From Octopus vulgaris (taxonomy: Eukaryota), in contig OX597823.1 in NCBI GenBank assembly GCA_951406725.2, positions 20,336,001 through 20,400,000 on the forward strand: DNA of 64,000 nucleotides, in the 5' to 3' direction. How positions within the stretch are numbered: the first letter of the stretch is position 1; the number at the start of each line of letters is the position of its first letter. The notes under the pieces are model-generated. The model made no database searches, had not been told where the DNA came from, and worked only from the letters and a program-made list of their open reading frames with translations. Shown here in pieces: positions 1 to 64,000 of this stretch. The translations under genes were made by a program, and so were the position numbers.

Positions 1-194
1 AATAGTATTTAAAACACCATTTGCAACAGCTAATTTTCATTTTTACGCAGTATGTTCATATAATATTTCTTTAGAATATCAAAACGGCTTATCCGTTCTG
101 GCATTGTTCTGGTGTCTATTTTCTTGACCCATCCATTCGTAGTCAAAGTCTTCCTCATAATCCTTTAATCTCGAAAGATACTCCGGGTGTGCCA

Positions 195-1435
195 TCACAC
201 AGCACATGTACCCGGGCGACCCTTTACTCCTGTTATATCCACTATCTCATAATAAAGTTTTTCATTTTCTCCATCGTACAGTATAGCATATTTTTCCTTA
301 CCGGGCGAGGGTGTGGAAATTTGGGGCTCGTGTATGCTTGTGTTTGTCTTCACGCCAAGTGGGGCATGGAGAAGGCTGGTGTCTGTAGAGAGTGGTTGGG
401 GTAAAGTGGGTGTGGGTGGGAGTCGGGTAGGTGTGGGATGGGGGTCGTCCTTTACAGATGGTATACCTTTTCCCTCTTTCTTTTTCCCAGCTGTTTCCCA
501 TTCATTGTCCACCTCCTCTTCTTCGACGCTGGTAATGGTCTTTGTCCGTGGTTCCGCTTCTCTCTCCTCGTTCTTTTCCTCAGGGCAGTGGGACACCAAC
601 CACTTTCTCTCTCTCTTGCCTTTCCTTTGCATTCACAGGTTGTGGAGGACAATCAGCTCCAATGTGGCCTTTCAGGCCACATTTATAGCACCGCGGAATT
701 ATCCCTTCCACTCTGACTTTCAGTGTCACGTCTGCGACCGTAATGGTCTCCACCATACTTTCGATAACTTCCGAGGCTACCTGTACTACCATCTCCAGGC
801 TTTACCCTTGCCAGTTCCTGTGGGGGTGTTCTGGTGGCCTAGAGGACCACCACCTTCTCCATGCCTAGCAGTTTGGCAGCCACCAGCCAGGCTACATCCG
901 CTTCTGGGGGTATGTCTTCTACCCTAACCTTGGAAGTACGTCTCCCAAGGTATGAAGCTAGAAGCACCATTTCGTCAGTTCTCAACGGTGTTCCTGAGTG
1001 AAGCCTGGCGGTAGCAACCTCTCAAAAATGCCCTCCCACTGTTCCAAATTTTCTTCCTCTGGCAAGGTAGGAAATTCTCTGCCAGATTGGTTTAAGTGCC
1101 TTTTTTATTTGAGCCGTTGACATGACTTTTATCTTCCTGACTGCTACCGAGCATGTTCTGTAAATTTTTCTCATTTTTTTCTTTTAAAACTTCTTCGGGA
1201 AGTGAGGAAAATCTTCACTTTGTTCTCCTCCTTTTTAATTATTCCCTTGAACTTACTCAGTTCCTCCAGCTTCACGTCTTCGCTTTTATCTTTCGTCGCC
1301 TCTGCATAATTATTTGTTTCCATTAATTCATCAGTTTTCTTCAAACATTTTACCATTTCTTCCTCAGACAACACAGAATCAAATCGATAAACCGGAAGAA
1401 GGCTTTTTACCACATAACCCACGCCTTACTTTCAG
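195..1435 (-). pseudogene. Decayed non-LTR retrotransposon ORF1 (gag-like, CCHC zinc knuckle); element probably continues left of the window
   Basis: Minus-strand ORF pieces 1171-1422, 580-792 (CYKCGLKGHIGADC = CX2CX4HX4C knuckle) and 195-632 (low-complexity E/K/P/T tail) line up across frameshifts and stops. Confidence 0.65.
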
Positions 1436-1450
1436 TATACGTATAAACAG

Positions 1451-1680
1451 GGCGGCGAGCTGTCAGAAGCGTTAGCACGCCGGGCAAAATGCTTAGCGGC
1501 ATTTCATCCGTCTTTACGTTCTGAGTTCAAATTCCGTCGAGGTCGATTTTGCCTTTCATCCTTTAGGGGTCGATTAAATAAGTACCAGTTACGCACTGTG
1601 GTCGATGTAATCGCCTTAATCCCTTTGTTTGTTCTTGTTTGTCTCCTCTATGTTTAGCTCCCTGTGGGCAATAAAGAAAT
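1451..1680 (+). mobile_element. tRNA-derived SINE family A (GGCGGCGAGCTG head), single unit
   Basis: Head GGCGGCGAGCTGTCAGAAGCGTTAGC, B-box-like GAGTTCAAATTCC, central GCCTTTCATCCTTT.GGGGTCGAT; matches copies at 6218, 21970, 37462 and 58150. Confidence 0.85.
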
Positions 1681-1798
1681 AAATATAGATATAATCGGTG
1701 TTGGTTTTTGTCCATCCACCTAAATTAACGTTTCGGAATAAGAAACCAATAGAATAAATGTCAGTCCTCAAAAATAAATACAGGGATCGATTTTTTTC

Positions 1799-2200
1799 GA
1801 GTGGCTGTGTGGTAAGTAGCTTGCTAACCAACCACATGGTTCCGGGTTCAGTCCCACTGTGTGGCATCTTGGGCAAGTGTCTTCTGCTATAGCCCCGGGC
1901 CGACCAATGCCTTGTGAGTGGATTTGGTAGACGGGAACTGAAAGAAGCCTGTCGTATATATGTGTATATATGTATAAGTGTGTGTGTATATGTTTGTCCC
2001 CCTAGCATTGCTTGACAACCGATGGTGGTGTGTTTACGTCCCCGTCACTTAGCGGTTCGGCAAAAGAGACCGATAGAATAAGTACTGGGCTTACAAAGAA
2101 TAAGTCCCGGGGTTGATTTGCTCGACTAAAGGCGGTGCTCCAGCATGGCCGCAGTCAAATGACTGAAACAAGTAAAAGAGTAAAAGAGTAAAAAGAGTAA
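1799..2200 (+). mobile_element. tRNA-derived SINE family B (CORE-like CTTGGGCAAGTG box, internal microsatellite, (GTAAAAGA)n tail)
   Basis: GTGGCTGTGTGGTAAG A-box, GGTTCAGTCCC B-box, repeated tail; many near-identical copies in the window. Confidence 0.9.
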
Positions 2201-2388
2201 ACTCTTCAAGGCCGTCATCGAATTACTGAAACAAGCATAAGATAAAAGATGGAAGACAATACTGACGAAAGAAAACGTTTGAATGAATCTTAAAAATCAA
2301 CAGAAGGAAATACCGTTAAAAAATACAAAATATCTTAAACATCGAATGACAACGTTGTTATGCTGTAATGCATTATGTAACTATTTCT

Positions 2389-2822
2389 GAGCTGTGTGGT
2401 AAGTAGCCTGTCTACCAACCACAAGGTTCCGGGTTCAGTCCCACTGCGTGGCACCTTGGGCAAGTGTCTTCTACTATAGCCTCGGGCCGACCAAAGCCTT
2501 GTGAGTGGATTTGGTAGACGGAAACTGAAAGAAGCCCGTCGTATATATGTATATATATATATGTATGCGTGTCTGTGTTTGTCCCCATAGCATTGCTTGA
2601 CAACCGATGCTGGTGTGTTTACGTCCTCGTTACTTAGCGGTTCGGCAAAAAAGAGACCGATTCTTAGCGGTTCTTAGCGGTTCGGCAAAAGAGACCGATA
2701 GAATAAGTACTGGGCTTACAAAAGAATAAGTCCCGGGGTCGAGTTGCTTGATTAAAGGCGGTGCTCCAGCATGGCCGCAGTCAAATGACTGAAACAAGTA
2801 AAAGAGAGAGAGAGTAAAGAGT
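2389..2822 (+). mobile_element. SINE family B with small internal duplication
   Basis: Same consensus as 1799-2200; duplicated CTTAGCGGTTC...GAGACCGAT at about 2633-2700. Confidence 0.9.
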
Positions 2823-3124
2823 CTTGGTTTATATACAGAGTGACAGAACGTAAAAGATACCGGATTTTTGTTCCAATTTCAATCGTTATTTAAATTTGGT
2901 TTGTATATTTCTTTGTAAATTATAAAAAAAAAAAACCCCCAGAAAACCAAACAAAAAATCCCGAACATTATTCGATTTTCGAAGTGTTGATTCAATTAAC
3001 ATGGAAACTCATGGAACCCTTCAACTGTCTGACTGTCTGACTGTCTGTCTGTGTCTCTCTACCCCCCCCCCTATCTCTCACACGCACACAGACTCAAACA
3101 CACACACACATACATATATATACA

Positions 3125-3204
<80 letters not shown>

Positions 3205-3206
<2 letters not shown>

Positions 3207-3370
3207 CGCAGGAGTGGGTGGCTGTGTGGTAAGTTGCTTGCTAACCAACCAAAAGGTTCCGGGTTCAGTCCCACTGCGTGGCATCTTGGGCAAGTGTCTT
3301 CTGCTATAGCTTCGGGCCGACCAAAGCCTTGTGAGTGGATTTGGTAGACGGAAACTGAAAGAAGCCTGTC

Positions 3371-3418
<48 letters not shown>

Positions 3419-3635
3419 ATATGTTTGTGTGTTTGTGTTTGTCCCTCTAGCATTGCTTGACAACCGATGCTGGTGTGTTTACGTCCCCGTAAACTTAGAG
3501 GTTCGGCAAAAGAGACCGATAGAATAAGTACTGGGCTTACAAAGAATAAGTCCCGGGGTTGATTTGCTCGACTAAAGGCGGTGCTCCAGCATGACCGCAG
3601 TCAAATGACTGAAACAAGTAAAAGAGTAAAAAGAG
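3205..3635 (+). mobile_element. SINE family B, full length, inserted next to (TA)n
   Basis: GGCGCAGGAGTGG head through GACTGAAACAAGTAAAAGAG tail. Confidence 0.9.
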
Positions 3636-3973
3636 TATATATATATATATACATATATATATGTATACACACACGCATACACACGTTTTACTTTGGTTAG
3701 GCTCGAGCAACCAGAGACGATATGCTTGATCCACATGTTCTTTAACTTGTGGTTCTTCGTGTTGTTTTATGGAAATCATTGTTATTGTAATTAAAAAACG
3801 TTGCCATTGTCTCCTACTCGTCATCCGCCTCATCCGCTTCAGCCATCCTCATCAGCATTGTAGTCACCAGCCTTTGATATAATAGCCAGATCTGAGAGAG
3901 AGAGGAACTATCGCAACGTGTCAGCTGTATTTGTTTCTGAGTGTGTGTGTGCATGTGTGTGTGTGTGTGTGTA

Positions 3974-4012
<39 letters not shown>

Positions 4013-5090
4013 ATGTGTGTGTGTGTGTGTGTGTGTATGACTGTGCGTTTACAAATGAATGCCCTTACAGTGACGTTGTTTATCAGCGAATGTTCAGCTT
4101 CATATATACTGGAATCTAAATAACAAACTGTGAAATGTGTGTTCGGCGATGACTGAGAGAGAGCAGAGGGTGGTGGTGGTGGCGGCGGTGGTGGATTCGG
4201 TGGTGGTGGTTTCTTGTGATGTTTGTCGCTGACTAAATCGATAATTCTAGAAGCTTTGTGTGTATGCATGAGAGCGAGAGAGAGAGGGGGTAAGAACGAG
4301 AAAGACAAAATGAAGAGAGAACTAGGATGAGAGAAAAGGAAAGAGGGAGAAAGAATGAGAGGATAGGAAGAAAGTATAAGAAAGAAGGGGGGGGGGGACG
4401 AGGACAGGGCGCTAGAGTTTAGCGACGAATCAGGCAATATGCTACCAAGTTTTAGTAAATGCTATCTTGGATGTTCCATTTTCATTCATTTTGAATTCTT
4501 TAGCAGAAAAAATAAAGCTAACGAAACTGCTGGATGAAATAAATAATGTGCAGTTAAATAATAGAAAAAAGATTAAATAAATAAAACAAAAGAAAAATAA
4601 AAGTCGTTTGGATTGTTAAAGAAATTTTATTTTTCAGGAAAATATCTCTTCTGTTCGACTTTCATCCCTTTGTCTCTTTCTTGTGTTTCTTAAATTCACT
4701 AAGGCTTATCAAATTATCGATTAACTTTAACTGATTCCTTCTTTTTGTATAATGTCTTTCAATTCAGCCTCGGTTTAGTTATCGTTTCAATTGTGCAGAC
4801 GACACAACTTCAATGGGCGACATTACGTGTGATTTCTTTATCTTTTTCTCTCTATTTTTTTTTGCTCTCAGTCTAAAAGAGATACAGTAATTTCTTTTGT
4901 GCGTAATTCTCTTTAGTCAGTCGGTTTCTTGTTCACTAAAGAAATTGATTTTATTTAATAAGGTACCACATGAAATTTTATAGCGGCAGAGGGTGCATAG
5001 TCAATTGAATAAACTGAAGTTTTCCGGAATTACTTTCATATACATTGTCAACACAGGTGCGATTCGAACAAGGAGGTAGATTAACCAGAG

Positions 5091-5132
<42 letters not shown>

Positions 5133-5429
5133 TGCATTAAATTAAGAAACGGTAACGAGTGAAAATTCTGTAAATAATATATCATTATAATCTTAAAGTT
5201 TATTAGCGTACACCGTGTATGACTTTAAGAAAATAGTCTAATATTGGGGCATATAAGCCCTCGTCGGAAACAAGTGGGTATTAGTATGCGTGAGAATCGA
5301 ACCTACACCTCTTAAAATGATACAAAACAAAACACGAAGACGTGATAAAAGAAGCAAAGAATAAAGGTGTATTTAGTTTACGCGCAGGAAAATGAGAAGT
5401 CCTTAATGTTTTTAGCCTGCATTCTTCAT

Positions 5430-5781
5430 TTTCACTCCTACACATATATACATGCACACGTCCAGACCACCAGGCCTCTTTCACACGCACATACATACTC
5501 TCTTATACACGCACCCACCTTCTTGTTGGGGGTCATATTTACTTTGTTATCTCCCCTACTTTCCCCCTCGTGTGTGACCCTTCTGTTCGAGTCAGCGCCA
5601 TGCTAGATCGTTAGCCACTACACACATTTTTTTCTCTCCTTGTTTTTTTCGGTACCCCTTTCTGTAGAAGAGCGTAGGCTCGAAACGTAAAAGACTTTTT
5701 CTATTCCTGAGCGTTATACTAATACATCTGTTTGTTTTGTACACCACCTGTCTTCGTCTTTTGTTTTTTTTCGTAAACTCT

Positions 5782-5790
<9 letters not shown>
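5430..5790 (+). mobile_element. Penelope-like terminal-repeat module with minimal hammerhead-like motif
   Basis: Homologous to 11900-12310 and, in reverse, to 53150-53232; contains GAAGAGCGTAGGCTCGAAACGT and ends in (TA)n. The Penelope assignment is inference. Confidence 0.55.
5658..5693 (+). ncRNA. Minimal type I hammerhead-like motif, atypical core (CUGUAGA)
   Basis: CTTT-CTGTAGA-A-GAGC(GTAG)GCTC-GAAA-C-GTA-AAAG: stems I and II pair, stem III is the ACGT palindrome; core has A6U. Confidence 0.5.
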
Positions 5791-5840
<50 letters not shown>

Positions 5841-6217
5841 TTACTCATTACCTTTAATAATTGCAGATTTGACAGAGTATTCCTTTGGTCAAGTTATCAG
5901 TTCAAGTTATCTAAACTTTAATAGAATTTGAACTCAGTTCTCTACAAACTAGAACAATGACTGTAAGTTACGGCATTCGACATTCTAAGAATTGCGCCAG
6001 TTCATCGCCCGTGATTGGTTTTTATTCATCGATCCCGGAATGACGAAAGGCAAAGTGGACCTGACGGATTGAGATAAACTTTCTGACAACCATAAGCTCT
6101 ATTGTGTTTTATAAATGTTATAATATAGTAGTATATTTAATTCTGGGCTCTTGAGCATGTTTGAATAGGAGGTGCAATAAATAATCAGTTGTATGTTCGT
6201 ATCGTAACAACAGCTAA

Positions 6218-6812
6218 AGCGGCGAGTTGGCAGAAGCGTTAGCACGCCGGGCGAAATGCTTAGCAGTATTTCGTCTGCCGCTACGTTCTGAGTTCAAATT
6301 CCGCCGAGGTCGACTTTGCCTTTCATCCTTTCGGGGTCGATTAAATAAGTACCTTTTACGCACTGGTGTCGATGTAATCGACTTAATCCGTATGTCTGTC
6401 CTTGTTTGTTCCCTCTGTATTTAGCCCGTTGTGGGTAGTAAAGAAATAGGTATTTCGTCTGCCGCTACGTTCTGAGTTCAAATTCCGCCGAGTTCGACTT
6501 TGCCTTTCATCCTTTCGGGGTCGATTAAATAAGTACCAGTTGCGTACTGAGGTCAATATAATTGACTTAATACGTTTGTCTGTCCTTGTTTGTCCTTTCT
6601 GTGTTTAGCCCCTTGTGGGTAGTAAAGAAATAGGTATTTCGTCTGCCACTACGTACTGAGTTCAAATTCCGCCGAGGTCGACTTTGCCTTTTACCCTTTC
6701 GGGGTCGATTGAATAAGTACCAGTTGCATCCTGGGGTCTCAATCCACTTAATCCGTTTGTCTGTTCTTGTTTGTCCCCTCTATGTTTAGCCCCTTGTGGG
6801 CAATAAAGAAGT
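6218..6812 (+). mobile_element. SINE family A with three tandem ~183-bp body units
   Basis: Head, then GTATTTCGTCTGCC...GTAAAGAAATA repeated from about 6266, 6449 and 6633. Confidence 0.88.
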
Positions 6813-7974
6813 AAGTATTATGGAACTAATTATTGTAATTTACTGACTTGCAAAATAAGTACAAATCTTTTCTCTCGAGTAAAGTAATTTGCATAGACCA
6901 GGGCATCATTCTTTTCTATAGCTTAGTCAGAAGAGAAAGGACGCGTCTAAGATCATAAAAAGGAGAACTAAATCTCCTGGTGGTAAGGAAGAGATCTGAC
7001 ATGGATGCTTTCAATAGGATGGACTCTGTTAAAACCATCTAAGGACTAGATGTGGTTTTAAATCGGGAAATGGATAGATGCACTACCCAATCACTGGCAC
7101 AGTTTATGCAATGCTCCTCCTTTTTCGAACGCAATTGTGTATGATTTTAAAACAAAAAGAAAATAATAAATTTTTTAATGGACTCTGTTCTCGAATCATA
7201 CATTAGATGAAACTTGAGCCTCGGTTTCTCAATCCTAGTATTAAACCTTAATTCTCCCTCATCACATCACAACCAGCTGTCTCAGCCATTGAAGAAAGTA
7301 CAAATATAGTGTGAGACACCAAAAAAAGTTTTATGTTATCACTACGAACCGATGTTATGATAGATATTTCAATTCAAAGCATAACATTTTGTCTTGTCTT
7401 ACACAAATTTTGCTCTTAAACTTCATTTATTATTTTTGTTTTTACCCAAATCATTATTTACCGAAAGCCATTTTTCCCCCCACAAAAAGAAAAAAAAATC
7501 AAGCATGTTTATCAAAAAATAAACGCCATTTTTTCTTTCAACATTTGCTTCATTTCACAAGTCTTGTGTTGAAGTTTGATTGAAACAACATAAGTTACTT
7601 TCTTGGTATTTTTTTTCTTTTAATAGATGACTGAAAGCAAAAAAAAAAAGAAAAAAATGTCAATAATCTATCATCAAACAGTATAATGTTTATTTTCGAG
7701 AAAGTTACCATTAGTTTTGTATACTTTCGCTATTATTTTTAACGCCTCCTTTTGATGTTGGGTCTGCTAGGAAGTGAATAAGAATATATGTATTTCAGGA
7801 CTGCAAATAGATTGATGTTGAGCAAACACACTGAATGTTAAAAGCATCAGACAGTATCGTAAACGATTCTGGGTAAATATACCTAATATGACACACAGGC
7901 ATAGACGCTACGCACAGCGACAAAAGGATACATTAGGGAAGAGGGAAAATGGTACACTAGAGGTATATGGATAT

Positions 7975-8006
<32 letters not shown>

Positions 8007-8031
8007 CATATAATATATATATATATGCAGT

Positions 8032-8103
<72 letters not shown>

Positions 8104-8142
8104 GTATATATATATATATGTATGTATATGTATAAAGAGGTA

Positions 8143-8418
8143 AAGGCCGCCATCAACCACGAATAACCTTGGGTTTGCACATAGAAAGTTCTCCACCGAA
8201 ACACGGGTCCGGACAAGGTTGTTTATGAAAGACCAGAAATTGCGTTATGCACATAATTTCCCCCTCTCTATGCCACTCATGTTATCCAAGGGAAATGCAA
8301 AGGCCAACACCAGTGGCGCCGCAACTCGTTTCTACAGCTGAGGGAACTGGAGCAACGTGAAATAAAGTGTCTTGCTCAAGAACACAACACACAGCCCGGT
8401 TCGGAAATGGAACTCACT
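8143..8418 (-). mobile_element. SINE family D (5'-truncated)
   Basis: Reverse complement reads TTGTGTTCTTGAGCAAGACACTTTATTTCACGTTGCTCCAG...CCCTTGGATAACA; homologous to 18296-18582 and 24718-25022. Confidence 0.8.
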
Positions 8419-8457
8419 ATATATATGTATATGTATATGTAAATGTATATGAATATG

Positions 8458-8489
<32 letters not shown>

Positions 8490-8585
8490 TGTATGTATGT
8501 ATGTATGTATGTATGTATGTATGTATGTATATATTTATATATATGAATACATGTATATGTCTCTCTCTATATATCTAAATCTGCG

Positions 8586-8645
<60 letters not shown>

Positions 8646-9249
8646 TATAAGCATACATGCAATACCACTTTTACTAATTCACGCTCAGTTATGCATAAAT
8701 TTATATTATTTACTTAATGTCAAGCCGTCTGAAGCGAAAATATTGAAAGTAAACTAACTACTGCAGTGGAAGCTTAATATATGTCTGCTTTGTATATTTA
8801 TATATCAAGTGAACATTCTAAAGTGTAGTTGGAAGGAAATCGAATGTGGTTCGTCCGATGGGAAAGAGATGTCAATGAACTACGATAGTGTCCATCAGAA
8901 ATACCAGCCCTCCTTTTTTCGTAGTGGAAAGCATGCAATGAATATGTTTACATACTTATCGTATTGTCCAACGGCAAAGCTTTCAAATATTTATGCTTAA
9001 AGGAAAGTCTGCAAATGTATGATTGATGGACTGCGAAATGATTTATTTTATTCCCGCTTCCTATTTTATAAAATCTGTTATATATTTAATAAGATATATA
9101 TCTATGCTAATAATATTTTATTTATCTCTTTTTCCTTTAATGATTTATATATTTATTGGACTAGCGAAGATGTATGTATAATTAACTATTGGTATACGAA
9201 TGCAAAACTTAATTACATTTCATCTAATATATAAGGGTGTAGCTTGAGT

Positions 9250-9297
<48 letters not shown>

Positions 9298-9319
9298 ATG
9301 TTACATTACTCGGTAGTCA

Positions 9320-9382
9320 AGATAAAACTCTGAGTTTCAGATGCCGAAGTGGAAATCCACAACACCATCTCTTCGGTTATCT
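9320..9382 (-). ncRNA. Type I hammerhead-like ribozyme motif (core CCGAAGA, U4C)
   Basis: Minus strand AGATAA-CCGAAGA-GATG...CATC-T-GAAA-CTCAGAG-TT-TTATCT: 6-bp stem I, stem II, quasi-palindromic stem III, GUU site. Confidence 0.65.
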
Positions 9383-9530
9383 GGCTATTTGAAAACGGTA
9401 TGAAAAAATACCGTTAAATAAAGGGAAATTACTCTGTTATAACTCTGCTTGCCTGCGTACTTATACATCGCTCGCATTTTTCGCCATAAAAATTATGTAA
9501 AAATTATATAAAAATACTATAAAAATTATG

Positions 9531-9609
<79 letters not shown>

Positions 9610-9714
9610 TTGAGTAGTTGAATGAATTATCTTGTTAAGGATAATTCGGTTAACCGATACCTGGGTAGCAAATTCACATTTTTGTGCATCTTGATGTTGA
9701 CATAAGTTCCTTGC

Positions 9715-9797
9715 TTTTCCTGATGAGAAAGCGGCATAATGTACTCCTTATTCCTTCGCAATTAGGAATATGCAGCCTTCGAAACATATGTCGAAAA
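9715..9797 (+). ncRNA. Type I hammerhead ribozyme motif, canonical core
   Basis: TTTTC-CTGATGA-GAAAGCGGCATA...TATGCAGCCTTC-GAAA-CATATG-TC-GAAAA: 5-bp stem I, long stem II, palindromic stem III, GUC site. Confidence 0.8.
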
Positions 9798-9839
9798 TAA
9801 AGGAATTTTGTTAATTCGTCGTTCAACTCCATTCTTTCA

Positions 9840-9899
<60 letters not shown>

Positions 9900-9940
9900 C
9901 TTATACGTAGTATTTCGTAGGAAAAAGATTTTAATTGTTA

Positions 9941-10222
9941 CTAGACTTATTACCCAGCGTTGCCCGGTAAAGGTATTAACAAAAGTGTTTGCCAGTTTGT
10001 AGAATGGGAATTCATGGTACTTATGCATGTATGTATATTTAACCTAACTTCTGGATTTATTTAATTGGAACTATCCAAACATTAGTAATCAATTTTTTTC
10101 TTTTTAACAATTTTTATCCTGAAAAATCACCTGTCACTTTTGTTTTAAGGTGAAAGAGAGGAGAACGTGAAGGATGTATGAACGCGTTTATGAAATGGAC
10201 GTGAGTTTGTGTGTGTGTGTGT

Positions 10223-10262
<40 letters not shown>

Positions 10263-10990
10263 GACAGACAGAGAGAAAGCCGCTCACACATACATGAGAA
10301 CATACACTTTCACCCCCCCCACTCTCTCTCTCTCTCACACACACACATACAAACGTACATACAAAAAAGATGGACGCATATGTCTTGATGTATGTACGTA
10401 TACATGACAACACACACCTTCACTCTCTCTCTTTCTCTCACTCTTTTCCTATCTTCCTCTCTCTCTCTTTCTTTCTATCTCTCTTTCCCTCTCTCTTTCT
10501 CTTTCTCTCTCCCTCTCTTTCTTTTTCTCTCTCTTTCTATTTCACACACACACGTCCATTTCTATACACGTATATTCATCTTTCACTTTTCCCCTCTTTC
10601 ACTTTAAAACAAAAGTAAATAATGAAAAAATATGGAAATTAACGAAATCAAATTCAGTTAAAGACATTTCTAAATGATTAAAATGTTGTGTACGTCACAA
10701 AGTCGACGTTTTCTTTCTTAGAGAGCACGAAGTCAATGTGTGTGTATATGTCACAGATAGCGTGCGCGTGTTTGTGTTGATTGACACGCCATGACAATCA
10801 TTATATGCATGTGTATTCTATATGTGTGTATGTGTGTTGACGTCACAGAAGCCATTTCTTTTTTCGGCAAGAAATAACAAACAAAAATCGTGTTTAATTG
10901 TTTAGATAGAAGTCCAAGTATCACAAATATAGGAATAAGCGAAAGCAGACATTATTTACTAAAACCTTTCTCTAAAGTATAACTATATAT
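9941..10990 (-). mobile_element. Probable non-autonomous Helitron, decayed and microsatellite-laden
   Basis: CTAG terminus at 9941 next to imperfect hairpin CCCAGCGTTGCCCGG, resembling the ends at 28720 and 52406. Far boundary uncertain. Confidence 0.45.
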
Positions 10991-11002
10991 AATTTCATCC
11001 CT

Positions 11003-11066
<64 letters not shown>

Positions 11067-11435
11067 CTATCTATCTGTGTGCCTGTGTGTCTGTCTCTGT
11101 GCATTTGTGTGAGTATGTATATCTCTTTATATATAAATGCTATCTACCTACTTTTGTGTATATATCCATCCACGTATATATGCACACGCGTCCCCCACCA
11201 TAGGCACATAGTGTGTTTGGGTTTAATTTGACACTTTGCATAAAAGGAAGCAAGATACAATATCACTTCCCAAAATAAAGTATTTTCAAAGATAAAAACC
11301 TATGGATTAGATTATGGGTGGGAGATAACAGTTTACTTAAAATAGTTACTCTCACCTTCCACCACGGCCTGAAGACAGCTCCGGAACCTGGTGCATGCAT
11401 TTTCACGGTGTTCCTGGGAAAATCTTCGAACACTT

Positions 11436-11479
<44 letters not shown>

Positions 11480-11669
11480 TATATCCCTCTCTCCCCCTCT
11501 CCCTCTTTCCTCCTTCATCCCCTCCTCCCCTTCCTTCTCCCCCATCCTCTCCTCTTCCCCCTTCTCCTCCCCCTTTTCTTCCCCTCCTCTTCTCTCCCCC
11601 TCTTCTCCCCCTCCCCCTCTTCTCCTCACTACACCACATGACTTTACACATCACATCACATATGATGTG

Positions 11670-12310
11670 CCATACTAATACACACACCAACTAATACATA
11701 CTAATACGTACTAATACATACTAGTACATACTAATACTTACACCAACCCTATACATACACACGTCCAGACCCCGCATACGCACTTATACTCTCTCTCACA
11801 CACACACACACACCTATACATACCAATACGTACTAATACATACTAATACATACACCAACCCCATACATACGCACGTCCAGACCAATCTTACGCACTAATA
11901 CTCTCTCATACACACACACACACACACACACACACCCTTATACATACTAATACATACACCAACCCTATACATACACACATCCAGACCCCTCCCACGCACT
12001 TTTAGCTGGTCCCTCAACCCTTTTATCAACCCTATTATCTCCCCTTATTTCGCTCTCGCGTCTCATGTTTGATCTTTGACCTCTGGCCGAAATCAGATCG
12101 CCATGTTGATTCGTTAGCTACTGCACGCATTTTTTTTCTCTCCTTCTTTCTGTGTTTTTCTCTCTCTGTGTATCTTTCTGTTGAAGAGCGTAGGCTCGAA
12201 ACGTTAAAGACTTGTTTTATTTATATTTCCTGAGCGCCATACTAATACAATTGTTCGTTTGTTTTCCACCTGCCTTCGTCTTTTGTTTATTTTCATAAAG
12301 CTTCCCGTTA
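11670..12310 (+). mobile_element. Penelope-like terminal-repeat module with three internal tandem subrepeats and hammerhead-like motif
   Basis: CATACTAATACATACACCAACCC...CCAGACC repeated three times, then sequence homologous to 5430-5790. Confidence 0.55.
12173..12210 (+). ncRNA. Minimal type I hammerhead-like motif, atypical core (CUGUUGA)
   Basis: TCTTT-CTGTTGA-A-GAGC(GTAG)GCTC-GAAA-C-GTT-AAAGA; 5-bp stem I. Confidence 0.5.
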
Positions 12311-12708
12311 TATATATATATATATATATATATATACCAGACCTCACATGTCCGTATATTCATATTTTTGCGGATGCTTTTATGAGCGAGTGTACTCGCG
12401 CCATGCAGCTAGTCTGAGGGCGTTTATACATCCATACCTGTTAACGGTTATTTTTAATGCTTTTCTCGCTGGATTGCGTGTTCATTTCTCGTTTTGACAT
12501 CCGTGATCGAGTTGTATTTATTTATCACCCGACGAGATACATCTGCACCACTGGATGCTCGTGAACTAGTTGTTGAGTGTCCCACGCAAGAGGAATCGAT
12601 GCTAGATGTGTCGAAACAATTGTCGTATTTTATTATAGATTCTCGTATATTCCATCTTCTGTCATTCATTTCGTATATATATATGCGTGTGTGTGAATTT
12701 ATATATAT

Positions 12709-12770
<62 letters not shown>

Positions 12771-12771
<1 letters not shown>

Positions 12772-13152
12772 CCTTGTTTCAGTCATTTTGACTGCGGCCA
12801 TGCTGGAGCACCGCCTTTAATCGAGCAACACGACCCCGGGACTTATTCTTTTGTAAGCCCAGTACTTATTCTATCGGTCTCTTTTGCCGAACCACTAAGT
12901 AACGGAGACATAAACACACCAGCATCGGTTGTCAAACAATGCTAGGGGGACAAACACAGACACACATATATATATATATATACAAATATACGACGGGCTT
13001 CTTTCAGTTTCCGTCTACCAAATCCACTCACAAGGCTTTGGTCGGCCCGAGGCAAAGTAGAAGACACTTGCCCAAGGTGCCACGCAGTGGGACAGAACCC
13101 GGAACCATGTGGTTGGTAAGCAAGCTACTTACCACACAGCCACTCCTGCGCC
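12771..13152 (-). mobile_element. SINE family B
   Basis: Reverse complement of the 3205-3635 consensus. Confidence 0.9.
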
Positions 13153-13329
13153 TATATATATATATGTATATATATATATAAAATGATTAAGATTCTGTTG
13201 AATTAGGCACTAAGCCAGTTCGGTATAGTCCCGCGCAGCTCTCGAAGTTAGGTGAGTAACAGCCTTGTTACTTATTTGCTATAAATACACACACACGCAC
13301 CCCCCCACACATATATATATATACACACA

Positions 13330-14684
13330 CAAGGGGGTTCAAAACATTTGATATCATTTGAGATGTAAATATCACAGAAACTACATAGTCAAAGCAAATG
13401 TAACTGAACAGGTTTATTCCTTCAAATTTGAATGAGAGATTCAAAGGAACGTGGATTCCATGAACGATTTCACAAATGTTCAATATGCGCACCGCCCGAG
13501 ACACGGCACACATCATGTCCGTAGTCCATCTCCTCCTAAACACGCTGCAGCATGTCTTGGGTAACAGTCTCCAGTGCGGTAGTGATTCTCTGCTCCAGTT
13601 CCTCTAGGATTACAGGAAGGTGTGGGATATAGACCAGCCCCTTCACATAGCCCCAGAGAAAAAATATCGCAAAGTGTCAGGTCAGGTGAACGTGGCAGAC
13701 ATTTCAACACCACACTGTCTTCCTCACCATCACGCCCTACCCGTCTCCCTCGCTGATTGTCATTGAGATAAGCCCGCGCACAGTCAGCTTCCAGTGAGGT
13801 GGACCCTCGCCCTGTTGAAAAATGAAGTCTTCATGTTCATTTGCAATGAGCTCATCCATTAGTCAGTTCACCGGTCACATTTCCCCGAAAGAAAAATGGG
13901 CCATGAAGAAGCTTCTTGGAGATGGCGCAGAACACATTTCCTTTTGGTGAGTCCCTCACATGCTCAACTGTGGAATGGGGATTTTCTTCGCCCCAAATGC
14001 GAACATTACGCTTATTGACTTTCCTATTCGTATGAAATGTGGCATCATCACTTAAAACAAGACGTTCCTTGAACTCGGTTTCTTCAAGTTTCTCATATCA
14101 ACACAGGATTGCTTGCGCTGTCACTTGTCATCGGCCGTCATGGCCTGAACGAGCTGCAGCTTGTAGGGTTTCATTAGCAAGCGTTTTCTCAGGACGCGCC
14201 AAACTGTCGTTGGAGGAATCCGGGTTTCTAGATTTGTTCATCTTATAGATTTCTTGGGGCTTCGCAAGAGGTTTTAGTGAACCCGCTCGATCGTCTCTTT
14301 CGAATGTTAGTTGTCGTCTAGATCCTTTTGCCCTGCACAGTCAGCTTTGCTCTTTGAATTTTTTGTGCAATGTCCAAATCTGTATTGCAGTTTTCTTAGA
14401 AAACTCTCTCACTTCTTAGAAAACTCTCTCACTTCTTAAGAAAACTCTCTCACAAATGCACGCTGCACAGTCTTGCTCAACTGTGTTCGAGCATACTCCA
14501 GCAAACAGAACCTTTTCTCTGCCAGTGAATGCCATTTCTATACACGAAAAGATAAGCACATCAAACATTAAAAATAAGATTTAAACCTGTTTCTACACAT
14601 GCTGTTAAAATCTGAAGTCATTTGAACAAGAATTGGCAAAGTTATTAGATTGCGAAATAATATCCAATATTTTGAAACACCCTG
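13330..14684 (-). mobile_element. Decayed Tc1/mariner-superfamily DNA transposon with imperfect TIRs
   Basis: Ends CAAGGGGGTTCAAAACATTTGATATCATTT and AAATAATATCCAATATTTTGAAACACCCTG|TA. Minus ORF 13513-13713 has LPRSPDLTLCDIF, matching the WPPRSPDLTPCDFF transposase motif. Confidence 0.85.
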
Positions 14685-14734
14685 TATATATATATATTTA
14701 TATTCTATATTCTATATTCTACATTAATATTATG

Positions 14735-14795
<61 letters not shown>

Positions 14796-15806
14796 CATTA
14801 TATATAAATTAAATTCGATATAAAACCACTATTAGGCAAATCAAACAGTGAAAAACATAAACCAAAACATAAAAGTAAAAATAATTAATATATATATACA
14901 AGCGCACACACATACATATATATATATATATATAATCGCTCCGAGCCAAGCTGGTTGAAAGAGGTTCAACGACGCTGCACAGGAAATTATGCCCGGTTGC
15001 ATCTGCAACTGCACATATTCTGTGCAGTGGAAATTCGTGCAGATCGTCGTAACCATAAAAACGTTCTGTAACATTGTAAAATAAAAGGAAATAAATTTTG
15101 AGGATGTGTCAGTCTCAATATTCTCTATCGCTATAATAAGTTCAAAACCGTACCACGATAGAATATGGTGGTTAAAATGATGATAGCGATGATGGAAGTC
15201 TACCATCACGGTGTCATCCAAAATGAATTTCCAATCCGACAGTACAGAAATTCACCTTGAAACATGAAGGACATCCGTATCTCGGTGTGACTGAGGTCGG
15301 TGTATTCGTATAGACGTCATGTGCTGATCAGATGTGTAATCTTTCATAGATGATAAGACTGGTGTTGGACAGCGTAATGCGCCCACATGTGGTCGGGTGA
15401 AATTACCTCTGGAGTCTACTTAACGGAACTTCATCAACCAAAGTCTACAGGGTATTACGTTTCCCTATTTTGTTGGCCATTACTCTCAAGCAGTCGGCTG
15501 TTATTGTTGGTTACTGATTGTACCTACTTCTGTTCACTGTAAGATATTCCCACTAAACAGTTGTTACGTTCAATGCTTAAAACTATCTTTGGTGACGTAA
15601 TGGATGTTTTGGTTTGTGTTGCGTCAGCTTCCTGGAAACTAATTCGCTGCAAAGGCATTGTTCACGAAATCCGAAATCATCAAGTCGGAACGACTTAACC
15701 AATTGTATATAAAAGTTGATGAAGCAAACATCCATACTGAGATATCGCACCTTTTCCAGCATTTACGCACATGCATGAATACATATATACATACACACAC
15801 ACATAC

Positions 15807-15858
<52 letters not shown>

Positions 15859-15861
15859 ATA

Positions 15862-15933
<72 letters not shown>

Positions 15934-16034
15934 TATACACACACATATATACACACATACATGTACATACACACACGAACAACCCAAATTAATACCTGTC
16001 TATATTACATTTATGTAGTTTAATATATTATTGT

Positions 16035-16650
16035 CCTTTACTTGTTTCAGTTATTTTGACTGCGGCCCTGTTGCAGCACCACCTTAAAAGATTTTTAGTC
16101 GAAGAAATCGACCCCAGGACTTACTCTTTGTAATACAGTTCTATATTTTAAAGATGATGAATTATGTACATTATTTACATTAGTTACATTTGATGGATAT
16201 TTGTCCTCATCTTGTTTGTTTTTAGCACAATGTTTCAGCTGATATATCTTCCAAGCCTTCATCAGGTGTCTTGGGGAAATTTCGAACCCGGGTTCTCATT
16301 CCTAAGGTATTTGTCGATGTTATTGAGGGCAAACATCCGTCAAATGTAAATAATGTAAATAATTACTCGTTGTAAGCTTAATAATTTATCGGCTTTTATA
16401 ACCGAACCGCTAAGTTACGGGAACATAAACACGCCAATGTCCTTTGTTAAGGGATGGTGGGTGGAAGACAAACGCAGAAACAAAGACACACACACATACA
16501 CGACGGGCTTCTTTCAGTTTCCGCCTACCAAATCAACTCAAGGTTGTGGTCGGCACTGGGCTATAGTAGAAGACACTTGCCCAAGGTGTCACGCAGTGAA
16601 ACCATGTGGTTGGGAAGCAAGCTTCTCACCACATAGCCACGCCTGCGCCA
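16035..16650 (-). mobile_element. SINE family B interrupted by a hammerhead-bearing insert (about 16140-16365)
   Basis: SINE tail at 16035-16132 and body/head at 16385-16650 flank unrelated sequence. Confidence 0.75.
16224..16270 (-). ncRNA. Degenerate minimal type I hammerhead
   Basis: Minus strand GACAC-CTGATGA-A-GGCT...AGCT-GAAA-C-ATT-GTGCT. A fragment of the same family at 35671-35740 (+) retains ACGTTGTGTT, the expected intact stem III/stem I. Confidence 0.6.
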
Positions 16651-17092
16651 ATATATATATATATACATATAATACTTTTTGAGAAAAATACCCTAAAAGC
16701 ATTTCATATAGAGCTATAAAGAATAGCCTAGCAAATATTAGGTTGAAGTTTTGTAAAATTATTATGGCATCAACAACTTCGCTGGTAAGAGTAGTCGTTT
16801 CTAAAATGGATCGAGAAATTTGAAGTATTACTTTGGTCCAATAGTAGAACATATCTCTTGTTTACAGGATGTATGAATTTCTCTCCCACGGGTAGTCTTC
16901 AACTTTTTCGATCCAAAACAATTTTTCAGCGCAATATCTAGAAGCTATTTTTATAGCTGCAAGTCATGAGTTTCGAGAACCATTATTCTCAAAAGAATTA
17001 TTTCACATTCTCTCAAAACTTTATAAAATCTTTACAACGTCACCAATATATGTGCGTAGTATATACATTTATACATACATACAGACATATAC

Positions 17093-17259
<167 letters not shown>

Positions 17260-17306
17260 TAAATGAAAGAATGGAGTCGAACGAAGATGTTAACAAAATT
17301 CCTTTA

Positions 17307-17388
17307 CTCTCGATACATGTTTCGAAGACAGCATGTTTCAATTCCAAAGGAATAAAGGGTGTATTATGCAATCTTCTCATCAGGAAAG
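17307..17388 (-). ncRNA. Type I hammerhead motif, same family as 9715-9797
   Basis: Minus strand CTTTC-CTGATGA-GAAGATTGCAT...ATGCTGTCTTC-GAAA-CATGTA-TC-GAGAG; flanks 17260-17515 are the reverse homolog of 9610-9845. Confidence 0.7.
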
Positions 17389-17585
17389 AAAGGGAACCAT
17401 AATAATTTTACAAAACTTCAACCCAATGTTTTCTGACGTGAATTTGCTACCCAGGTTTCGGTTAAACGAATTTTCCATGCTGACGATGAACATAGGATAA
17501 TTCATTCACCTACTTAAATATATATATATATATATATATATTATATACAACTACGCATATATACTTATTAAATATAAGTATAATT

Positions 17586-17627
<42 letters not shown>

Positions 17628-17834
17628 ATACTTATATATATATATATAATTAGCCTAACTGACACTGCGGAGTTCCTGAAGTAGATCCACGACTGCGGAT
17701 GACAACACGTAGCTTAAACTGTGCCGGTGCTCTACTCAACATTTAATCACACTAATCGACTTATACCTTTTAGTCCCAAATATTAATATATATATATATA
17801 TAATTGATATTTGGGACTAATAGGCATTATAATA

Positions 17835-17899
<65 letters not shown>

Positions 17900-18030
17900 A
17901 TATGTATATATGTGTGTGTGTGTGTATATATGTATATATGTAAGCAAGGTTAATATGCTAAATTAATCAAGGTTTATATCCTCGCTTGTACTTTGATATA
18001 TATGTATATATATATATATATATATATGTT

Positions 18031-18101
<71 letters not shown>

Positions 18102-18133
18102 TTATATTCATATATATAAATACATACGCACAC

Positions 18134-18164
<31 letters not shown>

Positions 18165-18178
18165 CATGTGTGCGTATG

Positions 18179-18215
<37 letters not shown>

Positions 18216-18216
18216 G

Positions 18217-18282
<66 letters not shown>

Positions 18283-18295
18283 TATATAACATAGA

Positions 18296-18579
18296 CCCCA
18301 CCCCGAAGGCACAAGTACGGGCAAGGTTGTTTATTGAAGACCAAAAGTCATACATGTATACCATCCTCCCCTCTCCATGTTACCAATGTTATCCAAGGGA
18401 ATGGCGAAGGTTGTTACAGCTTGGCACCAGTGATGTCACAAAATTTCTGCAGCTGAATGCAACGTGAAATAAAGTGCCTTAGCCAAGAACACAACCGTAC
18501 CACACACAACCCGGTCCAGGAATCGAACTCACAACCTCATTATTGTGAGCCCGACGCTCTATCAATTAAGCTATGCGCC

Positions 18580-18582
<3 letters not shown>
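18296..18582 (-). mobile_element. SINE family D
   Basis: tRNA-like head GAAGGCGCATAGCTTAATTG...GAGTTCGATTCC on the minus strand plus the family D body. Confidence 0.8.
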
Positions 18583-18625
<43 letters not shown>

Positions 18626-18636
18626 GGTATGTCTGC

Positions 18637-18823
18637 GTAATAATGTATGCAATTAAATGCATGCAGACACACGCATATACACATATACACAAACACACAC
18701 ACATCCATGCATACACACACAATCAACTTCTTTCATTCAAATTCAAAATGATTGAAGACTAGCATCACGCTTGAAACTCGGAGTACCAACGAATTTGAAT
18801 CGAACTGTTTTGATCAATATACA

Positions 18824-18869
<46 letters not shown>

Positions 18870-18924
18870 CGCGTATATGTGTGTGTGCGCGTATGTGCAT
18901 GCATTTAATTGCATACATAATTAC
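18637..18924. repeat. Foldback structure: microsatellite-rich inverted arms around a ~105-bp dispersed core
   Basis: GTAATAATGTATGCAATTAAATGCATGCA at 18637 versus TGCATGCATTTAATTGCATACATAATTAC ending at 18924; core 18721-18828 recurs reversed at 54791-54897. Confidence 0.8.
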
Positions 18925-19076
18925 TCTGATTACAGCGAAGATAAAGACAGATATATACAATATATGATATACACTAATATAAGTACACACAGGTGAAGAT
19001 ATAGGCAGTGATATATAAATACAATATATAGATACAGAGAAGTAGATCCATTTACATTCTCATACATACATGGGAA

Positions 19077-19456
19077 GCACTCCGTCGGTTACGACGATGA
19101 GGGTTCCGGTTGATCCGAATCAACGGAACAGCCTGCTCGTGAAATTAACGTGTAAGTGGCTGAGCACTCCACAGACACGTGCACCCTTAACGTAGTTCTC
19201 GGGGATATTCAGCGTGACGCAGAGAGTGACAAGACCGGCCCCTTGAAATACAGGTACAACAGAAACAGGAAGTAAGAGTGAGAGAAAGTTGTGGTGAAAG
19301 AGTACAGCAGGGATCACCACCATCCCCTGCCGGAGCTTCGTGGAGCTTTTAGGTGTTTTCGCTCAATAAACACTCACAACGCCCGGTCTGGGAATTGAAA
19401 CCGCGATCCTATGACCGCGAGTCCGCTGCCCTAACCACTGGGCCATTGCGCCTCCA
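19077..19456 (-). mobile_element. tRNA-derived SINE family C (tRNA-Arg-like head)
   Basis: Minus strand GGAGGCGCAATGGCCCAGTGGTTAGGGCAGCGGACTCGCGGTC...; CATACATG on both flanks as candidate target-site duplication. Confidence 0.9.
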
Positions 19457-20805
19457 CCATACATGCATAAATATAAATAGATTGATGTAATCATGAGCAG
19501 AGACGGGGATGCGCGCGCAAATGCACATCGAATGTCATACAACTTCGCGGTTATGTTTACACACTAGAACGCATATATGTATGCAGAGGAAGTTTAAGCC
19601 AAAGAAAAGGCTCCTCAGTGGTCAGGCAATCTACTGGAAATAACTGCCAAATATCTTCCAAGGCACGCTCGAAATTTGTTATTAAACGAAAGGACGAAGG
19701 AGCCATTGCAAAAATTACGTGTGAAGAAGATTAAAGAATGAAGAGGCAGGATAGTTACGAAGAGGACGTGTTTGATCATAGGGCTAATGATTAGGGCTGA
19801 TCTGGGTTTAAACAAACACAACGAGGACGACAGGTAGCGATGACGACGGTATAAATAAAATGAAATAAAGATAAGTTCCGTATTAGAGATCGAATAACTT
19901 CCACATGGGTTCGGTTTCGGCTTGCGTGGATCTCGACTTGCATGGTGTACACCATAGACAGAAATAGAAACACGTGAAATGTAACACGTGAAAAAGAAAC
20001 ATAAAATTAATCATAGTAAAATACATTATATTTCAACAAATGTTCTCACGTCATTTACAAGAAGTCTAAAGAGAGAGAGACAAGAATTGTTTTGGAAATA
20101 TATCGATCATTGCGTGATGCTCGACATTATGGTTTACAAAATACAACAGAAAAATATAAAAACAACCCCTCCACACACATGCATACTCGTGCATGCGTAT
20201 ACTTACACGTTAAGAGACACACATACGTATATACATACACTCAGAAATCATATCTCATTTAATATTTTTTGGCTTTCAAATAGCCGCTTTTTTTTCAAGA
20301 TGTACGACTCAGAATGTATATTTGTAACCTTAATACAAGGTCATGCGTTTCTTGTTTTAATTTTGTTTTCTATTTTTTTAAATATTATTTAGCAAAAAGA
20401 ATGAAACAAACAGTCAATTAAATTACGCCTCGGTACTTGACCTGTATTTATTTTATCGATTCCCCCAATGTATGAAAAGTGAAGTCTACTCTGGTGGTAT
20501 TTCAAAGGAACATAATTAAATACCGCAATACAAAATAACTAGTGTTGGAGTTTTTCGGCAAAATTTTACCTATTGAAGACTTTTTTTGCTACCAACTTTT
20601 ATAAACAACCGCAAGACTATTTCGATCGATGTTCTAACGATTTTGCCAGCCGTCTTTATTTGTCACATGGGAAAAAATAGAAGACATTTAACTGTAAGAC
20701 ATTTCAAAATACATTTGCAACACATTTCTGAAAAGTTTTGCTATTTCATTTCTGGTACACACACACACACGTACACACAGACACAGACACAGACACACAC
20801 ACACA

Positions 20806-20872
<67 letters not shown>

Positions 20873-20945
20873 TTCCGTCTATAATTTATTCAATTTTCTT
20901 CCCGTAAATATCAGACAACAGCCATATTTCAAAATATTTTATCAT

Positions 20946-21049
20946 TTCTTCTTCTTCTTCTTCTTCTTCTTCTTCTTCTTCTTCTTCTTCTTCTTCTTCT
21001 TCTTCTTCTTCTTCTTCTTCTTCTTCTTCAGTCGCTACTAATGCTGTTG

Positions 21050-21105
<56 letters not shown>

Positions 21106-21116
21106 GCTACTACTAT

Positions 21117-21167
<51 letters not shown>
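20946..21167. repeat. Compound (TTC)n-(CTA)n microsatellite
   Basis: Direct reading. Confidence 0.97.
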
Positions 21168-21169
<2 letters not shown>

Positions 21170-21517
21170 TTCCTCGGAGCTTGTTCGTCTCATGCCATTC
21201 CCACTCACTCACTCACTCACTCCCGATTCTCTTTCTCTCCTGTTCTCCTGACCCATATTTTGCATCCATTCCCAAACCCAGCACTAACCATTACACCCAA
21301 TCCTTTCTCCCCAGGGCCATTCCCCCATAAAATTTCTTTCTTCCACATATTTTCCTCAAGCAGCCCTCGATTATTCAAGAAGATTGTTTACAGTATTGCT
21401 GCAAAAGCCAAACACACCGCTCTTTTCCCTTAGTTTAAATCAATAAAAATGCACAAAATTCAAATATTCGGGGTGAAAACATTCAAAGCCAGTATCTAAC
21501 TTATATGTCTTTTATCG

Positions 21518-21790
21518 TGAAGGCGCGTGGTTACGCTGTTGCACTGACGGTCACTCGATCGCGGGTTCAATTCTCTGAGTGGGCGGTGCGTTGTGTTCCT
21601 GAGCAAGACACTTCATTTCACGTTGCTTCAGTCTCCACTTTCGATCAAGGGGGAACGTTGGCTTGCTCGTCTAGCCAGCCGGGTGACATTGAAGTGGAGT
21701 CATTTGAAGGCTAAAACAATGCAAATGTGCATTGTGGCCAGAGACGTGTAATAACATCTGATAGCCTGGTCGGTCATGTGGTCACGTGAT
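21518..21790 (+). mobile_element. SINE with D-type head and E-type tail
   Basis: GTGAAGGCGCGTGG head, GAGCAAGACACTTCATTTCACGTTGC box, tail CATTTGAAGGCTAAAACAATGC...GATAGCCTGGTCGGTCA shared with 46138-46262. Confidence 0.75.
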
Positions 21791-21969
21791 ATTTTTTTTA
21801 TCGACCATTGAATGGTAAAAAGCATATTTGATTCAAACAGGATATGACGTCGAGCGTAATGCATTTTTATTTGGCTTTCTACCGATTCTTCCATCCAACA
21901 TTCTTCCATCTAACATTGTGCAAGCGATTAGAACGACCTCATTCTTTGTCTGATATTTATTTTGTCTAA

Positions 21970-22682
21970 GGCGGCGAGCTGGCAGAAACGTTAGCAAACC
22001 GGGCGATATACTTAGCGGTATTTCGTCCGTTTTTACGTTCTGAGTTCAAATTTCGCCGAGGTCGATTTTGCTTTTCATCCTTTCAGGGTCGATAAATTAA
22101 GCACCAGTTACGCACTGGGGTCAATGTAATCGACTTAATCCCTTTGTCTGTCCTTATTTGTCCCCTCTGTGTTTAGCCCCCTGTGGGTAATAAAGAAATA
22201 AGAAACATTAGCAAGTTGGGCAAAATGTTTAACGGTATTTCATCTGTCTTTACGTTCTGAGTTCAAATTCCGCTGAGGTCGATTTTGCCTTTCATCCTTT
22301 CAGGGTCGATAAATTAAGCACCAGTTACACACCGGTGTCAATGTAATCGACTTAATACCTTTGTCTGTCCTTATTTGTACCCTTTATGTTTAGCCCCTTG
22401 TGGGTAATAAAAAAATAAGAAACATCAACAGCTGGTGCCCCAGCATGACCGTGGCCTTCGGGCTAAAACATTTTTAAAGATTTAAGGATTTAAGCTGGGC
22501 AAAATGCTTAATGGTATTTCATTTGTCTTTACGTTCTGAGTTCAAATTTTGCTGAGGTTGACTTTGCCTTTCATCCTTTCGGGGTCGATAAATTAAATAG
22601 AAGTTGCGTCCCGGGGTCGATTTAATCGACTGTCTCCCTCCCGCCAAATTTCGGGCCTTGTGCCTAGAGCAGAAAAAGATAT
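21970..22682 (+). mobile_element. SINE family A, multimeric (three body units plus a short foreign tail fragment)
   Basis: TTACGTTCTGAGTTCAAAT units near 22033, 22250 and 22529; GGTGCCCCAGCATGACC fragment at about 22434. Confidence 0.85.
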
Positions 22683-23630
22683 TTATTTTCTTTACCACGA
22701 AACTATGTAAAGCGGGATTTGAAGCCAGAACGAACGAGACTAGGTATAACTTAATGTCACAAAATATTTCACGACTATATCATTTCAGTCAGTAACTGGC
22801 GCTATGAATTATACAAAGAATAAATATTTTCTTAACTGGAATATCTCGATTACGTTATATGACAATCGAAGTATAAACTTCTTTTTGTTATGATCTAATA
22901 TCATTATATGTTTTGCTTTGCTATTTAGTTTCCCTTCGTTTTTATCTTCATCTCTTTCTTTTTATCTGAAGCAATAATTTATCAGAGAGTATATGAGTGT
23001 ATAAAGTTACACACCGAATGAAAGCATATCAAATCTTGCTCAAAAATAATATCAAGGTCAAAAGGAGAGAAAAGTGTATGTAATTTGCAACTGATTCTAG
23101 TTGGAATCCCAAAAGTTCCAGTGTAGTCAAAGAAGTTTCGAAAATTGAAAATTAATCTTTAGCTACCATATATAATGATTCTCATTTGTTCCGAATGCAA
23201 TGCTCATAAATTATAGAAAAACAGAACGAAAATGTTGATTTAGTTTTCATAGTATAGAATTTGCTACTGTTATGTACGAAATGAAAACGCATATACTGTT
23301 GTTTTAATGTATTTCTGATGTGATACTTCTAGTTAAAAAACCCCAAGAAACTAACAAGTTATCTGCAACACAGATTGCATGTTTTATCGATTTTATCACA
23401 TCTGTAAAATTTCGTGGTTCTCACCATCTCTGTACAATCACACGCATCATGTCTTTTCTACGAGAGATGGATAGATTTTTTTTACAGCTCCTGGATTTAA
23501 AAATATTCAAATATAAAAATGTATAGAAACCAAAAATAGTATCCAAAGACAAATCTCTATGCATATGTCTGAAAGACATAATAACACACACATAACTATG
23601 TAGACGTCTATTATATATATTATGTACACA

Positions 23631-23675
<45 letters not shown>

Positions 23676-23758
23676 ACAAACAATATATATATCTACGTAT
23701 GTTTATATCAATATCTATCTATCTACTAATATATACATATAATATATATATGTATATA

Positions 23759-24460
23759 CTAGCTGACATGCGTGGTAATTCCCGGGATGGGGGGGGGGGG
23801 CTTACCCCTTGGTTCGGTTCTCAGAATTGTTTCGCTAATCCAATAGTAATAATACAAAATATGTAGCTCTTAAAATGGTTTTTCTGCATTGGCAGAGAAT
23901 ACCGAACTGTCTTACACAGGATCTTGTTTTTAAGAATTCCCAATAAGTTATGAATACCCAAATTGTGAAGTCATGTATGTAATAATATGAAATTAGTTAC
24001 CCGACAGTAAGAATTCAAATAAAGTAGCCCCGGAAAAGGGTTTTAATGCGTTTACAGGGTATATAGAACATAGGAGAAACTACTAATATATTAAAATCGT
24101 ATATTAAAATCGTGAAGCATGTTTCGTAATAACAGGCTAATCAAATATGAAATAGTAACAATTCACAGTACATAACTCTGAACAGGACTTTTGTGCGTTT
24201 CCAGAGAATATTACCCTCAGGGGAGCTAGTGTTGGTATATTCATGAATAAGTCACTAACCGAAATAAGTCGATCTATCGTTTAGGAAAATACTATTTACC
24301 TGTTTCAGGGTTGTACTGGATAAATTGTGAAAACAGCTCTAACAGTTCAAATACTAAGAAATAAGCATACTCAATTTAGGAAAATGAATGGGTTATTTCC
24401 CTTGGTTTTTAACATAAAATTTATTAGAAATATATATGAATCCGTTCCAGAGGATATGTA
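23759..24460 (-). mobile_element. Possible Helitron-like non-autonomous element
   Basis: ACTAG terminus emerging from (TA)n followed by a GC-rich segment; far boundary unknown. Confidence 0.3.
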
Positions 24461-24480
24461 TATATATATAAATAGATACG

Positions 24481-24579
<99 letters not shown>

Positions 24580-24717
24580 CTTGAGCGCCTATTAATAATA
24601 ATACTGTAATTGTTCCACGTGTTGTTGTTTTTTTGTTTTCCCGTTTGGATTAAAATTATATATATATATATATATATCTGTGTGTGTGTATACATATGTA
24701 TGCATAAGGTAAATAGT

Positions 24718-25022
24718 CTCTTCGATCATGAATGACCAAAGGATTGCACCCAGAGAGTTACACTCCGAGGTACAAATCCGGGCAAGGTCGTTTATGAAAG
24801 TCCAACAGTTGCCCATGCATGCCAGCCTCCCCTCCACGCCACCGATGTTACACAAGGGAAAGGCAAAGGCCGATACAGCTTGACATCAGTGACGTCGCAC
24901 TGAACGAACTGGAGCAACGTGAAATAAAGTATCTTGCTCAAGAATACAACACGCAGCCCGGTTCGGAAATGGAACTCACTACCTCTTGATTTTGAGCCTG
25001 ACTTCTGAGCCATGCACCCTCA
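24718..25022 (-). mobile_element. SINE family D
   Basis: Homologous to 8143-8418 and 18296-18582. Confidence 0.8.
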
Positions 25023-25183
25023 CATATGTTGGCATATGTACATATATATATCATGGATATTTATGCAGTATCTTTATTTAAATGCTTGTGTGCATATTAT
25101 GTGTGTATAGAGTTATATTGAAGAATATCCCAGAAATATATCCGTTCGTGTTAAGCTTGTAGTCTGTATGGGAATATCAATAT

Positions 25184-25238
<55 letters not shown>

Positions 25239-25256
25239 GTATATATATATATATAA

Positions 25257-25299
<43 letters not shown>

Positions 25300-25303
25300 T
25301 ATG

Positions 25304-25378
<75 letters not shown>

Positions 25379-25487
25379 GTATATATATATGTACATATAT
25401 ATTTATATATATATATATATATGTATACATACATACATATGCACACACATCTTAAACATTTTTAGATATATCGTCTTCTGGCCATTT

Positions 25488-25573
25488 TTCTTCATCTTCT
25501 TCTTCTTCTTCTTCTCCTTCTCCTCCTCCTCCTCCTCCTTCTTCTTCTTCTTCTTCTTCTTCTTCTTCTTCTT

Positions 25574-25637
<64 letters not shown>
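25488..25637. repeat. Compound (TTC)n-(TCC)n-(TTC)n-(TAC)n microsatellite
   Basis: Direct reading. Confidence 0.97.
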
Positions 25638-26342
25638 CGCTTCTTACTCTCATCCACCAATCCGTTTCCTTCATTCTACCCGTCTCTATAGATTCCAGTT
25701 TATTCGACAGTATATTTTTCATCTTGCTAATTCCCAACTCTCCTACCTTTTAATTTTAGTCTTCACTTCACGTATCCATCCACCCGTTTTTTACATTTAT
25801 TTTGATTCTTTTTCGTTTCATTTTGTTTTTTTTTTCTCTTTCTCCTTGTCGTAAATCTTAGGCATTTATGCCGCAGTCGCATCTGACATTCATGGGTATA
25901 CAGAAGATCATACGATAAGAAAATTATAGCATAGCCGTATGCTTAGAAAACACACATACACATGCACACACACACGAATACATACGTACACGTATACCCG
26001 CATACAAGCGCTCACACATTCACATACACACAAACACATACACACACATGCAGATGCAAACTAAAGATGGCGCTTTATAGTAAGCAAACATGGATAGATA
26101 CATAAGTACAAACATAGCTGCCTGCATTTATAGCTATACCTAGCTATGCATAAATATGATATTTATTTCACCCTGCCTAAGCACGTATGGTGTCTGTCAA
26201 ATACTTTTCGCATATCACCACCTTTTTGCGCTAAATTACAGATGCAGATCCTTAGATCCTCTCAATCATAATCTCTCACGACGGCGAAGATTTACACCGG
26301 TGTGGCAAAACAAAACCTCCAGCATTTATACACTGTGTGGAA

Positions 26343-26720
26343 GCACTCCGTCGGTTACGACGACGAGGGTTCCGGTTGATCCGAATCAACGGAACAGCCT
26401 GCTCGTGAAATTAACGTGTAAGTGGCTGAGCACTCCAGAGACACGTGTACCCATAACGTAGTTATCGGGGATATTCAGCGTGACACAGAGAGTGACAAGG
26501 CCGGCCCTTTGAAATACAGGTACAACAGAAATAGGAAGTAAGAGTGAGAGAAAGTTGTGGTGAAAGAGTACAGCAGGGATCACCACCATCCCTACCGGAG
26601 CCTCGTGGAGCTTTAGGTGTTTTCGCTCAATAAACACTCACAACGCCCGGTCTGGGAATCGAAACCGCGATCCTACGACCACGAGTCCGCTGCCCTAACC
26701 ACTGGGCCATTGCGCCTCCA
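26343..26720 (-). mobile_element. SINE family C
   Basis: Near-identical to 19077-19456. Confidence 0.9.
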
Positions 26721-27210
26721 CTTATACACACTGTAAGTGCTTCAACAAAAGACGCAATTACAAAGAGTCGATAATGGTGATAGTTCCCGGTCAACCCGCG
26801 TCTGTGAGAAACCTAGTTAACTGTCGGTATTTCATGGTCAAACTAAAAACACAAAACTCTGACCGCTGAAACAAAAGCTTCACCGTCACTTTTTGAACCT
26901 AAAAGTCATTGCTCGCTCTTCAGAGGCGAAAAACTATATGGATTGCGAAAATAATGAACATATCAGAATTTATGGGGATAAAAATTTGTGTGACATCATC
27001 ATTGTTACACACTAAATATACTGAAATACGTATTGAAGGCGTGAAATTGGCGTAAAAAAAAGCAAGATTGGAATGATCTAAGAATTGAAATGACTGTATA
27101 ATTTCCCAATTTGCATTTTGTTATACACATAAATACATTTATATATGCATACACATACACACGTGGACGCACACACACACGCACGCACGCATATATATAT
27201 GTATCATATA

Positions 27211-27621
27211 TACTCTTTTACTCTTTTACTTGTTTCAGTCATTTGACTGCGGCCATGCTGGAGCACCGCCTTTAGTCGAGCAAATCGACCCCCGGGACTT
27301 ATTCTTTGTAAGCCCAGTACTTATTCTATCGGTCTCTTTTGCCGGACCGCTAAGTTACGGGGACGTAAACACACCAGCATCGGTTGTCAAGCAATGCTAG
27401 GGAGACAAACACAGACACACAAACACATACACACACATACATATATATATATACATATATTCGACAGGCTTCTTACAGTTTCCGTCTACCAAATCCACTC
27501 ACAAGGCATTAGTCGGCCCGGGGCTATAGCAGAAGATACTTGCCCAAGATGCCACGCAGTGGGACTGAACCCGGAACCATGTGGTTGGTTAGCAAGCTAC
27601 TTACCACAAAGCCACTCCTGC
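27211..27621 (-). mobile_element. SINE family B
   Basis: Reverse complement of the family B consensus with (CTCTTTTA)n tail. Confidence 0.9.
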
Positions 27622-27638
27622 ATAGTATATATATCGTG

Positions 27639-28016
27639 GCACTCGTCGATTACGACGACGAGGGTTCCAGTTGATCCGATCAACGGAACAGCTTGCTCGT
27701 GAAATTAACGTGTAAGTGGCTGAGAACTCCACAGACACGTGTACACTTAACGTAATTCTCTGGGGATATTCAGCGTGACTCAGAGTGTGACAAGACTGGC
27801 ACTTTGAAATACAGGTACAAGAGAAACAGGAAGAAAGAGTGGGATGAAGTTGCGGTGAAAGAATATAGTAGTGTTCGCCACCATCCCCTGCCGGAGCCTC
27901 GTGAAGCTTTAGTTGTTTTCGCTCAATAAACACTCACAAGGTCCGGTCTGGGAATCGAAACTGCGATCTTATGACCGCGAGTCCGCTGCCCTAACCACCG
28001 GGCTATTGTGCCTTCA
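27639..28016 (-). mobile_element. SINE family C, more diverged
   Basis: Aligns along its length with 19077-19456. Confidence 0.88.
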
Positions 28017-28033
28017 CTTAGTATGCATGTATG

Positions 28034-28112
<79 letters not shown>

Positions 28113-28148
28113 GCGTGCGTGCGTGCGTGTGTGTGTGTGTGTGTGTGA

Positions 28149-28192
<44 letters not shown>

Positions 28193-28664
28193 TGAAAAAG
28201 GAGAAGAATAACTTCACTGGTAGTTCTAATCAATTCAATTTTCTAATGATATAATTTTACAATTTGATTCTTAGATCTAGTAAGTTGTTTGTTACCTTCG
28301 GTGCGGAGATATTTTAAGATTCCTTGTTAATTTTTCTGAAGAACCTTCTCGCATTCGTCTGTGGCCCACGTGAAAAAGTGTCAAAGAAACAGTCAAGGAC
28401 AAATTGTGCGAGTTAAGCTAACTGTTCCAAATGATTGATTCTTATTTACTTTAAAATGTCTGACACATTACATTAGAGAAATCTAAATATAGCTCGGCAA
28501 ATAAAGACAGAAATATATTTAAGACTGAAGAACTGTGAAACTGGTTATGCAAGGAAGAACTGGCCAAAAAAAAACCAGTGAGTATACTGGTTTGGGGACT
28601 CTCTGTTTCCAGTTCATTAACACGAACAATGATAACAAAGATATACCTCAAGGAGAAAGCGCTA

Positions 28665-28719
<55 letters not shown>

Positions 28720-29113
28720 CTAGCAGTATCGCCCGGCGTTGCTCGGGTTTGTAAGGGAAATAACTATATAGGCATTTTTAGAGATGTAAAGTATAATAGC
28801 CATCTCAATATAGCTAACCACAAAGGGGGGGGGTGTTACTGTAGCTTTTTACGTTCTGAGATTTAATAATACATTTTTAGAGAGTTACTTCCCTTATATA
28901 ATAGCAAAAAAATGCATTAAAATGGGAAAAATGATGGTAAATGTTTTTAAAATCGTAAACTCATCGTAGACGTGCGCTAATACCAAGAAGGGCTCGATAT
29001 GAATCACGACTATGAGATACCCGCTTTTGGTTACACTGCACCGCAAAATGAGGGAGTAGTTAGGAAACTAAATCGTAGGAGACAGACACACAACTTCACT
29101 TTTATATATATAT
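28720..29113 (-). mobile_element. Non-autonomous Helitron
   Basis: Minus-strand 3' end CCCGAGCAACGCCGGG hairpin followed by CGATACTGCTAG|T; reverse homolog of 51906-52406. Confidence 0.8.
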
Positions 29114-29114
29114 A

Positions 29115-29491
29115 CACTACCGTCAGAAATTAATTAGCACCCTTGATTTGCTCTTCCCTCAATGTATGTGCTGTCACCTAGTGGCCATATCTCGAACTAT
29201 TGCTTTGTTGTGAGTTCACTGTTGCGCAGAACGATGACGTAACTTTGTTTGCAGAGCAGTTTGAGAGTCTACAGCCTTATGATGTTGACATAGCAGTGCA
29301 ACAACTTGGAGTGCGGATGCAGACAAATCTTCCTTTGTTTAATAGATATAGGTAGCGCCTCACAAGGACCGAAATCACACCATACTAAGTTTTCTCATCG
29401 CGTAAGACGTTTTGAACAGCTCATAGGTTAATTGATTTAACCTATTTAATGTAGAAATTTGAGAAGTGCTAATTAATTTCTGACGCAAGTG
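29115..29491. mobile_element. Tc1/mariner-type MITE, 377 bp, TA-flanked
   Basis: TA|CACTACCGTCAGAAATTAATTAGCAC ... GTGCTAATTAATTTCTGACGCAAGTG|TA terminal inverted repeats. Confidence 0.88.
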
Positions 29492-29879
29492 TATATGTCA
29501 ATATTCCGACCAGAGAAGGAGGTAGGCTGTAATAAACACAGCCACGAGAAATTATCAGTCTTGAGATTAAAATACTAGTGTCCAAGAGGCGTATAAGATT
29601 CCGTCCTGAAAATATAGATTTCAAGTCGCTGCAAAAATGATGAAAAGTAATCAGAAAATATTAGCTTCAACGTACAAATAGAAGACATGTTGGATTCTTA
29701 ATTTTATCTTTAGCGCGTATGTCTAAACTATACTTTATTCATTGAATTTCAATTGGCCTGACCTACAATTATTATCAGATACTTCATTCATGGTTATATA
29801 CATGGTCAAGAAATGGATTACAGTTTGAATAGTGAGTGTTTATTTCCGAATAAGGATAGCAATATAATTATTTAATAAA

Positions 29880-30192
29880 CTCAGTCGGTTACGACGACAA
29901 GGGTTCCAGTTAATCCGATCAACAGAACAGCCTGACCGAGAAATTAATGTGCAAGAAATTAATGCGCCACAGACATGTGTACCCATAACGTAGTTCTTGG
30001 GGCGATTCAGTGTGACACAGAATATCATAAAGCATTTGAGTTTCAGGTACAACTAATTTTTGCCAACTGAGAGGATTAGAGCAACGTGAAATAAAGTGTG
30101 TTGCTCAAGGATACAACGCGACGCCTGTTTTCGAATTCATGACCTTACGAGTGTGGCCGAATACCCTAACCATTACAAGACGCGCCTTCACT
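29880..30192 (-). mobile_element. SINE with D-type head and C-type tail
   Basis: 30060-30192 matches the family D head; 29880-30020 matches the family C tail (TCGGTTACGACGAC.AGGGTTCCAG). Confidence 0.75.
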
Positions 30193-30224
30193 GTTCATTA
30201 TTCAATAAGCCGTTGGTGAACATA

Positions 30225-30466
30225 CAGGGTGAACCAAAAGTAGGTGTACACTTTAAATGCTTTTCATTTTATTACATTTACACTTAGTTATTACAATTAC
30301 ATTTATTAAAACAGTTTAACCTCGTAAATGCTCGAAATGTCCTTCAATATTGCAACATTTTCCAAATCTTTCCAGAACACTGCGACGCACAACACGACAC
30401 AAATTCTGATCTGAATCAATTTCACTAAAAGCTTCAGAGATGAGTACCTACTTTTGGCCCACCCTG
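30225..30466. mobile_element. Tc1/mariner-type MITE, 242 bp, TA-flanked
   Basis: TA|CAGGGTGAACCAAAAGTAGGT ... ACCTACTTTTGGCCCACCCTG|TA. Confidence 0.88.
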
Positions 30467-31438
30467 TATAATTGCATAAAGACACCTTCACCATTTGTTT
30501 GGAAGAAAAAAGTTTCTTGTTCGAATCCAGTTCAGGACTATGCACTTTTTTAGTAACTTTGTTTTTCTGAGTTAGGAACTGGACAAATGGCTCTGCAGGA
30601 CTCTCGACACTGTGGAATGTAATATGGCCTATGTTTCTCTTCAATGACTGCACAATAACACACGAGAAAGGAAGAAATAAAAGAGGGCTGACGCTACGAA
30701 TGGGCGAAAAGACTAGAGTAAGTGGCAAGTGTGGTATCCGGATGTGTATAAAATTCTGGTAACGTTACAGAGATGAGTGGGCTGGGAAAGCCTGACTGGA
30801 GCTGACGTGAAAATAAGCAACACTGGAGACCACGGATCACTGTAGTTGTAGTTGTAGTAGTAGTAGTAGTAGTAGTAGTAGAGAGAGAGAGAGAGAAAGA
30901 GTATGAAGAAAGAGAGAGAGAGAGAGAAGTGGGATGCGTGGGGGAAGAAATCGGACAGCACTTCCGTGGACCAGAGATTGGTGTGCGTTGTGAGCGATGC
31001 CGATCAGTGGAGTGGCCTTTTTTCTTGACAAGGATGTGTGGACATGTAGCAATTGGAACAGCAGCGAGCAGCAGAATTGTACCAGATCTGTGAATAGAAT
31101 TTCATTGAATGTCTTCGCCTTGAGCTCTGAAAAGCATTAGCTAGTGGTTATTTGGGCTGCAGTAGTGTTTGGCCTTATCATCACGATGCTTTGGCGATCC
31201 AAGATGAAATCTCTCGAGGCTTGGTGTATGTGTATATATATATTGGAATGACCAATTTTAAATACTATTGGAACTTAATCACAAGGTACAGAAATCTTAT
31301 GTGTATACCATTCTGCTTAAATAATGGAACTGAAGATACAATATCCCTGCATATCTTACGTATGTTTTCATTCCTCCACTTCACTCTCTATTTCATAGCT
31401 TATCTTGAATAACTATTGCTTAACCATTTTTTCACACC

Positions 31439-31486
31439 GTCTCCGATGAAGGGATATTTAATATATCCCGGAAACAGCTGTAAGAC
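31439..31486 (+). ncRNA. Type I hammerhead-like motif (core CCGAUGA, U4C)
   Basis: GTCT-CCGATGA-A-GGGATA(TTTAATA)TATCCC-G-GAAA-CAGCTG-TA-AGAC: all three stems pair, palindromic stem III, GUA site. Confidence 0.7.
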
Positions 31487-31968
31487 CTACTTATAAATGT
31501 TCTGAAATCTTTCATAGCCTTGGAATTTTAGCTAATTCTGTTATTTTTTTTTATAAGTACACATACTGATATATGACCTACGCTGGACTCCTCATTCGCA
31601 TAACCACCGAACCTGGAGGTTAACTATAGTCTGTCCATAGTACTTACTCAGCATCAATACCTGACACCTTTCAGTCTTCTTGACACCATTACCTCTCATA
31701 ACCTCAATATATTTATATATATATATATATATATATATCATACAAAATAAGATGATATTCTTTCGAACGCAGAGTTGGTGTTAGGATAGAATAACTGGGT
31801 AAGTTTTTCTTACGAAGCGGAAAAATTTGTCAACAACCAGCTATGTTAGGGTAATTTACTCAGGATTTCTGATGTTCTAACGATAACTGCGTTCGTAAAA
31901 ATATCTTCTTATTTGTATCGTACAATGCACATTTTCGACGCTTCTAATAAAATAACTAATATTTGTTT

Positions 31969-32062
<94 letters not shown>

Positions 32063-32731
32063 GTATATGTATGTATCTATCGTAAATGTTCATTCTTAAA
32101 TGTTGTTAATAGTCCGGAAAATTATAATTGAAGATTGTTTTGTGAGGGTCACTTCAAAGGAGAAACAAATGAACGTTGGAGCAGGGACAAATGAATATGT
32201 TTCATAATCGATGTTGCTATATTGGACAATCAACCACATACTGATCATAAAACACATTGGAAAACAGAGAAGAAAAGGATAAATTAATAATAACTCAGAT
32301 CATAAATTGGGAGAAAAGAGAGAACAAATGTAAAGTGATATAAATAAGTAATATTTCGAGATTTCTGTTCAATCTCCAACAACTTAGCATTCTGACGCGA
32401 ACAATTCAAAACGAAATCCTAGATCAAAACAATGAAGAAATCTGCATTACAAGCAATTACCATTATCCTGGAGGAAAGCAATTTCTTTCTGAAGTCTTTA
32501 GATCTGGCGGAAAATATAGCTGCTTTCATTTTGCTTCAAGTAATCAAGCCTTTACTACTAATAAAACATAATAAAGCAAACGATGTAATAATGATTTGTT
32601 CGCTGCATTTAACACCAGGGACCATTCCTTCGTAGAAACGTGTTACACAAACGTTATACAATATATTGAGACTTATTAAACACTGGTAAAAAAAGAGAGG
32701 CACAAATAAATTACACATGGTGTATGCATAC

Positions 32732-32777
<46 letters not shown>

Positions 32778-32778
32778 A

Positions 32779-32823
<45 letters not shown>

Positions 32824-32842
32824 TTATCTATATCTATCTATA

Positions 32843-32885
<43 letters not shown>

Positions 32886-32989
32886 GTGTGTGTATGCATG
32901 TGTGTGTATGTGTATTTGTGTGTGTGATTATAAATAAATGGTAAAGATGTGAAAAAGCGGCAACCATTGTTGGTTGAATGATGACGATT

Positions 32990-33841
32990 ACACTTCGCTT
33001 CTGATATTGGAACTTGTCACCATGCAAATTCCCGGTCTTATACTAGATTCGAATCCTATTACATTCTCTGGCAAATTAGCCTGCAGATGCTGATTTACTT
33101 CCTCATCTGGTTTTAACTTCCAGCATTTTAAGTCTGCCACAAAATCTGATCGAATTTCCTCCTCTTCCAATAATGCTTCTATAAGTTCAGACGATAGATC
33201 AGCTATTCCTGTTTTCATTGACTTTTGTCTAGACACACTCCTCCTTTTCTGATTTTCTCGTCTACATTTTTCTAACTGTTCCCAGTGATTACTCATTCCT
33301 CAACCTCGTCTATCCTTTCCAGTGACGATCGTGCGGTGATAATTGTAAGGAACCCCTGAGTTTTCTATTTATCCCTTTCTGGAATTGAACATGGAGCAAA
33401 TTATTTTTCCTCCGGGATTTCCAGTTGAAACAGATCAGGTGCTAGAACATAACAAACAAGATCAAGGTGCACCACATATGCTTTATAGTTGATGTTGTAT
33501 AACCCTTTGAATGACGAATAGTCAGGAAGGAAGGGGAAAAGGTAAATAAATACAACCCTCTTAAGTATGTCTATGGAAAATGAAGAAGGTGAAGATAGTG
33601 CCAATTATTGTTGGGTCCTTGAGAACAGTATCAGAATGCATCAAGAGAAATATAAAGGAAACTGGATTAGAGTGCCCAGTAGATCTGTTAGAAAAGGTTT
33701 GCCTCCTTGGCACGGCCAGAATAATCAGGTAAGTATCAGATTGCTGAAAAGAACGAATAGCATGGTACCACAGGCTGCAGGTAGTAAGCCCGCTATGCAT
33801 GCAAAACTCCGGGAGCTCCAACAAAACCTGTGATGGAGAGA

Positions 33842-33913
<72 letters not shown>

Positions 33914-34860
33914 TCTTTGTAATGTAGGCACACAGCTTGAAATGTGTGAAAGGAGCCTAGTCGGTTATATCTACCTAGTGCTCATCTGGTACCTATTTTA
34001 TCGACTCCGATACGATTAAAAATAATGATATAAATATTTAATGTTATGTAATTTTAATGCAAAGTAGATGTGACACTAGAGCAATGCTATGGAGCAGTCA
34101 TGTTGCTCCATAGTACACCTGGCACCATTCTAATGATATGTCAATATTACACAAAGGTTCTTGAGTTTACTTACCTCTGTCTTAACTTTCCGTCTAAAAT
34201 AGAGAAGTACTTTACGAGCAGCGGTTATCCATTAATACTGAAGATGTTTACAAGTAGTGCAAACTTCGTAACCCTTTACAATGGGCAGATAACTGTTACA
34301 TGATTGTTAAAGTTAAAACAAAATGTATCTTGATATTAATAACACTTCTGATTAATCCAAAGTCTGAGAAGAATCTATTCCTGCTCCATAACCTTAATAT
34401 ATGAATATTTGTGCAAATCGTTTCCTTTTCAGTCCTGGGCTGCAAGAGTTAAATATTCTGACTAATCCATTTATGTCAATAAATGAAAAAGAAACAGCTG
34501 GACAAAATGAACTTATTATCTGTTTCCACTCAATTTGGAGCTGTTTTCAATTTTCAAGAGATGTCTTTAATATTGTTAAGAACTATTTCGTTGACGTTGA
34601 GCTTAGAGGCATTGCTATGTTCACAAGAAGCTTCAATGATGTTACAGGTAAGCAGTGACCGGCAACATTTGGTGAAGTGATTTAGCTTTCCACACTTATG
34701 ACACTCTAATGAGAATGTGAGACGTCTCGTTCGTTCGCGTCCAAAATTATTACAGTTGATTACCACATACCTTCGCTGCTGTTGTGGCTGTGCTTGATAT
34801 TTTTCAAACGTGGTTTTATTACCGTTCAAATAATTCTTGCAAACATTAATTTTCTACATC
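32990..34860 (-). pseudogene. Heavily decayed Gypsy-like LTR retrotransposon gag-pol remnant
   Basis: Minus ORF 34554-34829 contains CHKCGKLNHFTKCC (CCHC knuckle); downstream frames are only faintly integrase-like; interrupted by (AAT)n at 33843-33912 and a SINE fragment. Confidence 0.45.
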
Positions 34861-36612
34861 GATGCTTGTTTTCAATTTAGCAAATTAGGTTTTACAGTGT
34901 ATCGTCACTGCTAATGATGATAATTCTCCATAACCTAACACTGGCTGGTTTTATGCCCACAGAGCACAATGATGATATGAAATCATTTTAATTACCTCCT
35001 ATTCGGAGAATTTTTTTTACGATTGATTAAATTTACAGAAAAACTGTTTGTGATTGTTTTTTAAAATAAAAACAAATTGATTTATTGACTCATTGTCATG
35101 TTGTTTAGGTTCCATTAATTTCAACCTATGAGCGACCATTAATCTTTCGGTGGATTTAACTTGTTTTCCTATTACTTTTTTATCGAAAGGTATACAGAAT
35201 TTTTACTAAAGGTCAAGAAAAGCATGTAAAATGACTTCAATACAACATGTGGATAGAAAGAAAGGCTTCTCTTTGCTTTTTCATTTATTTCGGTTTCAAT
35301 TTGTCCTTCTCATGTCTTGGTGTGTGTTTGGTTATTCAGATTGAAATCATTTTCTGACATCAATGTCACCAATTCGTCGTATTTTGAAGACGTTCGGCGA
35401 GAAAAACGTACAACTTGTAAGAAAAGTTTTAAAAGATTGAAAGTAGACACACTAATTGATGTGAATGTTGATTTTATTTCGTTTCGCTTATTCACCATTT
35501 AATATAGTTTTGTTTGGGAGCCAGGGGTCAAATTTGTAATTCTTTTCCCAAGAGTCCTTCCTTTTGTCAAAGGTTTGAAAACGTTTGCGTTGTTGTTCGT
35601 ATATGGAAATATATACATATGTACAGTTCAATATTTAAGAGGAATTATGTAAATTATCTGCATTGTGTTAACGTTGTGTTAACAACAAACAAGATCAGGA
35701 CAAATATCTGTCAAATGTAAATAATATAAATAATGTATATACATACGTATATAGAAGTATATACATACATGCATGCACACATATATAGACATTCATAAAA
35801 CGTACGTATGTAAATACACAGATACATAGATTTATTTATTCTTTATGAGATAACACATTTCAGCTGTTTCAACCAATGCTCTTGTCAAATATGATGGACA
35901 TAGCTTTTATATGCAATCTCTAATACTAATAAAGATTGCAATAACTCCAACTTACGTATTGAAAAGAAATCATATTCGGTTAACTCCTGTTATCGAAGAA
36001 TGCATAGGAAATACACAGATATTTTTTAACTTTCTTGGTTAAAAACGGTCAATGCCTCTTTTCTTTGCAGGCTCTCCCACTGCATTGAGACTGACGCGAA
36101 GGAAGGACTGGATGTATAGATTAATGCGGGAACTGCAGTGGTGGTGGGTGGGTTTATGAAACTGAGATGAGAATAAAGTTTCTCAAAGTGGTCAGAGAAA
36201 TTCGAAGAAATCCTTTAGTCAGTGTTTGAATGCCAGTAATGTCTACCAGAAACGTGGGTTCGATTCCTACTGGCAGCCTCCGACCTTTTTCAATTGAAAA
36301 GGTTTTTAAGCCCTCTATTTGCATGTTAATACTCATAGCGTTATGTGATTTTGAGATCCAAAAGTTAAACAAAACAATTCTTATGCCGTCAGCTATGTTT
36401 TTATGCGTGTATGTATAAAAAACAAGGATTGTTATTAACATTATTAACAAAATAATAATTCTTTCAAATTTTGGTACTAGGTCAGTAATTTTAGAGAAGA
36501 GGGTTATTCAATTACACCGAAGTCAGTGCTCAACTGGTACTTGTTTTAGCGAATCCGAAAGGATGAAAGGCAAAGCTGACCTCAGCAGAATTTAAACAAA
36601 GAATGTCTTTAA

Positions 36613-37243
36613 CCCCTTACCCGGCAGAAACGAATATATGCGTTTTGACCGAAATCGTTTTTTTCTATTTCCGGCGAGTTAACTCGTCAAAAGATAGACT
36701 CGCTAAAATCGACAGCAAACGAGTTCCTTCGTCTATTATAAACTCTTTTTTGACATATACGAGTATATTCGCTCACTTTATACGTCTGGCAGTGACGAGT
36801 TCTGCCTCCTTTCGCTTGAGTAAGGCATTGAAGACCGAGTATGATTTAGTCACCTGGAGACAGTCGAAGGGTTGGAAGGCACATTTTATGAATAGAAGTA
36901 TTCACTTTGTTTTTACGTTGTTTTTTTTATACCTTTATATTATAACCCCACCATGTCGATCTCTGATGATGATAGCGATTATGAAGCTTCTCTTGGAGGG
37001 TTGGATACATCTGATGAGAGTGAAAGTTTGTCAGAAGAGTTTTATTCAAGTGAAGAAACTGAAGATGAGGATGAGGTAGATGCAAAGCGGTAATTTAAAA
37101 TCAATATTATTGAATTAAAATTCATAATAAATAAGGTTTGAAATATACCTCGAAATCACCATTCAAAACATAGTAAAATAAAACAATTAAAAAATTTGTC
37201 TGAAAAAATACATTTATTTTCAAAATAATTGTTGGGTAAGGGG
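36613..37243 (+). mobile_element. Non-autonomous piggyBac-type element, 631 bp
   Basis: TTAA|CCCCTTACCCGGCA ... TGTTGGGTAAGGGG|TTAA; internal acidic mini-ORF 36953-37093; abuts a family A SINE fragment at 36470-36608. Confidence 0.88.
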
Positions 37244-37461
37244 TTAAGATAGGCTGAATGAAAAGTTATGCGATGGATTGTTAAAACACCTTCAAAAGCC
37301 AAATTTTGCAAATTGGAGGCAGAGAATTGAACATAGAAGAGAAAAGAAGAGAAAAAAAGGAGTTTTTCATTTTAATTTACATTTCGATATTTCGGTGAGA
37401 AGAGCTCTCTATCAAGAAAACGGTAAAGGACAGTGACGAGTTGTCATTGTTATTATTGAGA

Positions 37462-37644
37462 TGGCTGAGTAATTAATACGTGGGACTGAAGGCTCAGCGG
37501 CAGTTCTTCCGAGTGCCGCCAAGGTCAACATCCCTTTCCATCTTTTTCGGATCGATAAAATAAGTACTAGTTCAGCACTGGGGTTTATGTAATCGACTCT
37601 CCCTCGAACGCAAGATTTCAGGCCTTCTGCCTATAGTAGAAAGG

Positions 37645-37722
<78 letters not shown>
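37462..37722 (+). mobile_element. Diverged SINE family A relative with (ATT)n tail
   Basis: GCCAAGGTCAAC...CATCTTTTTCGGATCGATAAAATAAGTACTAG body; (ATT)n at 37645-37722. Confidence 0.7.
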
Positions 37723-37724
<2 letters not shown>

Positions 37725-37863
37725 GCTATGAATTTAGAGGCCCTTTGAGTAATAGAAATGGACAGGAACCACTTAGTCTAACATACGGATGGATAAAGAT
37801 TTCGAGTAAAGTAGAAAACTCCAAAAATATTGAAACGCTACCCTAAATGTGTATGTACGTATA

Positions 37864-37912
<49 letters not shown>

Positions 37913-38033
37913 ATGTATATATATGTACATACATATATATATATTTGTTCCACGTCCTCGCGTTGTTGTGTTTTCTCTTTGTGTTTTCATGTTTGGATTA
38001 ACTTTATATATATATATATATAAATATATATAT

Positions 38034-41000
38034 CATCACAATCAAGGAACGGCCATAATAGGCCATTCACCCACTAGAAATAACAGCCAAAGCTTCAACC
38101 GCAAAATAACATTAATTCCGAAAACCAGGAGAAAATTAAAAAACATTTACCCTGTAATTTCTTATACGATGCACCGTTTCATCTACTGTTTAATGGTAAA
38201 CTAACCCGATTAAATTAAATCAAGCCAATCTTCCATAGGCCCTTAGATTCGTCAGTAAGAAATAGCCAGATCGGAACAGATATTTTCACGAGGCATTTCT
38301 GTCCCTGCCTCGCCAATATCTGACCTAAAATTTTCAAATCATCGCACTCGCGCCAAATTTATCGGCAGCAAATAAATATAAGCCGCCGATTCCATTACGG
38401 AATCAACCAGAAAATTCATAATTAATCAATATAGGGTGCCAAAAAAAATTTTGTAGAATTTTTTTGCCACCAGCGGCCTTGTGGGAAAAAATTAAATAGT
38501 CATAGACCATTTATAAGTTCAACATCACAATCAAGGAACGGCCATAATAGGCCATTCACCCACTAGAAATAACAGCCAAAGCTTCAACCGCAAAATAACA
38601 TTAATTCCGCAAACCAGGAGAAAATTAAAAAAATTTACCCTGTAATTTCTTATACGATGCACCGTTTCATCTACTGTTTAATGGTAAACTAACCCGATTA
38701 AATTAAATCAAGCCAATCTTCCATAGGCCCTTAGATTCTTCAGTAAGAAATAGCCAGATCGGAACAGATATTTTCACGAGGCATTTCTGTCCCTGCCTCG
38801 GCAATATCTGACCTAAAATTTTCAAATCATCGCACTCGCGCCAAATTTATCGGCAGCAAATAAATATAAGCCGCCGATTCCATTACGGAATCAACCAGAA
38901 AATTCATAATTAATCAATATAGGGTGGCAAAAAAAATTTTGTAGAATTTTTTTGCCACCAGCGGCCTAGTGGGAAAAAATTAAATAGTCATAGACCATTT
39001 ATAAGTTCAACATCACAATCAAAGAACGGCCATAATAGGCCATTCACCCACTAGAAATAACAGCCAAAGCTTCAACCGCAAAATAACATTAATTCCGCAA
39101 ACCAGGAGAAAATTAAAAAACATTTACCCTGTAATTTCTTATACGATGCACCGTTTCATCTACTGTTTAATGGTAAACTAACCCGATTAAATTAAATCAA
39201 GCCAATCTTCCATAGGCCCTTAGATTCTTCAGTAAGAAATAGCCAGATCGGAACAGATATTTTCACGAGGCATTTCTGTCCCTGCCTCGGCAATATCTGA
39301 CCTAAAATTTTCAAATCATCGCACTCGCGCCAAATTTATCGGCAGCAAATAAATATAAGCCGCCGATTCCATTACGGAATCAACCAGAAAATTCATAATT
39401 AATCAATATAGGGTGGCAAAAAAAATTTTGTAGAATTTTTTTGCCACCAGCGGCCTAGTGGGAAAAAATTAAATAGTCATAGACCATTTATAAGTTCAAC
39501 ATCACAATCAAGGAACGGCCATAATAGGCCATTCACCCACTAGAAATAACAGCCAAAGCTTCAACCGCAAAATAACATTAATTCCGCAAACCAGGAGAAA
39601 ATTAAAAAACATTTACCCTGTAATTTCTTATACGATGCACCGTTTCATCTACTGTTTAATGGTAAACTAACCCGATTAAATTAAATCAAGCCAATCTTCC
39701 ATAGGCCCTTAGATTCTTCAGTAAGAAATAGCCAGATCGGAACAGATATTTTCACGAGGCATTTCTGTCCCTGCCTCGGCAATATCTGACCTAAAATTTT
39801 CAAATCATCGCACTCGCGCCAAATTTATCGGCAGCAAATAAATATAAGCCGCCGATTCCATTACGGAATCAACCAGAAAATTCATAATTAATCAATATAG
39901 GGTGGCAAAAAAAATTTTGTAGAATTTTTTTGCCACCAGCGGCCTAGTGGGAAAAAATTAAATAGTCATAGACCATTTATAAGTTCAACATCACAATCAA
40001 GGAACGGCCATAATAGGCCATTCACCCACTAGAAATAACAGCCAAAGCTTCAACCGCAAAATAACATTAATTCCGCAAACCAGGAGAAAATTAAAAAACA
40101 TTTACCCTGTAATTTCTTATACGATGCACCGTTTCATCTACTGTTTAATGGTAAACTAACCCGATTAAATTAAATCAAGCCAATCTTCCATAGGCCCTTA
40201 GATTCTTCAGTAAGAAATAGCCAGATCGGAACAGATATTTTCACGAGGCATTTCTGTCCCTGCCTCGGCAATATCTGACCTAAAATTTTCAAATCATCGC
40301 ACTCGCGCCAAATTTATCGGCAGCAAATAAATATAAGCCGCCGATTCCATTACGGAATCAACCAGAAAATTCATAATTAATCAATATAGGGTGGCAAAAA
40401 AAATTTTGTAGAATTTTTTTACCACCAGCGGCCTAGTGGGAAAAAATTAAATAGTCATAGACCATTTATAAGTTCAACATCACAATCAAGGAACGGCCAT
40501 AATAGGCCATTCACCCACTAGAAATAACAGCCAAAGCTTCAACCGCAAAATAACATTAATTCCGCAAACCAGGAGAAAATTAAAAAACATTTACCCTGTA
40601 ATTTCTTATACGATGCACCGTTTCATCTACTGTTTAATGGTAAACTAACCCGATTAAATTAAATCAAGCCAATCTTCCATAGGCCCTTAGATTCTTCAGT
40701 AAGAAATAGCCAGATCGGAACAGATATTTTCACGAGGCATTTCTGTCCCTGCCTCGGCAATATCTGACCTAAAATTTTCAAATCTTCGCACTCGCGCCAA
40801 ATTTATCGGCAGCAAATAAATATAAGCCGCCGATTCCATTACGGAATCAACCAGAAAATTCATAATTAATCAATATAGGGTGGCAAAAAAAATTTTGTAG
40901 AATTTTTTTGCCACCAGCGGCCTAGTGGGAAAAAATTAAATAGTCATAGACCATTTATAAGTTCAACATCACAATCAAGGAACGGCCATAATAGGCCATT

Positions 41001-44000
41001 CACCCACTAGAAATAACAGCCAAAGCTTCAACCGCAAAATAACATTAATTCCGCAAACCAGGAGAAAATTAAAAAACATTTACCCTGTAATTTCTTATAC
41101 GATGCACCGTTTCATCTACTGTTTAATGGTAAACTAACCCGATTAAATTAAATCAAGCCAATCTTCCATAGGCCCTTAGATTCTTCAGTAAGAAATAGCC
41201 AGATCGGAACAGATATTTTCACGAGGCATTTCTGTCCCTGCCTCGGCAATATCTGACCTAAAATTTTCAAATCATCGCACTCGCGCCAAATTTATCGGTA
41301 GCAAATTAATATAAGCCGCCGATTCCATTACGGAATCAACCAGAAAATTCATAATTAATCAATATAGGGTGGCAAAAAAAATTTTGTAGAATTTTTTTGC
41401 CACCAGCGGCCTAGTGGGAAAAAATTAAATAGTCATAGACCATTTATAAGTTCAACATCACAATCAAGGAACGGCCATAATAGGCCATTCACCCACTAGA
41501 AATAACAGCCAAAGCTTCAACCGCAAAATAACATTAATTCCGCAAACCAGGAGAAAATTAAAAAACATTTACCCTGTAATTTCTTATACGATGCACCGTT
41601 TCATCTACTGTTTAATGGTAAACTAACCCGATTAAATTAAATCAAGCCAATCTTCCATAGGCCCTTAGATTCTTCAGTAAGAAATAGCCAGATCGGAACA
41701 GATATTTTCACGAGGCATTTCTGTCCCTGCCTCGGCAATATCTGACCTAAAATTTTCAAATCTTCGCACTCGCGCCAAATTTATCGGCAGCAAATAAATA
41801 TAAGCCGCCGATTCCATTACGGACTCAACCAGAAAATTCATAATTAATCAATATAGGGTGGCAAAAAAAATTTTGTAGAATTTTTTTGCCACCAGCGGCC
41901 TAGTGGGAAAAAATTAAATAGTCATAGACCATTTATAAGTTCAACATCACAATCAAGGAACGGCCATAATAGGCCATTCACCCACTAGAAATAACAGCCA
42001 AAGCTTCAACCGCAAAATAACATTAATTCCGCAAACCAGGAGAAAATTAAAAAACATTTACCCTGTAATTTCTTATACGATGCACCGTTTCATCTACTGT
42101 TTAATGGTAAACTAACCCGATTAAATTAAATCAAGCCAATCTTCCATAGGCCCTTAGATTCGTCAGTAAGAAATAGCCAGATCGGAACAGATATTTTCAC
42201 GAGGCATTTCTGTCCCTGCCTCGGCAATATCTGACCTAAAATTTTCAAATCATCGCACTCGCGCCAAATTTATCGGTAGCAAATTAATATAAGCCGCCGA
42301 TTCCATTACGGAATCAACCAGAAAATTCATAATTAATCAATATAGGGTGGCAAAAAAAATTTTGTAGAATTTTTTTGCCACCAGCGGCCTAGTGGGAAAA
42401 AATTAAATAGTCATAGACCATTTATAAGTTCAACATCACAATCAAGGAACGGCCATAATAGGCCATTCACCCACTAGAAATAACAGCCAAAGCTTCAACC
42501 GCAAAATAACATTAATTCCGCAAACCAGGAGAAAATTAAAAAACATTTACCCTGTAATTTCTTATACGATGCACCGTTTCATCTACTGTTTAATGGTAAA
42601 CTAACCCGATTAAATTAAATCAAGCCAATCTTCCATAGGCCCTTAGATTCTTCAGTAAGAAATAGCCAGATCGGAACAGATATTTTCACGAGGCATTTCT
42701 GTCCCTGCCTCGGCAATATCTGACCTAAAATTTTCAAATCTTCGCACTCGCGCCAAATTTATCGGCAGCAAATAAATATAAGCCGCCGATTCCATTACGG
42801 AATCAACCAGAAAATTCATAATTAATCAATATAGGGTGGCAAAAAAAATTTTGTAGAATTTTTTTGCCACCAGCGGCCTAGTGGGAAAAAATTAAATAGT
42901 CATAGACCATTTATAAGTTCAACATCACAATCAAGGAACGGCCATAATAGGCCATTCACCCACTAGAAATAACAGCCAAAGCTTCAACCGCAAAATAACA
43001 TTAATTCCGCAAACCAGGAGAAAATTAAAAAACATTTACCCTGTAATTTCTTATACGATGCACCGTTTCATCTACTGTTTAATGGTAAACTAACCCGATT
43101 AAATTAAATCAAGCCAATCTTCCATAGGCCCTTAGATTCTTCAGTAAGAAATAGCCAGATCGGAACAGATATTTTCACGAGGCATTTCTGTCCCTGCCTC
43201 GGCAATATCTGACCTAAAATTTTCAAATCATCGCACTCGCGCCAAATTTATCGGCAGCAAATAAATATAAGCCGCCGATTCCATTACGGAATCAACCAGA
43301 AAATTCATAATTAATCAATATAGGGTGGCAAAAAAAATTTTGTAGAATTTTTTTGCCACCAGCGGCCTAGTGGGAAAAAATTAAATAGTCATAGACCATT
43401 TATAAGTTCAACATCACAATCAAGGAACGGCCATAATAGGCCATTCACCCACTAGAAATAACAGCCAAAGCTTCAACCGCAAAATAACATTAATTCCGCA
43501 AACCAGGAGAAAATTAAAAAACATTTACCCTGTAATTTCTTATACGATGCACCGTTTCATCTACTGTTTAATGGTAAACTAACCCGATTAAATTAAATCA
43601 AGCCAATCTTCCATAGGCCCTTAGATTCTTCAGTAAGAAATAGCCAGATCGGAACAGATATTTTCACGAGGCATTTCTGTCCCTGCCTCGGCAATATCTG
43701 ACCTAAAATTTTCAAATCATCGCACTCGCGCCAAATTTATCGGCAGCAAATAAATATAAGCCGCCGATTCCATTACGGAATCAACCAGAAAATTCATAAT
43801 TAATCAATATAGGGTGGCAAAAAAAATTTTGTAGAATTTTTTTGCCACCAGCGGCCTAGTGGGAAAAAATTAAATAGTCATAGACCATTTATAAGTTCAA
43901 CATCACAATCAAGGAACGGCCATAATAGGCCATTCACCCACTAGAAATAACAGCCAAAGCTTCAACCGCAAAATAACATTAATTCCGCAAACCAGGAGAA

Positions 44001-45018
44001 AATTAAAAAACATTTACCCTGTAATTTCTTATACGATGCACCGTTTCATCTACTGTTTAATGGTAAACTAACCCGATTAAATTAAATCAAGCCAATCTTC
44101 CATAGGCCCTTAGATTCTTCAGTAAGAAATAGCCAGATCGGAACAGATATTTTCACGAGGCATTTCTGTCCCTGCCTCGGCAATATCTGACCTAAAATTT
44201 TCAAATCATCGCACTCGCGCCAAATTTATCGGCAGCAAATAAATATAAGCCGCCGATTCCATTACGGAATCAACCAGAAAATTCATAATTAATCAATATA
44301 GGGTGGCAAAAAAAATTTTGTAGAATTTTTTTGCCACCAGCGGCCTAGTGGGAAAAAATTAAATAGTCATAGACCATTTATAAGTTCAACATCACAATCA
44401 AGGAACGGCCATAATAGGCCATTCACCCACTAGAAATAACAGCCAAAGCTTCAACCGCAAAATAACATTAATTCCGCAAACCAGGAGAAAATTAAAAAAC
44501 ATTTACCCTGTAATTTCTTATACGATGCACCGTTTCATCTACTGTTTAATGGTAAACTAACCCGATTAAATTAAATCAAGCCAATCTTCCATAGGCCCTT
44601 AGATTCTTCAGTAAGAAATAGCCAGATCGGAACAGATATTTTCACGAGGCATTTCTGTCCCTGCCTCGGCAATATCTGACCTAAAATTTTCAAATCATCG
44701 CACTCGCGCCAAATTTATCGGCAGCAAATAAATATAAGCCGCCGATTCCATTACGGAATCAACCAGAAAATTCATAATTAATCAATATAGGGTGGCAAAA
44801 AAAATTTTGTAGAATTTTTTTGCCACCAGCGGCCTAGTGGGAAAAAATTAAATAGTCATAGACCATTTATAAGTTCAACATCACAATCAAGGAACGGCCA
44901 TAATAGGCCATTCACCCACTAGAAATAACAGCCAAAGCTTCAACCGCAAAATAACATTAATTCCGCAAACCAGGAGAAAATTAAAAAACATTTACCCTGT
45001 AATTTCTTATACGATGCA
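38034..45018 (-). repeat. Tandem array of a 489-bp hammerhead-containing unit (14 full copies + 140 bp); candidate non-LTR retrozyme/ribozyme satellite
   Basis: Unit starts at 38034, 38523, 39011, 39500, 39989, 40478, 40967, 41456, 41945, 42434, 42923, 43412, 43901, 44390 and 44879; copies differ at only a handful of sites; no internal ORF of 60 aa or more in the track. Confidence 0.97.
38157..38263 (-). ncRNA. Type I hammerhead ribozyme (copy 1 of 14; recurs every 489 bp)
   Basis: Minus strand ATTTCTTA-CTGA(C/A)GA-ATCTA...TAGAT-GAAA-CGGTGCATCG-TA-TAAGAAAT: 8-bp stem I, intact core, stem II base ATCTA/TAGAT, near-palindromic stem III; predicted cleavage after GUA, between 38165 and 38164. 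Confidence 0.9.
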
Positions 45019-46137
45019 GTGTTGTTATCGCGGTGTTTGACTCTACTTTCGAATATGCTGAAATAAATGTATGGCAGGAATATGATATTAAGAAATAAAG
45101 AAGAAAGAAGTTTTGTTTCTATAATGGAAAGGAAGAATAAACGAAGTAGCATCTGTTAGCTTTAGGCATAGATGTAAAAAGACATTTCACGTAACAATGA
45201 AATCGGAATTGCTTGCTCTCTTTAAACGCAATGTAATATAGAGGTATTCAGAAAGTCTCACTGCAGTAAGAATTTTATAGCAAAATAGTTTTATACGATG
45301 GTATAAGACTGCAAAAAGTATATGTTAGACTTTACAAGACTTAAAAAAAATACAACTTTATTAGAGGTGTTGAAAGTGTCATCCTTCATTTTCAATACAC
45401 AAGTTGACTCTTCTACAAGTTTTGAAATACGTCTTGGAGAGTCTAACTCTTCGAGAGTTTCGATGAAAAAAATTCCCTGCGGAGAGACTTTTTGAACACC
45501 CAGTCCTTCATAACCTTCTGAGGAATCGGTTCCCTTAATGAATTGATGGCAAACATTCAAAACTGTATCAAACAATACTTCATTCCACATACACCATAAT
45601 AACAGTTTCAAAGTTTCGCACAAGACCAAAAACTTCAGCGGTGGTGTTGGTGGTGGTATGTCGACAGCATCGACCCTTCTGCTCAACTGGTACTTTATTT
45701 TATCGTATTTTGTTAAGGCTATTTCTACAGATATTCTATAGAAATTATAGCCAGCACTGATCTTTGCGATAACGTTTCCTATCGAGATGACAGGTGGAGA
45801 AATAACCTTAACAGATTAATGTAATGAGCCCTGCTAATGCAGTGGAACGTGGTATCTTCTATATAAATTGCAATTTCTGTCTGACTGCTACCATTATATT
45901 GCCTAAACCAACGAACCAATATTCATAAAACTTTGCAAGGATATGACGCTAACATCCAGTTCATTAATAGGCCAATTTTATTTCAATAAAAGTCTATATT
46001 GTGCACGGCATCTGTCACCTGTGATGTTCTTTGTTTAAAGAACATAACCCAATGCTTGTATGCTTGTTTATATATTTGTATGTATGCATATATGTGTTAC
46101 TGTAAGTATGCATGCATGCATATATATATATATAAAT

Positions 46138-46431
46138 ATCACCGTGATCACCGTGACCGACCAGGCTATCAGATGTTGCTACACATCGCTGGTCACAATG
46201 CGCTTCGCATTGTTTTAGCCTTCAAATGACGCCACCCCGCTGGCTAAGCGAGCAGGCCAACAGAAGAAAGAGAGAAAGTTGTGACGAAAGAGTACAGCAG
46301 GGATCGCCCCCCCCCACCTGCCGGAGCTTCGTGGAGCTTTAGGTGTTTTCGCTCAATAAACACTCACAACGCCCGGTCTGGGAATCGAAACCGCGATCCT
46401 ACGACTGCGAGTCCACTGCCCTAACCACTCG

Positions 46432-46434
<3 letters not shown>
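46138..46434 (-). mobile_element. SINE with C-type head and E-type tail
   Basis: 46265-46434 matches the family C head/body; 46138-46262 is the reverse homolog of 21656-21790. Confidence 0.8.
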
Positions 46435-46500
<66 letters not shown>

Positions 46501-47096
46501 GTGTGTGTGTTTATGTGTTTGTGTGCATGTTTTAATGTATGTATATATATATATGTACATAAACATGCAGAAACCTATACATGTGTGCATGTATAAAATA
46601 CATGCATACATATATAATATATAAGACACACACATTCACAAACACACAAACATATAAACATACAAAGAAACAAACACAAATACAGGTACACACAATAACG
46701 CATATTTCGTAGGGTTCTTTTGTATGTTTCTGTGAACATCGACAACATACATTCGACGACCGAGGTACTTCGGAGGGTTCACCGACTGACCCATTTAATC
46801 ACAGACCATCAGCAGTGACATGCACTGGGTAAAGACATGTTATGCAGACAAGCCTCGAAAGACTCCACTCCCAACACAACTTTTCTACGGTGAAGTGGAA
46901 TCTAGAACGACACAACATGTAGCATTCAGTACAACCTGAAACATTTCGGAATAAGTTTTGAACGGTAGGAAAAGTTAATTGTAAATTGGAGTAACTAGAA
47001 GAATTCCATTAAATAATGATGCAACGTATTTGCCGACAGAATAAATTAAACATACCGAACTTAAGGTGTAAATGTTTACATAAAGACTACAACATA

Positions 47097-47265
47097 GGCG
47101 CCGGAGTGGTTGTGTGGTAAGTAGCTTACTTACCAACCACATATTCCCGGGTTCAGTCCCACTGCGTGGCACCTTGGGCAAGTGTCTTCTACTATAGCCT
47201 CTCGGGCCGACCAAAGCCTTGTGAGTGGATTTGGTAGACGGAAACTGGAAAAAGCCCGTCGTATA

Positions 47266-47318
<53 letters not shown>

Positions 47319-47550
47319 GTGGGTGTGTGTATATGTTTCTATGTCTGTTGGTCTCCGCAGCATCGCTTGACAACCGATGGTGGTGTGTTTATGTCCCAGT
47401 AACTTAGCGGTTCGGCAAAAAAGAACCGATAGAATAAGTCCTGAGGCTTACAAAGAATAAGCTCTGGTGTCGATTTGCTCGACTATAAAGGCGGTGCTCC
47501 AGCATGGCCGCAGTCAAATGACTAAAACAGATAAAAGAGAGTAAAAGAAA
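47097..47550 (+). mobile_element. SINE family B
   Basis: Full head-to-tail match with internal (TA)n. Confidence 0.9.
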
Positions 47551-49232
47551 AGGAGAGGAAGTGTGAAGCTTGTAGACATGTTTCATCGAAAGCAGGCTCT
47601 ATTAATCAAATGAAATCACGTATATACCTTTCCGTCCGTTATGATATTTCTGCAGCGTGCAACAGTAAGTGTCCAGTATGACCGAATGTGAAAGTGCTAA
47701 AGCTTTTACATAAAAAAAATGTCATTTTATGGACGAAACAGATTAATCTTGTGCAAATGTTGTGTTTTGTTATTTTTGCTCTAGACCATGTAAATCGTTG
47801 GCAGAATGTATGACAGAGTGTTGTTTGACTGAATGTAAGATAACGAGACGGTTATCATTTGTCAAGATGAGACATTCATGAAGAATGTATGAATTCATTA
47901 TATGTATATACGTATGTTTAAACCTATCGAACTGAAGCTGTAAATGTTTACATAAAGACTACAACATAGGCACCGGAGTGGTTGTGTGGTAAGTAGCTTA
48001 CTTACCAACCACATGGTCCCGGGTTTAGTCCCGCTGTGTGTTTTTATGCATGTATTTGTATTGTTTTTAAGTGTGGATATGTATGAAAAAAAGAAGCAAA
48101 TTAACGAGCTTTAGGGCATTGCATAAAATGCCATGCACTTCAAATCCTACCCATACCAATCATGGTCTTCAAACGTTCAGGGATGATAATTTAACTGGAC
48201 CCATCCAGGTGGTGGAATGTTGGACATGTTAGACCGCCAGACAAGAGGTTTAAAGGTGTATGAATCGTTTCTTTGCATTCTGGCGGCAAAATCTTCGACG
48301 ATACTACTGCGAGACATGGTTTTCCCATTGGATAACATCGGGGTGGGGGGGGAACTTAGCGGATGGAGACTTGTATACTGTTGCTGTTTCAGACATTCTT
48401 TATCCAGACCTATGCATATGTACAGGCAGGCAGGCAAATCTGACACGAGATACGAAGGATGTATCGATGTAAATATCTTTGTATGTACATGTGCATATAG
48501 TATGTATGTATAAGTATGTATGTATTTCTATATGCATGTGTGTATCTGTGTTGTGTATTTTTTTCTTGTAAGGAGCAATCAATAAAACGTAATATGGGCG
48601 CCAGGAGACTTTCGCTCCGTTCTTGCACAGTAAAATCATCGAAGCAACGAACTCACATTAATGTTTCTCTGACAGCTAGGCTTTCTAAAACATATTTATT
48701 TCAGTCTCTCTGCTTAACGGCGTGTTGTGCATAAACTATAAACTGCTTAATTGATATCTAAGTAATGATGAACTGTCAAAAACAAAAGTAGGCATATTAC
48801 ACTTTACAGTGGAGTAATAGCTAAATTTATATCTGCTTTATATGGTAGTTAAATATTCCATGCTGGTGTTTGGCGAAGAAAACTGGGAAACCGGAATTCT
48901 ATATCTGAGGAGTGGTTTACAATTCGTGAAACGTTCCGTTACGAGACAGCTCACTTCGTATTCTCACACACCAAAAGCATGGAAGAAAAATGTTTACATT
49001 CGTATTTTTCTCACAGCCGGTTTCCTATCGTTGTATGTGGTCACCCGAAATATAAGCTCCATCGTTAACTCGAGTATGTGTACCGTTGTCTGTATGCAGG
49101 CGTATATAAGTGTATTTACTGAGAGTTACCTGTATATGGCTTTGCTGTGCTTATGGGTGTATGCGTGTGTAGCGTTATCTGTGTGAATATTTATTTGATT
49201 TGCGTTGCCTGTATGTATTTGTGAGCTTGGTT

Positions 49233-49297
<65 letters not shown>

Positions 49298-49697
49298 GAA
49301 AGTGAGAGTTAAAGGACGCTGCAAAAGCAAACACGAAACCAGAGCCTGAAGTAGAAAGCAAGACTTAATGAAATGAAGACGAATTAATAGACGAAAGAAA
49401 CAGATTTGTAGTTTGTTGATATTTGAAACAGAAAATAAATTAGTGAAACGAAGTTTACAGAAATGTGTGCTTTCAATAACAGTCTTCGTGCAAAGAAACT
49501 AATGGCAATGGACAGCTGTAAAATGATGGTTGACAAAACATATGCTCTAGGAAGACTGGAAAAATAACTGGCATGCAAAAGATTAAACCTACACATACGC
49601 CCAAACGCGCGCGCACACATACACGCATATACACACAAACACACACAGACACACACTTAAATACACACAGAAACGTATGTATGCGTTTTTTGTGTTC

Positions 49698-49738
<41 letters not shown>

Positions 49739-49786
49739 CATATATAGGCACATGCTCATATACATACACAGTTATTTATATGTAAG

Positions 49787-49833
<47 letters not shown>

Positions 49834-49871
49834 CTGCTTGACGAACGGAAACGCGAAACTCTGGGTAACAA
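49834..49871 (+). ncRNA. Degenerate minimal hammerhead-like motif
   Basis: TTGACGA-ACG(GAAA)CGC-GAAA-CTCTGGG-TA-ACAA between (TA)n and (CA)n; stem I weak and core has C3U. Confidence 0.4.
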
Positions 49872-49911
49872 TTTTTGTGATGTCTTTGCAGCTTTATTAA
49901 TAAACCACACA

Positions 49912-49959
<48 letters not shown>

Positions 49960-49966
49960 TACACAC

Positions 49967-50039
<73 letters not shown>

Positions 50040-50040
<1 letters not shown>

Positions 50041-51140
50041 TAGCTGAAGGTGACCCGCTCTACGCGCAGGTAAGAGTGTGGGTGTTACTTTCTGTTGCTT
50101 CCTTTCAGCACGTAAAAAGCACCATCCGAACGTGGCCGATTGCAGCACCGCCTTGACTTGCTTCTGTGCTGGTGGCACGTAAAAAGCACCAACCGATCGT
50201 TGCCACTGCGAGCCCCCCTGGCACCAGTGCCGTCGGCACGATAAAAGCACTCACTACACTCACAGTGTGGTTGGCGTCAGGAAGGTCATCCACCTGTAGA
50301 AACACTGCCAGATCAGACTGGAGCCTGGTGCAGCCTCCTGGCTTCCGAGACCCGGTCACACTGCCCAACCCGTGCTAGCACGGAAAACGGACGTTAAACG
50401 ACGATGATGATGATGATTCTCCGTATTTGTTTCTCTCTCCTTTCTCTCTCACTTTCCCACTCTCTTACTTTTCTTTTCTCTCTGACTCTCCCTCGCTTTC
50501 TCTTACTCTCTATCTTTATCTATCTCTCTCCCATTTATAAACAACAGAAGATCTTGAGTAAGTTGAGAAATAAAATATTTAGAAAGATCAATCAGAAATA
50601 TGAGGCAGTGGCAATGGAAAGGTCTGCTTCAAGGCAGACAGCAAAACGCTAACATTCAAAAGGGACAGACGAACTTGCGAGCTGAATAAAAATAATAAAA
50701 TATTGGAAAACAAAGTTTGAAGGGATAGAATCTGAGGATAGTAGAGTCACCATGGCTGGCATTTGTTAACGACGGACAGCAACGTAGTGACAGTTTAACG
50801 GCTGGCGTAAAATTTTGAACTTGATGTAAAAGAAAATTCGTAAACACCAATTTTTGAAGTGATTCTTTCTCACGACAGTAGACTCACCATGGCAAGCATT
50901 CAAAACTTCTTTATCATGGACGGCAACACATTGACGATTAAAAGGCTGGCGCACATTTTTTAGCTTGATGCAACAGAGAATTCCTAAACACCCGCTCTTT
51001 GAAATTTTAATCCCCTTCCAGCCCCATTTAGACCCCTTTTCACATTTTGGTTAATATAACCCGATTTCATTCGGATGAGGAATTTTGTCCTAGAGGTGAC
51101 GCCTTTCATTTGAGGAACAAAATAGTTGTGATGCAAACTT
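50040..51140 (-). mobile_element. Probable non-autonomous Helitron with inserted SINE fragment and ~140-bp internal direct repeat
   Basis: ACTAG terminus plus imperfect hairpin ACCCGC-TCTAC-GCGCAGGT; direct repeats at about 50737-50848 and 50874-50992. Confidence 0.45.
50107..50417 (+). mobile_element. 5'-truncated SINE (family F) with (GAT)n tail
   Basis: Repeated GCACGTAAAAAGCACC subunits, GTGGTTGGCGTCAGGAAGG box, ends CGGACGTTAAACGACGATGATGATGATG. Confidence 0.75.
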
Positions 51141-51216
51141 GTCAGCACCTTTAACATAGGTGTCCATATTTTCAGGTGAATCGACCGACTACGTAATGCA
51201 CACATATATATATATG

Positions 51217-51258
<42 letters not shown>

Positions 51259-51399
51259 CGCATTATATATACAAATGTATACAAATGAGATATATATCTG
51301 TATAAATTAAATTAGAGATAAAACCACTAATAGGCAAATCAAACAGTGAAAAACCAAAAACAAAAACATAAAAAAAGAAAATATAACATAGAAAATATA

Positions 51400-52406
51400 T
51401 CTATATATATAAAACTGTAGTTGTGTGAGTGTCTGTCCCCTTCGAATTAGATTCCTAACTACTCCCAAATTTTGCGGTGCAGTTTAACCAAATTCGGGTA
51501 TCTTATAGTCGTGATTCATATCGAGCCCGTCTGGGTATTAGCGCGCGTCTACGATGAGTGTACGATTTTAAAAATAATTTAACATCATTTTTTATTCCAT
51601 TTTAATGCATATTTTTTCGTGTGTCGATGGCGGCGGAGTTGGCGTCCACGCTCACGCCTGCACCTGTGTTGCTTCTCCCCGTTCTTCCCTCCCTCGTGAA
51701 GCTGTGGGGAAGGGAGTGTAAGGAAATCAACGTCGTAAAGGAGACCAGCGTTCTTTTAGAACAACGACTTCATGGCTTGATGTCGCCAAAACAGAAATCG
51801 CTAAAAAAGCTGAAACAGATCCACAAAAACGGCAAAAACCGCCACACAGGGCAGGTTTCCTGTGCAAACAATTTGCACAACCGAATGTTTTAGTTGTTGC
51901 ACAAATCTTTATATATAAAAGTAAGGTTGTGTGTCTGTCTCCTACGATTTAGATTCCTAACTACTCCCACATTTTGCGGTGCAGTGTAACCAAAACCGGG
52001 TATCTTATAGTCGTGATTCATATCGAGCCCTTCTGGGTATTAGCGCGCGTCTACGATGAGTGTACGATTTAAAAAAAAATTTACCATCATTTCTTATTCC
52101 ATTTTAATGCATTTTTCGCTATTATATAAGGGAAGTAACTCTCTAAAAATGTCTACGAAGAGTCAACGATTAAAAAAAAAATTACCATCATTTTTTTATT
52201 CCATTTTAATGCATTTTTCGCTATTATATAAGGGAAGTAACTCTCTAAAAATGTCTACGATGAGTCAACGATTTAAAAAAGAAATTACTATAATTTTTTA
52301 TTCCATCTTTAATGCATTTTTTGCTATTTTTTTGCTATAACTCACTAAAAATGCTTATATAGTTATTTCCCTTACAAACCCGAGCAACGCCGGGCGATAC
52401 TGCTAG
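51400..52406 (+). mobile_element. Composite non-autonomous Helitron with two 5' ends
   Basis: A|TC start at 51400, second related TC start at 51906, internal tandem ~80-bp repeats, 3' hairpin CCCGAGCAACGCCGGG and CTAG|T end. Confidence 0.85.
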
Positions 52407-52556
52407 TAAAATATAAAATTGAAAACTTTAAATTATTTAAATTGAAAATAAAAATTATGAAATTATATTTATAATTTGTTTAAAAATATATATAACTATG
52501 AAAAAGTATGAAAAAGTTTAATATACATAAATACAGATATATACACTTTGTATATA

Positions 52557-52732
52557 TACATTATATATACATATTTATATATAGAACACACACACACACA
52601 TACATTATATATACATATTTATATATAGAACACACACACACACATACATTATATATACATATTTATATATAGAACACACACACACATACATTATATATAC
52701 ATATATATATAGAACACACACACACACACACA
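52557..52732. repeat. Minisatellite, ~44-bp unit x4
   Basis: CATTATATATACATATTTATATATAGAACACACACACACA repeated. Confidence 0.9.
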
Positions 52733-53276
52733 TATAAATGAACGCAAGAATATCTGATTCATAATATTTGTTCTCATGCTCGTGTGTTGATTGTTGGTGA
52801 CAGACATATACTTCAAAGAACGCCGCCGAAGTGATAGGAAGGTAGGAAACAGAGTCAGTGAAAAAGAAAGGAAATAGCGATAGTGACAGATACTTTAAAT
52901 AACCGTAGTGGCATTCTGAAAGTTATAAATGAAGAGGAGTGACAGAGTACTGGAGGAAATAGGGTGAGGTAGGAAGATGGCCCCTAGAAACCACAGCTTT
53001 TAAGATAGGGATTTCTAAGGTAGCCCACGCGCATCGTCACCTCATTCTACATGTCCCTGTAAATTTTGGAGCGAATCGGACGGGATGTAGTGGCATTGAA
53101 AGCGAACCAAGAGGTAAAAACGCATTTCAGTTTTATATATTAATATATATAGGGAAAGTTTACGAAAAAAAAAAAAAAAGACGAAGACAGGTGGTGTACA
53201 AAACAAACAGATGTATTAGTATAACGCTCAGGAAAATATAAGTAAGTGCACGCAGCCCTTCGTGGTGAGGGATCAC

Positions 53277-53330
<54 letters not shown>

Positions 53331-53344
53331 AGCGATATGAACTC

Positions 53345-54685
53345 CTGCCACAATCCTATGCGGGCGCGCGTGTTTTTGGATGTTTGTAAAAGCTTATACT
53401 GTTTTTCAATTGGTGACATTTTAAAACGTTTTTTTTAATTTTTCACGTGACAGAAACATAAGAGACACGTATATATTTTCTGAAAGGTGACATTACAATA
53501 CATCTTTTGATATCATTACTTTGTGGATAGTTTGAAGTCTGCTGTTTTTACATCCAACTGAAAATGGAGGAAATTAAAGATATATTTTCATCATTTGATG
53601 TCCTTTTATTTTCCGAAAGTGTGTGAGTTGGTTACATTGTACAAACCGTGAAAATGATATGGGCTGTTTACTGAGAGTGTGCCATCACTGAGAGAGCTGC
53701 TTGTAAGTTTTTTACAAGGTTTAGGAGTGGAAGTTTTAATTTGGAAGTTCGTGAACGCTCCGGTAGTCCTACAGTTATTGTTGAAGATGAAATGGGAAGG
53801 ATAATAAAAACTAATCAAGGTCACATGGCATAAGACATCGCAGCGATACTCCACATAGCTCATATGATTATCACAAGACATTTAAAAATACACGGCTACG
53901 TGACTCATTATGATGTGTCGGTACTTCATAACTAAACGTAGAGAAAACTTAATGGCGTACATCTGCATTTGTATTTCTCGGGTCAAACGCAATAAAAACG
54001 TTCTTTTTTTTAAAGATCGATCACAGGTGACGAAATATGTATTGTTTACAACAACATATATACATATATATGCATACATATATATGAAGTGAAGTGAAAA
54101 AAGTATTGGAGAAAACGAAATGAGCCACTTTTAATCATTCTACATGTCCACCAGTCTCTGAAGTAGGAGATGCTCTTATCTGGCAGGATTTGGAAGGACA
54201 TTACGTATTAGTAGCTTCAGCAAAACCAAATGTTGAATTGAATCATTGTTCTCAATAAGACCTATTAAAGGAAGCAATTAATGAAGAAGTCTAGAAATAG
54301 CCAGCTAGTAAGGTATGGTCTTCCTTCGGGATAACACCAAACCTCATGTTTCCTTGCAGATCCTTTAGAATTTAGTACAACTTTGTTGAGATGTCGTACG
54401 ACACCGATCGTTCTCACCTGACCTTCCACTTTCGAGTTAACGTTTATTTTGATTCCAACATAATTCTCTTAATGAGAAGAGCTTCAAGTCTTTGAAAGAC
54501 AATAAAAACCACTTAGACCAGTTCATGCCCCAGAAAATACCAAATTCTGGGAGAATGGGTTCATGAATCTGCCTCAAAAATGGCAAAAAGTAGTGGAACA
54601 AAATAGGACGTATGTGGTGAAATAAAGGTATGTTATCTAAATATTTTTATTGAATTGTGAAAAACGATACAAAACTTATAGACAC
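53345..54685 (+). mobile_element. Decayed mariner (DD34D-type) transposon
   Basis: Frameshifted transposase about 53564-54625 with remnants of WVPHEL, ITGDE (ATCACAGGTGACGAA), DNTKPH (HDNARPH-like) and FSPDL (YSPDLAPSD-like). Confidence 0.85.
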
Positions 54686-54691
54686 ACACAG

Positions 54692-54761
<70 letters not shown>

Positions 54762-54790
54762 ACACACACAAACACACACATACACACACA

Positions 54791-54897
54791 CAAATGTATA
54801 TGAATCAAAACAGTTTGATTCAAATTCGTTGGTACTCCGAGTTTCAAGCGTGATGCTAGTATTCAGCCATTTTGAATTTGAACGAAAGACGTTGATT
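54791..54897 (-). repeat. Dispersed ~105-bp element, reverse copy of 18721-18828
   Basis: Shares GATTCAAATTCGTTGGTACTCCGAGTTTCAAGCGTGATGCTAGT exactly, in reverse complement. Confidence 0.85.
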
Positions 54898-56071
54898 CTT
54901 ACTTCCGTAAGGTGGGCTGCGATTGCTCAAGGAAGGTCACATGCGGTTTGATGTTGGTATATCGCTATATCAGCGACATAAGTAGTTGGAAAATACCGCA
55001 TGGGGAAGGGGAAATCGAACGCGTGGTCGACAGGAAGTCGGTCGGGTTGTTGGAGCGGAAGTAGGGGAAGTAGGAAGGAGGGGTATGTGCAAGTATATAG
55101 TAGTATATGTGAGTGTGTGGACGCGCTCATATGATTATAAATATATATATATATATAATGGAATCTCCCGTCGACGACGACGCATGTGTGTACCACTTTT
55201 GGCCGAACGGCCTGCACATATGATTTGTTTATAGTGATCTAATATATGTGATGTACATTAGCTCGCTCCCTCCATCAAATCGACGTCGTCTGAACACGGG
55301 CACAGAAAACTGTCAAATGCCAATACATAGAAATTTTGCCTTCCTGCGATACAGATGTTGTTCAAAGGAAAGGCCACCGATTTGGGCCGGTACAACTCTG
55401 GCATCGATTTTGTCGCATGTCTTTTCGGAACCGGTACCCTTAGACGTATCGCCAGACGCAAAAAATTCTTCCTGCCCTACATGTATCTTGTATACCATTC
55501 CGAAACCTCCATTTTTTGTATTTCGGTTTTTATCAAACTCGGCCATGAATTTTACTTTCCCCCGTTATCATAGGTGCACCGTTTTGCGTAACAAAGGTCT
55601 TCAGTCGAAACCAAGAAAATGTGGCATTTTCAGAAAGAAATACACAAGCAAATAACTAAAATATTGTGTAAATTCTCCATTTATATAATCGATTGGGCGA
55701 AAAATGTTGTGAAACATTTCAAAGATTTTCCATTTTAGAACCCTAGGGTCACAAATGGACGCATGCGTACAGACGCGCCTTTACTCACTAATAGTAAGCG
55801 TGCAATAATATATACACCCACATAGACACCCACACCCACACACGGACACACACACACAGACACACATAGATACAAATACCCCCCACACACATATATAAAC
55901 ACACCATGCGCACACTCACACACATGCACACACGCACTCACATTTATATGTGTGCTTGTATGTACGTGTGTTATATACGTGTGTATGTGTGTGCGTGTGA
56001 GTGCGTGTATGTATCTGTATGTGTGTGTGTGTGCTCGTCTGTTTGTTTCCTTGTGTGTGTGTGTGCGCGTG

Positions 56072-56163
<92 letters not shown>

Positions 56164-56623
56164 TATTTGAACTCGATTATCAGAAACTGCTAGAACCTTT
56201 GATTCAAAGAAGGAAGCCTTCCTATTTTCTTAGCGATTCACTTTTATCCTTTTATGAAGAGCTTAAATTTCAACTAAAACAAAGTGTGTACAAAGGATTA
56301 CAATCGTTGCATTCTATCTATCGCTCCACTGCTACGCTAGTTTGCTCTTCTTTCTGTCTATCCTTATCTATCTTTTTTATCTTTTGCATCTCTTTATTTC
56401 AAACTAAAACCATATATGCGCGTCTCTTCTCTTCTTTTCTCTTTTTCTTTTGTTGAAGCTCTTTTTTCTCTCTTTCTTCACGCACATACATCCACATATT
56501 CCAACATGAAATTACGTCCGAGCCAGAGGTGGAATCAAAATACAAATTGCCTGATTCGAATTGGTCGATCTCTAATACGGAAATAAATGAGAATTAGCTT
56601 TTAAGAATACAAGATTCAATTTC

Positions 56624-56830
56624 ATGAGATTATATGGTAGAAATAACATTGTTCAAAGTTTTGGCAAGCATTCTTGTGAATCTGAAGGGAATTGGGCAGC
56701 CAGATTAAATTCCAGAATGACTGTGCAACACATAACTACTGAAAATGACACTCTTGGATACAACACACATGGACAGAGAGAACGGTCTGTCCAAATCAGA
56801 GTGTTTCAAAGAAGATCGGTGTAGTACACA
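56624..56830 (+). pseudogene. Possible RTE-clade LINE C-terminal remnant
   Basis: NWAARLNSRMT...LGY...GQRERS loosely resembles the W.GH..RM...G.R.RGRP end motif of RTE ORFs. Confidence 0.3.
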
Positions 56831-56888
56831 ACAATTCAGGATGGCTTGCATTCGTATAATATCCATAACATACATGCAGACACACATA

Positions 56889-56929
<41 letters not shown>

Positions 56930-57202
56930 GAACATATACATCTACAAATGCACATACACATATATGCATATTTATGTAAATATATATAAATATACACATA
57001 CATATACACATAATTATATATATATATGTATGCATGTTATATACGTATGTATATACAAACATATATACACGTATACTCACACACAAGCACACACACAAGC
57101 ACACACACGTACACAAGCACACACAGAGACATGCATATTATATATATGTGTGTATATATATATACTCGTACATATATCTATATACGTATATACACACATA
57201 TA

Positions 57203-57261
<59 letters not shown>

Positions 57262-58149
57262 TTATATATATATAGGTGTATGCATGTAATATACGTATGT
57301 ACATACATATATACACATATATATATATTCACACATACACACCCACACAAAAGCACACATACTCATACCTACATACAAAGATATAACTATATATTTACGC
57401 GCAAACTCACACACACAAACACACACATGGAGACCGAAACACACAAACACACCTAGAAACAAACAAACATGTGTGCATATGTGTGTATGTGTGTATATGT
57501 GTATGTGTGTGTGTATGTGTGTGTGTGTGTTCGTGTGTGTGTGTGTATGTGTGTGTTTGTGCGTGCATGCGCTTGTGCGTGTTTGTCCAGATTAATGTCA
57601 CTAGAAAGCTTCGCGGATTTAAGATCGGAGCAGAAAAGTAAATAAATTGGCTGGAAACGGATAAAATCCGTGCAATTCTAGGTGTTCGTATATATTTTAT
57701 AACCACCTTCATGCACGTGCATGAATGTATATACACATAGACACATATTAAACCCGCCCACATAACACACACGGACATACATTCACATGCAGTCACACAC
57801 ACACACATATTTGCACACAAACATATGCACACAAATTCTCTCTCGTACACAGACACAAACATTCACACGAATACATATACACATATATACATAGACATAC
57901 ACAGACACACACATTCACACACACATACAAACATAAATGCACTTGTGCACACACCCACACAAGGCGTATTTACACGGGTGGAAATTAAAAAAACAATTAA
58001 AAAAAACAATAGAAGTTTCCCATTGTTTAAATGGAAAAGCAAAATCCTTTCCGGCTAAGTCCACCTAAGATGATACTCAGAGTTTTCCCATCCAGGTATT
58101 AATATAGACGAGCGAGAGAATCTTAGTGGTCTAAGCCTGACCAAAACAT

Positions 58150-58640
58150 TTTCTTGTCTACTCTAGGCACAAGGCCCGAAATTTGGGGGGGAGAGGGTCA
58201 GTCGATTACATCGACTCCAGTATGCAAATGGTACTTAATTTATCGCCCCCGAAAGGATGAAAAGCAAATTTGACCTCGGCGGAATTTGAACTCAGAACAT
58301 AAAGACAAACAAAATACCTTTTTCTTTACTACTCACAAGGGGCTAAACACAGAGAGGACAAACAAGGACAGACAAACGGATTAAGTCGATTATATTGACC
58401 CCAGTGCGTAACTGGTACTTATTTAATTGACCCCGAAAGGATGAAAGTCAATGTCGACCTCGACGGAATTTGAACTCAGAATGTAACCGCAGGCGAAATA
58501 CCTATTTCTTTACTACCCACAAGGGGCTAAACACAGAGAGGACAAACAAAGACAGACAAACGGAATAAGTCGATTACATCAACCCCAGTGCGTAACTGGT
58601 ACTTAATTTATCGACTCCAAAAGGATTACAGGCAAAGTGG
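58150..58640 (-). mobile_element. SINE family A, multimeric, headless
   Basis: About 2.7 reverse-complement body units. Confidence 0.85.
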
Positions 58641-58859
58641 AGACCCTTGTTCGAAAAAAATTTACCCATACAGACAACAGACTTCACTAAGCTCCCCCAA
58701 AACAAATACTTTACCTGTGGTCATGCTTCAAATGTTCAATTTTTTACGTACGACGTGACTTCCACTGCGACGAAAAACAACGCGACAACTTGGTAGCAGT
58801 AAGCAAGCAACTTACCACACAGCCACTCCTACGCCATTAATTTGAGTTTTATTTGTGAA

Positions 58860-58985
58860 ATACAGTTGTTTTGAATTTGCTACAGAAAGAGGTCTATGCT
58901 TGAGATGGTTAGTTGGGGTGAGGGCGCTAGGAATATAACCTGGGTGTCAAGAGGGCGGCAGCCCCCAAAAGTTTGGGAACCCCTG
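58860..58985. mobile_element. hAT-like terminal fragment
   Basis: Ends AAAAGTTTGGGAACCCCTG (reverse CAGGGGTTCCCAAAC), typical of hAT/Charlie TIRs; partner end not found. Confidence 0.45.
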
Positions 58986-60312
58986 GTTCAAACGCTTGTT
59001 TTCAGTTTTTTAGTTATCCCTAATTTCATACGTTCTGAGCAATGCAAAGCTTTCTTTTCACAAGTCGCATGTTAATTTGGGGTTTCAAAAAAATTGAGAA
59101 TATGGAGCATTTTTTGTATCGACTCCAGTGTAATATGTCCTGCGTAACATTGGTCAGACACACATCATAATAAAACCGTTTAGCAAATTTAGCCCAGACA
59201 CACATACGCGCGCATTTGCACACACAAACACACAGATACGCACATTCGCACATAGACACAAATACACACAGACACACATACTCACGCAGACACATACACA
59301 CAGAGTCATACACACACATAGATACACACACACTTACTCAGACAAACACACACACACACTCACATACTCAGACAAACACACACACACACTCATACATACT
59401 CATACACAGACATACGTACACTCACACACAGACAGACAGACACACATTCCCACACACAAACACACACCTGAGTGTGTGTCTGTATACATAAATTATTTAT
59501 ATATAAGAAGATAATGTTGAACAATTGTAGTGATGAATGCTATTGAATCAGAAACTCTTGTCCACGACTATCCTCTCATCTCCAGACGATAAGCCCGTCC
59601 CTTTACCAAATAACATGTCAGTTTTGTAGAATACTTGAATCTCGAAATTGTCTGTCCTTCTCAAGTGGAACTGGCCATAATATAATTTGGTAATCATGAA
59701 ATATTTTAGAGGTGGAGATAATTTTAATAAATAATGAATTTTTGTTGTAATGTATTCGACAAACCGGTATCTGTCTATGTTATTCAAATAGATGCCAATT
59801 CGAATTATTTCTCAGCTAATTTCATACTTAAACAATGGACATATGTGTGTGTGTATGTGCGTGTATGTGTGTGTGTGTGGGGGTGTGTGTGTGTGCATAG
59901 AGACACCTCTAGACATAGAGATTCAAATGAGATTTTACACTATTTTTACGATATAGTTTAAACATAACGCCCCCACACAATAGCAAATGGGACAACTATT
60001 TCTCATTTTTTTTTAATTGTTCATACGCTTCTTTGATCTGTAGAATTTACCTGGCTTCAGTTGCACAATAAAGCAATTATCTCAATTCAAACATGTAAGA
60101 TGATGTAATTAATTCTCGAATCGTTTCTTCTGTTCTGTTTTCTTTCTCTTTCTTTCACTCCACCTCGATCCATTTCTTTGTACGTACATACATACGTAAA
60201 TACACATAGACACATACATATGTATACATACATGTACATATATATACACACATTGGCTATGTGTTCATATTAAAGTGTTGTTTGTGATTTTCAGTGAATA
60301 TATTCTCTTTAT

Positions 60313-61018
60313 TTAACCGTTGTTGATATAAATTGATTCCGAGCATAGGTAAATGAGTAAAACAGTGAAGTTTGGTTGGAGATTCCGTGTACATCTCTCT
60401 GTGTGATCGCTTAAATATATTTGTCTATACCTTAGCATAGGAATCTGTTCCTTATGCAGTACCCGAGGGATATCCTCGTTTGACCTACATCCTGAACAGG
60501 TTATCACGTAAATTAAATTTTCGGATGCATAGGTAAAGCCAGACTCAATTATAAACTTCTGTCCTTCTTTGAAGTGGAATTCCAAGACCTCCTGTAGGTC
60601 GGGACATATTCCACAGATTGGACGCCGCACCTTTTAACTCTTGGTTCCATTGTTGTTGTGTATAATTTCACAACTGCCAGTATTCGTTTTAGTGTTTTAG
60701 GTTGTTTTTTTTTCCTTTTTATTTTTGATGAATCTGTGTGTTTGTAGAATGTAGTTTATCTTAAACTCCCTAGTGAGCACAGGTAAATTTTGGTTAATGG
60801 TGTTATATGCATTAATATTTCTAGGGCTGTGTGTTGAAATATAAAATAGAATTTTTAAATGAAGTAAAGAATTTTGTTTTGTTTCCCTGATTGTTTGAAT
60901 ATCTATTTTCTTGGCACGTTTAACCCCGTCATCTATTGGTGAAGGCGGGTAGTGTTTCGCGACTAGTGCGGTCTTAAGTTCAAGAAGTCGAAGGCCCCGG
61001 ATATTTGCATCAGATACT
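60313..61018 (-). pseudogene. Penelope-like element remnant: RT C-terminal/linker region and GIY-YIG endonuclease
   Basis: ORF 60313-60630 has CGICP...FTYASENLIYVITCSGC, the cysteine linker plus N-[LV]-IY motif of PLE GIY-YIG domains; upstream frames read HYPPSPID...KRAK. Confidence 0.75.
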
Positions 61019-61030
61019 AAAGAAAATGGT

Positions 61031-61103
61031 GGTTAAGTTGGTGCAATCGGTCAGCACACTTATCACGAAAATAAGAGAAGTGAGTTCGATTCCCACGCGA
61101 ACT
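61031..61103 (+). pseudogene. tRNA-like sequence (pseudogene or SINE head)
   Basis: D-arm TGGTGCAATCGGTCAGCAC, anticodon arm CTTAT-CACGAAA-ATAAG, T-arm GTGAG-TTCGATT-CCCAC; acceptor stem mismatched. Confidence 0.55.
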
Positions 61104-61465
61104 AATACCCATTTTTCCGTCGATGGCCTATGTACTCCAATATTATGCCGTTTTCTTTAGCCAAACACGGTGAACGCTTATAAGCTTTAAGAAACTAATT
61201 ATTATTTACAAAATTTTCACTCGTCATCGATTCCTAATTTAACATACACACAGGCACAAACACACACAGACACACAAATATATTCGGCGACCTTCTTTCA
61301 GTTTCCTTCTACCAAATCTACTCCCAAGGCTTCGGTCAATCTGAGGCTATATTAGAAACCATCTACGTCATTTCCCGGCTGTTAGGCCGAGAGTACAGAC
61401 CTGTAGTGAGCGCTCATCGGATTTTCATTTATGCGCAAGATTCTCGAACGCATTAATGAGAAACC

Positions 61466-61895
61466 TTAAATACATGTCTCATCACCGGAGATGGTCTTCA
61501 TGAAGTCTGGGTCGTAGTTTGCACAGTCTAAAGCGATTTCCATGCGGTGTCGCCTTTGCTGCTCTGCCAGTGCCTTGGGGACGAATTTCGCCGACACTCT
61601 CCGCATCTTCAAATCCTTCATTAAAATAGATTGCTTTGATCGTCTGCTTTTTCCCATTTGGTGAGCAATTTGCTGAATTGTTACACAGTGGTCTCCCAAG
61701 ACTATTCGGCGAACCTTCTCGATCTTCTTTTCCTCTCAGCTTGTGAATGTCCTACATGAGCGTTCCTTGCTCCTTACTGAAGTGTGGCTATGTTTAAAGC
61801 GGTCATACACTCCTTCATCTGCGTTTTGCCGCTGGCATCTTCGCCAAAGACCTGTCGAGTCATCTGGAAGGTTTGAACATCACCAAGCTTTTGGT
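61466..61895 (-). pseudogene. Mariner transposase N-terminal fragment
   Basis: ORF 61466-61699 has RRVSAKFVPKAL (WVPHEL-equivalent) and ISGDET (first catalytic D motif). Confidence 0.8.
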
Positions 61896-61951
61896 GAAAC
61901 CTGATGCAATATCGCAGTTCGCTGCGTACCAATGTCTAAATCTATCTATAA

Positions 61952-61984
<33 letters not shown>

Positions 61985-62194
61985 TGTATGTATGTATGTA
62001 TGTATGTAGAGAGAGAGAGAAAGAGAGAGTCACATAAACATACATAGCTACATAAATATTAACATATATATCAGTTATATATACATTCTTCTAACACATT
62101 TACAAATGTCAAATGTGTCGAAGTTTAAATATATACATATGTATGTGTGTATACGCGCACACACACATATATATATATATGCATATATATATAC

Positions 62195-62235
<41 letters not shown>

Positions 62236-62888
62236 TGTACATATATAAATATATATGCATGTATGCATATATGTGTATATATATATGTACATGTGTATGT
62301 ATGTATCTATCTATATATGTATGTGTATATGTTTGTATGTTTATGTTTATGGTGTAACATCAAACATGCAAATTTATTCAGGAAGAATCCTTAGAGATAT
62401 TAATCTGTTTCTCAACCAAAAGCTGATTTTGAAAGGAGAATGAATTTGCTGTGGAAAGAACGATGAAAATTCTATTAGAGTCAACTAATTCGCGCAAAGG
62501 TTATTTGGAAACCATTTCACTCTTAAACTTGAATTTAAATCGGAATCAAATGATTTCGTGATATATTATGGTCCAAAGTTCTCAACATTAATGACGTCGT
62601 GTAAAATAGATTGTCATAAATCATCAATGAGAACCTACACCAAGTTTGCATTTATAATCGAAATATATATGTCCATTTGTATTCACATCTATGCAGCAGT
62701 GTATACATCAAATACACACACACATACATACATACATACACACACACATGTTCTAATCTACATTTGTTGTGGGGCCATCCTTTAGGAATTCAAGTGTGTG
62801 TAGAGAGTGTACTACATCTTAGCCATAATTATATACTGATAAGGACTAATACCATCTATTAGGAACCCCAGCTACATAGTATGTCATA

Positions 62889-62924
<36 letters not shown>

Positions 62925-63073
62925 TGTATGTATGTATGTATGTATGTATGTATGTATGTATGTATGTATACATACATATACATATATAATAATAACGGTA
63001 TGACAACAAAAGAATGAATGAGACCTCGATACTATGTAAATAGAAGAATTTATCTGTAATATAATATGTGACA

Positions 63074-63096
63074 TCTATCTATCTATCTACCTACCC

Positions 63097-63192
<96 letters not shown>

Positions 63193-63224
63193 GTCTGTCT
63201 ATCTATCTATCTATCTACCTACCC

Positions 63225-63316
<92 letters not shown>

Positions 63317-63320
63317 CTAT
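63074..63320. repeat. (TATC)n microsatellite
   Basis: Direct reading. Confidence 0.97.
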
Positions 63321-63377
63321 TCATCTATCTATTTATGTATCTATTTATCTTTCTATTTTTCTATCTATCTATCAATC

Positions 63378-63442
<65 letters not shown>

Positions 63443-64000
63443 GTATATGTATATATACACACCCATACACACATGCACACGCATACGCACGCACTCACAC
63501 ACACAAAACAACCGATCTTTTCAATTTCTCTTTTATATAAATTTAACGATAACAATTCTACAACATAATCTAAATCCAACGACGTAATCTAAATCCTGTG
63601 GCAGTGCAAGGGTGACTGTAGCCCTACATCCTCATATTTTCCCTAACAGCCAACTACAAATGTTATTAACTGCTACCCGGAAGCAGTCATAAGAAAACAA
63701 ATTACTGTTTTTTCTATAAAAAAAAAGCATATAAACATCCAGACTGATCCTCAGAAAGATTAATTTAATTTATTTCAGTTCCTTTTTCTTTTATTTCAGT
63801 ATGAATAGATCGTCTTTTTAAAACGATGGAAAACGGTAGCCCCCCTTCGTTAAAGATATAAATAATGTCTTACTTTCTGCCATTTTTTTCTCTTCATCTT
63901 TTTCAATATAAATGGACTCGCGTGAAACTTCTTAACCTGTTATGTATGTACATATGAGTGTATGCATGAATTCATGCATGTATGTCTGTATGTATGCATG

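Follow-up and report, generated by a model that had tools for sequence, protein, structure and literature searches.

Within a stretch of 64,000 nucleotides of Octopus vulgaris DNA, here termed the window, there is a 7-kb tandem array with a hammerhead motif on the minus strand of its every unit. The question raised by this locus is what sort of element it represents, i.e., a local satellite or instead one copy of something mobile, and, if mobile, by what machinery it came to be where it is. Tandem Repeats Finder, as run on the window, returns a period of 489, 14.3 copies, and 99% matches, with 14 full units (489 bp in 13 and 488 bp in one) followed by a partial unit of 140 bp. The tandem array of the original prediction is therefore real. 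It is not the lone ‘satellite’ of that description, however, but rather one insertion of a genome-wide mobile family. Papers are cited below for those parts of their text that were accessible.

A type I descriptor, one of the checks that had been proposed, was scanned over both strands of the window and recovers 14 minus-strand hammerheads in the array, each possessing, as claimed, a perfect 8-bp stem I. Stem I is followed by CUGANGA and by a stem II region of 68 nt whose base is 5 bp, then by GAAA, stem III (a palindrome of 10 nt), and UA; by core and stem order, all 14 of those in the window would be assigned to the type I class. Positions are collected in Table 1, where monomer positions are numbered from the first base after the predicted cut. 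The same scan gives one further, weaker match outside of the array, on the plus strand at 9720. Rfam hammerhead models, the other check put forward, yield no match, whether at gathering score or with the cutoff relaxed to E<=10; the great length of stem II is the probable reason. Over the whole genome, the hammerhead pattern has 623 exact matches versus 0 for a reversed control, and the hammerhead of the array is therefore not a chance occurrence.

Table 1. Features of the array and of its first hammerhead copy, in positions of the window.
Feature	Position	Strand	Basis
Candidate retrozyme array, 14.3 x 489-bp units, one-armed insertion	38034..45018	-	Tandem Repeats Finder, descriptor scan
(TA)n microsatellite target adjoining the insertion 3' end	38005..38033	none	repeat and end analysis
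Insertion 3' end (RNA sense), monomer position 130-131; putative reverse-transcription start site 1	38034..38035	-	end/junction analysis
5' junction: array begins 9 nt before the cleavage position, within stem III, next to non-TA DNA	45010..45018	-	
106-nt ‘tail’ (monomer 131-236) between putative start sites, once per unit	38417..38522	-	end/junction analysis
Putative start site 2, monomer position 236; serves as 3' end at other loci	within 38417..38522	-	
17-nt motif, monomer 74-90, common to other (TA)n-ending hammerhead families of the genome	38075..38091	-	
Copy 1 type I hammerhead	38157..38263	-	descriptor scan, folding
Copy 1 stem I	38263-38256 with 38164-38157	-	descriptor scan
Copy 1 core	38255-38249	-	descriptor scan
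Copy 1 stem II region	38248-38181	-	descriptor scan
Copy 1 GAAA	38180-38177	-	descriptor scan
Copy 1 palindromic stem III	38176-38167	-	descriptor scan
Copy 1 predicted cut after GUA	between 38165 and 38164	-	descriptor scan
H17 of the 14 hammerheads	38165, 38653, 39142, 39631, 40120, 40609, 41098, 41587, 42076, 42565, 43054, 43543, 44032, 44521	-	descriptor scan

The core of these hammerheads appears to be conserved. Across 150 segments from 40 loci, the 14 core positions carry 2 changes in 2,100 sites versus 0.44% elsewhere (p = 0.01, a value which treats related copies as independent); counted instead as distinct events, there are 2 in 14 sites versus 219 in 430 elsewhere. The only core position that varies freely is N7, which takes C, G, and A across the 40 loci, and within the array N7 is, just as first noted, the only core variant, C in copies 1 and 9. 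The A that is common at N7 is private to the window's array, with C or G the majority letter in the other 39 loci. The word ‘intact’, as these hammerheads originally were described, is correct for their sequence and applies to sequence alone. Conservation of the stems within the family is not significant (p = 0.10), and in one subfamily stem II has been lengthened by a two-sided change. Other hammerhead families of this genome have stems I that are different yet paired, along with palindromic stems III (reversed control 0).

Folded as a monomer, the active structure comes to -26.4 versus a minimum of -27.9 kcal/mol, that is, 1.5 kcal/mol above that minimum, and within the full unit stem I has a predicted probability of 0.01-0.07, the active fold then being a minor state. 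Because stem III is predicted to form a self-duplex with that of a second copy at -17.5 kcal/mol, a double hammerhead would seem to be a likelier active form than the monomer. Hammerhead dimers have been described (PMC7229834, PMC4209133).

The unit as a whole folds stably as well, as is the case for retrozyme monomers (MFE -151.4, z = -7.56, with 0 of 100 shuffles equally stable). It has a GC content of 37% and no frame longer than 58 aa, hence none of the RT plus GIY-YIG ORF of an autonomous Penelope-like element (PLE). A search of the unit for a Pol III promoter finds neither A box nor B box, and the sense strand has seven runs of at least four T. Near the array, a 174-aa frame (45291-45815) that was considered as a host gene has no Pfam match and no protein match, and it overlaps a dispersed repeat.

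Searching the genome with the unit yields loci on many contigs, the best 40 of 1,347 candidates having been scored, and in these the full-length units are 97-99% identical except for two that are partly deleted. The 39 loci so retrieved from outside of the window are a sample biased toward those with a full unit near to the window's sequence. Divergence over the 40 loci is 0.78% within an arm, 0.67% between the opposite arms of head-to-head insertions, and 1.48% between loci, while the family as a whole includes at least 623 hammerheads. It is young, dispersed, and recently mobile. Non-LTR retrozymes consist of non-coding units repeated in tandem, with a length of a few hundred bp, a GC content under 50%, and one type I hammerhead apiece, and the octopus units share all of these features. 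The retrozyme call is supported, given tandem type I hammerheads, the lack of longer frames and low GC just described, stable folding (z = -7.6 as rounded), a conserved core, and dispersed young copies. Judged by its sequence, this is a non-LTR retrozyme family that is new by literature comparison, though of a class already known; the literature searched, with most subscription papers outside of its reach, yielded no description of a cephalopod retrozyme, nor of insertion ends such as the following in retrozymes.

All 67 of the 3' ends found in the 40 loci are at monomer 124-135 or 231-240, i.e., ~130 or ~236 nt past the cleavage site, and run into (TA)n or a TA-rich repeat. Exact-junction patterns applied genome-wide count, as lower bounds, 396 ends at site 1 and 670 at site 2, with 0 for controls. 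The 5' ends are scattered, with that of the window joining non-TA DNA. Nine of 67 are within -9 to +22 of the cut versus 4.2 expected (p = 0.025, post hoc), and just one is within a few nt of it. Any target site duplication would be hidden within the (TA)n target.

Two-armed insertions, arranged head to head and so including an inverted, 5'-truncated copy, are found at 27 of the 40 loci, and all 27 possess one end of each type (~130 plus ~236). An independent test used the complete end lists of two contigs, C1 and C2 (64 and 93 ends), considering outward-facing pairs within 10 kb, none of them among the 27 loci. All 19 such pairs are mixed, with none of type 130/130 or 236/236 (p about 1e-6). 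Combined, the pairing is mixed in 46 of 46 two-armed cases, one arm thereby bearing a ‘tail’ of 106 nt. At 20 of the 27 loci the inner junction has an overlap of 1-4 nt, at 13 both arms are longer than one unit, and rare variants are common to both arms at 9 of the 24 that are testable. Units within a locus, moreover, nearly always carry a single haplotype. Both arms, that is, are copied from a common type of template. Neither arm is contained in the other at 5 of the 27 loci, in three of these by ~100 nt or more, and fold-back copying of the first cDNA therefore is not sufficient to explain the second arm.

The window's array is the longest among the 40 loci compared, and its 3' end, against (TA)n, is at monomer position 131. 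One private variant is present in all 14 of its units and another in 12. Units 6, 8, and 10, and likewise 7 and 9, share variants in alternation, and the edge unit has five differences. Such a pattern suggests one template followed by local expansion or exchange at the DNA level, with that expansion probably contributing to the 14-copy length. The same alternation and edge-unit differences may be cited in favor of a broader claim, which is that the family is a satellite that spreads at the DNA level, i.e., by unequal exchange or extrachromosomal DNA circles, and that its hammerhead is vestigial. Also in keeping with this claim, none of the matches listed for the unit is to a run on record as RNA. 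(Four runs examined are all contigs, three having a merely guessed RNA label, and for that reason run depth is not used as evidence.) DNA-level spread cannot, however, account for a pair of fixed 3' ends in (TA)n together with variable 5' ends and strictly mixed pairing of arms, nor can it explain N7 as the sole freely varying position of the core. For dispersal, this view is already largely refuted and we consider it very improbable indeed, though the length of this one array may still stem from such a process.

The insertion ends are instead reminiscent of PLEs, which display an inverted, 5'-truncated copy plus a tail of 30-40 bp, often at one end only (PMC8557442, PMC3846280). Two internal RT start sites located past the hammerhead on its downstream side delimit this tail, targets are AT-rich, and a protein dimer has been predicted (PMC11167929). 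With an inverted copy and a tail, here of 106 nt, the octopus ends carry the PLE signature. In EN+ PLEs, including Penelope/Poseidon, Neptune, and Naiad, as in the family, two internal start sites follow a hammerhead, an inverted copy is joined head to head, one end bears a tail, and targets are AT-rich or (TA)n (PMC11167929, PMC4209133, PMC8557442, PMC3846280). The family differs from them, as they are portrayed in the accessible parts of the same papers, in having no ORF, a tail of 106 rather than 30-40 nt, and a long rather than minimal hammerhead; its pairing is also strictly one of each, whereas those papers call the tail optional.

Candidate partners exist in the genome. There are RT plus GIY-YIG frames with the CxxxxCxxC linker that is given for the Neptune and Nematis clades (PMC8557442), and ‘Neptune-type’ as used here refers to that motif alone. 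Among the best 150 of 4,417 candidate PLE matches, a 781-aa frame is open in 28 and one of 784-785 aa in about 20 (hand count). The intact Neptune-type copies retrieved end in (TA)n in 8 of 8 cases, the PLE copy L154 has two arms of which just one bears a tail, and Neptune-type 3' regions carry hammerhead-like motifs with a palindromic stem III. The window itself also contains a PLE endonuclease fragment. The unit has no similarity to four Neptune-type 3' regions (z -1.3 to 0.8), that is, no pLTR homology with these, though the copies compared came from searches with that fragment and with the N-terminus of the PLE frame at locus L133, and cover the PLE families incompletely. This result therefore lowers the likelihood that the unit is a derivative of a known pLTR, but not that it is moved by a PLE. 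A direct fusion to a PLE frame is seen in 0 of 40 family loci, and the sole PLE match in their flanks, at L035, is beyond a (TA)n tract. Short PLE matches at the cleavage site were rejected as chance antisense matches to AT-rich ends.

A more direct connection to PLEs is provided by a sister family, E, of ~460 nt, which is homologous to the unit (z = 14.5) and has two ends ~83 nt apart. In two of the six E loci seen, E adjoins a 5'-truncated copy of Neptune type with no (TA)n in between. These joins are at L133, ~10 nt from E's site 2, and at L160/L163. That the region upstream of the L133 frame is the PLE's own 5' repeat is ruled out, since intact copies have other sequence upstream, and that region therefore is a family-E insertion or fusion. 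The fusions suggest a shared machinery, though either might have arisen by nested insertion and deletion. Families B, C, and D have only short motifs in common with the unit (z 1.2-1.6). The 17-nt motif of Table 1 is a candidate protein-binding site; among other-family loci with the motif, a same-strand PLE frame upstream is present in 0 of 19.

Taken together, these observations make it quite likely, we believe, that this is a young, non-autonomous, non-LTR retrozyme family which is moved in trans by a PLE, most likely of Neptune type. Arrays would give rise to transcripts of the hammerhead strand, probably through Pol II or read-through rather than through Pol III. Hammerheads would then cut the resulting multimers, probably as double hammerheads via the palindromic stem III, such that, as originally proposed and by analogy with the known class, minus-strand transcripts would yield 489-nt monomers, which may be ligated into circles. 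A PLE RT/GIY-YIG protein would nick both strands of a (TA)n tract, with two cDNAs being primed on the same kind of RNA, presumably on one RNA molecule, at what are observed as the ends ~130 and ~236 nt past the cleavage site. Each cDNA would span 0.2 to several units, with the two joined head to head at the observed junctions, mostly with 1-4 nt of overlap, or instead one arm alone would be kept, as at the window locus. Some arrays, the window's included, may later grow or mix by DNA-level exchange.

What the RNA template looks like is a closer matter, with a circle judged only slightly the likelier over a linear molecule. The same PLE machinery, that is, could employ an uncleaved, linear multimer, with circles being scarce or of no consequence and the hammerhead being for the most part a PLE-type inheritance, a reading which differs from trans mobilization as just outlined solely in the template and which we regard as a serious if lesser possibility. 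In vitro, unprocessed RNA is the main PLE substrate and ribozyme mutants insert normally, i.e., hammerhead cleavage is not needed, and the start site is the same for both strands (PMC11167929), findings which count against the scheme preferred here. Counting against its cleavage step in particular, just 1 of 9 Xenopus retrozyme dimers tested was cleaved (10.64898/2026.07.22.740005). A multimer could also transmit the variants that non-adjacent units share in L037, L038, and the window, and a predicted active fold that is minor, as well as the weak excess of 5' ends near the cut, are in keeping with a linear template. Against it are the near absence of 5' ends within a few nt of the cut, the apparent conservation of the core, and multi-unit arms of several haplotypes with each locus uniform, as would be expected if a monomer were copied by rolling circle.

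The mobilizer might alternatively be some other element, e.g., a Naiad-type PLE, or a LINE through twin priming, which on balance seems unlikely. In LINE twin priming the second start is variable and a 3' simple-repeat tail usual, versus the two fixed internal starts seen here. In favor of Naiads are their preference for (TA)n, their tails and inverted copies, and their presence in Octopus species (PMC8557442). None of the four PLE families compared proved to be the exact partner. Naiads are reported, however, to be without canonical hammerheads, whereas the Neptune-type 3' regions of this genome carry hammerhead-like motifs, and both of the family-E fusions involve Neptune-type frames.

The metazoan non-LTR retrozyme class is established, with PLEs named as its likely mobilizers (PMC7229834, PMC7761336). 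Retrozymes of coral, mussel, and axolotl are likewise tandem, non-coding type I hammerhead units of low GC and stable fold, dispersed as dimers to multimers and coexisting with PLEs (PMC7229834). They are about 170-400 nt, however, versus 489 nt and a very long stem II here, and for them expression and circles have been demonstrated, whereas the Octopus family is known from DNA. The accessible text of that study describes neither a pair of fixed 3' ends nor (TA)n targeting nor insertions with two arms. Vertebrate retrozymes have been argued to derive from PLEs on the basis of co-occurrence and Xenopus pLTR homology, in a 2026 preprint (10.64898/2026.07.22.740005) whose conclusion of PLE dependence is the same as ours and whose size range, 51-972 bp, includes 489 nt. 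The evidence here is insertion anatomy, with no pLTR homolog found, rather than pLTR homology, and the preprint's accessible portions sample no mollusc and do not analyze insertion ends. Non-autonomous Chlamys elements such as MRC1 are also PLE passengers with multicopy head-to-tail insertions, but at the 3' end they are similar to their autonomous partners, and their clade is reported to lack canonical hammerheads (PMC8557442), unlike the present family.

In the accessible literature, which enzyme mobilizes animal retrozymes, and how the tails and head-to-head copies of PLEs arise, are open questions. The value of this locus consequently is less in its 14 hammerheads than in the insertion anatomy of its family, as sequence-level evidence for PLE-driven mobilization. 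The family is very young and numbers hundreds of insertions; it supplies start sites exact to the base, a pairing rule that is strict, and a (TA)n target, and the same genome encodes dozens of intact candidate proteins. PLE priming on retrozyme RNA is therefore directly testable in reconstitution. More speculatively, and with the chances somewhat against it, the genome may hold a clan of hammerhead retrozyme families, five or more in number, that ride Neptune-type PLE proteins by way of an asymmetric dimer. Two enzymes on one circular RNA would prime both nicked (TA)n strands at two fixed sites ~100 nt apart, with both rolling round the circle. If true, a single step would account for retrozyme arrays as well as for the PLE tail and for head-to-head copies, and intact partner proteins are already available for a test.

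Contigs of other organisms supply a few additional variants. They show, though not necessarily on one and the same molecule, each half of a pair change in stem II and of a GC-to-AU change at the center of the stem III palindrome, which preserves that palindrome, as well as an H17 that is C. Loose contig ends in three runs (X1, X9, and X15) have TA at the same two sites.

Family E of this genome is homologous to the 489-bp hammerhead unit of the window, and two direct fusions join it to Neptune-type sequence, i.e., Penelope-like element (PLE) sequence with RT and GIY-YIG frames. Family B, in turn, is a second tandem hammerhead family, its unit being about 557 bp, with two 3' ends spaced about 100 nt; it too possesses the 17-nt motif found at monomer positions 74-90 of the 489-bp unit. 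That motif is carried as well by families C and D, which are older families having (TA)n at their ends, with hammerheads that are clear in family C and less clear in family D. A genome pattern search for the motif plus TA returned 1,042 forward matches, all families together.

Features in the window and at loci fetched elsewhere in the same genome (L-numbers)
Feature	Location	Strand	Details
Hammerhead-like motif, weak	window 9720-9792	(+)	palindromic stem III
Short tandems	window 6266-6819, 21984-22425, 58200-58638		184-217 bp, 2-3 copies
Dispersed repeat	window 45235-45505		about 265 bp; about 80% identity, 2,444 candidates
PLE endonuclease-region fragment	window 60313-60633	(-)	decayed
tRNA-like match	window 61036-61104	(+)	Rfam, 32.5 bits
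Family B, two-armed array	L066:6260-8760 (G000:C20)		inserted in the same (TA)n tract of that locus
Family B, further loci	L141-L149
Family C	L131, L135, L137, L138, L140
Family D	L132, L134, L136, L139, L060:9440-9900
Family E	L133:5980-6760; L158-L163		about 460 nt

Within the PLE family of the 781-aa frame, a long open frame lies 5' of the RT frame (L151:1-850), charged at its start and Asn-, His- and Pro-rich later on, such that a complete element may possess two frames. The window's own endonuclease fragment has 10,701 first-look candidates genome-wide. Among the PLE protein's relatives in the protein search, several carry the label of bacterial symbionts of bivalves, and these probably represent host DNA within those assemblies.

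On the far side of the array's (TA)n tract lies a short piece of another repeat (window about 37944-38004), which ends in that tract and is found also next to L064, L075 and L078. The dispersed repeat overlaps a 174-aa frame, for which the protein search supplied no homolog. The weak hammerhead-like motif was found twice (second instance, L089:6698), and probably constitutes another dispersed family. The tRNA-like match, with its poor acceptor stem, is possibly a SINE head, and the three short tandems all belong to one common interspersed repeat.
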